IMG/VR virus record: IMGVR_UViG_2526164619_000008
Coordinates: 1 to 12,640 of that record
Source: a virus
Taxonomy: Duplodnaviria; Heunggongvirae; Uroviricota; Caudoviricetes
DNA length: 12,640 nt
Reading direction: 5' to 3' (one strand)
How positions within the stretch are numbered: position 1 is the first letter of the stretch; the number at the start of each line of letters is the position of its first letter. Of the stretch, positions 1 through 12,640 are shown in pieces. The notes below the pieces were generated by a model. The model was not told the origin of the DNA. It saw only the letters and a list, made by a program, of their open reading frames with translations, and ran no database searches. The position numbers were made by a program, and so were the translations under genes.

Positions 1-141
1 TTACTGCTTACACTGTAAGAATGCCGCAAACTCCGCTCCCCAGAAGCTCATCCGTATTTCGCACAGCGAACCGTGCAGCATCCAGATGATGAGGATTGCC
101 GTCACGCAGAACGTGATGGCCGTAAGCGATTTTTGCGACAT
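1..141 (-). CDS. Hok/Gef-family type I toxin-like small membrane peptide (46 aa)
   Basis: Minus-strand ORF, ATG at 141..139, stop at 3..1, translation MSQKSLTAITFCVTAILIIWMLHGSLCEIRMSFWGAEFAAFLQCKQ. Hydrophobic N-terminal segment followed by SLCEIR and G-x-E-x-AAF with the same spacing as plasmid R1 Hok (recalled: ...[23 protein letters not shown]...). AGGAG about 8 nt upstream of the ATG. Too short to appear in the supplied ORF track. Confidence 0.6.
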   Translation of the reverse strand: MSQKSLTAITFCVTAILIIWMLHGSLCEIRMSFWGAEFAAFLQCKQ

Positions 142-331
142 AGCGCTTGCTCCTTTTTCGGGGAGGCGCTAACCTATCACTTGCTTAGGGTAGACGGTTA
201 GGGCCTCGGTTAAACAAAAATGTTTTCCGGGGCCTTTCCACATCTGGCCTTCAGGTATTCCCTCCGACCATCAGCCGAAAGGCACCCGCGCGTAATCTAT
301 CGCTTTTTTGTTACTCCGGCAATTCTGCTCG

Positions 332-592
332 TTAATTCTGAGGTAAGGGCAAACTCATCTGATTGTTTCCTCTGTGTGAAGTTGGCAGTTCATGCCACGG
401 GATGCCCTCTGATGAGTGAATGGGGGAGGCGTGCTTTGAAGTGAATTTGTGGAAGGCTTCCAGTGTTGAGAAACATACGCCGCATTCTAGATTGTTACAC
501 TGATAATACTTTTGTCTCACGGTGTTTGAATCATTTTCCGGACGACTGGTGCGGATACGGGCAGATGCGCCACAAAGCGGACAACGGAACAT
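332..592 (-). CDS. ogr: Ogr/Delta-family zinc-finger late-gene transcription activator (86 aa, divergent)
   Basis: Translation begins MFRCPLCGASARIRTSRPE...YYQCNNLECG, matching the P2 Ogr N-terminus (recalled MFHCPLCQHAAHARTSR...YHQCQNVNCS) and its Cys-x2-Cys...Cys-x4-Cys arrangement. It sits downstream of gene D in the same orientation, as in P2, but with cargo in between. Confidence 0.7.
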   Translation of the reverse strand: MFRCPLCGASARIRTSRPENDSNTVRQKYYQCNNLECGVCFSTLEAFHKFTSKHASPIHSSEGIPWHELPTSHRGNNQMSLPLPQN

Positions 593-654
593 AGCGACCT
601 CTCTTATTGTAGTGCTTGCACTATTCTAGGTTGTATTCTCTAAGATTTAAACAT

Positions 655-663
655 GACTTTCTC
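655..663. repeat. 9-bp target-site duplication (GACTTTCTC), left copy, of the first IS1
   Basis: Identical 9-mer immediately outside both IS1 ends (655..663 and 1432..1440). Confidence 0.85.
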
Positions 664-718
664 GGTAATGCTGCCAACTTACTGATTTAGTGTATGATGG
701 TGATTTTAAGGTGCTTGC

Positions 719-994
719 ATGGCTTCCATTTCCATCAGATGTCCTTCCTGCTCCGCTACTGAAGGCGTGGTGCGTAACGGCAAAAGCACTGCCGGACATC
801 AGCGCTATCTCTGCTCTCATTGCCGTAAAACATGGCAACTACAGTTCACTTACACCGCCTCTCAGCCCGGTACGCACCAGAAAATCATTGATATGGCCAT
901 GAATGGCGTCGGATGTCGCGCCAGTGCACGCATTATGGGCGTTGGCCTCAACACGGTTTTACGTCACTTAAAAAACTCAGGCCGCAGTCGGTAA
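719..994 (+). CDS. insA: IS1 InsA transposition regulator (91 aa)
   Basis: Translation [43 protein letters not shown]... is the recognisable InsA sequence. Confidence 0.95.
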
Positions 995-1416
995 CCTCGC
1001 GCATACAACCGGGCAGTGATGTGATTGTCTGCGCTGAAATGGACGAACAGTGGGGCTACGTCGGTGCTAAATCACGTCAGCGCTGGCTGTTTTACGCGTA
1101 TGACAGGATACGGAGGACGGTTGTGGCGCACGTCTTCGGTGAACGCACTCTGGCCACACTGGAGCGTCTTCTGAGCCTGCTGTCGGCCTTTGAGGTCGTG
1201 GTATGGATGACGGATGGCTGGCCGCTGTATGAATCACGCCTGAAGGGAAAGCTGCACGTTATCAGCAAGCGTTACACTCAGCGCATTGAGCGACATAATC
1301 TGAATCTGAGACAACATCTGGCAAGGCTGGGACGGAAGTCACTGTCGTTCTCAAAATCGGTGGAGCTGCATGACAAGGTCATCGGGCATTATCTGAACAT
1401 AAAACACTATCAGTAA
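913..1416 (+). CDS. insB: IS1 InsB reading frame, normally expressed as the InsAB' transposase by -1 frameshift at the A6C run 970..976
   Basis: Translation ...[26 protein letters not shown]...[38 protein letters not shown] is the recognisable InsB; AAAAAAC motif lies in the insA/insB overlap. Confidence 0.9.
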
Positions 1417-1431
1417 GTTGGAGTCATTATC

Positions 1432-1440
1432 GACTTTCTC
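1432..1440. repeat. 9-bp target-site duplication (GACTTTCTC), right copy, of the first IS1
   Basis: Exact repeat of 655..663. Confidence 0.85.
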
Positions 1441-1464
1441 TATATAATGATTTTTAGCATTAGT

Positions 1465-1496
1465 TAATAAACGAACGGCACTCTAAGGAGCGCCGT
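1465..1496 (-). terminator. Putative intrinsic terminator of the large cargo ORF
   Basis: On the minus strand, directly after the ORF stop: a 9-bp stem (ACGGCGCTC / GAGTGCCGT, one G-U pair) with a 4-nt loop, followed by TCGTTTATT. Folded by eye only. Confidence 0.45.
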
Positions 1497-1504
1497 CAAA
1501 GATA

Positions 1505-4336
1505 TTATTCTGATGTCACTCTTTGCGAGTGAGCTATTTTTAAATCAGCGTTTCCTTCAAATACTATATTCAACTCATAGTTAAGAGTTAGCTTGAATTT
1601 ATCTGAGTCACTTTTGATATTCTCTGAAGTGACATTTACTAACTTATTATTATCATATTCTCTAATAATTAATTTAGTGAAGTAGTTATCCTTTACCACT
1701 AGAGAAAATGGTTGATTAACAAATGGTAAGAAGTAAACCTTACAGGTACCGGATTCAGTAGTTATGTTCATAGAGCCATCATCATTTTTTCTCATTAGTT
1801 CTCTGAGGTTGGGATTATCGAAAAGCATACGATTATATTGCTGAAAGATCTCTTTACTCATCACAAGAACCAGTTTGCCAGCCAAGTCAGCAGATGATTT
1901 TATGTGATCAATCAACATATTGAAATCTTCTATTACGGTATGTTGCGAACAGCCAGTGCTAAATAAATTTGAAAGTATTATTCTCTGGATGTCCTTGAGA
2001 ATTAAGTCTGCTTGAATATCACCTTCATTGATATAAGGGATGGATTCTATTCCTTCGGCATACGGTTCTTTATCTATCTTAATAGATATCTTATGTTTTG
2101 TGAAACAATCGCTAGCCTGCTTAAAATCAATAGATTTGAAAAGTGAAAGAGGGAGTGTTTTCTTGATGCGTTTACGAAGATGTTCTGATGTTTTACGTGC
2201 AGTGCTATCTAGTCGATGTACATCTATGGCAGCATCCTGAAGTCTCATATCAAGATCTTTCTTTAGCATGTTAATATGCTCTTGAAGCAACTTTCTTAAG
2301 TTTTCTTTTTTTGTTTGGAGATCGTCCAATGTTAAAGTCAGCTTGATTTTAGTGTATTCGATGGAGTTACAAATTTTTGATAATACTCCAATGAGTCGTT
2401 GCTTCTCACGATATGTTATATAGTTTTTTTCTATTGCTTCTTTTATTTCTTTTGATACGCTATCGTTCTTGTTAGAAAAAATTAATAATAGCTGAACCCA
2501 TGATTGTTCCATATCAATAAATCCACAGTCAAAAACATTACTGTAAACTCTGCCCATCACCATGTCTGTTTTATCATAGTCACGTAAACGCCTTGCTAAA
2601 CTATTCATCCACCCATTGTGCTCCATATTTTCAGACCATGTCCACAGGCAGATTCTAATTAATATCTTGATTAGTTGGCTTGCATTATCAATTTCTTCAG
2701 TGGGAGTTTCATATCCACCGGTTTGGTCAATAAGTTTACCCTCTAAAATAAGTTTAATGTAATGTGTCATTAATTTGTCAGAAATATTGATTCTTGATGT
2801 CAGATAAAGACATGTGCATATACGCATGTCAGTCAACGCATTTATGATGGCAATATTGAACCACTCTCTGTCTGAATTGAAGTTTAGTTTTTTGGATATG
2901 AAAAAACCCGGGTTAAAAAGCTGGCCTTTGTAACTGTATTTTTCTACCGAATGGCTGTCAATATTCATTGAGTGCTGCCATCGGTTAATAAGAACGACGG
3001 CTGTATCAATAGTAGAAGGATCGCGAGTCTGTGTTGCATCAATAATCATCGATGGAAGTTCTTGTAGTTGCGTTTTGCAAAATAATTCAAATAAATCTGA
3101 ATTCTCTGTATTGCAGAAACGAAAGTTTATGCTTTCTTGATATTGCTCCCAAACAGTGGTATAGGTTCTTAATATACGATTATAACGTGAACGAAGCGAG
3201 GCATTTAAGAGTGATTGGTTGTTTCGGAACCATTCTGTTAATATTGACCATTGTGAACGAGTAATTCCCATATAGATACAAAGTTCATTGGTGATAAGAT
3301 GTTTTCTATTATTGATAATACGCACTCCGCTCCAAAGACATAATTCAAAAAATCTTTCAGAAAGATTAATTTTATCCATGGAATTATTTGATATTTTATA
3401 AACTTCATCTGAAAACTCATATTGAAAACTCCGTTCAAATAATTCTGTAGTGATCAGTAAGAAGTTATTGTTGGTATTATCATCTTGAAAAAAATACAAA
3501 TCGCAGAGATTATTAAAGTTATTAATTAATGCAGAGATAGCATTGTCAAAACTAATGAGATCAGAATCCCGCAGATACATATACGTATCTGCTGTTATAG
3601 CCTGCATTGTAAGACTTACGGAAAAATCTCCTCCTTTAATCGGAGCCCTATAAAAACATTGCTTAAGTATTTTTATTAATAAGCTGTCTGGTTTGATATT
3701 TTTAACGCTAAAAAGTATCTTACCCGTGGATTCTGTTTCTTTTGTACGATTATCACCAATGACAAATGACGCAAAATGATTCTTCTTTTTTAGTTGGTAA
3801 TTAATAAGATTAAGAGTAAGTTGAAAAGGACGGTGATATAAACTTAACTCATCTTCCTTAGAATAACTGCTAGCCACAGATATGTATTCTCCTTTGTAAC
3901 CGGCTTGCTTGATTTCTAAATTTGAATAGTTATGTTTTTGATAGATAGGGTATAACCTAAGCTTGGCTGAGATTTTGTTACAAATATGGGGCATTACTAT
4001 TTCGAAGGCAATGTATCGCTTTATAATTATTTGCCGTTTTACATCATCAAGAATTTCAAGACTCACGATAAAGAACCAAATAGAAAGAACTATGTTTATC
4101 AAAAGCCATAATATGCTGATTAGACAAGCTATACCATAAAGATAACTTCCAAAGACAGTTTTAATTAGTACACTGAGAAGTATAAATCCTGATAAGAAAA
4201 GCCCGCTGAGTCCAGCAAGCATGAATCCTGAGTAACGCTGATAAGCAGTTTGGGCTATTTTTCTATCTGCCTTTTTTTGGAATAAGACACTTACTAAACC
4301 TATAACAAGTGGGTATACAATACCAATAATTGTCAA
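1505..4336 (-). CDS. Large orphan protein (~943 aa) with a hydrophobic N-terminal region (about three predicted transmembrane helices) and a long Ile/Asn/Lys-rich soluble domain with coiled-coil-like stretches; function unknown
   Basis: Single uninterrupted ORF in a visibly AT-rich segment. The ORF-track start is TTG at 4336; the first in-frame ATG is at 4222 (codon 39), so the true start is uncertain. No Walker A or other catalytic motif recognised by eye. Confidence 0.7.
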   Translation of the reverse strand: MTIIGIVYPLVIGLVSVLFQKKADRKIAQTAYQRYSGFMLAGLSGLFLSGFILLSVLIKTVFGSYLYGIACLISILWLLINIVLSIWFFIVSLEILDDVKRQIIIKRYIAFEIVMPHICNKISAKLRLYPIYQKHNYSNLEIKQAGYKGEYISVASSYSKEDELSLYHRPFQLTLNLINYQLKKKNHFASFVIGDNRTKETESTGKILFSVKNIKPDSLLIKILKQCFYRAPIKGGDFSVSLTMQAITADTYMYLRDSDLISFDNAISALINNFNNLCDLYFFQDDNTNNNFLLITTELFERSFQYEFSDEVYKISNNSMDKINLSERFFELCLWSGVRIINNRKHLITNELCIYMGITRSQWSILTEWFRNNQSLLNASLRSRYNRILRTYTTVWEQYQESINFRFCNTENSDLFELFCKTQLQELPSMIIDATQTRDPSTIDTAVVLINRWQHSMNIDSHSVEKYSYKGQLFNPGFFISKKLNFNSDREWFNIAIINALTDMRICTCLYLTSRINISDKLMTHYIKLILEGKLIDQTGGYETPTEEIDNASQLIKILIRICLWTWSENMEHNGWMNSLARRLRDYDKTDMVMGRVYSNVFDCGFIDMEQSWVQLLLIFSNKNDSVSKEIKEAIEKNYITYREKQRLIGVLSKICNSIEYTKIKLTLTLDDLQTKKENLRKLLQEHINMLKKDLDMRLQDAAIDVHRLDSTARKTSEHLRKRIKKTLPLSLFKSIDFKQASDCFTKHKISIKIDKEPYAEGIESIPYINEGDIQADLILKDIQRIILSNLFSTGCSQHTVIEDFNMLIDHIKSSADLAGKLVLVMSKEIFQQYNRMLFDNPNLRELMRKNDDGSMNITTESGTCKVYFLPFVNQPFSLVVKDNYFTKLIIREYDNNKLVNVTSENIKSDSDKFKLTLNYELNIVFEGNADLKIAHSQRVTSE

Positions 4337-4871
4337 TTGGCCACTTAAAATGGTTGTTTGCCATTCGGTTAATGAATGCCTAAACGGGAAATAATGTAAA
4401 AGATTATTTTTTATAAATAATTCGTTTAAATATCCAACATAAAGTAGTACAAATGAAAAAGCTGATATGCAAAGTACTGATTTAACCGGTGAGGATGTTA
4501 ATCTTATGATGTTTTTTCAATAAAATTCCATTTTAAATTCGAATAAAATGGATTTTTAACCATTTTATTACGAACATAGTTCTTTGCTAAAATCTCTGTT
4601 GCACTTAAAAATTGTCCAATCATGAATTACTCTTCTATAAAGTGTGGGTCTACTAACTAAACTGGAATTTTTACTATTGAGTCATATTCCCTTGGACGGG
4701 ATGGACTGTGAAGATTATACTTGACTTCCTCTGTCATGTGGGAAAAACATCCGTATTATTGTTAGCATCTGGTTGATGCCCCAACCTCTGACATCTAGTG
4801 GGCTGATACATTATCTTTTGTTCTTACTGTCAGTGTAGAAGCACATCTCAAAAATAATATTTTTAAGAGAT
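4337..4871 (-). promoter_or_regulatory. AT-rich ~535-bp non-coding leader between the D stop and the cargo ORF; presumed promoter/regulatory region
   Basis: No ORF longer than ~26 codons on either strand; composition shifts abruptly at the gene D stop codon (4872). Confidence 0.35.
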
Positions 4872-5980
4872 TTATTCTATTTCTGCTATCCATTCCGGGA
4901 TTTTTGCTTCAAGTTCAAGCTGCGTGGTAAAGCCGCTGTTATCAATGGTGTGCTCGGCTTTTGCAATAATCCAGTCCTGATAATCAATCTCGCTTTTAAA
5001 GCCTGTCACTGTGCCATGCATTTCGGGATAGAGTTCTGCACGACCACGCGCCAGCGTGATGGAGAATGATGCGGCTCCGCGTTGTAGCTGCTGCCACTTT
5101 GCCGCCGCTGCGCGTCTTGCTGCCTGCTCGTTCTGATAAGTCTTGCGTAACACAAACACGTTGCCTTCCGCACCTTCCATATAGTCGCCTTCCCGACTGC
5201 TGCTTTTCTCCTTTTTGGGTTTTGGCGGTTTGCGGCGTTTCACGTTGACTTTTTTCTTTTCCCGTAATTAAGATCAAGCCAGTAGGCGCGTACCCCTGTA
5301 TACGCCTCGCGGTCAGCAATGCGGAACTGATGGCGATCGCCGCTGCTGCGTGTAATGGCGAACGAGGGCAACGGCTGCCCCTGTGCGTTCACGCCACCAC
5401 CTGGCATGATGAATAACAGATTGCCGCTTTTTACCGTGGCGATTGCTCCCAGCATTTCCGCCATGCGCGTAAGAAAGGACATGTCGCTTTCTTCGGTCTG
5501 GTCGGCGTGGTCGATTTCGATATCCATCAGCATTTCGCTGATTTGCGGTTTCAGGCCGTACCGATGAGCGATGGCGGATACCACACGCTCAACGGTCACA
5601 TCATGCCAGGACACCTCACGTTTAACGTTAAATTCATCCCGAAAATCTGCGCTTCTGGCTGAAACAGTCAGCCTGTCCGGCGGTCCTTCGTGAGCGATTT
5701 CATCAACAATGTAAGTGCCTTTTTCTGTCAGCGGTTCCCCTTTCCAGCCAATGAGAACCGTCAGACGCGCGCCCCGTGGCGGTAGCTGCAACTGACCATC
5801 CGCATCATCCAGCGTGATGGTGAGCTGGTCCGCCTCAAATCCCCGGTTGTCGGTCAGTGACAGGCACATCAGGCGCTCCGCCACGCCTGACAGCGTTTTA
5901 CCCTCCGAGAGAATATCAAAATCCGGCATTTTCACGGGGGCCGTGCCCTGACTGAGCAATTGCATGGTGGTGTCGGTCAT
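4872..5980 (-). pseudogene. D: P2-type tail protein D, interrupted by one frameshift in a homopolymer run (5250..5255)
   Basis: Two adjacent minus-strand ORFs (5240..6112 and 4872..5243) together match gpD (LTDNRGFEADQLTITLDDADGQLQLP..., SWHD, ITRSSGDRHQFRIADREAYTGV, REGDYMEGAEGNVFVL, GFTTQLELE). Adding one A to the AAAAAA run restores ...GKRKKVNVKRRKPPKPKKE.... Likely start is ATG at 5980 (MTDTTMQLL) with AGGGAGGGAG upstream. Confidence 0.85.
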
Positions 5981-6137
5981 CTGCTCCCTCCCTGTGCGGC
6001 ATGGTCGCATGTGCGTGCGGATGGGGTTACTGCTTTTTGTTGTCGCCGTGGCGGGAGAACGGCGCAGGGGTGAGATTGCGCGCGTGGTGGGTGATGATTG
6101 TTGCTGAATCATTTAACGGATACAAGGGGCTGAAGCT

Positions 6138-7322
6138 ATGAGTGAAACTCGTTTTCATGGTGCCCGTGTTACGGAGAATACCGACCTGGTAACAGCGATT
6201 AACGATGTTGATTCCAGCGTTATCGGTATCGTGGCAACGGCGGATGATGCGGACGCGAAGCTGTTCCCGCTGAACAAGCCCACACTGCTGACCCGCGTCA
6301 ATGACGTGCTGGGAAAATGCGGGACAACGGGGACGCTTTATCGTGCGCTTAAGGCCATCGCAGACCAGGTGAGCACAAAGGTGATCGTCGTTCGCGTGGC
6401 TGAACACAAAGAAGAAGACGGAAAGACGCAGGATCAACTGGTTATCGGTGGTTCTGAGGATGACGGCAGCTATACGGGGATGTATGCGCTGCTTGTTGCA
6501 GAGCAGGATGAAAGCATCGGATACCGTCCGCATATTCTGGCCGCGCCGGAGCTGGACACGGAGGCGGTAACAAAATCCCTGTGCGTGATTGCAGATAAAC
6601 TGCGCGCGTTTGTGTATGCCTCATGTCATGGCTGTAACACGATGGCCGAGGCAATTACCTACCGCCAGAAATTCAACGAACGTGAGGTGATGCTCTTATG
6701 GCCGGACTTCATCGCCTACAACCCGAAAAATGGCAAAAACGAAACGTTCCCCGCGCCTGCCTATGCGTGCGGCCTTCGTGCGTACATTGACCATGAACAG
6801 GGATGGCACAAATCGCTGTCCAACGTTCCGGTTAAAAATGTGCTGGGGATGTCGAGGCATGTGTTCTGGTCGTTGCAGGCCGAAGACAGCGATGCCAACA
6901 GCCTCAACAACAAAGAAATCACGACCATTATTCGTCGCAACGGGTTCCGCTTCTGGGGTAACCGCACACCGGAAACGAATGCCTACATCTTTGAGGTGTA
7001 TACCCGAACCGCACAGGTGCTGGCTGATTCAATTGCGGAAGCGCAGTTTGAAACCATCGACAGTCCACTGACGCCTGCGAATGTGAAGGATGTTATCAGT
7101 GCCATCAGGGCAAAACTGGATTCACTGGTGACTGCCGGGAAACTGATTGGCGCGGAGTGCTGGTATGACGTGGTGGATAACAGCACCACGGATTTACGTC
7201 AGGGACGTGTGCGTATTCGCTACAAATATACGCCCGTTCCGCCACTGGAAGACATGGAGCTTTACCAGACGTTTACTGATGAATACTTTGAACCCGCATT
7301 TGCGGTGCTGGGAGGTGCCTGA
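6138..7322 (+). CDS. FI: P2-type contractile tail sheath protein FI (394 aa)
   Basis: Translation contains DADAKLFPLNKPTLL, KLRAFVYAS, LLWPDF, EQGWHKSLSNV, RRNGFRFWGNRT, YTRTAQVLAD, YKYTPVPPLE, which match recalled P2 FI blocks; size matches (P2 FI ~396 aa); AAGGGG RBS. Confidence 0.9.
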   Translation: MSETRFHGARVTENTDLVTAINDVDSSVIGIVATADDADAKLFPLNKPTLLTRVNDVLGKCGTTGTLYRALKAIADQVSTKVIVVRVAEHKEEDGKTQDQLVIGGSEDDGSYTGMYALLVAEQDESIGYRPHILAAPELDTEAVTKSLCVIADKLRAFVYASCHGCNTMAEAITYRQKFNEREVMLLWPDFIAYNPKNGKNETFPAPAYACGLRAYIDHEQGWHKSLSNVPVKNVLGMSRHVFWSLQAEDSDANSLNNKEITTIIRRNGFRFWGNRTPETNAYIFEVYTRTAQVLADSIAEAQFETIDSPLTPANVKDVISAIRAKLDSLVTAGKLIGAECWYDVVDNSTTDLRQGRVRIRYKYTPVPPLEDMELYQTFTDEYFEPAFAVLGGA

Positions 7323-7819
7323 TGGCTGTGCCAAAACATCTTCGCTTTTTTACGCTGTTTGTGGATGGTGAAAACGAAGTGGGTAAGGTGACGTCCGTCA
7401 CTCTGCCTAAGCTGACGCGCAAAACCGACAGCTACCGGGGTGGTGGCATGATGGGTGCGGTAAGTATTGATCTCGGTCTGGACGACTCCGCGCTTGATGC
7501 GAGCTTTGTCATGGGGGGCGCAGTTCGTGAGCTGTTCCTTAAGTATGGCGGCACGATTGACGGCACGCTGCTGCGTTTTGCGGGTGAATACTACACCGAT
7601 GCAGAAAGCGACCTGTATGAAGTCGAAATGCGCGGACGTGTGACGGAAATTGATATGGGCGAAGCCACATCACACACTTACGCCATTAAAAACACCTACT
7701 ACAAGCTGAGTGTTAACGATCGCCCGTTGTGGGAGATTGACCTGCTGAACTTCATTTACCGGAAGGACGGCAAGGACATTGTGCCCGATCGCATCCGTTC
7801 CGCGCTTGGGCTTGGCTGA
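7322..7819 (+). CDS. FII: P2-type tail tube protein FII (165 aa)
   Basis: Start overlaps the FI stop (TGATG); GGAGGTG RBS; position and size match P2 FII. Confidence 0.85.
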   Translation: MAVPKHLRFFTLFVDGENEVGKVTSVTLPKLTRKTDSYRGGGMMGAVSIDLGLDDSALDASFVMGGAVRELFLKYGGTIDGTLLRFAGEYYTDAESDLYEVEMRGRVTEIDMGEATSHTYAIKNTYYKLSVNDRPLWEIDLLNFIYRKDGKDIVPDRIRSALGLG

Positions 7820-7874
7820 TAAGTAATATGCTGGCGGCGCAGTGCGTCGCCTCTGACTGAAAAGGAGACAACAG

Positions 7875-8249
7875 ATGAAAGACATCGATACTGAAACCCG
7901 GAATAACACCGTGGCGGATAATGTGACGGCAGTTGAGGATATGGCTGTCGAACGTGGCGTAAAACTGACCCGACCAATTGAGCGTGGTGGCGAAAAAATC
8001 ACGTATGTGGAGATCACCGGGGCTATTGAGCAGGCTGGATCCCTGCGTGGTCTGTCGCTGTCTGATGCGCTGAATCTGAAAGCGGATACCATGTTCACGC
8101 TGTTGCCTCGCGTGACCTCGCCACGACTGGATGAAGTGATGATTAAAAAAATGTCGTCACGCGATTTTATTCAGTTGTGCGCTGTGGCTGTAAATTTTAT
8201 GAGCGAGCCAGACTCTGGCGCGAAGAGCGTGCAGGAGACGGCAGCGTAA
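7875..8249 (+). CDS. E: Tail assembly chaperone E-like protein (124 aa)
   Basis: Called by synteny (directly after FII), AAAGGAG RBS 7 nt upstream of the ATG, and an overlapping -1 frame ORF as in the P2 E/E' pair. Not confirmed by sequence identity. Confidence 0.65.
   Translation: MKDIDTETRNNTVADNVTAVEDMAVERGVKLTRPIERGGEKITYVEITGAIEQAGSLRGLSLSDALNLKADTMFTLLPRVTSPRLDEVMIKKMSSRDFIQLCAVAVNFMSEPDSGAKSVQETAA
8192..8198 (+). other. Candidate -1 programmed frameshift heptamer A_AAT_TTT joining E to E'
   Basis: Zero-frame codons AAT TTT preceded by A give an X_XXY_YYZ heptamer inside the 8177..8249 overlap of the E frame and the -1 frame. Confidence 0.4.
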
Positions 8250-8389
8250 TCACCCTGGTGTGCTTTGAGCACATCGAAGATCTGGTGGCGGATATTGCCG
8301 CCATTTTTAACTGGTCGCCCGCCGAAATCTTCATGATGACGCCCGGCGAAGTGGTTAGCTGGCGTGAGCGGGCGGCACTTCGTAGCGGG
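8198..8389 (+). pseudogene. E' extension reading frame (-1 relative to E), 3' end cut by IS1
   Basis: The -1 frame stays open from 8177 and runs into IS1 with no native stop (...EVVSWRERAALRSGG then IS1-encoded NAANLLI*). Confidence 0.55.
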
Positions 8390-8444
8390 GGTAATGCTGC
8401 CAACTTACTGATTTAGTGTATGATGGTGATTTTAAGGTGCTTGC

Positions 8445-8720
8445 GTGGCTTCCATTTCCATCAGATGTCCTTCCTGCACCGCTACTGAAGGCGTGGTGCG
8501 TAACGGCAAAAGCACTGCCGGACATCAGCGCTATCTCTGCTCTCATTGCCGTAAAACATGGCAACTACAGTTCACTTACACCGCCTCTCAGCCCGGTACG
8601 CACCAGAAAATCATTGATATGGCCATGAATGGCGTCGGATGTCGCGCCAGTGCACGCATTATGGGCGTTGGCCTCAACACGGTTTTACGTCACTTAAAAA
8701 ACTCAGGCCGCAGTCGGTAA
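8445..8720 (+). CDS. insA: IS1 InsA (91 aa; GTG start in this copy)
   Basis: Same protein as 719..994 with one substitution (S12T); start codon GTG here versus ATG in the first copy. Confidence 0.95.
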
Positions 8721-9142
8721 CCTCGCGCATACAACCGGGCAGTGATGTGATTGTCTGCGCTGAAATGGACGAACAGTGGGGCTACGTCGGTGCTAAATCA
8801 CATCAGCGCTGGCTGTTTTACGCGTATGACAGGATACGGAGGACGGTTGTGGCGCACGTCTTCGGTGAACGCACTCTGGCCACACTGGAGCGTCTTCTGA
8901 GCCTGCTGTCGGCCTTTGAGGTCGTGGTATGGATGACGGATGGCTGGCCGCTGTATGAATCACGCCTGAAGGGAAAGCTGCACGTTATCAGCAAGCGTTA
9001 CACTCAGCGCATTGAGCGACATAATCTGAATCTGAGACAACATCTGGCAAGGCTGGGACGGAAGTCACTGTCGTTCTCAAAATCGGTGGAGCTGCATGAC
9101 AAGGTCATCGGGCATTATCTGAACATAAAACACTATCAGTAA
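8639..9142 (+). CDS. insB: IS1 InsB reading frame (InsAB' via -1 frameshift at A6C 8696..8702)
   Basis: Same as 913..1416 with one substitution (R55H). Confidence 0.9.
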
Positions 9143-9157
9143 GTTGGAGTCATTACC

Positions 9158-10353
9158 GAGTCGCGCATGGTGGCCCCGTTCCATTTGGGGTTCGGATGAC
9201 CGTTCTCCGTTGTTGCGTGGTATTTTGACGGGCAGTTGACAGTCAGAAACACCGCTTTGTCACCACGGGCTTCGGCCAGAGGTTCCAGCCCCTTCATGGT
9301 GGCCATCATTTCTGCCTTACGGTGAACCGGGTTACTTACTCCCGCGTAATACACTGTCTCGAGATCAATCGTGAACCCGTCTTCATTTTCCAGCATGAAA
9401 CTTTTCAGGAAATCGCGTGTTTTCTCGCGCTGTGCGCGAAACTCGCTTAACGCGTCCTGGCTCAGATAGGGCGATGTTTTTCTGAAAACCAGACAGGCGG
9501 CGCGGAGTTGTTCTTCTCTCCACTCGCAACGTAACAGCCACAGTTTGCGTTTCCACCATTCTGCACAGGTCAGGCGAAGGATTGCGCCCGGCAGCAGCTC
9601 CGTGTCCGGTTCGTTCCTCCGGTCTTTGTCTGTTGTCAGTGCGTCATAATGTGGAGGCATGGCGTGCAGGTGTAACGCCATGCGGGCCAGCATCTGATAC
9701 GCCTTCAGCGTTACATCCATGGTCAGTTCGCCATCGGTCGCGCCAAAGCCATCGCAGAGTTTTTCGAAGGTGCTGCTGAACATCGCTGCCGTCATGGTGG
9801 CCAGTGTCTGTATCTGGTGTTTGTTGAGCTGCGGCAGGTAAAGCAAATCGTCCAGGCGTTCGCGTCCGGCAAGGGAGCGATAACCCTGTGTCAGCCAGCG
9901 GTGATCGGTGCGCTCCAGACGTTCGAATATTTTGCGCAGGTTTCCGCGCGCGTAGCGTTCAGCCTGCCAGCTCTTTTTGCCTTTCTGACGATCGGCTTCC
10001 TGTTTTTTGCGCAGGAAGGAGAGGTGGCGAATAAGCGGATCGCGCAGATAGGACGGCAGCAGGCGCAGCGAGGCCATGGCTTCATCCACCGCGCCGCGTG
10101 CCTGTTTTCTGGCATCTCCTGCCAGTGTGATGGTTTTGTCCTGTTTTTCCTGTGCGTCCAGGCTTTTATTAATCAGGTTGCCCAGCGGCGTTGCGGAGAA
10201 CGCCGCATCAGCCATTTCCTGGCGGCGCTCGTTCTCTACCCGGTAGGCATCCAGCCAGGAGGAAAGCGCGGATTCAGGAGCGGGGATCCCCGTTCCTTCA
10301 CGCCCCACTGCGTGGCGCGGTTGTTGCCAGTCCCTGATGTACTCTGCCGTCAT
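9158..10353 (-). pseudogene. A: P2-type replication initiation protein A, N-terminal ~398 codons only; 3' part replaced by IS1
   Basis: Translation has HAVGREGTG and FLTVNCPSKYHATT blocks resembling recalled P2/186 A-protein motifs; the ORF runs from ATG 10353 into the IS1 right end, whose sequence supplies the last 7 codons and stop. P2 A is ~761 aa, so the catalytic C-terminal half is missing. Confidence 0.7.
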
Positions 10354-10359
10354 AGTGAT

Positions 10360-10725
10360 TTACTTCGTCATGCCATTCAGGGTGTCGCGGCAGACTGTAG
10401 CCAGCCGCTGAATTTCCAGCACGGTGTCTTCTGTGTCGGCATGGCGATGTGTGATGCGGATGCTGTCGGCAATCACATCGACGATTGCAGAGGATGGGCG
10501 CTGGTAAATGCCAATAACGGACGGGGTGCCACCTTCAATGCGGTAAAGCCTGTAATTTCCCTCGTGGCTGTCAATCATGTAGCGACCATCAATAACAATC
10601 TTTCCGTCAGCGAGCTGCGGTACAGGCAGGGATTTCAGGTACATGTCATAACGATCACGTACGCGAGCGGCAAGATCACGTTCTGTGTTGAGCAGGTATT
10701 CAAGAAAGTCGTTGGCGAGAATCAT
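10360..10725 (-). CDS. Hypothetical protein (121 aa), early-operon gene directly upstream of A
   Basis: ORF with AGAGGA RBS 8 nt upstream of the ATG; stop 6 nt before the A start; not recognised. Confidence 0.6.
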   Translation of the reverse strand: MILANDFLEYLLNTERDLAARVRDRYDMYLKSLPVPQLADGKIVIDGRYMIDSHEGNYRLYRIEGGTPSVIGIYQRPSSAIVDVIADSIRITHRHADTEDTVLEIQRLATVCRDTLNGMTK

Positions 10726-10866
10726 TGCGGCAATCCTCTTGTTACAGATGTGCGAAGGCCTCCCGCCGCAAGGTGCAGGAAAGGCCCGGAATAGGAATTA
10801 ATGGAGTTTGTTTTGCTGCCGGATGAGCAGCTGAAGCCCGACGTGGTTTCCGGCAGTTGGAGGTGC

Positions 10867-11112
10867 TCATGCTCTGATTTCCCTCAGTAGCTGGTTGAAC
10901 ATCTGGGTTAGTGGGTTGCTACACCCAAACGGCATCGGGTTTACCTGATAAGAAAAGCGCCCGCCTGTTTTGCGCTCTTTTCTTATGACTGAACCGCTGC
11001 GCCAGAGACGGCGTAGCTCCGCATTAATGGTTGTGGTTGGTGTATTCAGTACTGCGGCGATTTCTCCACCGCTACAACCCGGATTGGCAGCGATGTAGTC
11101 CAGAATGATCAT
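10867..11112 (-). CDS. Hypothetical small protein (81 aa), possibly a winged-helix DNA-binding protein
   Basis: AGGAG RBS 8 nt upstream; ATGA start/stop overlap with the upstream ORF suggests translational coupling. Confidence 0.55.
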   Translation of the reverse strand: MIILDYIAANPGCSGGEIAAVLNTPTTTINAELRRLWRSGSVIRKERKTGGRFSYQVNPMPFGCSNPLTQMFNQLLREIRA

Positions 11113-11312
11113 CTGCGTGACTCCTGTACCTGTCTGATAAGATTTACCTGCACCACGTTGGTGGCGCAGAAGTAAGTGCCGTCAGTGAGATAGATGTGAT
11201 GTGCATCCTTTTCTGAACGGTGTTTGTCGATTGTGGTAATCAGGCGTTCGTCAACTTCGTATTCACGTCCTCTGGAGGTGAAACGAACGACAGGAAAATG
11301 CTTAATTGCCAT
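11109..11312 (-). CDS. Hypothetical small protein (67 aa from the ATG at 11312)
   Basis: Strong AAGGAGG RBS 5 nt upstream of the internal ATG (MAIKHFPVVRF...); the ORF track begins earlier at a GTG (11363) with no RBS. Confidence 0.55.
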   Translation of the reverse strand: MAIKHFPVVRFTSRGREYEVDERLITTIDKHRSEKDAHHIYLTDGTYFCATNVVQVNLIRQVQESRR

Positions 11313-11398
11313 TACGCCTCCTTGGCGTGTGCGAATACCTCCGCGAATGCGGATTGTTTTCACATTTTCTTATTTAACCTGGGGTCTTATTTGCGCGG

Positions 11399-11512
11399 TT
11401 ATTCTTCAGTGAAAAAGCGTTCAATCTTTTTTACTGAATTAATAATTCGCATAATCCCAATGGCGCAGACCACCGAAATAATCAGAACAAGCCATGAGAT
11501 AAATATACTCAT
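11399..11512 (-). CDS. Small hydrophobic peptide (37 aa), single predicted transmembrane helix
   Basis: Translation MSIFISWLVLIISVVCAIGIMRIINSVKKIERFFTEE; its ATG overlaps the TGA of the upstream ORF (ATGA). Absent from the ORF track because it is under 60 aa. Confidence 0.4.
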   Translation of the reverse strand: MSIFISWLVLIISVVCAIGIMRIINSVKKIERFFTEE

Positions 11513-11751
11513 GCGATATTTCCCAGCTTATACGGTTCAATATGTTCCCCGCATTCTGCGGCACAGATCAGCTCGGAAAGTTCGTTAAGTGCATCCAGAT
11601 CATCAGCGTAAAAAGCCACGTCATACAGACTTCGGATTGCTCTGGTCAATGAGTCACGGGCCGCACGTTCAGCATGAGCGCCTGATGCACTTAAGCGAAA
11701 ATAAAAACGCTCAAGTGCTTTGTTAATGAGAGTTTTATATTCTTTGCCCAT
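11509..11751 (-). CDS. Hypothetical protein (80 aa)
   Basis: ORF in the same minus-strand operon; weak RBS; not recognised. Confidence 0.5.
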   Translation of the reverse strand: MGKEYKTLINKALERFYFRLSASGAHAERAARDSLTRAIRSLYDVAFYADDLDALNELSELICAAECGEHIEPYKLGNIA

Positions 11752-11762
11752 AACAACGCCCT

Positions 11763-12050
11763 TTAATCTGCTTTCTGTATTTCAGCTTCTGAATCCATAC
11801 AAATAATTTCGATATAGGGTTCATCGCCATTAACCTGGCGTGCCTTTTCAGCTTCGCTAATGATTTCTCGTACGGTCTGGTACGGAAGTTCCACAAGCAG
11901 TCGCGTGCCGTTCAGATAAACGTAAGTGGCTTCGTCGGCTCCGTTTTTACCCGCCGGAGTCACTCCGTCAATAGCGGATGCACGTAATAACAGTTCACCG
12001 CGAAAATCAATAAAACGGATAAATACACCTTGTGCATGGTCTTTGGTCAT
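11763..12050 (-). CDS. Hypothetical protein (95 aa from the ATG at 12050)
   Basis: AGGTG RBS 4 nt upstream of the internal ATG (MTKDHAQGVFIRF...); the longer track ORF would overlap the upstream gene. Confidence 0.5.
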   Translation of the reverse strand: MTKDHAQGVFIRFIDFRGELLLRASAIDGVTPAGKNGADEATYVYLNGTRLLVELPYQTVREIISEAEKARQVNGDEPYIEIICMDSEAEIQKAD

Positions 12051-12060
12051 AAAGCACCTG

Positions 12061-12266
12061 TTATAAATCAGTCTGTTTAATAAAACTTTGCCCGCGAAGC
12101 AGACGATCAACCGTGCGAAGTGCTTCGTATAATGTGAAATCCTGCCCGAACTGATTGTCGCCACAGCTCAATGCAAAAATGCGGTTTCCGGTAAACGGAT
12201 TGCGTGGGCATTTGTGGATCACGATTCCAGCTTTCTCAATCAGCCAGGTGTGCTCGCCGATTTGTT
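12061..12266 (-). pseudogene. 5'-truncated gene fragment (C-terminal ~68 codons) cut by IS911
   Basis: The minus-strand ORF 12061..12339 takes its first ~24 codons from IS911 left-end sequence; native coding starts at the IS911 boundary (12266) with no internal Met. Confidence 0.45.

Positions 12267-12640
<374 letters not shown>

Follow-up and report, generated by a model that had tools for sequence, protein, structure and literature searches.

Predicted hok/sok-type toxin–antitoxin cassette without a mok leader frame at the right end of a P88-like prophage

The toxin gene and its position behind ogr

The window, i.e. the whole stretch of 12,640 nucleotides of a caudoviral record (IMG/VR IMGVR_UViG_2526164619_000008) that was analysed, starts with a small gene on the minus strand which is separated by 190 bp from the late-gene activator gene ogr. 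The positions of both genes and of the predicted RNA elements between and beyond them are listed in Table 1. The small gene is translated into MSQKSLTAITFCVTAILIIWMLHGSLCEIRMSFWGAEFAAFLQCKQ, a peptide of 46 amino acids with an N-terminal hydrophobic helix and cysteines at positions 12, 27 and 44. The helix is followed by SLCEIR and GAEFAAF, and the peptide therefore shows the succession of hydrophobic helix, (S/D)LCE(I/V/L)R and E-x-A-x-F that characterises Hok/Gef proteins. In an alignment with HokA, HokW and Hok of plasmid R1 the residues C27, E28, E37, A39 and F41 were invariant.

Table 1. Features of the hok-type cassette and its neighbourhood. Positions are those of the window unless stated otherwise; mRNA positions refer to the minus strand and count from the predicted 5′ end (+1) at window position 287.
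Feature	Position	Strand	Remarks
hok-type toxin CDS	1..141	-	ATG start, 46 codons, TAA at 3..1
hok Shine-Dalgarno (SD) sequence AAGGAG	155..150	-	8 nt 5′ of ATG, read directly
Start-codon helix, 3′ strand UUUGCGGCAU	19..30	-	predicted long-range pairing with hok AUG and first codons (141..133)
sokT stem-loop GAGGC...GCCUC	163..207 (mRNA +81..+125)	-	predicted from Rfam alignment structure, RNAalifold and truncated-RNA fold
ucb-like box GGAAAGGCCCC	229..239 (mRNA +49..+59)	-	predicted partner of tac when 3′-trimmed, of the GAGG region when closed
tac element GGGUGCCUUUCGGCU	273..287 (mRNA +1..+15)	-	two mutually exclusive predicted partners, fbi and ucb
fbi AAGGCACCC	L001 (VG38) 5943-5935, 57-65 nt past window position 1		partner of tac
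Predicted hok promoter	294..322	-	-35 TTGCCG 322..317, 17-nt spacer, -10 TAGATT 299..294
Predicted Sok promoter	147..175	+	-35 TTGCTC 147..152, 17-nt spacer, -10 TAACCT 170..175
Predicted Sok RNA, ~56 nt	~182..237	+	complementary to mRNA +51..+106
mok-equivalent frame (hok frame -1)	184..8	-	open for 58 codons; judged not a gene
Leader uORF	169..243	-	invariant AUG at +45, 24 codons in the window; judged non-coding
ogr/Delta late-gene activator	332..592	-	Pfam Ogr_Delta, 52.3 bits; upstream neighbour, not part of the cassette

The sequence-only reading had proposed a 46-codon Hok-type gene with a good ribosome binding site at this position, and both proposals were borne out. The Pfam family PF01848 (HOK_GEF) matched residues 7-44 over profile positions 5-42 of 42 with 29.9 bits (E 4e-7; gathering score 22), and PHROG 251 ('MokW-like host killing') matched with an E value of 1.3e-22. 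Two NCBIfam models gave matches below their cut-offs, the Hok subfamily model with 21.6 bits against 73 and the HokA equivalog NF007290 with 34 bits against 89. For this reason an identification of the toxin as HokA was rejected, even if some sources still label it 'protein HokA'. No PADLOC model matched the cassette and a sequence search of the PDB yielded no match. Pairwise identities were 43% to HokA of strain K-12, 39% over 31 residues to R1 Hok and 31% over 35 amino acids to HokW. The unusual C-terminus FLQCKQ had been taken as a sign of a divergent member. The divergence was confirmed, while the tail itself proved to be normal for the HokA-like branch (HokA ends in AAFLACKLKE). From these comparisons, the open reading frame is assigned to the Hok/Gef-type type I toxin genes as a divergent member, which by sequence is closest to HokA, yet is neither HokA nor HokW.

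The gene and its family label are already known. The identical protein (RefSeq WP_000078916.1) is present on at least 1000 contigs in public collections, where it is named 'Hok/Gef family protein' or 'protein HokA'. For comparative analysis 12 related cassettes were aligned with that of the window, and in each of the 13 the Hok frame had a length of exactly 46 codons. The six more diverged relatives gave dN/dS values of 0.13-0.55 at dS of up to ~1.9, the six closest relatives being uninformative in this respect with at most 7 changes each. GGAG/GAGG of the SD sequence was kept in 12 cassettes, and the thirteenth, KFu022, has AAGCAG.

With regard to the genomic setting, the hok -35 box follows the ogr stop codon (334..332) at a distance of 10 nt, both being on the same strand, and a consensus promoter/terminator scanner found no terminator between ogr and hok. 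Positions 1..640 of the window are 99.8% identical to the genome of Escherichia coli VG38-53E1 (hereafter VG38), the sole difference being a synonymous one at position 22, and this genome was used for the inspection of the sequence beyond the window start. There, fbi and a terminator are followed by a junction to host DNA: the homology common to all E. coli strains, which comprises ihfA and its terminator, ends at position 5739 (L001), 261 bp past the hok stop codon. The adjoining segment L001 5740-5860, located between hok and ihfA, matches the intergenic arm beside the integrase gene of phage Chuche and is a homologue of an attP arm. Hence hok, placed between ogr and att, is the last gene before attR. 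An observation of its own is that the enterobacterial sRNA family STnc540 matched L001 5639-5783 (+) above the Rfam gathering score, covering the 3′ end of ihfA and the terminator; the prophage junction lies inside this match, which implies that integration replaces the 3′ part of the sRNA.

The same cassette was found at 93-94% nucleotide identity, always directly after ogr, in the phages P88 (gp52), Chuche (CDS0012), 500465-2 and P884B11 (Peduoviridae, Xuanwuvirus). Because of its presence in these phages the cassette is assigned to the cargo of a P88-like (Xuanwuvirus, P2-related) prophage and not to host DNA, which settles a question that the sequence-only reading had left undecided. The alternative of a chance open reading frame or of a host-chromosomal gene has only the small size and the position at the window edge in its favour. 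It is refuted by the Pfam, Rfam and PHROG matches, by the occurrence of the gene inside the P88 and Chuche records and by the host junction lying 260 bp further out, and deserves practically no credence. Together with ~1300 E. coli chromosomes the P88-like cassettes span 93-100% nucleotide identity; they occupy the same place, encode the same 46-aa protein and differ in nothing of substance, and their records annotate only the coding sequence ('Hok/Gef family protein', 'MokW-like host killing'), without Sok or RNA elements. Some P88-like phages carry extra morons between hok and att; Chuche has a com and methyltransferase pair there and P88 other DNA, and the region is therefore regarded as a variable moron slot.

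A block of ogr plus hok (at least 80% query coverage) was detected in 1158 of 5426 complete E. coli genomes (~21%), and the hok cassette alone, at lower stringency, in 1756 genomes and at up to 9 places per genome. Besides P88-like phages, related cassettes of 74-87% identity were found elsewhere. Prophages at serS and at a tRNA-Leu carry them behind ogr, in one case as two copies in tandem; in Stx2 phages they lie on the downstream side of lom; others are situated between J and a tail-fibre gene, or beside rpmE2 in an island that contains remnants of traT/traG. The cassettes share homology from the -35 box to fbi or the terminator. The tandem pair, found by serS in a P2-like prophage of E. 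coli JNEC-KY203 (L006 1188-1328 and 1660-1800), consists of two different 46-aa hok cassettes after ogr. One belongs to the prophage type and the other to the island type, and their Sok-target sequences have diverged.

Further observations concern the remainder of the window, in which two direct copies of IS1 are present. The copy at 664-1431, located 72 bp upstream of the start codon of ogr, is a simple insertion that duplicated 9 bp of target sequence, and it is absent from the 99.8%-identical genome. The copy at 8390-9157 connects the tail-tube region directly with a truncated gene for the replication protein gpA (9136-10353, minus strand). This implies that most structural genes were lost in an IS1-associated deletion and that the prophage of the window is a defective remnant, in which the hok cassette is intact. 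An AT-rich block of ~3.5 kb (~1500-5000; 32-36% GC against ~52% in the flanks) separates ogr from what is left of tail gene D. It contains an open reading frame of 943 amino acids (1505-4336, minus strand), the counterpart of which in VG38 has 1039 amino acids and is annotated as 'MFS transporter'. No match to the 943-aa protein was obtained from Pfam, NCBIfam, PADLOC or PHROGs, nor by tblastn against 50,697 phage records. DNA of this insertion was found in 5 of 5426 E. coli genomes, and in P88 and Chuche gene D follows directly after ogr; the block is regarded as a rare orphan inserted into a moron slot and as a possible defence-gene candidate. Gene D (Phage_GPD) is split into the overlapping partial frames 4872-5243 and 5240-6112 (minus strand), both below the Pfam gathering score, and appears to be disrupted at the edge of the insertion; its VG38 counterpart is a short 'VgrG/Pvc8 family' protein in RefSeq.

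Predicted RNA switch and antisense gene of the leader

Full-length alignment of the Rfam family RF01794, in spite of its name a model of the mRNA leader on the strand of hok, was obtained for model positions 1-157 on 287..128 of the minus strand with 46 bits (E 6.5e-9). The score is below the gathering score of 59, as would fit a diverged branch. Position 1 of the model coincides with the predicted 5′ end of the mRNA. All 13 cassettes have kept TTGC of the -35 and TA.A.T of the -10 element of the hok promoter, with the spacing unchanged. The match of this promoter to the consensus is only 8/12, and for this reason it was missed by the scanner, which called neither the hok nor the Sok promoter and reported solely the 3′ hairpin and the terminator. 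In the alignment of the cassettes, 58% of the leader columns are invariant as compared with 51% in the coding sequence, so that conservation of the leader is no lower.

The first 16 nucleotides of the mRNA are invariant in 12 of the 13 cassettes, OkiPb_J_hok lacking one C. Within them, GGGUGCCUU of the tac element is predicted to pair with AAGGCACCC of fbi, which corresponds to the fold-back of the R1 paradigm. The fbi element, a 3′ protective hairpin (GACGGGGG...CCCCGUC) and the terminator are located downstream of the hok stop codon, just outside the window; the order expected beyond window position 1 is GACGGGGGAGCAATCCCCCGTC, then fbi, then a terminator of the form CCCGCAG...CTGCGGG-T. The minimum-energy fold of the 408-nt transcript (-174.5 kcal/mol, z = -7.0) is closed by the tac/fbi helix. 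When this full-length fold was imposed on the 13 cassettes, 90% of the cells were paired, as compared with 37-43% with the partners slid, and compensatory changes were found at 18 pairs, 5 of them in the helix between Sok target and 3′ UTR and 4 in the 3′ hairpin. For the tac/fbi helix alone the value was 92.7%; its GCACC core pairs in all 13 cassettes, and its two inner pairs (columns 7-8) are unpaired in most of them.

If the RNA is trimmed to the 3′ hairpin, the predicted fold switches to tac/ucb pairing together with the sokT hairpin, in agreement with the RNAalifold consensus. Thus, two mutually exclusive conformations are predicted for the hok mRNA of this clade, as is the case for the tac/fbi and tac/ucb conformations by which hok mRNAs are defined (PMC9841398). 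In both predicted conformations the hok AUG is paired. Its partner, and that of the first codons, is UUUGCGGCGU within the AAFLQ codons at the 3′ end of the coding sequence; the pairs are kept in all 13 cassettes and include changes from U-G to C-G. The nucleotide-level invariance of the AAFLQCK codons is attributed to this helix, in which the difference from VG38 at position 22 turns a U-G pair into U-A.

A putative antisense gene, consisting of the Sok promoter and a terminator, was located within the leader by positional homology and conservation and not by promoter strength. The complement of the Sok -10 element, AGGTTAGCGCCTC, and GCAAG are invariant in the 13 cassettes. In phage 933W the hexamer TAACCT likewise precedes the annotated sokW 5′ end by 6 nt, and the position of the promoter is homologous to that of TTGCGC/TATCCT in R1. 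The annotated sokW served as the model for placing the ends of the predicted Sok RNA, which would terminate in a hairpin of 10 bp (200..236, +) followed by UCC. The predicted energy of this hairpin is -30.7 kcal/mol (z = -3.9). The Sok hairpin and the target loop form the most variable part of the leader in the 13 cassettes, which would fit copy-specific antitoxins in genomes with several cassettes.

The 190 bp between ogr and hok had been expected to hold a mok frame, an antisense Sok RNA and the pairing elements. A Sok-type promoter and terminator as well as pairing elements were indeed recovered by folding and promoter search of 142..331, the promoters being recognised by conservation and not by the consensus scanner; fbi, the 3′ hairpin and the terminator were found to lie outside this interval, and a mok frame was missing.

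Absence of a mok frame

The mok-equivalent frame has the register of mok in R1 and stops 5 nt before the hok stop codon. That it is open across the hok gene and has no start codon had been noted from the sequence alone and holds true for the window; upstream of the hok ATG it contains no ATG, GTG or TTG. The open frame is not conserved. In 11 of the 13 cassettes, including those of P88 and Chuche, it is cut by a TGA formed by TGT-GAA at Hok Cys27-Glu28, and in the window it stays open due to the synonymous codon TGC for Cys27. The overlapping frame is thus best explained as an accident of one synonymous codon.

Other candidates for a leader frame were considered as well. An in-frame extension of hok as in hokC, hokW and hokA was rejected, as a conserved TAG 27 nt upstream of the ATG blocks the kind of extension annotated for mokW, mokA and the R1-like plasmid pMTY1886. 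The start of mokA is not comparable, because the hokA leader of K-12 is split by IS150. The uORF beginning with the AUG at +45 was rejected as a substitute, since it varies in frame and between 1 and 61 codons among the 13 cassettes. No open reading frame of any frame starting with ATG, GTG or TTG runs through the hok SD sequence in the window, nor in 10 of the 13 cassettes, and a search by eye for near-cognate mok starts revealed nothing conserved. A three-way alignment with the leaders of R1 and hokW is too ambiguous for placing individual bases. Taken together, the clade of 46-aa hok genes lacks a mok leader frame. A literature search for mok-less hok loci returned nothing relevant, which is not proof of novelty.

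For plasmid pMTY1886 (IncFII; L005 440-659), the hok locus of which encodes a protein 100% identical to R1 Hok, it was observed that an upstream 'mok' ATG is in frame with hok, that the classical Mok frame is present without its start, and that the RefSeq annotation is limited to a 33-aa 'Hok family toxin' with a start within hok.

In R1, translation of mok is required for Hok synthesis, and mutations of the mok start codon abolish it (PMC9841398). This result, the lack of mok in any frame in 10 of the 13 cassettes and the pairing of the hok AUG in both predicted conformations would agree with a translationally silent relic, in which no Hok is made as nothing opens the AUG helix and which hitch-hikes like the inactivated hok loci of K-12. 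Such a relic is, however, improbable. The open reading frame is intact with 46 codons in all 13 diverged cassettes at dN/dS below 1; promoter elements, fbi, ucb and the Sok -10 element are invariant across unrelated flanks, and tac is so in 12 of 13; the strong SD sequence is retained in all cassettes except KFu022; and viable phages as well as about a third of E. coli genomes have retained the cassette. One would not expect a dead locus to be conserved in this way. Instead, the HokA-like clade of 46-aa proteins, present in P2-like and lambdoid prophages and in islands, may represent a naturally mok-independent hok system. Such a system would have kept the tac/fbi/ucb/sokT switch and lost the leader frame that is deemed indispensable in the R1 paradigm; we put forward both parts of this proposal tentatively.

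Relation to known loci, proposed mechanism and candidate roles

With plasmid R1 the locus has in common the fold class of the toxin, the predicted fold-back (tac/fbi) and switch (tac/ucb), the sokT and 3′ protective hairpins, and a predicted Sok promoter placed so that it overlaps the region of the hok SD sequence. It differs in the length of the toxin (46 against 52 amino acids), in its location in a prophage instead of a plasmid and in the lack of the mok frame: in R1 the mok SD sequence and AUG sit in the sokT stem-loop, where the cassette of the window has no start codon. The hokA/mokA/sokA locus of K-12 resembles the cassette in the protein (43% identity, MxQK start, AAFLxCK tail), in the GGGUGC 5′ end and in GCACCC of fbi; HokA has 50 amino acids and an annotated in-frame mokA extension, in place of which the clade of the window has the conserved TAG. 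The hokW-sokW(-mokW) loci of 933W and Sp5 are likewise prophage-borne and have an identical Sok -10 element. HokW is RelF-like, however, with 51 amino acids and an annotated in-frame mokW, and its slot is near the immunity end of a lambdoid phage and not between ogr and att.

The lom-adjacent cassette of Stx2 phages such as Lyz12581Vzw is a closer relative, with 83% nucleotide identity from -35 to fbi, 74% protein identity and the same tac/ucb/fbi elements and Sok promoter. Phage family, neighbourhood and terminator are different, and the Sok-target loop has diverged. An identification of this cassette with hokW was rejected, as according to the 933W annotation hokW is a different locus encoding 51 amino acids; the experiments of Takada et al. 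therefore provide family-level support only. In 933W itself, the 429-bp gap between lom and ST933Wp67 (NC_000924 45428-45856, L015) has no annotated feature, as judged from the annotation and not from the sequence, and in related Stx2 phages the slot matching this gap holds a 46-aa hok cassette. If the gap holds the cassette too, Stx phages would carry two unrelated hok loci, the 46-aa one and hokW.

On this basis, the locus is very probably a complete type I toxin–antitoxin cassette of the hok/sok type, ~440 bp long from -35 box to terminator, which a P88-like prophage has at its right end as a moron. The interpretation draws on the Hok peptide, which is under purifying selection, the hok-family architecture of the leader and the conserved antisense promoter and hairpin. 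Against it stand the Rfam score of 46 instead of 59, the two NCBIfam Hok models that remained below cut-off and the weakness of both promoters in terms of consensus.

In the proposed mechanism, the promoter just past the ogr stop codon would give rise to a stable mRNA of ~400 nt, in which tac at the 5′ end is locked to fbi on the 3′ side, the Sok target is paired with the 3′ UTR and the AUG is held in the long-range helix, and which would be neither translated nor bound by Sok. Slow 3′ trimming to the GACGGGGG...CCCCGUC hairpin would remove fbi and allow the formation of the tac/ucb pairing and the Sok-target hairpin. The short, unstable Sok RNA would then pair with +51..+106, and the duplex would be destroyed, as by RNase III in R1 and hokW. 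If the supply of Sok stops, be it by loss of the element or by transcription shut-off by an infecting phage or on induction, Hok would be translated from its own strong SD sequence, insert into the inner membrane and depolarise or kill the cell. As there would be no mok coupling, unlike in R1, hokC and hokW, control would have to act on the fate of the mRNA and on the initiation region of hok. For the transcription of Sok, decay by RNase III, processing of the 3′ end and toxicity, the proposal relies on family-level experiments on R1 hok/sok (PMC9841398) and on hokW-sokW, an experimentally established type I toxin–antitoxin system (PMC8621323), and killing or membrane depolarisation by the toxin would be expected from these relatives.

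Candidate roles of the cassette are prophage addiction, abortive infection or exclusion, and help in lysis. The last of these would build on read-through from the late tail operon and ogr into the cassette, swamping Sok upon induction and thereby assisting phage release. Support comes from hokW-sokW, which advances lysis and doubles the release of Sp5 (PMC8621323), and from the short same-strand distance between the ogr stop codon and the hok -35 box, with no terminator detected in between by the scanner. Lysis help as the main role is nevertheless rather unlikely, given that HokW belongs to a different branch of Hok proteins (31% identity), that the same cassette is found in non-phage islands and downstream of lom where such read-through logic does not apply, that it is intact in a defective prophage remnant, and that a 5′-extended read-through RNA would have no tac element at its 5′ end.

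A role in addiction or defence, by which cells losing the element would be killed or infections by host-shut-off phages aborted as in R1, is the more attractive candidate and is proposed here with some reservation. It accords with the family paradigm, with the variable moron slot beside att to which Chuche adds com and a methyltransferase, with the persistence of the cassette in an IS1-riddled prophage remnant, and with the tandem or multiple copies with diversified Sok-target sequences. On the other side, no PADLOC model matches, and we know of no chromosomal hok locus that has been shown to stabilise anything.

For annotation, the comparison assigns the gene to the prophage and allows the placement of Sok, tac, ucb and sokT, and of fbi outside the window, the left edge of which cuts a known toxin–antitoxin cassette at its stop codon. 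The mok-less hok clade is very common, being present in between about one fifth and one third of the complete E. coli genomes. If the reading of a mok-independent system is true, the switch and Sok would govern only the access of Sok and the decay of the mRNA while Hok starts from its own SD sequence, and the cassette would define a third moron slot, between ogr and att, in P2-like phages. The clade would then be a natural test case for what mok contributes, and its lack of mok could serve for testing how hok translation is gated without a leader peptide.

Follow-up and report, generated by a model that had tools for sequence, protein, structure and literature searches.

The ogr-like gene on the minus strand of the window (the whole 12,640-nt stretch of viral DNA that was analysed) most probably codes for the normal activator of late genes in Xuanwuvirus, the P88-like branch of P2-like phages, and has stayed intact in an otherwise inactivated prophage; we put the probability of this reading at about 85%. 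The gene comprises 86 codons and a stop codon (332..592; ATG at 592–590, stop at 334–332), and its translation is exactly the 86-aa sequence quoted in the initial annotation, which had described an activator divergent from and about 14 residues longer than P2 Ogr and had raised a different promoter specificity or decay as possible reasons. For the window itself the difference matters little, being ordinary family variation. On a wider scale, P88-like phages, whose lineage is represented in about one in five complete E. coli genomes, appear to control their late genes through just two central predicted activator sites, the right half-site of which differs from that of P2, and the textbook 72-aa P2 Ogr appears as a short family member, not the norm.

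The gene product is a long-tailed member of the Ogr/Delta family

The Pfam family Ogr_Delta (PF04606) matched residues 3–49 of the protein (E = 5.3e-14, 52.3 bits, cut-off 26.3), and the protein also matched PHROG 603 (transcriptional regulator). Codons 1–50 (443..592, minus strand) encode the zinc-ribbon core and the start of the following helix, with the cysteines C4, C7, C32 and C37, which were invariant or nearly so across the family alignments. Alignments and dN/dS values divided codons 51–86 (335..442, minus strand) into a variable linker (approximately residues 54–63) and a conserved tail motif. The zinc motif reads CX2CX24CX4C, the X24 spacing in place of the family's X22 resulting from a 2-residue loop insertion that is common to the long forms of Escherichia and Salmonella. 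An AF2 model built from a 17-sequence alignment contained a three-stranded zinc ribbon (strands 10–15, 28–32 and 41–43) and a helix (44–54) at a pLDDT of 70–82. The NCBIfam P2-Ogr equivalog model (NF007241 / PRK09678) was not reached (44.2 bits against a cut-off of 116, residues 1–61 only). Judged from these sequence matches, the ORF at 332–592 is a real gene, not a chance ORF, and its product is an Ogr/Delta family member, not an Ogr equivalog. A profile search of the PDB gave only weak matches to the NrdR zinc ribbon (best E = 0.002), Foldseek against the PDB gave none below E = 0.1, its top weak matches being zinc-ribbon domains of serine integrases, and a literature search returned no paper or experiment on the 86-aa protein or any long-tailed member. 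The protein is already catalogued in RefSeq with the right family name, and the phages to which it belongs have been grown in the laboratory.

According to their annotated reference records, P2 Ogr and 186 B are each 72 aa long, so that the stated excess of 14 residues is correct. The extra residues come from the zinc loop (2), from a block of about 10 residues (W-H-E-L-P-T-S-H-R-G) and from the C-terminal end (3). Overall identity was 34% to P2 Ogr and 31–33% to 186 B, and the 28/73 identities in the BLASTP alignment with P2 Ogr lay nearly all within the first 50 residues. The window protein has in common with P2 Ogr and 186 B the Ogr_Delta zinc ribbon with its four cysteines, the conserved RTSR and YxQC motifs and the location of the gene behind gpD, where the late region ends; it differs from them in a zinc loop that is 2 residues longer (CX2CX22CX4C in P2) and in a tail that is about 12 residues longer and bears a PxSHRG motif. 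The proposal of a conserved zinc core followed by a differing C-terminal half was thus borne out. A profile search of 1.84 billion representative proteins yielded 185 family members at E ≤ 0.001, and since the median length of the best 150 of these 185 was 82 aa, a length of 86 aa is typical of the family and the 72-aa proteins of P2 and 186 are short. "Divergent and longer" therefore holds in relation to P2 Ogr, but not as a statement of unusual length.

The tail motif of the window protein reads I64-P-W-x-x-L-P-x-S-H-R-G-x-x-Q-M-S-L-P-L and the family consensus (I/V)Pxxx(L/F)PxSH(R/Q/Y)GxxQ(L/M)x(L/M). When aligned with representatives from Klebsiella Reipivirus, Enterobacter Novemvirus, Salmonella, Symbiopectobacterium and metagenomes, the tail did differ from P2 Ogr and 186 B, as the initial annotation had it, but its motif was kept across genera down to 32–45% overall identity. 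The tails of P2 (…LPSGQQIMWM) and 186 (…TVGGQRPLWL) look like contracted versions of the segment present in the long forms. Among eight Escherichia/Citrobacter alleles, dN/dS (Nei-Gojobori; the pairs share ancestry and the values are descriptive) was 0.08 for codons 1–50, 0.12 for codons 51–86 and 0.09 for the motif itself (codons 64–86). These values speak plainly for purifying selection on the tail and against its decay. The tail was modelled at a pLDDT of 48–58, which suggests that on its own it is probably flexible or disordered; at this low confidence the model lends no structural support to a role of the tail.

The initial annotation presumed that RNA polymerase is contacted by the C-terminus in this family; the genetic evidence that could be traced comes from P2. 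A published account (PMC11434276, citing King et al. 1992) describes P2 ogr mutations that suppress rpoA109 (L290H). In our alignment, residue 42 of P2 Ogr corresponds to Leu44 in the window protein and to Met42 in 186 B. The genetic evidence of King and co-workers from 1992 reportedly concerns one single Ogr residue, and the rpoA109-suppressor residue, which we take to be Tyr42, lies beside the fourth cysteine of the zinc motif and outside the tail. Truncation of the C-terminus of Ogr or B is said to have been the subject of work by Gebhardt in 1993 and Pountney in 1997, and P2 Ogr with C-terminal truncations reportedly retains partial activity, a point not used as evidence here.

A near-identical protein is encoded by plaque-forming P88-like phages

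The exact 86-aa protein was present on 477 public contigs, where it is named ogr/Delta-like zinc finger family protein. A 650-bp segment with hok and ogr was found at a coverage of at least 80% in 1158 of 5426 complete E. coli genomes, and this DNA always adjoined ihfA, at one end of a P2-like prophage with its late genes complete. The protein is identical in strain VG38-53E1, the prophage of which (L001) has late genes and is apparently complete. In tblastn searches against deposited phages, matches over 86/86 residues at 95–96.5% identity were obtained with P88, 500465-2, Chuche, PhiR44_2 and phiSM, and matches at 89–91% identity with two further Xuanwuvirus members. P88 is inducible with mitomycin C and plaque-forming, with a burst size of about 65 (PMC5285337), and phiSM is released spontaneously, forms plaques on K-12 strains and lysogenises them (PMC6456863). 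The idea of an unusual C-terminus did not survive this comparison: in P88 (Xuanwuvirus P88, NC_026014, 34476–34736; 95.3% identity) and phiSM the ogr ORF is likewise 86 aa long and 95.3–96.5% identical, including the whole tail, and differs by only 3–4 conservative substitutions (G57P, V58I and A71T in both, D68E in P88 only).

In line with this, the gene neighbourhood is that of P88-like phages. The order gpD, ogr, hok was found in P88, phiSM, P88_4B11 and PhiR44_2, and the window shares with P88 and phiSM the location of ogr after gpD and before hok/gef at the ihfA-side end of the prophage as well as the same activator-site sequence between gpD and FI (see below); it differs in that gpD and ogr are separated by a cargo gene and an IS1 and that the phage is defective. 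Over the hok-ogr, gpD-FI-FII-E and gpA/early segments, the window DNA was 93–97.5% identical to P88. By these matches the gene and its flanks belong to the Xuanwuvirus (P88-like) gene set. More distant long forms are the Ogr proteins (82–83 aa) of Klebsiella Reipivirus and Enterobacter Novemvirus, which have a long tail with FPASHYG..QL.L, the divergent gpD/FI layout of P88-like phages and exactly two GTTGT-N12-AGACC sites per genome, but are only 42–47% identical and have neither the 2-residue zinc-loop insertion nor the last 3 residues.

The surrounding prophage is inactivated

Directly downstream of ogr lies a hok/gef gene (1–141, minus strand; Pfam HOK_GEF, 29.9 bits); no Rfam family, Sok and hok RNA included, reached the gathering threshold anywhere in the window. 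On the other side, a first IS1 copy of 768 bp (664..1431, plus strand) represents a simple insertion at a distance of 72 bp upstream from the ogr ATG, with a 9-bp target duplication (GACTTTCTC) on either side (655–663 and 1432–1440); the junction of IS1 and ogr had no match among species-representative genomes, and positions 1–663 and 1432–8389 of the window are collinear with L001 (20001–20663 and 20655–27619, with a 9-bp overlap). The IS1 is followed by a large cargo ORF (1505–4336, minus strand), part of a gene (1505–4623; L001 20728–23847) that is frameshifted near 4513–4537 relative to a 1039-aa ORF of VG38-53E1 annotated as an MFS transporter; the cargo protein had no match in Pfam, NCBIfam, PHROGs or PADLOC. 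The contents of the slot between D and ogr vary, with a GmrSD nuclease in SK1144 and no cargo at all in P88, so that it looks like a variable cargo or defence hotspot, here with an uncharacterised protein. Next comes a gpD homologue (4872..5980, minus strand; located by tblastn with P88 gpD, the gene that precedes ogr in P88), in which a 1-nt deletion in an A-run (GGGAAAAAGAAAAAAG) near 5257 has split the coding sequence into two frames, compared with a single frame in L001 and L002; on this reading the gpD of the window is a pseudogene. In the PGAP annotation, the intact gpD of both L001 and L002 is only 266 aa long, whereas tblastn shows the full 366-aa frame.

Beyond the sheath gene FI (6138–7322, plus strand) and the tube gene FII (7322–7819, plus strand), a second IS1 copy (8390..9157, plus strand) has no target duplication and joins the E'/T region to codon ~398 of gpA. 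Its flanks map to positions 30908 and 7152 of P88, indicating that about 24 kb have been lost, and with them the genes for tail, baseplate, lysis, head and packaging as well as the P/O promoter region. Only the first ~400 codons of gpA remain (9136–10353, minus strand), followed by early genes; Pfam Phage_GPA matches only the first 405 aa, and the truncated gpA ORF was also found on 5 short contigs. The two IS1 copies have the same orientation and are 99.6% identical, and the IS1 pair with the deletion of about 24 kb fits either an adjacent deletion mediated by IS1 or a recombination event between copies of the element. As far as its reading frames and junctions tell, the window is a broken P2-like prophage killed by IS1 and frameshifts, with ogr intact. 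In addition, the early region near 10840–10856 is without about 1.9 kb of P88 (3587–5470). Homology to P88 ends before cox/C (12267–12640 of the window), suggesting an immunity type other than that of P88.

Late promoters of P88-like phages carry a predicted activator site with a distinct right half

A single match to the pattern GTTGT-N12-AGA[AC]C was found within the window. This predicted Ogr-type activator site (GTTGTCGCCGTGGCGGGAGAAC, 6039..6060, plus strand) is centred between the divergent genes gpD and FI and is conserved in P88, L001, phiT5282H and ST16-OXA48phi5.4. The annotated P2 activator sites, recovered as a positive control, read GTTGT-N12-CCATC (pP/pO), GTTGT-N12-CCAAC (pF) and GTTGT-N12-CAAAT (pV). 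An exact TGT-N12-ACA pattern gave no match at a P88 late promoter and also missed P2's own annotated sites; because of the latter failure it was replaced by the pattern taken from the P2 sites. In P88, GTTGT-N12-AGAAC occurs in the P/O (14214–14235) and FI/D (33253–33274) intergenic regions, both times approximately central between divergent start codons, as is the case for the site that pP and pO share in P2. In phiT5282H and ST16-OXA48phi5.4, the FI/D region retains TTTTTGTTGTC-N11-AGACC amid otherwise diverged sequence. Whole-genome scans of these two phages gave exactly two matches each, in the P/O intergenic region and at the FI/D junction, with about 0.15 expected; the pattern came in part from the very phages in which its matches were counted, while the P/O matches of phiT5282H and ST16-OXA48phi5.4 were a prediction outside the building of the pattern. 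Altogether, three phage genomes had matches in or beside P/O and FI/D, compared with 0.1–0.15 expected per genome. A third exact match in P88 (28823–28844) lies inside the tape-measure gene T and may be a chance occurrence or an internal site, and in SK1144 the right half-site reads AGAAT.

Compared with P2, the FI-FII-E-T-U block has the opposite orientation in P88-like, Novemvirus and Reipivirus phages. Through this inversion, a short region with one predicted activator site at its centre lies between gpD-ogr and FI-U, which point away from each other. The FI/D layout mirrors that of P/O (P88 33176–33332 and 14152–14305), and there are only two such sites per genome. The putative cognate sites of the long forms share with P2 the left half GTTGT, the spacing of 12 bp and their place midway between divergent promoters, but their right half-site is AGA(A/C)C in place of CCA(A/T)C. 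Long-tailed activators are thus apparently associated with a late regulon controlled by two central predicted sites. The suggestion of a different promoter specificity has limited support: the right half-site has shifted, while the left half and the spacing are those of P2, and the shift belongs to the whole lineage and is not a feature of the window alone. As the P/O site was lost with the deletion, the window retains only the FI/D site.

We infer DNA binding, the site and activation by the 86-aa protein from its likeness to P2 Ogr, 186 B and P4 Delta. By this analogy the N-terminal C4 zinc ribbon would bind the imperfect dyad TTTTGTTGT-N12-AGA(A/C)C, situated midway between the divergent late promoters of P/O and FI/D, and host RNA polymerase would be recruited from there. 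The longer C-terminal half would be a lineage-typical, probably flexible tail, the conserved motif of which (IPxxxhPxSHRGxxQhxL) is maintained under purifying selection; contact with a partner or dimerisation is our guess at its role. In its present surroundings the protein could act at most on the site at 6039–6060, or on incoming P88-like phages or satellites.

Alternative explanations for the long tail and the state of the gene

In a prophage that is evidently dead, with two IS1 copies, a deletion of about 24 kb and frameshifts in gpD and the cargo gene, the C-terminal half of the protein might have been changed by drift, frameshift or read-through, and decay had been one of the explanations offered at the outset. 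We regard this as practically excluded, given that the reading frame is undamaged and matches exactly the allele of L001, a prophage with late genes, that it recurs on 477 contigs, that only 3–4 residues separate it from the proteins of plaque-forming phages and that dN/dS in the tail is about 0.12; moreover, conservation of the tail as amino acids across genera means that it is not a frameshifted tail. Rather unlikely, in our estimation, is an intact ORF that is silent or mis-regulated because IS1 has severed its upstream control. P88 ogr may be co-transcribed with gpD from the late D promoter, the gap between D and ogr in P88 being only 42 nt with no good -35 seen, and transcription of the F operon in P2 also extends into ogr, in keeping with a terminator note in the P2 record; an IS1 72 bp upstream of ogr would interrupt such a transcript. 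However, in the IS1-free prophages L001 and L002 cargo of 0.1–3 kb already separates D from ogr, and the 71 bp upstream of the ATG are the same as in the window. Within this segment, a consensus scan located a sigma-70 promoter-like sequence between ogr and IS1 (TTTAAA-17-TAGAAT, 623..651, minus strand), the TAGAAT of which is conserved in P88 and the geometry of which resembles that of the annotated P2 Pogr (-35 and -10 at 63 and 34–40 nt before the ATG), and a Shine-Dalgarno-like GAGAGG, read from the sequence, stands 5 nt before the ATG (598..603, minus strand) in a context (GGAGGTCGCTATG) also present in P88. Since L001 and L002 combine cargo with the same upstream 71 bp, a private ogr promoter that was left untouched is likely, and with the promoter-like site, the ribosome-binding site and the shared 71 bp all remaining, ogr is plausibly still expressed. 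IS1 copy 1 stands 13 bp from the putative -35 and might alter this expression.

The long tail and the AGA(A/C)C half-site could also mark a distinct specificity class, in which P88-type activators and those of the P2-186-P4 type would not cross-activate or would contact RNA polymerase differently. All three genera of long-tail phages examined share AGA(A/C)C, which is absent from the annotated sites of P2, the tail motif is under purifying selection and is lacking or contracted in P2 Ogr and 186 B, and the position of P2 Ogr residue 42 is occupied by Leu in the window protein and by Met in 186 B. Set against this, P2 has the same left half-site and 12-bp spacing and likewise has its site centred between divergent promoters, the three P2 sites themselves vary in their right half (CCATC, CCAAC and CAAAT), and tail and half-site correlate within a single clade only. 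Cross-activation is broad in the family, with P4 Delta, 186 B, PSP3 Pag and phiR73 Delta all acting on P2 late promoters, which likewise counts against such a class. We therefore consider separate specificity unlikely, and it is similarly doubtful that hPxSH(R/Y)GxxQhxL together with AGA(A/C)C defines an uncharacterised class whose late regulon, in P88-like, Reipivirus and Novemvirus phages, would comprise two sites and four promoters; if it did, the class could set which helper phages and P4-like satellites cross-activate. An ordinary late-gene activator of the P88-like branch remains our preferred reading.

Annotation of ogr in phage records

The P88 record (NC_026014) has no CDS annotated for ogr at 34476–34736. 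In the phiSM record (OR565851), the name ogr/Delta-like zinc finger family protein has been given to the gpD CDS (349–1458), while the real ogr ORF has no annotation. With ogr unannotated in P88 and mislabelled in phiSM, automated comparisons can miss the gene. The sheath gene of phiSM is, in the same record, labelled late control gene D protein.

Follow-up and report, generated by a model that had tools for sequence, protein, structure and literature searches.

The prophage remnant between ihfA and btuC

The stretch of DNA analysed here (hereafter the window, 12,640 nucleotides) is 100% identical to contig AKMY01000025.1 of Shigella flexneri K-315, a 2012 draft of an IS1-rich genome. On this contig pheT-ihfA lie to its left and btuCED to its right, and the prophage lies between ihfA and btuC. 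The window holds the remnant of a P88-like prophage (Xuanwuvirus, Peduoviridae): its DNA from D to E matches phages P88, P884B11 and others at 94-96% identity and 100% coverage, and tail-module identity and gene order both place it in this group. Its features are as follows.

1-141, minus strand: hok/gef-family toxin, a 46-aa ORF at the end of the prophage that adjoins ihfA (PHROG 251 'MokW-like host killing', E=1e-22)
332-592, minus strand: ogr, late-gene activator with a zinc finger (Pfam PF04606 Ogr_Delta, E=5e-14)
655-663: target-site duplication of the left IS1, copy 1, GACTTTCTC (read from the sequence)
664-1431, plus strand: left IS1, IS1F-type, 768 bp (repeats, frames, NCBIfam, comparison with IS1F and IS1SD); left inverted repeat 664-686, right inverted repeat 1409-1431; insA 719-994 (ATG start), A6C motif at 970, insB frame 913-1416
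1432-1440: target-site duplication of the left IS1, copy 2, GACTTTCTC (nine extra bases relative to ETEC4088)
1505-4624, minus strand: cargo ORF, 1039 aa in relatives, about four N-terminal transmembrane helices
4872-5980, minus strand: D, phage tail (late control/baseplate hub; Pfam PF05954 on both pieces)
6138-7322, plus strand: FI, tail sheath (Pfam Phage_sheath_1, Gp18_domIII_N, sheath_1C)
7322-7819, plus strand: FII, tail tube, a 165-aa allele common to other prophages (Pfam PF04985, E=1e-40)
7875-8249, plus strand: E, tail assembly chaperone (weak Pfam PF10109; PHROG 103 'tail protein', E=2e-35)
8258-8389, plus strand: E' (GpE family); the right IS1 removes the last 24 nt before the natural stop
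8390-9157, plus strand: right IS1, IS1F-type, 768 bp (repeats, frames, NCBIfam); left inverted repeat 8390-8412, right inverted repeat 9135-9157; insA 8445-8720 (GTG start), A6C motif at 8696, insB frame 8639-9142
9158-10353, minus strand: replication gene A, 5' part (Pfam PF05840, profile positions 1-216 of 321, E=1e-77)
10360-12266, minus strand: small early-region genes (phrog_3237, MarR-like HTH, relatives of DUF4754 and DUF4761)
12267-12640, plus strand: IS3-family element, left end and orfA (ORF 12155-12640; Pfam HTH_Tnp_1 on the K-315 gene)

The first gene is also annotated as Hok/Gef in the prophage of E. coli ETEC4088 and in phage P88. An Rfam scan of the window gave no match at gathering thresholds. 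The gene order is the same as in P88 and the P2-like Xuanwuvirus group, namely hok-ogr-D(-) followed by FI-FII-E-E'-T-U(+). Reading the head-to-head arrangement of D(-) and FI(+) as an inversion was rejected, as the window shares this layout with the isolated phage P88 and its relatives, where it is the normal order. Unlike P88, the window is reduced to ogr, D, FI, FII, E, a portion of A and a handful of early genes; between ogr and D it has an additional cargo of 3.4 kb, low in GC, that is absent from P88. The full virion, lysis, replication and integration modules are not present, with about 24.2 kb and about 2.5 kb absent relative to the ETEC4088 prophage; the truncated A and the frameshifted D also show that this is a remnant.

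At the right end of the window, homology to ETEC4088 ceases at 12267. The IS3-family element that begins there, probably IS911 by its OrfA sequence, and another rve-family IS replace positions 35571-38021 of the ETEC4088 prophage sequence, where cox, C and int lie. This third IS, with one nested in it, probably removed the three genes. As cox, C, int and the 24.2 kb discussed below are lost, the remnant would be unable to excise or to make particles.

In the K-315 draft the cargo ORF contains a homopolymer change, T7-to-T6, at 4511 that shifts its frame. The longest ORF left spans 1505-4336 (943 aa, TTG start), and its product is EIQ23557.1 of this strain. In D, the frame is interrupted at 5256 by a T5-to-T4 change, which leaves ORFs 4872-5243 and 5240-5980 (open frame to 6112); an intact D ORF of 366-413 aa is present in ETEC4088, in P88 and in an independent short-read contig (L010, see below). 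Both frameshifts had been overlooked in the original prediction. The cargo has no Pfam, NCBIfam, PADLOC, PHROG or PDB-sequence match. It belongs to a family of uncharacterised membrane proteins of about 1040-1070 aa. P88-like phages have a close homologue in their variable ogr-D slot, and more distantly related proteins are encoded on many enterobacterial plasmids. It occurs in five of 5,426 complete E. coli genomes, once in each and always between ogr and D, and its DNA has no match among 50,697 phages. A 99% plasmid match to the cargo DNA was discarded: the record is in fact linear chromosomal DNA of S. boydii 600657, a fragment under a wrong label that carries the same prophage, and does not represent a plasmid context. 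The 1039-aa, four-helix membrane protein of the ogr-D slot is a candidate anti-phage or exclusion gene.

Two IS1 copies with separate histories

A repeat search and a base-by-base comparison place the two IS1 copies at 664-1431 and 8390-9157, both on the plus strand and 768 bp each, with a start-to-start spacing of 7,726 bp and homology that ends sharply on both sides. They enclose an interval of 6,958 bp (1432-8389) with the cargo ORF, D, FI, FII, E and the start of E'. The original prediction of two near-identical copies in the same orientation with about four differences was accurate: there are exactly four substitutions (left/right: 719 A/G, 752 T/A, 1076 G/A and 1430 T/C), or 99.48% identity. 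Both copies have 23-nt imperfect terminal inverted repeats (arms of 23-25 nt, 84-87% complementary), a 91-codon insA and a 167-codon insB frame, and the frameshift motif TTAAAAAAC (A6C) at 970 and 8696, and all four of their ORFs match NCBIfam NF033558 'IS1 family transposase'. They are about 99% identical to the IS1F of K-12 (7 differences in 768) and about 91% to IS1SD. Length, inverted repeats, frames and isoform identity hence identify both as IS1, while a target duplication is found at the left copy only. The alternative of a segmental duplication or chance similarity, with no mobile element involved, has only the bare existence of a repeat in its favour and is rejected outright given the exact 768-bp unit with its terminal inverted repeats, IS1 frames and IS1F identity, and given IS1 matches in 5,088 of the 5,426 E. 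coli genomes (median, 11 places per genome).

With IS1F and IS1SD as references, each copy has two private derived changes, and thus neither is a fresh copy of the other. One of these changes, the T at 1430, lies in the right end of the left IS1, where GGTAATG has become GATAATG. Contig L010 has both the T at 1430 and the G at 8445, and the internal differences 752/8478 and 1076/8802 are read from the K-315 draft only.

The left IS1 is a simple insertion. It is bordered by a perfect 9-bp duplication, and ETEC4088 has the matching empty site, with GACTTTCTC in single copy at 1277-1285 of its prophage sequence. Ordinary transposition placed it, with duplication of 9 bp, 72 bp upstream of ogr and, on its other side, 74 bp downstream from the end of the cargo ORF. 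A protein look-up with the 63-aa ORF that spans the left outer junction (647-838) returned K-315 itself only, and so no other isolate with this junction; among Shigella, the comparison consisted of exact-protein look-ups and one S. boydii record, a thin sample of the closest relatives.

The right IS1 has a different appearance. Its flanks, ending in GTAGCGGG on the left and beginning with GAGTCGCGC on the right, have no 8-9-bp repeat in common. On the ETEC4088 prophage they map, in the same orientation, to positions 8251 and 32497, which are 24,245 bp apart. The element joins a truncated gpE' to a truncated gpA, and about 24.2 kb of the prophage is absent at this point. The lost part comprises the end of E' with T and U, the invertase gene, the genes for tail fibres, baseplate, lysis, capsid, terminase and portal, the gpA-gpQ accessory locus, and 1.6 kb at the 3' end of gene A. 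The E' ORF runs into the IS1 to 8416, and the resulting 52-aa fusion is WP_000333502.1 of Shigella boydii, encoded on contig L010. Gene A is truncated at 9158 and its ORF has its stop codon inside the IS1, at 9136 (the full-length protein of ETEC4088 has 947 aa). The same truncated A protein is found on five contigs of other assemblies.

Judged by where its flanks map, the right IS1 is a deletion scar, which the original prediction had overlooked. The deletion of about 24.2 kb was probably made by IS1, either by intramolecular transposition (adjacent deletion) or by recombination between two earlier IS1 copies. Both routes would erase the target duplication, and therefore the sequence fits either one.

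The link from E' to gpA' across the right IS1 is given by the K-315 draft assembly alone. One could therefore propose that an IS1 in E' and another in gpA, with the 24 kb still between them, were collapsed into a single copy by the assembler. The source is an early draft of an IS1-rich strain; the Logan assemblies that match the window exactly, probably built from the K-315 reads themselves (SRR066117 and SRR066119), stop in IS1; and assemblies of other isolates also end inside IS1. However, both flanks derive from one prophage and are oriented as a simple deletion would leave them, a result seldom expected if the assembler had misjoined two of more than 100 IS1 copies at random. Furthermore, the prophage is degraded elsewhere too (int is gone, D and the cargo are frameshifted), and the contig runs on correctly into btuC. 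We consider such a collapse very unlikely and retain the deletion scar as our reading of the right copy.

The warning in the original prediction that this region is prone to assembly error was justified, as independent short-read contigs break inside exactly these IS1 copies. Two of them end 74-77 nt inside the elements: L010 corresponds to window positions 1355-8463 and L004 to 9084-12340. In the draft GCA_049894805.1, the interval forms a 7,111-nt contig that ends in IS1 copies and has no mismatches to the window, the T at 1430 included, and a second contig carries the IS1-gpA' junction. The inner junctions and the right outer junction are identical in this draft. Judged on these junctions, the arrangement has been inherited unchanged in at least one other isolate.

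Potential for movement of the interval as a unit

At the sequence level, the pair has what a Tn9-type transposon requires, namely a passenger between two IS1 copies, usable outer ends and intact transposase frames. With its canonical outer ends and both transposase frames open, the unit could in principle transpose as 8,494 bp. RecA-dependent recombination could also remove 7,726 bp; two 768-bp repeats with 99.5% identity are a suitable substrate for it, as had been predicted, and the circle produced would be able to re-enter at any further IS1 copy. In the left IS1 the inner end is mutated, which if anything should steer transposition towards the outer pair of ends, as would suit a latent compound transposon. 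Hence, the description of the pair as a substrate for homologous deletion or composite-transposon-like movement holds as far as the direct repeats, intact ends and intact frames are concerned, but no movement is seen in the assembled sequences.

The outer flanks do not match: 655-663 is GACTTTCTC and 9158-9166 is GAGTCGCGC, with five of nine positions identical, and there is no duplication around the whole unit. The interior is native prophage sequence, 99.3-99.4% identical to and collinear with the IS-free ETEC4088 prophage, in which interior and left flank are contiguous. Unmatched outer flanks and an interior collinear with IS-free relatives mean that the unit was not inserted as a block. 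Neither the comparison with ETEC4088 nor the search of E. coli genomes, plasmids and phages revealed a foreign passenger or a second context. Neither IS1 junction, nor a single-IS1 deletion product, occurs in the 5,426 complete E. coli genomes, and no cargo flanked by IS1 is found among 72,556 plasmids and 50,697 phages. An exact-pattern scan of the GTDB species-representative genomes for the right and left outer junctions also gave no match, which is expected as Shigella is merged into E. coli there.

These findings bear directly on the proposal that a functional Tn9-like compound transposon has carried, or still carries, the cargo ORF and the tail genes as a unit. The direct IS1 repeats with canonical outer ends (664-686 and 9135-9157), the open insA and insB with the frameshift motif in both copies, and the derived change in the inner end of the left IS1 agree with it, as does the finding that high-activity IS1 pairs about 7.5 kb apart transposed as units in laboratory evolution (PMC12065110). 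It is nevertheless contradicted by the lack of a duplication around the unit, by the left copy having a duplication and an empty site of its own, by the contiguous native DNA of the interior, by the lack of a second context in the genomes, plasmids and phages searched, and by the identical junctions in another isolate; we regard it as extremely unlikely. A nascent compound transposon, or a 7.7-kb circle able to excise and to enter elsewhere at another IS1, is a further possibility that we consider very unlikely. If true, it would let the cargo leave a dying P88-like prophage for replicons such as the invasion plasmid, and would provide a concrete path from phage accessory loci to plasmids.

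No sign is seen that the interval was ever lost or moved as a unit: the left IS1 has a duplication and an empty site of its own, the right IS1 marks the 24.2-kb deletion, the interior is native and the outer flanks differ. Related genomes that carry the interval elsewhere, or lack it precisely between IS1 copies, were not found among the E. coli genomes, plasmids and phages. Very probably, each IS1 copy arose independently in a P88-like prophage as part of the IS1 expansion that is typical of Shigella, and the arrangement only resembles a Tn9-type transposon. The pair belongs to ordinary Shigella genome decay by separate events, with no documented movement.

Relation to known IS1-flanked structures and Shigella decay

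In Tn9 (IS1-cat-IS1) and in the IS1-flanked r-determinant of R100/NR1, direct IS1 copies flank a passenger. Such structures can transpose by their outer ends, lose the passenger by recombination between the two IS1 copies, or amplify it. The window, too, has direct IS1 copies around a passenger segment. In contrast to Tn9, its unit lacks a surrounding duplication and is known from a single location, the histories of the two copies are separate, and its passenger is native prophage DNA, 7 kb of defective phage genes and a frameshifted ORF with no selectable trait. Direct IS copies around a cargo with no shared target duplication are also reminiscent of the pseudo-compound transposons of IS26 and IS1216. 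Elements of the IS26 family carry out conservative, targeted reactions of translocatable units. IS1 is not known to perform reactions of this type, and a circle formed here would therefore need homologous recombination to re-enter. A direct IS pair should be called a compound transposon only when there is a shared target duplication, a foreign cargo or recurrence elsewhere, and none of these is present here.

The closest counterpart is the IS-driven decay of Shigella genomes itself. Shigella chromosomes contain 229-348 IS insertions, mostly IS1; deletions driven by IS elements are known, and IS-driven gene loss has been described for all Shigella lineages (PMC7373316). IS1 generates duplications of 8-9 bp, and pairs of IS1 may turn into compound transposons, the classic case being Tn9 (PMC12065110). 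The right copy resembles Shigella IS1 deletions in that it has no target duplication and adjoins the 24-kb loss. It is of the IS1F type, a resident variant in E. coli chromosomes (one copy in K-12). There is no essential difference from Shigella decay, except that the affected target is a prophage and not a metabolic gene.

The locus is one more instance of such decay. As a worked example it presents IS1 dismantling a Shigella prophage, with a simple insertion, a deletion scar and a third IS that appears to have removed the integrase, and it also explains why short-read assemblies fragment at this locus. The cargo is an only mildly interesting by-product, and beyond such bookkeeping the case carries little weight.

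The same prophage in S. boydii 600657 contains two other IS1 copies, of the IS1SD type, inverted and 5 kb apart, each of which is a simple insertion. In a Shigella host, chance alone should place some IS1 copies within a few kb of each other, a point that had been overlooked in the original prediction.

Provenance and structure of the IS1 pair

Exact-protein look-ups and sequence comparison place the window in contig AKMY01000025.1 of Shigella flexneri K-315 (GCA_000268165.1), which it matches at 100% over 12,640/12,640 bases, at a locus flanked by pheT-ihfA and btuCED. The phage genes are those of a P88-like peduovirus (genus Xuanwuvirus); from D to E, the sequence shares 94-96% identity with phages P88 and P884B11. 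An inversion as the origin of the head-to-head D(-)/FI(+) layout was rejected, since this is the normal order in both of these isolated phages. E. coli ETEC4088 has a complete, nearly identical prophage (99.3-99.4%) at this site, which carries no IS1 across the region matching the window and served as the reference for our comparisons. At the prophage end by ogr lies a Hok/Gef-family toxin gene (1-141, minus strand), as in phage P88, with no Sok-type RNA beside it at Rfam gathering thresholds.

IS1 copies found by repeat search (window coordinates)
664-1431, plus strand: left IS1, 768 bp, direct repeat of the right IS1
8390-9157, plus strand: right IS1, 768 bp, direct repeat of the left IS1

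The original prediction gave the position and orientation of these copies correctly, and its "about four" differences are exactly four substitutions in a base-by-base comparison (719 A/G, 752 T/A, 1076 G/A and 1430 T/C), with similarity stopping sharply at either end of the 768 bp. Both copies have imperfect terminal inverted repeats of 23 nt, insA (91 codons) and insB (167 codons) frames that overlap at the frameshift motif TTAAAAAAC, and a match to the NCBIfam entry 'IS1 family transposase'; both are ~99% identical to IS1F of E. coli K-12 and ~91% to IS1SD. When the differences are polarised with IS1F and IS1SD as outgroups, each copy proves to have two private derived changes, and hence neither is a fresh duplicate of the other. 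Those of the left copy are a GTG to ATG change of the insA start (719) and, in the second position of its inner (right) end, a G to A substitution (1430), which may cripple its own transposition. Those of the right copy are InsA S12T and InsB R55H.

Two separate events

The left IS1 lies between ogr and a large accessory ("cargo") ORF, 72 bp upstream of the former and 74 bp downstream of the latter. The nine bases GACTTTCTC flank it at 655-663 and 1432-1440 and are present a single time in ETEC4088; the left IS1 is a simple insertion. The flanks of the right IS1 contain no target duplication. Its left flank ends with ...GTAGCGGG, 24 nt short of the natural stop of gpE', and its right flank begins with GAGTCGCGC... 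within the replication gene A. In ETEC4088, 24,245 bp of prophage separate these flanks, which have the same orientation. Together with the missing duplication, this leads us to infer that the right IS1 is the scar of an IS1-mediated deletion. The stretch lost relative to ETEC4088 comprises T, U, the invertase, the tail fibre and baseplate genes, the lysis, capsid, terminase and portal genes, the gpA-gpQ accessory locus, and 1.6 kb at the 3' end of gene A. Either intramolecular transposition of one IS1 copy or recombination between two earlier copies could have produced such a deletion, and the two routes fit the sequence equally well.

A further rearrangement begins at 12267, where an IS3-family element (window 12267-12640 and beyond; 14946-17525 in locus L007), which from its OrfA sequence we take to be IS911, together with a nested rve-family IS replaces ~2.5 kb of the prophage, including cox, C and int. 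As int has been replaced, the prophage is a locked remnant without an integrase.

The cargo gene and the question of a compound transposon

Cargo ORF and the slot between ogr and D
Cargo ORF, minus strand: window 1505-4624; 151-3270 in L010 (a 7,111-nt contig of draft GCA_049894805.1); 1350-4469 in L003 (the ETEC4088 prophage)
ogr-D slot: window 1441-4871; L002 8121-8164; L008 5730-7559; L009 1557-3386

The content of the ogr-D slot varies from one P88-like prophage to another: EC476 and P88 have an empty slot, two other prophages encode a SEC-C-motif protein of 374-379 aa there, and 5/5,426 E. coli genomes as well as some Shigella have the 1039-aa membrane protein. The slot is distinct from the gpA-gpQ hotspot described for P2-like phages (PMC9122126). 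The intact cargo protein (1039 aa) has ~4 N-terminal transmembrane helices, which in its family (~1040-1070 aa) are accompanied by a large helical domain and a C-terminus rich in beta structure. No match was found in Pfam, NCBIfam, PADLOC, PHROG or among PDB sequences, and the RefSeq name 'MFS transporter' is unsupported and looks wrong. Homologues with 50-70% identity occur in Erwinia, Pantoea (plasmids included) and metagenomic assemblies. Large enterobacterial plasmids, in roughly 1000 contigs, encode others of 1069 aa with ~27% identity; their neighbours there are an AAA_15/21 ATPase, a RES-domain protein and a PIN/MazE pair. A role in defence or exclusion is plausible.

The interval between the IS1 copies (1432-8389) had been proposed as a unit that could be deleted or moved. 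In structure the pair could be a compound transposon, as its IS1 repeats are direct, like those of Tn9, its outer ends are canonical and its transposase frames are open. This potential stands. Comparison with relatives gives no evidence that the unit moved or was lost, and none of the features of unit movement was found. There is no duplication around the whole unit (outer flanks GACTTTCTC versus GAGTCGCGC), and in the IS-free ETEC4088 prophage the left flank continues directly into the interior. Neither IS1 junction is present in any of 5,426 complete E. coli genomes; nor is the single-IS1 deletion product, expected as a flank-plus-IS1 match over ~78% of the query. The cargo DNA occurs in five of these genomes, once in each and always adjoining D, and has no match in the phage collection. 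Its one close plasmid match (NZ_CP049283.1, 'plasmid unnamed', PLSDB) was rejected as a plasmid context, being a mislabelled chromosome fragment of S. boydii 600657.

This linear 26.7-kb record is a fragment of the same P88-like prophage, 99.6% identical to the ETEC4088 prophage, with two other IS1 copies, IS1SD-type, inverted and 5 kb apart, each with its own duplication. Such separate insertions show that IS1 pairs arise readily in this prophage. Shigella reference chromosomes contain 229-348 IS insertions, 46-73% of them IS1 (PMC7373316). At that density, IS1 copies would lie on average roughly 18-43 kb from each other, and we estimate that each genome should contain dozens of IS1 pairs separated by less than 8 kb. 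There is positive evidence for two separate IS1 events, and we consider a nascent compound element that exports an accessory gene of the prophage highly improbable. The structure is of an already known kind, in an already published genome.

Inheritance, assembly breaks and frameshifts

In the independent draft GCA_049894805.1, the interval forms the 7,111-nt contig, which begins 77 nt inside the left IS1 and ends 74 nt inside the right one; it matches the window with 0 mismatches and shares the derived T at 1430. A second contig of 3,257 nt leads from 74 nt inside the right IS1 through gpA', the truncated A gene, to the IS at 12267, and similar contigs are present in several further assemblies. 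Hence, both inner junctions, as well as the right outer one, are inherited in a lineage. The predicted assembly hazard is also borne out, as short-read assemblies break exactly at the IS1 copies. The K-315 draft is the sole source of the join across the right IS1, and its assembly might have collapsed two IS1 copies into one at this point, a reading that we regard as quite unlikely compared with a deletion scar.

Relative to ETEC4088 and other isolates, K-315 has lost one T from a homopolymer in both the cargo ORF (T7 to T6 at 4511) and D (T5 to T4 at 5256), shifting both frames. Both genes are intact in L010, locus L011 and ETEC4088, and the K-315 losses may be either real decay (pseudogenisation) or sequencing errors of the 2012 draft. 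At 7656, the FII tube gene, a 165-aa allele, lacks 15 nt relative to that of ETEC4088 (170 aa); as the same allele is found in unrelated E. coli prophages, it represents allelic variation, not damage.

Follow-up and report, generated by a model that had tools for sequence, protein, structure and literature searches.

We describe here an unannotated 1,039-aa membrane protein that is a strong candidate for a new, putative anti-phage protein. In the reading we favor, to which we give a little less than an even chance, the intact gene would encode a single-polypeptide abortive-infection-type anti-phage protein of an undescribed family, with a capsid-fold sensor coupled through a solenoid to a four-transmembrane-helix (4-TM) effector. 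A frameshifted copy of the gene lies in the window, the 12,640-nucleotide stretch analyzed here (positions 1 to 12,640 of the Caudoviricetes record IMGVR_UViG_2526164619_000008), where it is arranged as follows:

332-592, minus strand: ogr (Pfam Ogr_Delta, E = 5e-14), the left boundary gene of the slot that holds the cargo
664-1431, plus strand: IS1, between ogr and the cargo, with a 9-bp target-site duplication, GACTTTCTC, at 655-663 and 1432-1440
1432-4871, no strand: AT-rich cargo segment, between the IS1 end on the ogr side and the D stop codon
1474-1497, minus strand: terminator-like hairpin, immediately past the stop codon of the cargo gene
1505-4623, minus strand: frameshifted copy of the 1,039-aa family gene, with ATG at 4623-4621 and stop codon at 1507-1505
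1505-4336, minus strand: 943-aa ORF, residues 97-1039 of the full protein, with an internal TTG (Leu97) start in the middle of TM helix 2
4512-4517, minus strand: frameshift site, A6 on the coding strand and A7 in nine related copies
4624-4871, minus strand: 5' leader of the cargo gene; the ATG is preceded by an RBS-like AGAAGAG
4872-6112, minus strand: tail gene D, as two ORFs that each match Pfam Phage_GPD, the right boundary gene

The G+C content of positions ~1400-4800 is 0.30-0.37, compared to 0.47-0.57 in both flanks, with the step at the D stop codon (4872), confirming the drop that the original prediction had described from the letters. Its placement of the insert between D and ogr is likewise supported by the Phage_GPD and Ogr_Delta matches on either side, and its picture of a decayed prophage by the split of D and by a second IS1 (8390-9157) that stands in place of everything from T to the truncated A. 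D and ogr are directly adjacent, leaving the slot empty, in 720 of the 1,202 E. coli genomes that have this junction, and sister prophages carry other cargo at the site (a PIN-domain protein, a ComF-like PRTase pair, or a 221-aa protein), so that the D-ogr interval is indeed a variable cargo slot, as had been supposed. The segment found in the window occurs in 5 of 5,426 complete E. coli genomes, each time between D and ogr. The empty junctions and alternative cargo, together with the G+C drop and the gene's own terminator-like hairpin, identify the segment as prophage cargo (a moron) at a variable P2-like hotspot. Compared with known defense models, the examined D-ogr cargo genes gave no match except for one weak PsyrT-like one, and since this cargo is nearly devoid of such matches, the D-ogr junction of one P2-like lineage constitutes a small candidate reservoir.

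Both the 943-aa ORF and the hairpin behind it, as originally described, were located at the positions listed above. The ORF had also been taken to be intact, and its survival in a degraded prophage had been read as retention under selection. The window gene is, however, colinear with the 3,120-bp CDS of WP_264716223.1 and WP_049143931.1 except for one missing base, at the A6 run, and the frame that opens at ATG 4623 ends at 4504, after only 39 codons. Of the nine A7 copies, two come from complete E. coli genomes that were inspected at single-base level and seven from IMG/VR contigs; eight of the nine read through to 1,039 aa. Judged from this alignment, the window gene is inactivated by a -1 frameshift, and slippage on the A-run could yield at most trace amounts of full-length product. 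The claim of an intact ORF must therefore be withdrawn, and since the window copy carries a frameshift as its neighbors do, the argument from selection falls with it and the biological weight of the window itself is lower. Selection is visible only family-wide and among the intact close copies (dN/dS 0.32-0.38, based on few substitutions). In the leader, a promoter-like site at 4839-4810 is only a weak match to the consensus.

The protein had been called an orphan, but one search returned 183 relatives and another 500 representative clusters, most listed members of which are ~1,030-1,150 aa long and match the profile end to end. Intact alleles include WP_049143931.1 and WP_264716223.1 from P2-type elements and WP_013362823.1 from an IncF plasmid. 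The accompanying statement that the protein could not be assigned to any family held up in searches of Pfam, NCBIfam, PADLOC, and PHROG. The 943-aa ORF had no match in Pfam or NCBIfam at E <= 1, the precomputed Pfam field was empty for 120 of 120 homologues listed, and PHROG gave no match of note. PADLOC-DB v2.0.0 (5,027 models) yielded zero matches for the window ORF at E <= 1 and for eight diverse full-length members at E <= 0.01, so that homology to known defense families was rejected as an explanation. AbjA (a newly described factor in abortive conjugation, CFT073 c0293; no domain annotation) was also set aside, on size and locus rather than on alignment: the integrase-adjacent candidates there are ~245-270 aa, and the locus contains no gene of ~3.1 kb. 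Literature searches on the family accessions, on the HK97 fold in combination with defense or membranes, and on capsid mimics or decoys returned nothing relevant, and the main text of DefensePredictor contains no matching system.

The domain architecture of the full-length protein, based on its predicted structure, is as follows, in coordinates of the window copy:

4055-4489, minus strand: 4-TM module, residues ~46-190, from hydropathy and AF2 (helices 46-66, 85-115, 134-158, and 160-190)
2435-3928, minus strand: cytoplasmic alpha/beta region (residues 233-400) followed by an alpha-helical solenoid (401-730)
1520-2140, minus strand: C-terminal HK97-like (capsid-fold) domain, residues ~829-1035

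Hydropathy and AF2 place the only four hydrophobic helices of the protein within residues 46-190. The original prediction of about three N-terminal TM helices was correct as to their presence and fell short in number, a truncated view of the 4-TM module that arose because the 943-aa ORF begins within TM helix 2. Several database names are also at odds with this topology. An MFS transporter, the PGAP/NCBI label of WP_264716223.1 and its relatives, would have twelve TM helices arranged as two six-helix bundles and a match to an MFS profile, whereas the protein has four helices and no Pfam or NCBIfam match; "O-antigen polymerase domain" (plasmid annotation) and "nicotinate-nucleotide adenylyltransferase" (UniRef name) were likewise rejected, given the four TM helices and the lack of profile support. 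By the positive-inside rule, both termini are probably cytoplasmic, as is the soluble part.

Structure comparison of the predicted C-terminal domain places the model in the HK97-fold structural class, which is defined by a spine helix, a P-domain sheet, an A-domain, and an E-loop-like hairpin, and its best matches were encapsulins, GTA capsids, the SaPIbov5 capsid-morphogenesis protein Ccm, and PLE/PICI head proteins. At the sequence level, Pfam gave no match to capsid or encapsulin families (e.g., Phage_capsid, Linocin_M18), and PDB sequence-profile searches with two queries (A1 and A2) returned zero matches at E <= 10. It is improbable, in our estimation, that the capsid-fold likeness is a prediction artefact or a convergent alpha/beta topology, in which case the protein would be a membrane-anchored helical scaffold and the window copy a decaying pseudogene in a dead prophage. 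Formation of a closed shell by the family protein is unlikely, since the domain is joined to a 4-TM anchor and to a helical region of 600 residues. The HK97-like domain, the most informative feature of the protein, had not been visible to the original prediction.

Conservation is distributed unevenly along the protein. The 4-TM module is its best-conserved part: clades that share 13-26% identity elsewhere are 51-56% identical here, and the module contains many invariant polar or small residues and an invariant block, Q96-F185. Q96, P105, N177, W183, and F184 are among the invariant TM residues, and the solenoid has invariant positions as well (D544, R548, W549, N595, D599, and R601). The HK97-like domain is the most divergent region, at 13-21% identity between clades. 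A conserved 4-TM module paired with a divergent HK97-like domain is the pattern of an effector plus a sensor. These data also bear on a different antiviral role, in which the protein would be a membrane-tethered capsid decoy or assembly poison whose HK97-like domain co-assembles with the capsid subunits of an incoming phage, so that procapsids are trapped or misdirected at the membrane; it would act non-abortively and use the TM helices mainly as an anchor. Such a decoy would be conceptually similar to capsid-remodeling satellite proteins. The fold matches to capsid proteins, including Ccm and the PLE/PICI head proteins, the cytoplasmic placement of the soluble part, and the presence of the gene on P2-like prophages and a P4-like satellite are all consistent with it, but a mere anchor would not be expected to be the best-conserved part of the protein, with so many invariant polar residues, and the family is common on plasmids and on chromosomal islands that have no capsid genes of their own. 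We consider the decoy unlikely.

The genomic contexts of the family point to a mobile, stand-alone gene, always solo and with different neighbors in every context, and a conserved partner gene was therefore rejected. Apart from P2-like prophages, where it occupies the variable D-ogr slot, and a P4-like satellite, the gene is found on 377 plasmids, with neighbors encoding AAA_15/21 ATPase, RES, OLD-TOPRIM, YobI-ATPase, and VapBC, and it is abundant on conjugative IncF plasmids. It accompanies DUF3800, HNH, and TIR genes on a Serratia island, KAP NTPase and SIR2 genes in a Pectobacterium locus, and PLD and PIN genes on a Pantoea plasmid. In three loci (L029, L036, and L048), it is embedded in a type I R-M operon in the order hsdM-hsdS-[family]-hsdR, and one of these adjoins a type III-A retron. 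Bulk PADLOC matches add TIR-domain, CBASS, and Uzume neighbors, the latter two not tied to a particular locus. Two very distant metagenomic members sit on contigs of just 3.6-3.9 kb, too short for their context to be informative. The family thus recurrently co-locates with known systems in unrelated genomes, as expected for a defense-island gene, an observation of guilt by association rather than an enrichment statistic.

These contexts also weigh on the possibility that the protein is not antiviral at all, and that the capsid-fold domain is instead a pentamer or hexamer oligomerization head of a channel or envelope protein that serves mobile elements in some other manner, for example by barring incoming DNA or conjugation, through a flux of ions or solutes, or in competition between plasmids. 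HK97-fold proteins are generally known to form capsomers, the TM module is highly conserved, the family abounds on conjugative IncF plasmids, and database labels call it a transporter. However, those labels are unsupported for the reasons given above, the supposed structural head is the fastest-evolving part, as would be expected of an arms-race sensor more than of a scaffold, and the hsdS-hsdR embedding together with the retron, TIR, and CBASS neighbors points to immunity. We therefore regard a non-antiviral role as having a low probability.

Returning to the abortive-infection reading, a function that the original prediction had put forward as an inference and that is still one here, the cytoplasmic, fast-diversifying HK97-fold domain would serve as the sensor. 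The trigger may be a component of phage head assembly, whether the major capsid protein, scaffold, protease, or portal, engaged through capsomer-like contacts. The alpha-solenoid and a stalk helix would couple this recognition to the membrane, where the conserved N-terminal 4-TM module may oligomerize or open, compromising the inner membrane and halting phage production. The more specific proposal that a membrane immune protein has domesticated the HK97 fold for use as its cytoplasmic sensor head, with capsomer-type contact or co-assembly with phage head proteins leading to permeabilization through the 4-TM module, is one we advance tentatively, as possible and rather less than probable. If true, it would define a new single-protein defense class with members on P2 prophages, P4 satellites, and IncF plasmids as well as within type I R-M operons. 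To our knowledge, the HK97 fold has so far been seen only in the shells of viruses, satellites, GTAs, and encapsulins; its use here would be, as far as could be found, the first outside a shell, and would represent a new sensing principle in bacterial immunity, in which a protein of the host or of a mobile element has the same fold as the viral capsid. The family is not rare: many of the 377 sequenced plasmids are clinical IncF plasmids, and it also occurs in P2/P4 elements of Escherichia and Shigella. A function would thus matter for the host range of therapeutic phages and for the ecology of plasmids and prophages.

Among known systems, encapsulins, GTA capsids, SaPI Ccm, and PICI/PLE head proteins belong to the same fold class as the C-terminal domain, but they form soluble closed shells, lack any fusion to a 4-TM module and alpha-solenoid, and have no sequence similarity to the family. 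PrrC, in the EcoprrI type I R-M locus, is likewise a stand-alone defense gene inside an hsd operon, but is a soluble ABC-ATPase-like anticodon nuclease with a different architecture and no homology. Kiwa KwaA and the CBASS S_4TM effectors resemble the family in their compact, conserved four-helix membrane module, defense context, and presumed membrane disruption or sensing; they differ in that PADLOC, which presumably holds KwaA models, and Pfam (including PF18159 S_4TM) gave no match, and because the gene is always solo, the family has no KwaB or cyclase partner. PifA, which mediates T7 exclusion by the F plasmid, is a large, membrane-associated protein of abortive infection; the phage major capsid protein is among its triggers, and the membrane leaks as a result of its action. 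Like PifA, the family protein is a single large plasmid-borne membrane protein, common on IncF plasmids, but the two have no sequence relationship in PADLOC, which we take to hold a PifA model and which was blank for the eight full-length members and the window ORF, and we know of no capsid-fold domain or conserved 4-TM module in PifA. The proposed logic, in which a fast-evolving sensor directly recognizes a phage head protein and is fused to or controls a toxic effector, is that of CapRel-SJ46 and Lit/Gol; these act as soluble enzymes, namely a tRNA pyrophosphokinase and an EF-Tu protease, with sensors that are not capsid-fold, whereas the presumed effector of the family is a membrane module.

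The AT-rich cargo of this decayed P2-like prophage sits between tail gene D and ogr in the following layout.

1-141: hok/gef-family toxin gene at the prophage end, adjoining ogr and kept in all relatives
332-592, minus strand: ogr
664-1431: first IS1
1497-1474: terminator-like hairpin, 3' of the cargo stop codon
1505-4336, minus strand: 943-aa ORF with a TTG start, from the ORF listing
4872-6112, minus strand: tail gene D, present as two separate ORFs
6138-7819, plus strand: FI and FII
8390-9157: second IS1
9136-10353, minus strand: replication gene A, truncated

Much of the original prediction is confirmed by this layout. GC content is 0.30-0.37 over about 1400-4800, compared to 0.47-0.57 on either side; the hairpin ascribed to the large ORF is present past its stop codon; the described flanks (ogr, IS1, split D and truncated A) were all found; and the prophage is indeed degraded, with D split, T and U lost, A truncated and two IS1 copies inserted. 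These copies are in direct orientation and 99.5% identical. The first is a simple insertion flanked by a 9-bp duplication of its target, GACTTTCTC, and intact relatives are colinear with the window across 1-663 and 1432-8389. The second lies at the precise point at which the prophage passes straight from E' to the truncated A, T, U and all else before A being missing. In an intact relative the two sides of this junction are ~27 kb apart, which suggests an IS1-mediated deletion. Similarity to the early region of P2 stops at ~12267, ahead of the right end (about 12268-12640).

Two features of the prophage lineage were also observed. Of five E. coli relatives with annotation inspected, only L002 has D in RefSeq as an intact 1,110-bp gene; in the other four (L001, L018, L019 and L020) it is entered as a short CDS of 801 bp and a partial pseudogene. 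A damaged D may be common across the lineage rather than strain-specific. In canonical P2, FI-FII-E-E'-T-U, D and ogr are all co-oriented; here the tail block FI-FII-E-E'-T-U lies on the strand opposite D and ogr (6138-8389 in the window; 16709-22294 in the E. coli relatives L001 and L002), an inverted arrangement common to 5/5 relatives inspected.

The large ORF had been described as intact, but comparison with its relatives indicates otherwise. Among 5,426 complete E. coli genomes, only 5 have the cargo, and in each it occupies the D-ogr interval of a P2-like prophage inserted beside ihfA; in two annotated E. coli regions its CDS is 3,120 bp, encoding 1,039 aa. Base-by-base comparison of the window with both relatives revealed a single indel, A6 versus A7 on the coding strand, in a homopolymer at 4512-4517 (minus strand), 37 codons into the gene. 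The true start is the ATG at 4623, preceded by AGAAGAG, and the frame from this codon stops at 4504 after 39 codons; the first start codon in the downstream frame is the Leu97 TTG at 4336, midway through TM helix 2. Because A7 is found in all seven IMG/VR contigs with the same cargo, six of which read through to 1,039 aa, the window allele is either a derived frameshift or an error of sequencing in the homopolymer; besides such an error, the A6 run could reflect a switch resembling phase variation or simply a mutation that inactivates the gene. Since a -1 slip on the A-run would give back the exact wild-type sequence (IEKNII...), trace expression through slippage is conceivable. The seventh contig (L047) has A7 and an independent premature stop at codon 315, and the 90% cluster around the window protein comprises 692 sequences, the majority contributed by E. 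coli and by Shigella boydii, sonnei, dysenteriae and flexneri. This independent stop and the many fragments in the cluster suggest that the gene has been inactivated more than once in genomes of the Shigella type. dN/dS among close copies is 0.32-0.38, from only 9-34 substitutions. The window locus is a pseudogene in a decayed prophage, and its interest lies in the family that it reveals.

A comparison with related prophages had been proposed to determine whether the D-ogr interval is a variable cargo site, and it behaves as one. Of 1,202 E. coli genomes with the junction, 720 match a synthetic empty-junction query contiguously, and three sister prophages carry other cargo there.

L018 5269-6771: 500-aa PIN-domain protein WP_001035742.1
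L019 5616-6763: ComF-like PRTase (weak PsyrT-like match) and a 185-aa protein
L020 6141-6806: 221-aa hypothetical protein

Beyond the weak PsyrT-like match, no PADLOC model matched this alternative cargo, and these genes are unexplored defence candidates.

Nor is the cargo protein an orphan, as originally thought. A word-indexed search yielded 183 homologues, none with a Pfam domain on record, comprising a close clade (50-99% identity; Shigella, E. coli, Erwinia, Pantoea) and a group of about 1,069 aa (26-29% identity; many Enterobacterales). An exhaustive profile search at E <= 1e-3 recovered 500 clusters, represented at 50% identity, of which 149 also pass E <= 1e-30. The members listed are mostly 1,030-1,150 aa long and align over the full profile; those that are shorter align with only part of it. 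By tblastn, the family occurs on 377 of 72,556 plasmids, labeled 'hypothetical protein' in all listed records but one; the 50,697 deposited phage genomes gave no match. With each species represented by a single genome, a two-pattern scan was positive in 14 genera (Phytobacter, Erwinia, Citrobacter, Pseudoalteromonas, Bermanella, Aliikangiella, Shewanella, Alteromonas, Psychrobacter, Enterovibrio, Vibrio, Acinetobacter, Kangiella and Desulforhopalus).

The original statement that the protein could not be assigned to a known family stands. No meaningful match was found for the window ORF in Pfam, NCBIfam or PADLOC, for four family members in PHROGs, for eight distant members each in Pfam and PADLOC, or for the family in PDB sequence profiles. 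PADLOC 2023, Pfam 2025 and NCBIfam 2026 hold no description of the family or its architecture, and full-text literature searches, accessions included, found no account of either. Neither of the database names, 'MFS transporter' and 'nicotinate-nucleotide adenylyltransferase', has support, and AbjA was considered and excluded as the identity of the family.

An AF2 model of the full-length protein, built from a 42-sequence alignment (pLDDT 81.7, pTM 0.67), predicts the following order.

N-terminal, ahead of the TM helices: short helical segment
Residues 46-66, 85-115, 134-158 and 160-190: four TM helices
After the TM helices: long stalk helix
Residues 233-400: alpha/beta region
Residues about 401-730: long alpha-helical solenoid
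Between solenoid and C-terminal domain: two long helices
Residues about 829-1035: C-terminal alpha/beta domain

Loop K+R counts of 7, 2, 5, 0 and 8 place the N-terminus and the entire soluble part in the cytoplasm. Structural matches to the C-terminal domain include encapsulins (T. maritima, S. griseus), the P. furiosus virus-like particle, the phage capsid proteins T4 gp24, lambda gpE and HK97 gp5, satellite SaPIbov5 Ccm, PICI and PLE-associated head proteins, a GTA capsid protein and herpesvirus floor domains. The modeled domain is accordingly described as a predicted capsid fold, at fold level only. Sequence-level support for this assignment is absent, and a mistaken fold assignment is one rival explanation; the order of secondary structure (hairpin, 21-residue helix, alpha/beta core, long C-terminal strands) is consistent with the capsid fold.

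Between clades, the 4-TM module is 51-56% identical and the rest of the protein 13-26%, the HK97-like domain being the most divergent region (13-21%). Invariant polar and small residues form a near-continuous block in the module and include Q96, T98, Y104, P105, S112, Q116, K118, Q129, S132-G133, G138-G141, N177, S181 and W183-F185. The conservation pattern is that expected for a conserved effector coupled to a diversifying sensor; a passive anchor would not be the best-conserved part of the protein. In one rival reading the capsid-like domain would act as a non-abortive decoy. A further rival holds that the protein has a non-antiviral membrane function, with the capsid fold serving for oligomerization only.

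The gene is solo everywhere and its neighbors vary. It is carried by a P4-like satellite (with primase, Ash, DUF3800 and FRG), a plasmid with DUF3800, VapBC, YobI-ATPase and an OLD-TOPRIM protein, a Serratia island between phn and nrdD (DUF3800, HNH and TIR genes), a Pectobacterium locus (KAP NTPase and SIR2) and a Pantoea plasmid (PLD and PIN genes); a TIR protein flanks the Erwinia copy. PADLOC analysis of 80 further neighbors from 12 diverse genomes detected a retron RT and PRTase, a CBASS cyclase with a 4TM effector, and UzuA. Some family neighborhoods consist of ordinary housekeeping genes. On IncF ColBM/ColV-type plasmids it adjoins an AAA_15/21 ATPase and a RES protein. In these plasmids (L003-L007, 6944-9612) the 518-aa AAA_15/AAA_21 ATPase is on the strand opposite the plasmid-clade gene, as are two short ORFs of 196 and 81-85 aa that carry no annotation, and the RES-domain protein is downstream, and this neighborhood may be a further defense or toxin module. 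In Aliikangiella, Kangiella and a 57-kb IMG/VR contig the order is hsdM-hsdS-[family]-hsdR, with genes abutting or overlapping in the first two. These type I R-M operons, on marine-bacterial or viral contigs (L029 7001-16449, L036 6985-16460 and L048 4890-14529), hold the gene between hsdS and hsdR. In Aliikangiella a type III-A retron lies just upstream, and in Kangiella an AAA_5 (McrB-like) ATPase follows the family gene.

We consider a defense role of some kind probable for the family. A single-protein defense candidate is the most economical reading and the best explanation overall, although we hold it with somewhat less than even confidence. In the specific mechanism, which we regard as possible but rather doubtful, the cytoplasmic capsid-fold domain would act as a sensor engaging a phage head component, the solenoid would couple it to the conserved 4-TM effector, and the effector would then damage the membrane. 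Among the closest functional analogues are the capsid-triggered abortive systems PifA, CapRel and Lit, and KwaA and S_4TM are likewise analogous as 4-TM defense modules, while PrrC is embedded in an hsd operon as the family gene is in type I R-M loci; none of these is a homologue of the family.

Follow-up and report, generated by a model that had tools for sequence, protein, structure and literature searches.

Does the apparent split of tail gene D in this prophage reflect a mutation in the bacterium, a recoding signal or a fault in the sequence data? The window (the whole stretch of 12,640 nucleotides that was analyzed) matches contig AKMY01000025.1 of the Shigella flexneri K-315 draft assembly GCA_000268165.1 at 100% identity (contig position = window position + 122326), and the prophage it carries is a P88-like (Xuanwuvirus, P2-family) remnant. 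Gene D appears there as two open reading frames (ORFs). In our judgment the split is probably a homopolymer under-call in the K-315 sequencing data; under either reading, as error or as mutation, a split gene D is an ordinary finding.

Gene D and the prophage remnant around it

The two ORFs of gene D are as follows:

5980..5240, minus strand: D ORF1, 246 aa, ATG at 5980 and TGA at 5242..5240, the N-terminal part, annotated as EIQ23559.1
5243..4872, minus strand: D ORF2, 123 aa, GTG at 5243, the C-terminal part, in the -1 frame relative to ORF1, annotated as EIQ23558.1

ORF1 ends in ..AYWLDLNYGKRKKST (..YGKRKKST-stop) and ORF2 begins with (M)KRRKPPKPKKEK.. Against the Phage_GPD profile (PF05954), ORF1 matches positions 48-206 of 305 (29.8 bits) and ORF2 positions 218-304 (25.5 bits), each just below the gathering score of 30.1 bits; since they match successive parts of the profile, they are collinear halves of one family. 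The repaired 369-aa protein matches it in one stretch (profile 48-304) with 60.1 bits, above the cut-off. The preliminary description of this DNA had proposed that D is divided between two ORFs one nucleotide out of frame and that one extra A restores a protein of about 369 aa; the collinear matches agree with the former, and the latter is borne out by the length of the repaired protein, which is that of the intact relatives.

The best match of the repaired D in a tblastn search of phage genomes was the “Gene D protein” of Xuanwuvirus P884B11 (97.8% identity, residues 1-369), and identity to the D proteins of P2-like phages is about 48%. Residues 18-356 align with residues 2-320 of 329 of the R2 pyocin baseplate hub (PDB 6U5H, chain C; E = 1.8e-40), an end-to-end alignment that identifies D as the hub of a contractile tail baseplate. 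Judged by these similarities, the product of the repaired gene belongs to the Phage_GPD / P2 gpD baseplate hub family. Genes for sheath, tube and E adjoin D in the window, and the order in intact relatives is U-T-E'-E-FII-FI, then D, a cargo gene and ogr. In all relatives examined D is one uninterrupted ORF; in the window it is two.

Gene D and the sheath-tube-E operon diverge from each other at window 5980..6138, unlike in P2, where they are co-directional. All of the E. coli relatives seen have this arrangement, with a recombinase gene bordering the U-T-E'-E-FII-FI block at its far end. The arrangement thus belongs to the prophage group and did not arise by rearrangement in K-315.

Two insertion sequences, in direct orientation and differing at 4 bases, account for the state of the prophage:

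664..1431, plus strand: IS1 copy with a 9-bp target duplication (GACTTTCTC), a simple insertion; a prophage defect found also in the siblings
8390..9157, plus strand: IS1 copy without a target duplication, joining truncated E' to truncated replication gene A; junction found also in a sibling contig

At the second copy, what remains of tail gene E' meets replication gene A, of which the first 405 codons are left, and T, U, the baseplate, fibre, lysis, head, portal and terminase genes, all present in intact relatives, are gone. This copy, which lacks a target duplication, marks a deletion of everything from tail gene E' to the middle of replication gene A. The prophage is thus already dead from an IS1-mediated deletion, so the question of whether D is intact or broken is of little consequence.

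Both IS1 junctions are common to sibling S. flexneri contigs whose D is intact; the split of D must therefore be later than the death of the prophage, or not real. The preliminary description had called an inactivated D consistent with the other prophage defects, which is true, yet it is not diagnostic, since the siblings share the IS1 defects and have an intact D. Look-ups for further sibling sequence returned K-315 only for the truncated gene A fragment, and unrelated intact prophages for the 95-aa early protein.

Other features of the remnant can be noted here. A gene for a Hok/Gef-family toxin (46 aa) lies at window 1..141 on the minus strand, at the border of prophage and chromosome beside ihfA-pheT, as in the E. 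coli relatives; ogr, which in relatives lies between the cargo gene and hok, is absent from the window, with IS1 in its place. Logan contig SRR066119_1107 is identical to window 5887..7925 and then differs in its last 10 bases (CTCGCGATAT versus ACGGCAGTTG), which suggests another junction, for instance from an IS insertion or a rearrangement, within the E gene region of that sample.

The short run and its distribution

The TAA of the ORF2 frame at 5270..5268 and the TGA of ORF1 at 5242..5240 bound the frame change, which must therefore lie inside 5243..5267. That interval reads TTACGGG-AAAA-G-AAAAAA-GTCAACG and so contains two A runs:

5243..5267, minus strand: joining interval of 25 nt; an added base (+1) or a -1 slip at any point in it joins the ORFs
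5257..5260, minus strand: the short run, A4 in the coding sense (T4 on the plus strand) and A5 in all relatives; contig positions 127583-127586
5250..5255, minus strand: the run named in the preliminary description, A6 here and A6 also in intact relatives; not the changed site

One base added anywhere within the interval gives a 369-aa D of the same length as in the intact relatives, and the choice between the two runs comes from comparison. The loci of E. coli ETEC4088 and GDSC2BY4G, about 99% identical, read GGG-A5-G-A6-GTC, while the window reads GGG-A4-G-A6-GTC; A5-G-A6 was likewise found in every other locus fetched, the S. flexneri sibling contigs included. Repair in the A4 run gives a protein (..YGKKKKVNVKRR..) that has exact matches in S. 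flexneri (HCR5812304.1 and HCS1651790.1), while an exact look-up among about 15 billion proteins did not find the protein repaired in the A6 run (..YGKRKKVNV..). Taken together, these place the missing base in 5257..5260 and not in 5250..5255. The preliminary description, which put the lesion in 5250..5255, was therefore wrong about the run, although its wider interval of 5240..5260 does contain the true site. The comparison with D genes of related prophages that it had proposed confirmed a single-base shortfall in an A run: all relatives have the extra base.

Among about 15 billion proteins, the split ORFs were found as exact sequences only in GCA_000268165.1 and, for ORF1, in a Logan contig of run SRR066117 (3.2 kb, 100% identical to window 5225..8416). 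We considered whether the end of that contig at window 5225 reflects heterogeneity among the reads at the run and drew no conclusion from it: it does not fit the expected k-mer geometry, and contigs of other runs end at non-repeat sites too. The pattern A4-G-A6 had no matches in GTDB species genomes, JGI metagenomes or IMG/VR, where the control pattern A5-G-A6 had 3, 101 and at least 120 matches, respectively. The 86-nt site is present in 1120 complete E. coli genomes, none of them identical to the window allele; 30 full-length matches were sampled from along the ranking, and in each the 86-nt query aligns to 87 nt. Of 520 phage genome records, 450 align over 80% or more of the repaired D, and each of the 25 phage rows listed has D as a single tblastn piece. 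A4 occurs also in a contig of SRR094143, there alongside three further A-run shortfalls. With D intact in E. coli, in phages and in the siblings, and A4-G-A6 absent elsewhere, we conclude that the family as a whole has an unsplit D and that the split is private to K-315 data.

In RefSeq, ETEC4088 (12161..13270) and many other E. coli carry D as a 266-aa “contractile injection system protein, VgrG/Pvc8 family” together with a short, partial “hypothetical protein.” These labels might be read as a split that is widespread in E. coli; that reading was rejected, as the D frame of ETEC4088 is uninterrupted over 369 codons and the PGAP coding sequence is merely shorter. The two-piece labelling is an annotation start-site quirk and not a split gene. 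In several E. coli draft assemblies, “partial” D fragments have their first residue right in the lysine-rich tract (KKKVSVKRR.., KRRKPPK..). The tract may be a frequent breakpoint of contigs and is possibly a mosaic boundary between co-resident P2-like prophages.

Sibling contigs and a second shortfall

In seven contigs of other S. flexneri samples, gene D codes for a 369-aa protein identical to the A5-repaired one. The longest, JAAOUN010000189.1 (7111 nt), has both of its ends within IS1, in the two copies known from the window, and its alignment to window 1355..8463 has 0 substitutions and two single-base gaps, both of them A-run shortfalls in K-315. Run-length changes are thus the only differences over 7111 nt: 2 of 50 runs of at least five are shortened in K-315 and nothing else is changed. 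Logan contig ERR6006294_19 has the identical two gaps and no substitutions relative to the window. The second shortfall lies close to the first:

4512..4517, minus strand: A6 here and A7 in relatives, 745 bases from the D site

It divides a cargo ORF of 1039 aa into a 39-aa fragment (4623..4504) and a 943-aa ORF (4336..1505), so that both K-315 shortfalls break ORFs that are intact elsewhere.

The cargo ORF (window 1505..4623, minus strand; 151..3270 in JAAOUN010000189.1) is 1039 aa long when intact and lies between D and ogr in the prophage family. It has 33% GC, compared with 54% for D and the sheath gene, carries the PGAP label “MFS transporter” and has predicted membrane-like N-terminal segments; searches of Pfam and PADLOC found no family for it. 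It looks like a phage cargo (moron) gene. Its A6 allele at 4512..4517 is present also in Logan contigs of SRR094143, SRR22422869 and SRR8186669. The last two are later runs with an intact D site, and the A6 allele in them means that the A7 run may vary for real; this run, near the 5' end of the gene, varies repeatedly, either through error or through real slippage.

A further, independent pointer to an artefact came from SRR094143. A look-up with the 39-aa fragment led to Logan contig SRR094143_149, which carries a prophage 2% divergent from the window and which, relative to intact relatives, has four one-base A-run shortfalls in 5.3 kb and 0 insertions (4 of 43 runs of at least five):

Contig positions 2364, 2369, 3106 and 3832: shortfalls of a single A each

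Gene D has two of them (A5 to A4 and A6 to A5), the cargo gene has one (A7 to A6), and the fourth is another A6 to A5; both K-315 sites are thus included. This density of shortfalls is not genome-wide biology and looks like systematic homopolymer under-calling.

Under-call, deletion or recoding

What was observed is that a base is missing relative to all relatives, that the A4-G-A6 allele is private and that a second shortfall of the same kind lies 745 bases away. The preliminary description had offered mutation or homopolymer error as the alternatives; both stand as the sole serious options, and the evidence leans toward sequencing error. On that reading, the A5 run at window 5257..5260 would have been recorded as A4 in the K-315 data, and the recorded A4 would shift the last 123 D codons to the -1 frame; gene D would most likely be intact in the bacterium itself. 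We infer that the cause lies in sequencing chemistry and not in mutation.

The data may also be of a kind prone to such errors. The K-315 contig passes through at least three IS1 copies, and short-read sibling contigs end at IS1; that the contig spans them points to longer or paired reads of the 2010 era, such as pyrosequencing. The sole data sets with A4, SRR066117 and SRR094143, appear to be early runs, judging from their low SRR numbers. A literature search on the sequencing platform of K-315, SRR066117 and SRR094143 found nothing.

Several points count against an artefact. The Logan k-mer assembly of SRR066117 is independent and reproduces A4, so that most reads appear to favor A4 and a mere assembler glitch is not the explanation. 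Consensus under-calls at runs as short as five are uncommon for pyrosequencing, and homopolymer slippage is the commonest natural indel mechanism. In about 7.7 kb of K-315 housekeeping genes there were 0 frameshifts, a weak test with 22 runs of at least five and about 0.9 frameshifts expected; pheT, pheS, rplT, selO and others have normal lengths, with no frameshift of the kind expected from sequencing error. Two one-base gaps between K-315 and E. coli fall outside called genes and are uninformative.

The alternative that survives best is a real and very recent one-base deletion private to K-315, arising by replication slippage in the A5 run as a further step in the decay of a defective prophage. 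It would truncate gpD after residue 243 (plus 3 out-of-frame residues), with loss of the conserved C-terminal third. The A4 of the SRR066117 assembly is in its favor, and D is not under selection in a remnant to which IS1 has cost T, U, the baseplate, the head and part of gene A. Shigella genomes are known to accumulate pseudogenes, and the A7 to A6 change of the cargo gene recurs in the later runs SRR22422869 and SRR8186669, where that run may vary in nature. Against this, 7.1 kb of sibling sequence agrees with K-315 at every base outside the two sites, too short a divergence for two real indels to be expected. Substitutions run well ahead of indels, both in mutation theory and in mutation-accumulation data; with 0 substitutions in 7.1 kb, two real indels are improbable. 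Furthermore, the A4-G-A6 allele was not found outside K-315 data in E. coli genomes, the protein collection or pattern scans, and both sites are short also in the unrelated old run SRR094143, at a density of A-run shortfalls that is not biologically credible. We regard a genuine deletion as the less likely reading.

The missing base also creates a motif known from programmed frameshifting:

5249..5255, minus strand: A_AAA_AAG heptamer, in phase with ORF1 (AGA AAA AAG) owing to the missing base

A designed feature of the phage group, yielding one D protein by -1 frameshifting on this heptamer or by transcriptional slippage, is scarcely credible. The slippery heptamer is indeed there, and a -1 slip at A_AAA_AAG reads GTC AAC GTG, which is the ORF2 frame. 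A run of six A is, however, short for RNA-polymerase slippage, which counts against the transcriptional form. D is a single ORF in the relatives (phages, E. coli and siblings), all sampled E. coli genomes and all siblings carry the extra base, and the heptamer is out of phase in the intact gene, so that it is the missing base that brings the motif about. As for a downstream stimulatory RNA structure, the 79 nt examined show no more folding stability than shuffled sequences (z = +1.03), of which 172 in 200 fold equally well or better, and no Shine-Dalgarno-like element at stimulatory distance was seen on reading the sequence. The single ORF in relatives and the lack of a predicted structure together rule out a programmed frameshift as a family feature. 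A_AAA_AAG, the shift site of dnaX, ranks with the most shift-prone heptamers of E. coli (PMC5009743), and one-base deletions beside C_AAA_AAA in pDEST17 are compensated by such slippage in E. coli (PMC1851650). If the deletion were real, spontaneous -1 slippage by the single tRNA-Lys, at the heptamer two codons before the ORF1 stop, could yield some full-length gpD (..YGKRKKVNVKRR..), although we think this improbable; such leaky gpD would be adventitious, the result of a self-compensating frameshift mutation. A weaker variant would have the A runs of D and the cargo gene act as slippage-prone on/off tracts in the prophage family.

Consequences and likeness to known systems

An intact D would change nothing for the cell, nor would a broken one, in a prophage without tape measure, baseplate, head and part of the replication gene. 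The consequences of an under-call lie with the annotation: EIQ23559.1 and EIQ23558.1, along with the 943-aa neighbor, are best regarded as pieces of single genes that were probably split in error, and “pseudogenes” that owe their frameshift to an A or T run in the K-315 assembly or similar drafts of the 2010 era should not be taken as evidence of Shigella gene decay without read-level checks.

The pattern in K-315 resembles the flow-based under-calls of pyrosequencing and semiconductor sequencing in its one-base shortfalls, runs of at least five, 0 substitutions, breakage of intact ORFs and old runs; it differs in that one of the affected runs is only five long. With a dnaX-type site the window shares the heptamer, in phase, and a -1 frame that is a functional continuation, but its motif has no stimulatory structure, is unconserved and arises only from the missing base. 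Gene D of Xuanwuvirus P884B11 (Peduoviridae) is one full-length ORF, whereas that of the window is two ORFs inside a remnant. Compared with the R2 pyocin hub (6U5H, chain C), the break in the window sits in a lysine-rich linker that is gapped and variable against the pyocin protein, and the conserved C-terminal block beyond it would be missing from ORF1.

Follow-up and report, generated by a model that had tools for sequence, protein, structure and literature searches.

Results

Gene content of the window

The window analysed here is the whole 12,640-nucleotide stretch of IMG/VR record IMGVR_UViG_2526164619_000008. It contains a leftward group of late genes headed by D and a rightward group headed by the sheath gene FI, with two IS1 copies and part of the replication region. 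The following features were assigned:

332..592, minus strand: ogr-like gene for a late activator of 86 aa, apparently intact (Pfam Ogr_Delta, 52 bits, E 5e-14, cutoff 26.3)
664..1431, plus strand: left IS1 copy between ogr and the cargo gene; simple insertion, 9-bp target duplication GACTTTCTC
1505..4623, minus strand: AT-rich cargo ORF, 32-35% GC, 1039 aa when intact; here a 943-aa ORF, 1505..4336
4872..5980, minus strand: gene D, tail/baseplate hub (Pfam Phage_GPD on both ORF pieces, 5240..5980 and 4872..5243)
5981..6137, no strand: D/FI intergenic region, 157 bp, read as a probable bidirectional late promoter
6138..7322, plus strand: FI, tail sheath (Pfam Phage_sheath_1, Gp18_domIII_N and Phage_sheath_1C)
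7322..7819, plus strand: FII, tail tube (Pfam Phage_tube, 139 bits)
7875..8249, plus strand: E, tail assembly chaperone (Pfam Phage_TAC_7, weak, E 5e-4; same position as E in L001 and P88)
8258..8389, plus strand: E' reading frame, 3' end cut by IS1; coordinates transferred from L001
8390..9157, plus strand: right IS1 copy, no target duplication, joining the E'/T boundary to mid-A
9158..10353, minus strand: 5' part of replication gene A, truncated by IS1 (Pfam Phage_GPA, 261 bits, profile positions 1-216 of 321)
12155..12640, plus strand: IS3-family transposase orfA (HTH_Tnp_1)

The ogr gene shares its strand with D and the cargo gene and is located downstream of both. Its counterpart in L001, a reference prophage of E. 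coli (NZ_CP136025), is annotated as an Ogr/Delta-like zinc finger protein. Alignment to D of L001 gave 369 aa for the intact D protein. FI of the window was 46.5% identical to P2 FI and 97-99% identical to FI of the P88 group. The Phage_GPA ORF as listed runs from 10353 to 9136 on the minus strand, which also carries the early genes. The IS3-family orfA presumably resembles that of IS911. No family was found when the whole window was scanned against Rfam.

Boundaries of the D/FI gap

The first base of D is 5980 (minus strand) and that of FI is 6138 (plus strand), which leaves 157 bp between them and confirms the divergent arrangement described in the earlier note. The P2 order with which that note contrasted it, FI-FII-E-E'-T-U-D in one direction, was also borne out: in the P2 record AF063097 these genes and ogr are all co-oriented. 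The D start codon is the ATG at 5980..5978 (minus strand), and an alternative ATG lies upstream at 6112. The start at 5980 was preferred because it matches the annotated D start in the intact E. coli prophage and in P88, because the minus strand has a Shine-Dalgarno sequence, GGGAGGGAG, at 5983..5991, and because a cross-genus alignment upstream of it contained indels that were not multiples of three.

Two longer frames, a 290-aa ORF at 5240..6112 and a 168-aa ORF at 6027..6533, were rejected as coding because their frames were not conserved across genera. Small ORFs annotated in the gap in three public phage records (P88 33155..33286, Chuche 4127..4267 and SEN4 7859..8011, all called as hypothetical) were rejected on the same ground. 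Start codons in other records were over-extended: the D start in the KSP20 record (838..2268) overlaps FI, and the FI starts of phiT5282H (7247) and ST16-OXA48phi5.4 (1560) are extended by 15 and 42 codons, respectively.

The divergent D/FI order in prophages and isolated phages

Window positions 4800..7400 were used as a megablast query against 5426 complete E. coli genomes. The D/FI junction was covered at 80% or more in 1116 of them, nearly all at 95-99% identity. L001 is an apparently complete prophage next to ihfA and contains the full late gene set. One strand of L001 carries hok, ogr, the cargo gene and D, and the opposite strand carries FI-FII-E-E'-T-U. U is followed by an invertase and an invertible fibre segment. 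Next on the first strand come H-I-J-W-V-S-R, the lysis genes and X-L-M-N-O, whereas P and Q are divergent. Window positions 1432..8389 were colinear with L001 at 99.2% identity: 33 substitutions and four indels were found, and the interval 5981..6137 was intact.

A blastn search for the junction was run against 50,697 phage records. Contiguous junctions were found at 93-97% identity in Escherichia phages P88, 500465-2, P884B11, PhiR44_2 and Chuche and in Citrobacter Shae_phiSM, and at 69-73% identity in Enterobacter phiT5282H, Serratia KSP20, Klebsiella 3LV2017 and Klebsiella ST16-OXA48phi5.4. Salmonella SEN4 was located through its FI protein (55% identical), and the divergent D/FI order was present there as well. 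Isolated or induced phages with the junction thus span at least five Peduoviridae genera: Xuanwuvirus (P88), Novemvirus (phiT5282H), Reginaelenavirus (3LV2017), Reipivirus (ST16-OXA48phi5.4) and Senquatrovirus (SEN4).

The junctions of P88 and phiSM were 96-97% identical to that of the window, with P88 matching at 97.2% over 97% of window positions 4800-7400. Identity to P88 was 94.3% over window positions 4876..8403 and 91-97% over A and the early genes. P88 can be induced with mitomycin C and yields plaques, and its measured burst size is about 65 (PMC5285337). For phiSM, a phage of Citrobacter rodentium, spontaneous release, plaque formation and lysogeny of K-12 have been reported (PMC6456863).

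The divergent D/FI order is the native, functional order of the P88-group clade, and the window holds the decayed remains of a P2-like prophage of the P88 group (Peduoviridae, Xuanwuvirus and relatives). The earlier note had offered a breakpoint and a distinct native order as alternatives; the second stands, given the junction in viable P88 and phiSM and in 1116 E. coli genomes, and the first does not. Viable phages with divergent D and FI exist (P88 and phiSM), and phages of four further genera share the junction; this is the outcome that the earlier note had named as showing a native order and not a rearrangement. Synteny with intact prophages and phages ran unbroken across 5981..6137, which argues against a breakpoint there.

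Relative to P2, the inverted part is the FI-FII-E-E'-T-U cassette, and this inversion is fixed in the clade. D is divergent from FI because D and ogr are still oriented like the head, baseplate and fibre operon (the O-to-G genes). The gene order itself is already known: it belongs to recognised ICTV genera and is visible in public annotated records. The KSP20 features labelled gpD-like and gpFI-like are on opposite strands, and the D and sheath genes of P88 are likewise opposed. A literature search found no paper describing the FI-U inversion or a D/FI late promoter.

Limits of the clade

The arrangement was further examined in a scan of one genome per species, in which six FI proteins were aligned and the intact D protein was used in tblastn. 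Where FI was at least 55% identical to window FI, D was divergent and immediately upstream in 24 of 24 loci. Where FI was at most 51% identical, D lay within 2.5 kb upstream in none of 56 loci. Among these one-genome-per-species contigs the arrangement tracked the sheath phylogeny perfectly. The 24 loci come from Salmonella, Citrobacter, Enterobacter, Kosakonia, Symbiopectobacterium, Mixta, Erwinia, Trabulsiella, Raoultella, Yokenella, Providencia, Xenorhabdus, Pectobacterium, Chania, Dryocola and Klebsiella. One Dagavirus phage, with an FI 48.6% identical to that of the window, has the standard P2 order FI...U-D-ogr.

Decay of this prophage copy

The two IS1 copies are 768 bp each, in direct orientation and 99% identical, with terminal inverted repeats. 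The flanks of the left copy are contiguous in L001, with a 9-bp overlap. The right copy marks a deletion of about 23.7 kb that removed T, U and the fibre, baseplate, lysis, head and packaging genes; the lack of T and U in the window is due to this deletion. Colinearity with L001 ends at about 8389 (L001 23604), inside E' (L001 23475..23630) and 13 nt before T (L001 23617). The right flank of the right IS1 corresponds to P88 position 7152, inside A (P88 5957..8779).

Smaller lesions were found by comparison with L001. D has lost 1 nt from an A-run near 5256-5261, which splits it into two ORFs, and the cargo ORF is broken by the loss of 1 nt from a T-run near 4511. Both frameshifts lie in homopolymers and could be true pseudogenisation or sequencing errors. 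FII has a 15-bp in-frame deletion, GGGGGAAGCCAAACA, near 7656, giving a tube protein of 165 aa compared to 170 aa. On the early side, homology to P88 stops at about 12267 (P88 2185), where the IS3-family element abuts the early region. Since the orfA of this element begins where P88 homology ends, the prophage end with cox, C and int lies outside the window.

The window therefore does not hold a complete, inducible genome, as T through the 3' half of A is missing and D is frameshifted. Compared to P88, it is a remnant with a frameshifted D, two IS1 copies and a deletion from T through half of A. This copy is the remnant of a P88-group member and not a viable member itself; the element is dead.

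D lesions of another kind were seen in E. coli O104:H4 C227-11 (L091 5033..5886) and ETEC4088 (L093 8073..8926), where the only annotation for D is an 801-bp "VgrG/Pvc8 family" fragment and a pseudogene stub. These differ from the lesion in the window, and D seems to have been inactivated repeatedly in remnants at the ihfA-adjacent site.

A predicted activator site in the gap

No exact TGT-N12-ACA dyad is present in 5981..6137, as the earlier note had reported. This is no sign of a breakpoint: the activator sites of P2 pF and pP/pO, which were defined by experiment, are themselves TGT-N12-CCA, and because P2's own sites are imperfect, the absence of a perfect dyad is no argument against a late promoter. 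A one-mismatch dyad, TGT-N12-AGA (TGTCGCCGTGGCGGGAGA), lies at 6041..6058 within the gap. The elements predicted there are:

6001..6009, minus strand: predicted P_D extended -10, TG-C-GACCAT (hexamer 6006..6001, TG 6009..6008); predicted start about 5994
6037..6060, no strand: predicted Ogr-type activator site, TTGTTGT-N12-AGAAC; core 6041..6058, centre 6049.5
6093..6098, plus strand: predicted P_F -10, GATGAT, with A2, A5 and T6 invariant in an eight-phage alignment; predicted start about 6105

One-mismatch matches to TGT-N12-ACA are common: 64 were found in the 12.6-kb window compared to 65.6 expected, about 0.8 per 157 bp. The motif alone therefore has no discriminating power, and we relied on orthology and position instead. 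The D/FI gap is 151-157 bp long across relatives, and conserved islands in it persist across genera. TTGTTG (6037..6042) and the right half-site A.A.C (6056, 6058 and 6060) were invariant in eight phages, in an alignment with a mean column identity of 65%. A T[GC]T-N12-A[CG]A dyad was located 75-89 nt upstream of the FI ATG in 30 of 32 D/FI intergenic regions.

The orthologous site took several forms among the 32 regions. It was the perfect TGT-N12-ACA in 14 (3LV2017, KSP20, SEN4 and 11 further loci) and TGT-N12-AGA in 15. In Providencia huashanensis (L027) the dyad is fully symmetric, GGTTCTC-N9-GAGAACC (TCT-N12-AGA), which suggests that AGAAC is a genuine alternative half-site. Two copies from Symbiopectobacterium sp. 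RP (L015 and L024) have a degenerate right half, AGG. The dyad of the window is asymmetric: the half-site facing D is of the ACAAC type, and the one facing FI is AGAAC.

The exact motif TTGTTGT-N12-ASA has just two copies in the P88 genome (35.8 kb), one in the P/O gap and one in the D/FI gap, both of which are divergent. As the motif was derived from the D/FI site, the P/O copy is the sole independent hit; its chance probability is estimated at about 6e-4 in 154 bp. The spacer that separates the D stop from the cargo gene in the window also contains two exact TGT-N12-ACA dyads, at 4732..4749 and 4828..4845, within 100 bp of each other.

Predicted promoters on both sides of the dyad

Thirty unique D/FI intergenic regions were anchored on their dyad centres, and offsets of 10 to 58 were compared. 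A rightward NANNNT hexamer (GATGAT, GATTAT or GAATAT) was found 43.5 to 48.5 nt from the centre in 28 of 30 regions, with the next-best offset at 7 of 30, and a leftward NANNNT hexamer (GACCAT, AACCAT, AATCAT or GATCCT) was found at the mirror position, 43.5-48.5 nt, in 29 of 30, with other offsets at 4 of 30 or fewer; as the 30 sequences are phylogenetically related, these counts overstate the number of independent observations. TGn precedes the leftward hexamer in 22 of the 30 related regions, including that of the window. The P_D hexamers match TATAAT weakly and are constant at positions A2 and T6 only.

In the window both hexamers lie 43.5 nt from the centre at 6049.5, and the predicted starts, at about 5994 and 6105, are 111 bp apart. 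The predicted leaders are about 33 nt for P_F to FI and about 14 nt for P_D, the latter containing the Shine-Dalgarno sequence of D. A scan of 5850..6250 for sigma-70 promoters and terminators found nothing within the gap; the only hit was inside the D coding sequence. The lack of a sigma-70 consensus promoter in the gap fits activator dependence. In P2, late transcription requires Ogr together with the RNA polymerase alpha subunit. The gap has predicted -10 hexamers with no recognisable -35, as in P2-type late promoters, and the cognate ogr is present in the window.

From these sequence features, the gap is most likely a compact bidirectional Ogr-dependent late promoter. One palindromic Ogr-type site would lie about 55 nt upstream of each of two back-to-back promoters lacking a -35. 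P_F would drive FI-U, and P_D would drive D and then, by read-through, the cargo gene and ogr. In the window itself, the frameshift in D and the loss of T and U leave the system unable to function.

Comparison with P2 and P88

Read as a promoter, the gap would be a further case of an architecture already known from P2 and no new kind of system. In the P2 record AF063097, a single activator binding site at 3057..3087 serves pP (start 3016) and pO (start 3127). These starts are 111 bp apart, and the dyad centre at 3071.5 is 55.5 nt from each. Similar to P2 pP/pO, the D/FI gap has back-to-back late operons about 150-170 bp apart with one imperfect dyad about 55 nt from each start (here predicted). 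Its predicted -10 hexamers are likewise weak and lie about 43.5 nt from the dyad centre in each direction, and a -35 consensus is absent; the mapped P2 promoters pO, pP and pF have weak hexamers (GAAACT, TAGCCT and GAAAAT) at the same distance from the dyad. In contrast, the P2 pair lies between P and O and its starts were mapped, whereas here the pair would lie between D and FI and the starts are predicted. The half-site also differs: AGAAC in the window and CCAxC in P2 pP/pO.

The P2 F operon shares with the window homologous genes, an activator-type dyad 82-89 nt upstream of the FI ATG and an ogr gene downstream of D. Unlike the P2 F operon, in which D is last and co-oriented, the operon here ends after U and D heads the leftward unit. 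In P88, too, ogr and D share a strand opposite to that of FI-FII-E-E'-T-U, the gap is 157 bp and the dyad sequence is identical. Phages 3LV2017, ST16-OXA48phi5.4, phiT5282H, SEN4 and KSP20 show the same order, a gap of 151-157 bp and the same placement of dyad and -10 hexamers. They differ from the window in FI (55-76% identical), and several have a perfect TGT-N12-ACA. An 18-bp stem-loop with a T-run is present at P88 27555..27596, between the invertase stop and the U stop, and probably serves as a bidirectional terminator at the end of the shortened F operon, behind U.

Alternative explanations

Two other accounts of the junction were weighed. A breakpoint specific to this genome, made by an IS1-mediated inversion or deletion, would be in keeping with the two IS1 copies that flank the junction region and with an element that is clearly rearranged elsewhere, having lost about 24 kb between E' and A. 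However, the segment 1432..8389 including the junction is colinear (99.2%) with an intact prophage free of IS1, and the junction is 96-97% identical in viable phages. No IS is present at the junction itself, the closest IS1 ends being 4.5 kb away on the left and 2.2 kb away on the right: the left copy is a simple insertion with its 9-bp target duplication, and the right copy accounts for the deletion 2.2 kb away. The copies are direct and not inverted repeats, so they could not have inverted the segment between them, and the chance that such a breakpoint explains the junction is negligible. It is also very improbable that FI-U is a switchable segment, flipped by a Hin/Cin-type invertase beside U, with the P2-like orientation also present in the population. 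A recombinase/invertase gene does lie immediately after U in P88 and the E. coli prophages, but no inverted repeats flank FI-U in P88, where the only long ones bound the tail-fibre/fibre-assembly segment at 24803..26005. Moreover, 3LV2017, phiT5282H and SEN4 have no invertase beside U and yet show the same fixed orientation, and a single orientation was seen in all 24 clade loci of the species scan and in all phages examined.

A third account accepts the native order but has the dyad at 6041..6058 serve P_F only, with D transcribed from a separate promoter (Ogr-independent or otherwise regulated) or through a second, unrecognised activator site. The weakness of the leftward -10 hexamers and the asymmetry of the window dyad speak for it. 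Against it, the leftward NANNNT (29 of 30) with TGn (22 of 30) mirrors the distance of the P_F hexamer, which is otherwise hard to explain, and no other conserved dyad or sigma-70 consensus promoter is present within the gap. In P2, one activator site serves both pP and pO, and D is an essential late tail gene. We consider this account unlikely. A native D/FI order together with a 157-bp gap predicted to act as an Ogr-dependent bidirectional late promoter is, as a joint explanation, highly probable.

Implications for gene order and regulation

These results indicate that P2 is no universal template for the gene order of P2-like phages. The enterobacterial clade with FI-U inverted comprises Xuanwuvirus, Reginaelenavirus, Reipivirus, Novemvirus and Senquatrovirus as well as prophages in about one-fifth of complete E. 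coli genomes. Because the junction is native to this large clade, annotators and prophage-integrity callers should not score it as a rearrangement. If the shared-site promoter is true, a single Ogr site serving two divergent late promoters would be known from a second case in nature.

A broader scenario has, in our judgement, an even chance of being correct. An ancient inversion of FI-U would have moved the pF site beside D and so created a second promoter of the pP/pO type, one Ogr dimer site would co-activate the tail-tube/sheath operon and the D-(cargo)-ogr unit, read-through from P_D into ogr would provide positive feedback, and the slot between D and ogr would be a moron site absent from the published P2 hotspots. 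The published P2 hotspot paper describes the gpA-gpQ locus only (PMC9122126).

The cargo slot between D and ogr

The D-ogr gap is a cargo slot whose content varies among relatives. The 1039-aa cargo ORF was found in the window, in L001 (16705..19824) and in two further loci (L092 and L093), with the PGAP label "MFS transporter" or "hypothetical protein". The protein had no match in Pfam, PADLOC or NCBIfam. In E. coli O104:H4 the slot (L091 3772..4941) holds a DUF3800 gene and an IS5. P88 and Chuche differ from the window in lacking the AT-rich cargo gene, and their slot is empty. A perfect TATAAT is present at 4719..4714 (minus strand), about 90 nt upstream of the cargo ATG at 4623, suggesting that the cargo gene may have its own constitutive promoter.

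Follow-up and report, generated by a model that had tools for sequence, protein, structure and literature searches.

A probable P2-type tail-chaperone recoding site, one codon upstream of the P2 heptamer, in a P88-like prophage

The E/E' locus and its operon context

The window analyzed here is a 12,640-nucleotide stretch of DNA from a tailed virus of the class Caudoviricetes. The DNA is 99% identical to prophage regions of many E. coli genomes, and the nearest named phages are members of Xuanwuvirus, namely, P88_4B11, 503458, and Shae_phiSM (99% identity) and P88 (87%). The genes are arranged in the order FI-FII-E-E', as in P2-family prophages, with E located directly 3' of FII, as in P2. The features of the region are as follows:

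6138-7322, plus strand: FI, tail sheath (Pfam Phage_sheath_1)
7322-7819, plus strand: FII, tail tube (Pfam Phage_tube, E 1.2e-40)
7875-8249, plus strand: gene E, tail assembly chaperone, 0 frame; ATG at 7875, stop TAA at 8247-8249, 124 aa
8144-8146, plus strand: -1-frame TAA that bounds the overlap on its upstream side in the window lineage
8145-8151, plus strand: A7 run (ATT AAA AAA ATG), an alternative slip site that was rejected
8192-8198, plus strand: candidate slippery heptamer A_AAT_TTT, in phase with E; P site AAU-Asn, A site UUU-Phe
8195-8201, plus strand: where the P2-type heptamer would lie, reading T_TTT_ATG after a TTG-to-ATG (Leu-to-Met) change; slipperiness lost
8198-8389, plus strand: native E' coding sequence (YERARLWREER...WRERAALRSG), -1 frame, to be read after the shift
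8207-8242, plus strand: predicted imperfect hairpin, a possible stimulator, starting 8 nt after the heptamer
8390-9159, plus strand: IS1 copy truncating E' and separating E/E' from T, 99.5% identical to the copy at 664-1433

Gene E matches PHROG 103 "tail protein" (E 1.7e-35) and, weakly, Pfam Phage_TAC_7 (PF10109; 20.6 bits, under the 25-bit cutoff); no NCBIfam model matched E or the E+E' fusion. The PHROG 103 match, together with an alignment to P2 E+E' (E 6e-28) that spans the E part, places E in the P2 gpE chaperone family. The -1 frame carries Pfam PF06528, Phage_P2_GpE (45.2 bits against a 23-bit cutoff, E 6.6e-12), and PHROG 1756 matches the fusion over residues 104-177 (E 1.7e-38). The tube gene FII is followed by two overlapping open reading frames (ORFs); in the intact relative L001, T lies directly 3' of E', whereas in the window T itself is absent, the locus being cut by IS1.

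The E-frame codons at 8190-8201 read GTA AAT TTT ATG, and the A_AAT_TTT at 8192-8198 is the only in-phase X_XXY_YYZ heptamer in the whole of E. An earlier note on this DNA had placed such a heptamer inside the overlap of E and the -1 frame, which is confirmed. Its figure of about 70 nt for the overlap needs correction: the -1 frame is open from 8147 to past the stop of E, giving a stop-to-stop overlap of 103 nt (8147-8249), and position 8177 is merely the first GTG of that frame. In codon shuffles of E, the chance of at least one in-phase heptamer per 34-codon stretch was 9%, so that the heptamer by itself is weak evidence and the case rests on homology. The heptamer is identical in ~100 loci of the window lineage, but conservation at this level has little power because the sequences of this lineage are 96% to 100% identical.

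In RefSeq and GenBank entries for P88-like elements (L001, L002, L003, L005, L094, and L095), E' is either given as an independent 51-aa CDS starting from a GTG after the stop of E or omitted, and in the phiSM record it is unannotated. RefSeq annotations, sampled from ~1,450 E. coli genome records with a match, label the prophage regions as sheath, tube, "hypothetical protein," a 51-aa "GpE family phage tail protein," and then the tape-measure gene. A programmed frameshift is annotated in none of the P88-like records examined, unlike in the P2 reference NC_001895, and the E+E' fusion is missing from both these records and the sampled RefSeq annotations. In the reading of PGAP and several GenBank records, E' would be a small gene in its own right, initiated at the GTG equivalent to 8258, and no frameshift would be needed. 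We give this reading very little credence, considering that neither GTG 8177 nor GTG 8258 is preceded by a Shine-Dalgarno sequence at a usable distance (the AGGAG nearest to GTG 8258 lies ~20 nt upstream) and that conserved -1 coding starts upstream of both. The -1-frame segment upstream of GTG 8258 (LWREER.GDG..IT) is conserved as protein across distant lineages, the PHROG 1756 match starts at fusion residue 104, and the P2 product is annotated as a frameshift fusion.

Homology with P2 and a family survey of the slip site

Phage P2 produces E and E+E' by a -1 programmed frameshift, reportedly described by Christie and colleagues in 2002. In the reference record NC_001895, E has 91 aa and E+E' is entered as a joined CDS of 142 aa; the record puts the -1 translational frameshift at 19685, the base right after TTTTTTG, and calls E+E' an essential tail protein resulting from a -1 frameshift; the same TTTTTTG site is given for P2 in PMC3091744, according to which P2 has no downstream hairpin. 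We constructed fusions in silico by slipping at candidate heptamers. The P2 fusion built in this way (85 + 57 = 142 aa) agrees with the annotation, and the window fusion is collinear with P2 E+E' (32% identity, E 6e-28), with junction falling on junction, the window ...VNF/Y being aligned to P2 ...VGF/L. The resemblance to the P2-type tail-chaperone frameshift suggested in the earlier note is borne out by this collinearity. Furthermore, the slip-site Phe does not vary in an eight-sequence E+E' alignment and is present in every distinct site sequence retrieved; since the TTT (Phe) codon is common to A_AAT_TTT and to the annotated P2 heptamer, homology lifts the site above chance. Phase, homology, conservation, and junction alignment are established for the site. 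The gene order, the GpE domain in the -1 frame, and the junction alignment support the earlier proposal of a putative -1 programmed frameshift leading to an E+E' fusion.

P2 and the window share the order FI-FII-E-E'-T (the window copy being without T), homologous proteins, the -1 direction, and a slip site at the conserved Phe codon toward the 3' end of E. They differ in the heptamer, which is T_TTT_TTG (GGT TTT TTG) in P2 and A_AAT_TTT, one codon upstream, in the window; in the length of E, which is 124 aa with an N-terminal extension in the window versus 91 aa in P2; in the overlap (103 nt versus 37 nt); and in the E' linker, where the window has an extra conserved segment (LWREER.GDG). The exact P2 heptamer is lacking at the window site. 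Its position, placed by anchored comparison with P2, P88, and other relatives, is occupied by T_TTT_ATG (8195-8201), which leaves A_AAT_TTT alone and accords with the earlier observation that the site is unlike the T-run of P2. The missing T_TTT_TTG does not put the site outside the class, in which T_TTT_TTA, T_TTT_TTT, or C_CCT_TTC serve in other members. By sequence comparison, the site is homologous to the T_TTT_TTG of P2, displaced one codon upstream.

The slip site was surveyed in ~170 loci from complete E. coli genomes, named phages, IMG/VR contigs, and two species-collection genomes, which represent 65 distinct E/E' overlaps, with the sites anchored on the Phe codon. Across the ~170 loci, the homologous column holds a slippery motif with the conserved Phe codon at its center. 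The codons and the heptamers that they contain are as follows:

P2 and Yersinia phages: GGT TTT TTG; T_TTT_TTG
Many lineages: ACG/ACA CCT TTT TTG or TTA; T_TTT_TTG/A
Several lineages: GTC/ATC CCT TTT TTG; C_CCT_TTT and T_TTT_TTG
L126: GCG AAT TTT TTT; T_TTT_TTT
P88-type: GTA AAT TTT TTG; A_AAT_TTT and T_TTT_TTG
L003 and L122: GTT AAT TTT TTG; T_TTT_TTG only, with a -1 TAA overlapping the AAT codon
Klebsiella Reipivirus (~20 loci): GTC CCT TTC TTG; C_CCT_TTC only
Window lineage: GTA AAT TTT ATG; A_AAT_TTT only

Among the E/E' relatives, whose alignment the earlier note had proposed as a check, a slippery motif at the homologous column is conserved, and the identity of the heptamer varies among lineages. 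Strong synonymous constraint is apparent on both sides of the Phe codon: the preceding codon is always NNT (Pro CCT, Gly GGT, or Asn AAT), and the Leu that follows is always encoded by TTR, never by CTN. The nearest -1 stops overlap the AAT codon in L003 and L122 and lie 9 nt upstream of the heptamer in P2 and a Yersinia phage, so that the shift must fall at or after the TTT codon.

Stops in the -1 frame also bear on a different slip site, the A7 run, where slippage of lysyl-tRNA or of the transcribing polymerase would exploit the longer -1 opening of the window lineage. The -1 frame does open at 8147, just inside the run, and tRNA-Lys is the shiftiest E. coli tRNA, with A-runs being strongly avoided in genes (PMC4066793). 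However, the run reads T_AAA_AAA followed by ATG in phase and offers no canonical heptamer; P88, L005, and L091 share the IKKM sequence but have a -1 TGA downstream of the run, and the close relatives L026, L029, and L031 have a -1 TGA at CGT GAT, between the run and E'. The -1 translation of 8147-8195 is not conserved, whereas conservation (W..ER.GDG) begins right after the TTT codon. In addition, seven A's are short for transcriptional slippage. Being out of canonical phase, and with -1 stops intervening in the P88-type elements and three close relatives, the A7 run was rejected, and we see only a very slight chance that it is used. A second Phe codon (GAT TTT ATT, 8163-8171) was likewise rejected: it provides a U_UUU tetramer only, varies between TTT and TTC in relatives, and has a homologous position upstream of the -1 stops of P88, L003, and P2.

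Two lineages have lost T_TTT_TTR by different mutations; in each, the register one codon further upstream still holds a perfect heptamer (GTA AAT TTT and GTC CCT TTC), whereas any of C, G, A, or T precedes the upstream-register codon in loci with an intact T_TTT_TTR. The second of these lineages, that of Klebsiella phage ST16-OXA48phi5.4 (Reipivirus), lost the T6 run independently and retains C_CCT_TTC alone, an exact analogue of A_AAT_TTT; its P-site codon is CCU-Pro rather than AAU-Asn, and the loss occurred by TTT to TTC rather than by TTG to ATG. P88 has A_AAT_TTT at the same position as the window, belongs to the same genus-level lineage, and displays ~87% DNA identity to it over E-E'; unlike the window, it also keeps T_TTT_TTG, which overlaps A_AAT_TTT by 4 nt, and a -1 TGA shortens its overlap to 85 nt. 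The ancestor probably possessed the overlapping pair A_AAT_TTT_TTG, as in present-day P88, and the window lineage would then have lost the downstream heptamer through TTG to ATG. As judged from these alignments, the two independent cases are suggestive, although not proof, both of the upstream-register heptamer being sufficient and of the loss of the P2-type heptamer having been tolerated because an overlapping second heptamer pre-existed.

Variation of other kinds was encountered in the IMG/VR material. Three near-identical contigs, L125, L109, and L124 (locus position ~1138-1165), differ solely in the length of the T-run after CCC, which is T6, T7, and T8, respectively; in the T7 variant, E and E' are in one frame as a constitutive fusion, and in the T8 variant, E ends right after the run. 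These differences reflect either sequencing errors in a homopolymer or genuine slippage mutations of the recoding site. L096, with a window-type E/E', has an extra frameshifting indel within E' (...FEHIEDFGGGYCRHF*, then another frame) and is a degraded copy.

Slippage on A_AAU_UUU and possible stimulators

From the comparisons above, we consider it likely that the E/E' tail-assembly chaperones of a P88-like prophage (Xuanwuvirus, Peduoviridae) are recoded at this site, by tandem slippage on A_AAU_UUU. The slippage itself, its efficiency, and the function of the products are what we infer for this site. The majority of ribosomes on E would stop at 8247-8249 and yield E (124 aa), and a minority would move back one base on A_AAU_UUU (8192-8198). 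The P-site tRNA-Asn would then leave AAU and re-pair with AAA, the A-site tRNA-Phe would meet UUU in both frames, and decoding would resume at UAU (8198). This is predicted to yield an E+E' fusion that reads ...AVAVNF-YERARLW... across the junction and measures 179 aa (108 + 71) in intact relatives; its predicted tryptic junction peptide is DFIQLCAVAVNFYER. If P2 E+E' and lambda GT are a guide, E and the fusion would act together on the tape-measure protein in tail assembly.

The gag-pol slippery site of Rous sarcoma virus, A_AAU_UUA, resembles that of the window in that a P-site AAU-Asn re-pairs to AAA and is followed by a UUN codon in the A site, but it belongs to a eukaryotic retroviral, pseudoknot-dependent system that is unrelated to the window in sequence and function. 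The lambda heptamer, G_GGA_AAG, also differs from that of the window, and the likeness of lambda G/GT is one of arrangement, consisting in the ORF layout and the -1 heptamer shift. As summarized in PMC3091744, lambda G/GT and tailed phages generally have two overlapping ORFs between the tube and tape-measure genes (Xu, Hendrix and Duda 2004), and the -1 shift on an X_XXY_YYZ heptamer in tailed phages yields a minor fusion product.

Slippage of all 64 heptamers has been measured in E. coli (Sharma et al. 2014). The values reported for three of them, as percent -1 frameshifting together with the z-score of in-phase occurrence in E. coli genes (PMC4066793 Table S3), are as follows:

AAAUUUU: no stimulator 0.070%, IS911 stimulators 0.355%, IS3 pseudoknot 11.4%; in-phase z -9.1
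UUUUUUG (P2): no stimulator 0.118%, IS911 stimulators 0.247%, IS3 pseudoknot 0.765%; in-phase z 0.14
CCCUUUC: no stimulator 0.193%, IS911 stimulators 1.39%, IS3 pseudoknot 23.2%; in-phase z 0.12

In the same study, E. coli genes show strong avoidance of in-phase A_AAU_UUU (z -9.1), and R_RR.U_UU.Y motifs are singled out as efficient despite their heterogeneous P-site codon (PMC4066793). The imperfect re-pairing of tRNA-Asn (AAU to AAA), previously raised as a concern, turns out to be unfounded, as a P-site wobble mismatch is the normal X_XXY case; it is also countered by the A_AAU_UUU reporters, which reach 0.355% with the IS911 stimulators and 11.4% with the IS3 pseudoknot (PMC4066793 Table S3). 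The true weak point of A_AAU_UUU is that, with no stimulator, it is close to background, 0.070% against a reporter background of ~0.055% (PMC4066793).

The same site could also be used with other mechanics, by tRNA-Phe alone slipping on U_UUU (8195-8198), with no tandem re-pairing of tRNA-Asn. Such a slip would take place in the A site only, or in the P site while the A site waits at AUG, and would leave the protein product unchanged. It draws support from the dominance of the A-site codon in determining efficiency in E. coli (PMC4066793), from the 0.80% obtained with the U_UUU tetramer and a pseudoknot versus 0.07% for a mutated control (PMC4066793 Table S2), and from the TTT codon being the conserved core of the site across the family. 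Nevertheless, in both lineages devoid of T_TTT_TTR the upstream heptamer is complete down to its X base (GTA, GTC), a base that is variable elsewhere, and, with the IS3 pseudoknot, the A_AAU_UUU heptamer at 11.4% far exceeds the U_UUU tetramer at 0.8% (PMC4066793). Since site and product are the same, sequence cannot separate a single-tRNA from a tandem slip; weighing the above, we regard the single-tRNA version as unlikely and favor tandem slippage on the heptamer.

Folding of the 52 nt after the heptamer gave a minimum free energy of -19 kcal/mol (z -1.98), with 6 of 200 shuffles as good. The hairpin at 8207-8242 is marginal and is absent from P88 and P2, and L048, a natural variant of the window lineage, weakens its stem. 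When 50 to 60 nt were folded in ~50 distinct relatives (z from about -2 to +1.8), no conserved downstream structure was shared among them, and lineages without the T6 run displayed no excess of stability. Inspection of 8175-8191 by eye revealed no Shine-Dalgarno-like upstream stimulator, and the whole window had no Rfam match at gathering thresholds. On the basis of these folding predictions, a stimulatory structure at the site is possible but unsupported. In reporters, A_AAU_UUU is ~15 times more responsive to downstream structure than the U_UUU_UUG of P2. We entertain, as a rather doubtful suggestion, that the slip site moved one codon upstream, as allowed by the ancestral A_AAT_TTT_TTG, and that the remaining heptamer may depend on the lineage-specific hairpin at 8207-8242. 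If true, the stimulator-free frameshift of P2 would have become a structure-stimulated one, with a different E:E+E' ratio.

State of this copy, spread of the site, and significance

Homology to the intact relative L001 stops at 8389, where IS1 starts, and judging from L001, the insertion point is located 10 nt upstream of the start of T. The last seven residues of E' (NADNEDS) are replaced by the IS1-encoded GNAANLLI, with a new stop, TAG, at 8414-8416. T and U are absent from the window; in the right flank, this IS1 copy links the cut E' to replication gene A, which lies on the minus strand (9136-10353) and lacks its C-terminal part, matching positions 1-216 of the 321 in Pfam Phage_GPA. The missing T, U, and rest of the tail operon suggest an IS1-mediated deletion or rearrangement. 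The E'-IS1 junction was found in none of 5,426 complete E. coli genomes. The E/E' frameshift signal in the window is an intact copy inside a dead operon, that is, a relic, which cannot be under selection because IS1 disrupted the operon.

Both IS1 copies (664-1433 and 8390-9159, in the same orientation) carry the classic insA/insB' heptamer A_AAA_AAC, at 970-976 and 8696-8702; the latter is in phase with insA (8445-8720), with insB' in the -1 frame (8639-9142). Together with the E/E' site, the two IS1 heptamers bring the number of -1 frameshift signals in the window to three. The left end (1-633) matches the part of this prophage type that holds the Hok/Gef toxin and ogr (92% identity to L001) and is cut off from the remainder by the first IS1 copy and a low-GC (32-38%) cargo segment at 1434-4873, between ogr/IS1 and a gpD fragment. 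This segment, present in only 5 of the 5,426 complete E. coli genomes, corresponds in position to a P2 hotspot for anti-phage genes, reportedly described by Rousset in 2022. Its ORF (1505-4336, minus strand, 943 aa) had no Pfam, PADLOC, or PDB match, and its interpretation as an inverted tape-measure gene was rejected, there being no similarity to T. In the five genomes, the ORF is 1,039 aa long and labeled "MFS transporter" or hypothetical; given the 943 aa here, the window copy may be N-terminally disrupted.

The site is widespread beyond this copy. The window-type 60-mer (8170-8229) is present in 599 of 5,426 complete E. coli genomes (526 of them with an exact match), and the same or a near-identical overlap is found in many IMG/VR prophage contigs of 33 to 40 kb. 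The record of the Citrobacter phage Shae_phiSM is identical to the window across the whole overlap. The phage phiSM gives plaques on E. coli K-12, and it and one other prophage of C. rodentium were found to yield infective virions (PMC6456863; bioRxiv 10.1101/2025.01.01.630987); from name and host, the Shae_phiSM GenBank record appears to represent this phage. By analogy, given the "essential tail protein" of the P2 record, E+E' would be essential in phiSM as well.

These occurrences are relevant to whether the change of TTG to ATG crippled the frameshift, such that in the window lineage E+E' would be made at error level only and the heptamer would be an ancestral leftover. We deem this quite improbable. 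Although A_AAU_UUU is near background when unstimulated (PMC4066793), the fold survey uncovered no convincing stimulator, and many of the carriers, including the window and L001, are degraded prophages, the identical sequence is found in the record of Shae_phiSM, and phiSM forms plaques (PMC6456863). Many full-length prophage contigs have the same or a near-identical overlap, and E' of this lineage is still intact and under dual-frame constraint. Moreover, the U_UUU_UUG of P2 is equally weak with no stimulator (0.118%), and yet E+E' is described as essential in the P2 record.

The site belongs to the known class of P2-type tail-chaperone frameshifts, with the heptamer one codon off; the biology is textbook. 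As the family shows, programmed frameshifting can move from one overlapping heptamer to the other, with two lineages having kept the upstream one, and since these lineages are without the canonical P2 heptamer, searches that demand TTTTTTG miss real sites. The variants T_TTT_TTG, A_AAT_TTT_TTG, A_AAT_TTT, and C_CCT_TTC, all in one protein context, constitute a natural test set for relating heptamer identity to the chaperone ratio.

Follow-up and report, generated by a model that had tools for sequence, protein, structure and literature searches.

The locus and its gene content

The window, that is, the whole stretch of 12,640 nucleotides analysed here, matches contig AKMY01000025.1 with 100% identity; the contig belongs to assembly GCA_000268165.1, which is listed as Shigella flexneri K-315 (PMC6397287). 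Judged by its sequence, the window is a decayed P88-like prophage of a Shigella chromosome, where ihfA and btuC are its neighbours, and it holds the following features.

332-592, minus strand: ogr/delta-type late activator gene, retained
664-1431, plus strand: IS1 copy 1, a simple insertion with a 9-bp duplication, GACTTTCTC, at 655-663 and 1432-1440
4872-5980, minus strand: D, baseplate hub, natively divergent from FI
6138-7322, plus strand: FI, tail sheath, intact (Pfam/PHROGs)
7322-7819, plus strand: FII, tail tube, intact (Pfam/PHROGs)
7875-8249, plus strand: E, tail chaperone, intact
8177-8416, plus strand: E' reading frame, in the -1 frame relative to E, natively ending in ALRSGNADNEDS and a stop, now in ALRSGGNAANLLI and a stop
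8381-8389: left flank of IS1 copy 2, CGTAGCGGG, the final prophage bases ahead of the deletion
8390-9157, plus strand: IS1 copy 2, 768 bp, at the deletion junction and without a target-site duplication
8445-8720 and 8639-9142, plus strand: insA and insB', the reading frames of IS1 copy 2
9158-9166: right flank of IS1 copy 2, GAGTCGCGC, the initial prophage bases past the deletion
9136-10353, minus strand: truncated A (replication), an ORF of 405 codons with 398 of the 940 native codons and then an IS1-encoded tail
9158-12267, minus strand: retained early block (5' part of A and upstream small genes), colinear with positions 33932-37041 of the VG38-53E1 prophage at 98.1% identity
12268-12640, plus strand: left end of IS911, interrupting a DUF4761 gene of the prophage early region

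Two of these genes, E' and A, abut the second IS1 copy. E' is matched by the Pfam family PF06528 (Phage_P2_GpE) over profile positions 1-35 of 37 and, as the first-pass annotation had stated, enters IS1 without its native stop, so that the frame terminates at a TAG inside the left end of the element. The native end SGNADNEDS is replaced by SGGNAANLLI, with 7 native codons and the stop codon gone, and the start codon of T would be expected 11 nt past the left breakpoint. The resulting E'-IS1 fusion protein corresponds to the RefSeq entry WP_000333502.1, named for Shigella boydii. On the other side, A matches PF05840 (Phage_GPA) over profile positions 1-216 of 321 and reads into the element from the opposite strand; a count of the native codons gives 398, in agreement with the approximate figure proposed earlier, and 6-7 IS1-encoded codons form the tail of the ORF. 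In an alignment with P2 gpA, the HUH histidines H437/H439 and the tyrosines Tyr491/Tyr495, which correspond to Y450/Y454 of P2 gpA, map beyond codon 398 and are hence lost, which bears out the proposal that the catalytic part of A had been removed. Furthermore, the nick site of the P2 origin lies inside A, at codon 620, and by analogy the replication origin would also be gone from the remnant.

With regard to the remaining gene content, five small early genes recognised by Pfam and PHROGs lie on the minus strand beside the truncated A, and D is frameshifted in the present assembly at a T run (position 5261). A 4.2-kb AT-rich cargo region between ogr and D is absent from phage records and common to five E. 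coli prophages; its large ORF has no match in Pfam, PHROGs, PADLOC, NCBIfam or PDB sequences. IS1, IS911 and IS2 are all present within 13 kb.

The two IS1 copies and their flanks

Copy 2 has the length (about 768 bp) and the terminal repeats starting with GGTAATG that are characteristic of the IS1 family. Its inverted repeats are imperfect, span 23 nt (8390-8412 and 9135-9157) and are 87% complementary, and the overlap of insA and insB' holds an A6C motif for -1 frameshifting (TTAAAAAACTC, near 8696-8702). The 167-amino-acid product is matched by PF03400 (DDE_Tnp_IS1), and features annotated as 'IS1 family transposase' in E. coli genomes are 99% identical to this copy. What the missing duplication reveals is the past of copy 2; it does not call the identity of the copy as IS1 into question.

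Insertion of IS1 makes duplications of 8-9 bp (PMC12428005). At copy 1, the 9-bp duplication is perfect, which would occur by chance with a probability of about 4e-6, and the empty site is found in five complete E. coli genomes, where GACTTTCTC is present once and the identity is 99.2-99.8%. Copy 1 is accordingly confirmed as the simple insertion that it had been taken for. The flanks of copy 2, CGTAGCGGG and GAGTCGCGC, are identical at only one of nine positions, and no direct or inverted word of at least 5 nt is common to the two 29-bp sides of the element. Since no such word is shared, shifting the boundaries cannot restore a duplication, and a shifted or shorter duplication is ruled out. 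Homology to intact phages and prophages ends at 8389 and restarts at 9158, which indicates that the ends of copy 2 are correctly placed. The earlier description of the second IS1 as a copy with unrelated flanks and no target-site duplication thus stands, and the duplication that might have appeared after correction of the boundaries was not found in the word comparison of the 29-bp flanks.

Copies 1 and 2 are in direct orientation, differ at 4 of 768 positions and are 7.7 kb apart, bracketing 6.96 kb. A Tn9-type composite transposon consists of two direct IS1 copies around a cargo, and the two copies in the window resemble such a unit in being direct repeats around 6.96 kb. They differ from it in that the outer flanks, GACTTTCTC at 655-663 and GAGTCGCGC at 9158-9166, do not match and that copy 1 has a duplication of its own; with no matching duplication at the outer ends and no sign that the unit ever moved, a composite transposon is ruled out. 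The 4 differences between the copies were also considered as a sign of a recombinant IS1, for which they are uninformative without a panel of the other IS1 copies of the strain.

Native gene order in P88-like phages

The prophage is assigned by its sequence matches to the P88-like group (Xuanwuvirus, Peduoviridae) and is not P2-ordered. Phage P88 and the genus Xuanwuvirus are known systems (PMC5285337, PMC6456863), and a megablast search against phage records returned 13 P88-like (Xuanwuvirus) records at 91-98% identity, with P2 not among the matches. In all 13 of these records, the matches to the tail block and to the A block are co-stranded. The identity of the window to P88-like phages is 94-99%. 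Four of its blocks (1-633, 4876-8389, 9158-10840 and 10856-12267) are 94-98% identical to genomes of the P88 group, and the same four are colinear and co-stranded in NC_049391.1, the annotation of which places FI, FII, E, E', T and U on the minus strand and D, ogr and A on the plus strand. The opposition of FI-FII-E-E'-T-U to A, D and ogr is seen throughout the 13 P88-like records as well as in two intact E. coli prophages, 95NR1 and VG38-53E1. The window has this order too, with D (minus) followed by FI (plus), and E' (plus) facing A (minus).

P2 (NC_001895.1) shares with the window the families of ogr, D, FI, FII, E/E' with its -1 frameshift, and A with its HUH motif and two tyrosines. However, its annotation has FI-FII-E-E'-T-U-D-ogr and A all on one strand, so that the genes from FI to ogr form one co-oriented operon on the strand of A, whereas D and ogr of the window are opposite to FI-E'. 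P2 was consequently dropped as a comparator, its gene order being different from that of the true relatives. P88 and other members of Xuanwuvirus (NC_026014.1, NC_049391.1) have the same block order as the window, with an FI-to-U operon divergent from D and ogr; the window differs from them by the absence of 22.6-25.3 kb and by the presence of the 4.2-kb cargo and three IS insertions.

In an integrated P88-like prophage, E' and A already converge, at a distance of 22.6-25.3 kb, and a single colinear deletion is therefore enough to yield the junction. The first-pass annotation, which used P2 as its template, had regarded the convergence of E' and A as abnormal and had placed T, U, D and ogr among the genes between them. 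The first of these views has to be abandoned, since convergence is the native architecture of P88-like phages, to which the P2 template does not apply. The second holds for T and U; D and ogr, on the minus strand, never lay between the breakpoints and are still found at 4872-5980 and 332-592.

Extent and content of the deletion

The best comparator is VG38-53E1, one of the five E. coli genomes with the empty site of copy 1. Its P88-like prophage is intact and free of IS, lies at ihfA|btuC as the element of the window does, and has the large cargo gene between ogr and D in common with it. The window is colinear with this prophage over 1-663 (99.8% identity), 1432-8389 (97.5%) and 9158-12267 (98.1%), and what is missing at copy 2 amounts to 22,604 bp (11328-33931 in the coordinates of the VG38-53E1 prophage, with the left breakpoint at 11327 and the right one at 33932). 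In the genome record NZ_CP128578.1, this stretch covers 2487328-2509931. Homology stops at the IS1 termini to the base, so that the alignment to an intact related prophage, which the earlier annotation had called for, has mapped both breakpoints. In NC_049391.1, the breakpoints fall at 19581 (left) and 33383 (right) and the 40 bp on each side of copy 2 are identical; they lie at equivalent positions in the 95NR1 prophage. With phage P88_4B11 as the reference, the gap is 23,297 bp, and with the 95NR1 prophage it is 25,284 bp; these differences in size reflect variable fibre and cargo regions.

The deletion spans from 7 codons before the stop of E' to codon 398 of A. According to the annotation of VG38-53E1, 24 complete CDS are lost together with the end of E' and codons 399-940 of A, and the modules concerned comprise T, U, and the fibre, baseplate, lysis, head, terminase, portal and partition genes. 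The loss of the tape-measure gene T and of U, both of which lie within the missing stretch, had been foreseen from the window itself. The extent had been underestimated: T, U and half of A are indeed gone, but the loss is far larger, at 22.6 kb, and E' is barely truncated, by 7 codons. The remnant is unable to replicate or to build particles.

The comparisons show copy 2 to lie precisely where a single colinear deletion has removed internal prophage DNA. A single IS lies there, no duplication accompanies it, and its flanks are colinear and co-oriented in intact relatives, which is the pattern of a simple deletion. That a simple deletion took place and that IS1 marks its junction can be held with high confidence. 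Of the two rearrangements for which copy 2 had been proposed as a breakpoint marker, the deletion is retained and mapped to the exact junction, while the inversion is not, the orientation of the two sides being ancestral.

Recurrence of the junctions

Exact-protein look-ups of the two fusion proteins led to short contigs that end inside IS1 and to the source contig, the A-IS1 fusion protein being found on 5 short contigs. Both junctions are found again in independent short-read data, namely on contigs 189 and 292 of the assembly GCA_049894805.1 and in the Logan runs ERR5961276, ERR6006294 and SRR066117, the last of which gives contigs identical to the window. These recurring short contigs confirm each junction, not the linkage across IS1; AKMY01000025.1 (K-315) is the only sequence that physically links E', IS1 and A, and the other datasets stop inside IS1.

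When the two junctions were searched by megablast in 5,426 complete E. coli genomes, no genome covered either of them, and neither was found in exact-pattern scans of species-representative genomes, metagenome contigs and viral contigs. The junction queries used for genomes and contigs would also have picked up a complete IS1 inserted at one endpoint or the other. At neither endpoint did the 5,426 E. coli genomes and the contig scans, collections in which Shigella is barely sampled, show an IS1 flanked by a duplication, and exact scans of viral contigs for the single-insertion junctions gave none.

Routes to the junction

IS copies that lack a duplication have been explained by adjacent deletion or by recombination between IS copies (PMC11708052). 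In the first of these routes, IS1 would have inserted at either endpoint or somewhere within the lost segment, after which intramolecular replicative transposition by its transposase could have produced one adjacent deletion or several. Each such event would remove the DNA from the IS end to a new target, with the excised circle carrying off the second IS copy, and would leave a single IS1 flanked by halves of two different targets, and hence no duplication. IS1-promoted adjacent deletions were reportedly described by Reif and Saedler in 1975, and replicative deletions by IS1 reportedly by Turlan and Chandler in 1995 (EMBO J 14:5410), a paper that PMC12428005 cites. The window resembles these deletions in its single IS1 at the junction, the missing duplication, the removal of one neighbouring stretch and the colinearity of the flanks with the ancestor. 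It differs from them in that the ancestral insertion that fixes one endpoint was not found and in that the route is indistinguishable from recombination between two IS1 copies. In long-term evolution lines, 14 of 14 traceable IS-associated deletions were stepwise adjacent deletions (PMC11708052).

The alternative is RecA-type recombination between two independent IS1 insertions in the same orientation, one at the end of E' and the other in A, where the crossover would leave one IS1 with one half of each original duplication. The product predicted by this reading is the observed one, and IS1 is dense here, with two direct copies 7.7 kb apart in addition to IS911 and IS2. Deletions in Shigella have, moreover, been attributed to recombination between homologous IS copies (PMC7373316). 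Nonetheless, two prior independent insertions into GC-rich targets are required, neither single insertion turned up in any genome of the collections scanned, and no recombination has taken place between copies 1 and 2, the adjoining direct pair. On balance, a crossover of two IS1 copies is a credible origin of the junction, slightly less probable than adjacent deletion.

Since adjacent deletion and direct recombination between IS1 copies leave identical products, the sequence favours neither. Adjacent deletion is slightly favoured because it needs one primary insertion instead of two and because IS1 is known for such behaviour; this slight preference is one that we infer and not a result, and the adjacent-deletion route specifically is advanced tentatively, as a reading that falls a little short of an even chance. 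The GC content is 55-61% at both breakpoints compared with 23% at the target of copy 1. IS1 prefers AT-rich targets, and neither endpoint therefore resembles a typical IS1 target. The base composition of the breakpoints was dropped as a discriminator of mechanism, given that both routes use targets chosen by the transposase.

An artefact of assembly, in which two full IS1 insertions, in E' and in A, were collapsed into one while the 22.6 kb between them still exists, appears very unlikely. Under such a collapse, the genome would contain the junctions IS1-CGTAGCGGGAATGCAG and GCTGGAGTCGCGC-IS1, and short-read contigs that reach one junction or the other would be no different in appearance. Four IS copies lie within 13 kb on the source, a draft WGS contig, which has two 1-bp deletions in T runs relative to a sister assembly, so that its consensus may be imperfect. 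Against this, a 146-kb contig carries the E'-IS1-A join with unique sequence on both sides, and mate-pair constraints would be violated if 22.6 kb of unique DNA had been dropped. Furthermore, all the other contigs with this exact E protein are shorter than 10 kb, as expected if they end at IS1, and the three contigs aligned to the window all end inside IS1.

IS1 might also have arrived together with the 22.6-kb deletion in one step, by break capture or aberrant transposition, with no prior insertion and no duplication. One-step IS events free of duplication have been proposed for some cases of IS5 and IS481 (PMC11708052), and the GC-rich endpoints, atypical as IS1 targets, would suit an event of this kind, as would the fact that no intermediates were found. 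However, in the same paper every IS-associated deletion that could be followed over time was a stepwise adjacent deletion, and the absence of intermediates is weak evidence, Shigella being barely sampled in the collections searched. A one-step origin therefore seems highly improbable; if true, it would be a natural example of the duplication-free coupling of an IS to a large rearrangement that has been proposed from laboratory evolution (PMC11708052).

Finally, an inversion or complex rearrangement between IS1 copies that made A convergent with E', a reading that calls for a further IS1 copy bearing the reciprocal flanks, CCCGCTACG and GCGCGACTC, was suggested solely by the P2 gene order, would have given the opposite arrangement and is ruled out, to the point of being scarcely conceivable, by colinearity with three intact references (NC_049391.1, 95NR1 and VG38-53E1), all the P88-like phages and prophages examined already having the block order and relative orientation of the window.

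The deletion in the context of Shigella

Shigella chromosomes carry 229-348 IS copies, with an expansion of IS1, IS2 and IS911 (PMC7373316). The window resembles the IS-mediated prophage decay of Shigella (Hawkey et al. 2020, PMC7373316) in having the same set of IS, in the inactivation and deletion of phage DNA and in the recurrence of the deletion across several sequencing datasets, one of them with a protein named for S. boydii; with respect to the IS-mediated gene loss described in that work, there is no difference of substance, and the locus is one more instance of it. It is a case of routine IS-driven prophage decay in Shigella, the biology of which is already known.

The main value of the analysis is a correction, namely that convergent E' and A are native to P88-like phages and are uninformative about inversion. 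Where P2 is taken as the template for every P2-like prophage, rearrangements are wrongly inferred. In addition, the locus provides an example of IS1-linked prophage decay resolved to the base, for which the intact prophage of VG38-53E1 at the same site represents the 'before' state. No new question is opened by the locus, and the pairing of the window with VG38-53E1 could serve as a teaching case or as a benchmark.

Cargo carried by P88-like prophages

An AT-rich insert lies between the late activator gene ogr and the baseplate hub gene D. It is common to five E. coli prophages and absent from the P88-like phage records.

Insert and its coding region (window positions)
634-4875: AT-rich insert of 4.2 kb, 33% GC, between ogr and D
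1505-4336, minus strand: large cargo ORF (full-length version at 151-3270, minus strand, of L005, a contig with the same E protein)

The insert encodes a single large protein with a hydrophobic N-terminus, which has 943 aa in the window, compared with 1039 aa in the sister assembly GCA_049894805.1. This protein carries the database label 'MFS transporter', and it had no match in Pfam, PHROGs, PADLOC, NCBIfam or PDB sequences. Its 183 homologues, of about 1040-1069 aa, are found in Enterobacterales; those examined are single genes located on large plasmids or islands, with genes for AAA_15/21 ATPases, RES, DUF3800, HNH and FRG proteins as neighbours. The large cargo gene is a candidate for uncharacterised cargo involved in phage defence or exclusion.

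P88-like prophages have a slot of variable cargo between the replication gene A and the portal gene. This slot, seen downstream of A in phage P88_4B11 (L001) and in L004, belongs to the DNA that the window has lost. ParM-type partition genes occupy it in P88_4B11 and in the intact prophage of E. coli VG38-53E1; E. coli 95NR1 has an AAA ATPase together with an S8 peptidase there, and other P88-like prophages carry Fic/Phd, DUF3800 or DUF4760 genes.

Single-base deletions in T runs

Relative to GCA_049894805.1 and the short-read run ERR6006294, the window presents two 1-bp deletions in T runs, at 4518 (T7 to T6) and 5261 (T5 to T4). The former truncates the cargo ORF from 1039 to 943 aa, while the latter causes a frameshift in gene D, whose 369 aa are split into 246 and 123. 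These deletions may be true strain mutations or homopolymer errors of the platform, either origin being possible since the Logan assembly of SRR066117 also has T4 in D, as in the window.

Insertion sequences

The two IS1 copies (664-1431 and 8390-9157) are direct repeats that span 664-9157 and enclose 6.96 kb with the cargo ORF, D and the tail genes FI, FII, E and E'. The pair resembles the composite geometry of Tn9 and constitutes a substrate for another deletion. Comparison of the outer flanks of this unit revealed no match, and there is thus no sign that it has moved in the past. The copies differ in the insA start codon at IS position 56, which is ATG in copy 1 (window 719) and GTG in copy 2 (window 8445), and in the right inverted repeat, whose terminal base pair distinguishes ATTATC in copy 1 from ATTACC in copy 2.

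A further element interrupts the DUF4761 gene of the prophage, at the equivalent of 37041/37042 in the VG38-53E1 prophage.

12268-12640, continuing beyond the window (L007, 10396-12375): IS911 left end

IS911 is itself broken about 680 bp in by an opposite-strand element, which we take to be IS2; in that case, three IS families would be represented by four copies within 13 kb.

Integration sites

The opposite end of the prophage adjoins ihfA-pheT-pheS-rplT-rpmI-infC-thrS in the K-315 contig.

1-331, continuing leftwards in the K-315 contig (L021, 14196-21895): prophage end with ogr and a hok/gef-type toxin gene

In E. coli 95NR1, the same P88-like phage type occupies another site, pdxB|flk, which together with the ihfA-side site in K-315 indicates at least two integration sites for the P88-like group.

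Follow-up and report, generated by a model that had tools for sequence, protein, structure and literature searches.

The window analysed here, that is the whole stretch of 12,640 nucleotides from the Caudoviricetes record IMGVR_UViG_2526164619_000008, carries on its minus strand a 37-codon open reading frame at positions 11399..11512, with an ATG start at 11512-11510 and a TAA stop at 11401-11399. According to the open reading frame listing of the window, its product is the 37-aa peptide MSIFISWLVLIISVVCAIGIMRIINSVKKIERFFTEE, which is identical to WP_000021668.1 of E. coli SE11. An initial annotation of this DNA had placed the frame, with no strand given, in a gap between the frames of its track and had claimed that its start overlaps the upstream stop. 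Both statements are correct: the frame reads from 11512 to 11399 between the minus-strand frames 11509..11751 and 11109..11312, and window positions 11509-11512, tcat as written, give ATGA on the complementary strand.

The description of the gene as unannotated is true for the track of that first reading only, as the frame is annotated in RefSeq, in the GenBank entry of phage P88, in the O157:H7 Sakai genome, and in UniRef. RefSeq lists WP_000021668.1 as a hypothetical protein, the P88 entry (AIZ95115.1) and that of the Sakai prophage Sp13 (ECs_5738) are both called ‘membrane protein,’ and the UniRef name is ‘Prophage membrane protein.’ The high number of the ECs_5738 locus tag suggests that it was entered later than the original Sakai annotation. 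A function label is absent from all four records, and a literature search for DUF4754, the accessions, the peptide sequence, P88, and Sp13 returned nothing on function and no mention of the gene, its accessions, or DUF4754. The gene is already known publicly as a small membrane-protein or hypothetical gene, and identifying it is a sound but unremarkable piece of small-gene annotation.

The gene upstream (11509..11751, minus strand) encodes an 80-aa protein of the Pfam family DUF4754 (PF15946, E=2.8e-54, 181.7 bits against a cut-off of 27). AlphaFold2 (AF2) models this protein as a helical hairpin (pLDDT 88.7), and a comparison of the model with PDB and BFVD yielded only generic helical bundles, all at E>0.7, and no significant fold match. 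The next gene of the operon (11109..11312, minus strand) encodes a 67-aa protein of PHROG 3459, a family with no assigned function, and has an AAGGAGG of its own; its RefSeq start is the ATG at 11312. A GTG at 11363, which would extend this product to 84 aa (11109-11363), was rejected as a start since it is GTA in many relatives.

Just 3′ of the peptide gene lies a conserved intergenic element, GAAAAC(A/C)A-TCCGC-N4-GCGGA-GG (11332..11363, minus strand), which is kept in 93 of 93 loci, even where a different gene follows. Its hairpin (11340-11353) has a variable loop, 96.7% of its cells in the alignment are paired, and the innermost pair covaries from C-G to U-A. The element is not a canonical sense-strand terminator; a plus-strand reading gives a short terminator-like hairpin and then TTGTTTTC. 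The element may be a terminator or insulator acting in the antisense direction, a stabiliser of the mRNA 3′ end, or a mosaic junction. The RNA of 11300-11560 as a whole folds somewhat better than its shuffles (z=-2.8).

The genetic setting is best seen in intact prophages. In E. coli SE11, the integrase, the C-type repressor, and the gene in the Cox position are followed by the DUF4761 gene, a 95-aa gene, the DUF4754 gene, and the 37-aa frame, and then by the 67-aa gene and a MarR-like gene, onward to the replication endonuclease gpA. The same order is found in P88 (Xuanwuvirus, Peduoviridae), Citrobacter phage Shae_phiSM, vB_EcoM-569R5, and Sakai Sp13, and the context of integrase, C repressor, Cox, DUF4761, DUF4754, and peptide through to gpA recurs on metagenomic contigs. 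Hence, the early operon to which the initial annotation had assigned the gene is the Cox-to-gpA operon of a P2-like prophage, and the part of that claim that does not hold concerns the window itself, where the promoter-proximal end of the operon has been lost.

The loss is due to an IS911-type element of the IS3 family inserted in the DUF4761 gene (12268..12640, plus strand). This stretch matches IS3-family transposases, we take its end sequence to be that of IS911, and similarity to intact prophages stops at window position 12267 (position 968 of the query). The junction between IS911 and DUF4761 is absent from all complete E. coli genomes in the collection. On the other side, gpA is cut short at the right-hand of two IS1 copies (8639-9142) and retains only the N-terminal 405 residues (9136-10353); the second copy lies at 913-1416, and between them are P2-type tail genes, namely sheath, tube, and tail-fibre fragments (4872-8249). 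With IS911 separating the operon from its early promoter, the copy in the window is a relic, which is probably silent and whose expression is doubtful. The copies in P88, Sp13, and SE11 encode an identical or >85% identical 37-aa product in the same place, and it is only in the window that the context is damaged.

The window also holds a 943-aa frame with a TTG start (1505-4336, minus strand), which is full-length in 5 of 5426 complete E. coli genomes and has no match in Pfam, PHROG, NCBIfam, or PADLOC. In its genomes, some of which hold the closest copies of the early region, it is annotated as ‘MFS transporter’ or hypothetical, and it may be a rare cargo of the same prophage.

The peptide gene is common in E. 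coli. It is found in 1342 of the 5426 complete genomes, about a quarter, including O157:H7 Sakai (in Sp13) and UTI89, at up to three places per genome. The exact peptide sequence occurs on at least 1000 contigs, and its protein cluster has 118 members. Relatives with full-length similarity form 83 clusters at E<=0.1 when a 41-aa read-through member of the cluster is the query, and 149 clusters with the profile of the family alignment. P88-like phages match the peptide by tblastn at 85-97% identity, and an exhaustive search of 1.84 billion cluster representatives returned only 8 clusters, among them 41-aa forms with 50-65% identity. Escherichia accounts for almost all members; Shigella, Salmonella, and Citrobacter contribute a few. 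Relatives with 50-58% protein identity keep the gene arrangement, and the contigs of distant relatives show the same order of an 80-aa DUF4754-like gene, ATGA, and peptide. These useful distant relatives came from an all-against-all search of representatives and from contig look-ups; a scan for DUF4754 gave 2 loci on genome contigs and 80 loci in IMG/VR, where DUF4754 is 100% identical and the diversity is hence limited. In draft E. coli assemblies, dozens of ‘partial’ copies of 22-30 aa are annotated at contig ends, which suggests that such assemblies often break at the peptide gene, probably because many strains have more than one P2-like prophage.

Two forms of the family can be distinguished, one of 37 aa (ending in ...KKIERFFT[GED]E) and one of 41 aa (ending in ...IESLFTGDKRRK), and each accompanies a correspondingly diverged type of DUF4754. 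The residues M1, W7, I24, I30, E31, and F34 are invariant across both forms, and F4, S6, L10, A17, G19, I20, and R22 are nearly so. For example, A17 and G19 are invariant in the smaller alignment (A1) and kept in at least 90% of the larger one (A3), and K28 is invariant in A1 and replaced by Asn in three 41-aa members of A3.

The initial annotation had regarded the frame as a genuine gene and had proposed its conservation, together with that of the ATGA overlap, in related prophages as a check. The check came out in its favour: the ATG, the overlap, and the open frame are all kept in 94 of 94 scorable related loci, the overlap down to about 50% protein identity. Most of these loci (82) encode 37 aa, and the others encode 41 aa (4), 45 aa (7), or 59 aa (1). 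The sole disrupted copy, with a 4-nt deletion in the frame, is that of phage 503458, a low-quality record in which gpA is split as well; apart from this record, no variant has lost the ATG or the transmembrane part.

The pattern of substitution shows purifying selection on the peptide. Among 32 unique close variants of the 114 nt, the 29 variable sites comprise 15 third, 10 first, and 4 second codon positions. The changes are synonymous in 18 cases and non-synonymous in 19, with no stop, against an expectation of 24%, 72%, and 3.6%, respectively, and the non-synonymous ones are conservative (L/I/F, V/I/A, A/V/T, M/V/I). In distant relatives, saturation of the synonymous sites goes along with a preserved protein. 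Between the window copy and two such loci (L094 and L098), pS of the peptide gene is 0.77 and 0.82 and its pN is 0.24 and 0.27, versus a pN of 0.54 and 0.48 for DUF4754; constraint is thus stronger on the peptide than on DUF4754. A six-frame test on 38 unique variants found the peptide frame alone open in all of them, with substitutions at 30 third, 21 first, and 13 second codon positions. The synonymous fraction of this frame, 0.44, exceeds the expected 0.243 (binomial p=3e-5), and the remaining five frames give 0.14-0.32. An antisense frame of 122 aa that spans the whole peptide gene (11220..11588, plus strand) is spurious, as stop codons break it in 25 of the 38 variants. To judge from this sequence record, the frame is a genuine protein-coding gene of the P2-like prophages of the P88/Sp13 type (Xuanwuvirus).

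Length variants of the gene differ at its 3′ end. In about 8% of the sampled loci, homopolymer frameshifts swap the last 4-9 residues, giving 45-aa forms and the like. The variants of 45, 34, 50, and 59 aa are due to single-base indels in an A-run (codons 27-29) or a T-run (codons 32-34), and only the last residues are replaced in them. Their frequency implies either that the extreme C-terminus is dispensable or that some copies are decaying. The A-run coincides with an in-frame A_AAA_AAG heptamer (11426-11432, minus strand; codons V27-K28-K29), a -1 slippery motif of the dnaX/IS911 type that is found in 28 of 45 unique variants; together with the T-run at 11412-11416, it is the site at which the genomic frameshift variants of 45, 34, and 50 aa originate. 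A programmed -1 frameshift at the heptamer was considered and rejected; the motif is missing from the 41-aa forms, the -1 frame ends after one codon, and the occurrence is probably a coincidence.

The relation of the peptide gene to the DUF4754 gene is constant. The DUF4754 gene lies directly upstream with the 4-nt overlap in every locus, within the span between Cox and gpA, and this adjacency is maintained while the downstream genes are exchanged. The ATGA is retained in all scorable loci, including those of distant relatives in which the preceding codons differ. The last part of the DUF4754 gene contains a weak Shine-Dalgarno (SD)-like GGGA, which precedes the ATG by 8 nt (11521..11524, minus strand). 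The duplex of this GGGA with the anti-SD sequence has an energy of -4.3 kcal/mol in the window, and the corresponding values in relatives, with GGGG, GAGGAG, or AGGAGG, range from -5.5 to -10.3 kcal/mol. Such a G-rich element persists 3-9 nt before the ATG despite differences in the DUF4754 residues that it overlaps. From this gene geometry, we infer that the peptide is translationally coupled to DUF4754 and, as the overlap is invariant and the SD weak, that its translation would proceed largely by termination and reinitiation.

A possible 6-bp hairpin, C-AUGAG/CUCAUG, can be drawn over the start codon of the peptide gene (11493-11513, minus strand), and it is 91% paired across variants. It is not put forward as a coupling device: it shows no covariation, exceeds none of the shuffles, and is indistinguishable from coding constraint.

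The single transmembrane helix with a charged tail that had been predicted for the product agrees with the hydropathy metrics and with the AF2 model. The predicted transmembrane helix comprises codons 3-21 (IFISWLVLIISVVCAIGIM; 11450..11506, minus strand), which is the best 19-residue Kyte-Doolittle window (mean 2.81) of a peptide of very hydrophobic composition, and it includes the conserved W7, A17, and G19. The predicted tail, codons 22-37 (RIINSVKKIERFFTEE; 11402..11449, minus strand), is basic and amphipathic, with a helical hydrophobic moment of 0.68-0.75 at 100 degrees, and its invariant residues are spaced along one helical face. All charges lie C-terminal to residues 3-21, with K/R at 22, 28, 29, and 32 and D/E at 31, 36, and 37. 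With the family alignment, AF2 returns a single continuous helix over residues 2-35 (pLDDT 89.5), an architecture on which the metrics for the transmembrane segment and the amphipathic tail agree. A hydrophobic segment of bilayer length with K/R flanking one side only is what a single-pass protein has, and the peptide is predicted to be a single-pass inner-membrane protein, oriented N-out/C-in by the positive-inside rule.

The peptide has no meaningful match in Pfam, PHROGs, PADLOC, PDB sequences, or NCBIfam, and DUF4754 has only a noise match in PADLOC (E=0.012). A likeness in build to TatA/TatE is apparent, since these also have a short N-out transmembrane helix with a near-invariant Gly near its end (G19 in the peptide), followed by an amphipathic helix. 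However, the AF2 model of the peptide has no hinge, and membership in the family was rejected. The NCBIfam TatA model reached the 41-aa form at E=0.004 with 16.9 bits against a cut-off of 104, in 2 of 11 members; the Tat-family Pfam models (PF02416) matched no member of the peptide family; and hhalign of the family with E. coli TatA gave a probability of 3.4% over 12 hydrophobic columns. Similarly, a holin or another protein of a lysis cassette was rejected on the early-operon position between Cox and gpA and on the lack of any PHROG or Pfam holin match.

Other small proteins offer comparisons of kind or of position. Caulobacter SidA (29 aa) and gp56 of Bacillus phage SPO1 are membrane-anchored small division inhibitors, and AcrZ, MgrB, and MgtS are small inner-membrane regulators. 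With fewer than 50 aa and a single transmembrane helix, the peptide resembles the SidA, gp56, and AcrZ type, and by analogy its likely mode of action would be the binding of a larger membrane protein; no homology to any protein of this or another type was detected, and the resemblance is one of kind only. The class of small single-transmembrane proteins that bind larger ones has been reviewed (PMC12648545). A likeness of position is provided by the P2-related coliphage 186, in which two genes are host-directed according to their annotation: fil encodes a 75-aa product that blocks division of the cell, and dhr a 66-aa product that depresses replication in the host. Both genes belong to the promoter-proximal part of the early lytic operon; they are small, overlapping, and non-essential, and a structured intergenic element, tR1, follows them. 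Fil and Dhr are larger than the peptide, though, and are not N-terminal transmembrane peptides. Homology to them was rejected, with hhalign probabilities of 0.3% for the peptide with Fil and 0.2% for DUF4754 with Dhr, and tblastn of the peptide misses 186.

The reading that we favour, at a probability of about 60%, is that of a genuine, conserved small membrane-peptide gene whose product is an early, probably host-directed accessory effector in the inner membrane. To judge from the anatomy of intact prophages, the gene would be transcribed from the early lytic promoter within the operon from Cox to gpA. Ribosomes that terminate on DUF4754 would then restart at the overlapping ATG, aided by the weak SD, and this would be the main route of its translation, such that DUF4754 and the peptide would appear at the same time, soon after induction or infection. 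The peptide might then bind a host inner-membrane protein or complex as a non-structural accessory effector, with no part in replication or morphogenesis, which is the least certain step. It may act by itself or in partnership with DUF4754 as the membrane component, and the partner version is suggested by the constant co-inheritance of the two genes while the downstream genes are swapped. As the family is narrow, confined almost to Escherichia, and has no characterised relative, the assignment of function is a matter of pure inference. The initial annotation had pointed to inhibitors of division, transport, or superinfection and to toxins as possible roles, and neither homology nor the literature searched favours any one of them.

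Other explanations differ in what the peptide would do in the membrane, or in whether it matters as a protein. The latter, in which the stretch is conserved for mRNA structure, spacing, or a recombination junction and the open frame is incidental, could draw on the fold of the RNA around the gene (z=-2.8), the conserved hairpin after it, and the circulation of C-terminal frameshift variants. However, substitutions concentrate at third positions, the synonymous excess is specific to the peptide frame, the protein is kept where synonymous sites are saturated, and the ATG or transmembrane part is lost in one low-quality record only; among the alternatives, this one alone is close to excluded. It is unlikely, on the whole, that the peptide serves simply as a membrane tether or regulatory subunit whose tail face (I24, V27/K28, I30/E31, F34) binds DUF4754 and that has no target of its own. 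The adjacency with a 4-nt overlap in every locus while the neighbours vary, the pairing of the 37- and 41-aa forms with matching, diverged DUF4754 types, and the alignment of the invariant tail residues on one helical face are all in keeping with a tether, but linkage alone predicts the co-inheritance of overlapping genes, and DUF4754 (pN ~0.5) changes far more rapidly than the peptide (pN ~0.25).

A membrane toxin that acts by itself, oligomerising in the inner membrane and dissipating the proton-motive force for early host shut-off or for abortive or addiction killing, is distinctly improbable. The type I toxins Hok, Ldr, Fst, and TisB are small single-transmembrane proteins with a charged tail, and the peptide resembles them in its size, its very hydrophobic helix with charged tail, and its location on a mobile element, here a prophage. 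Prophage-borne type I membrane toxins do exist (PMC12648545). The layout of a type I toxin-antitoxin system, on the other hand, was looked for and rejected: the peptide gene lies inside an operon, probably coupled, with its start within the stop of the upstream gene, and it has no promoter or leader of its own, no site for an antisense RNA, and no Rfam match. The promoter scan of the region gave hits at chance level, none of them placed for an RNA antisense to the frame; the lone plus-strand promoter-like hit (11084-11112) lies 290 nt from it, behind the terminator-like hairpin. Rfam returned only a snoRNA noise match and no antitoxin RNA. Moreover, an early collapse of the proton-motive force would be harmful to a phage that still has about a whole lytic cycle to go through. 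Slightly less probable again is a peptide for superinfection or phage exclusion, which would block the DNA entry or the development of rival phages in the manner of T4 Imm or prophage Sie. Phage exclusion factors often take the form of small inner-membrane proteins, and the gene is accessory, with about one in four complete E. coli genomes carrying it. Yet its place is within the early lytic operon, on the downstream side of Cox, where the C repressor should silence it in lysogens if the regulation is that annotated for P2 and 186; internal promoter hits do not exceed chance, there is no PADLOC match, and the known conversion genes of P2 (tin, old, and fun) are located elsewhere.

Returning to the host-directed effector, a more specific version may be put forward as a speculation with rather long odds against it. 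DUF4754 and the peptide would form a dedicated two-protein early module found solely in Escherichia P2-like phages, in which the peptide, the better conserved of the pair, is an N-out/C-in membrane anchor that draws DUF4754 to the inner membrane through its invariant cytoplasmic face, and the pair inhibits a host membrane machine such as the divisome, FtsH/HflKC, or a membrane-bound defence effector.

In the window itself, the gene is an ordinary, already annotated hypothetical gene in a dead prophage. At the level of the family, it is an example of a 37-codon frame validated by comparative genomics alone, and it marks out a small family of phage membrane peptides, restricted to Escherichia, with 37- and 41-aa forms that is always found next to DUF4754. 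If the peptide is a host-directed early effector, it would open a new approach to an inner-membrane target and supply the first functional context for DUF4754. If the two proteins do form such an inhibitory module, it would represent a mechanism of host takeover or anti-defence that has no described relative.
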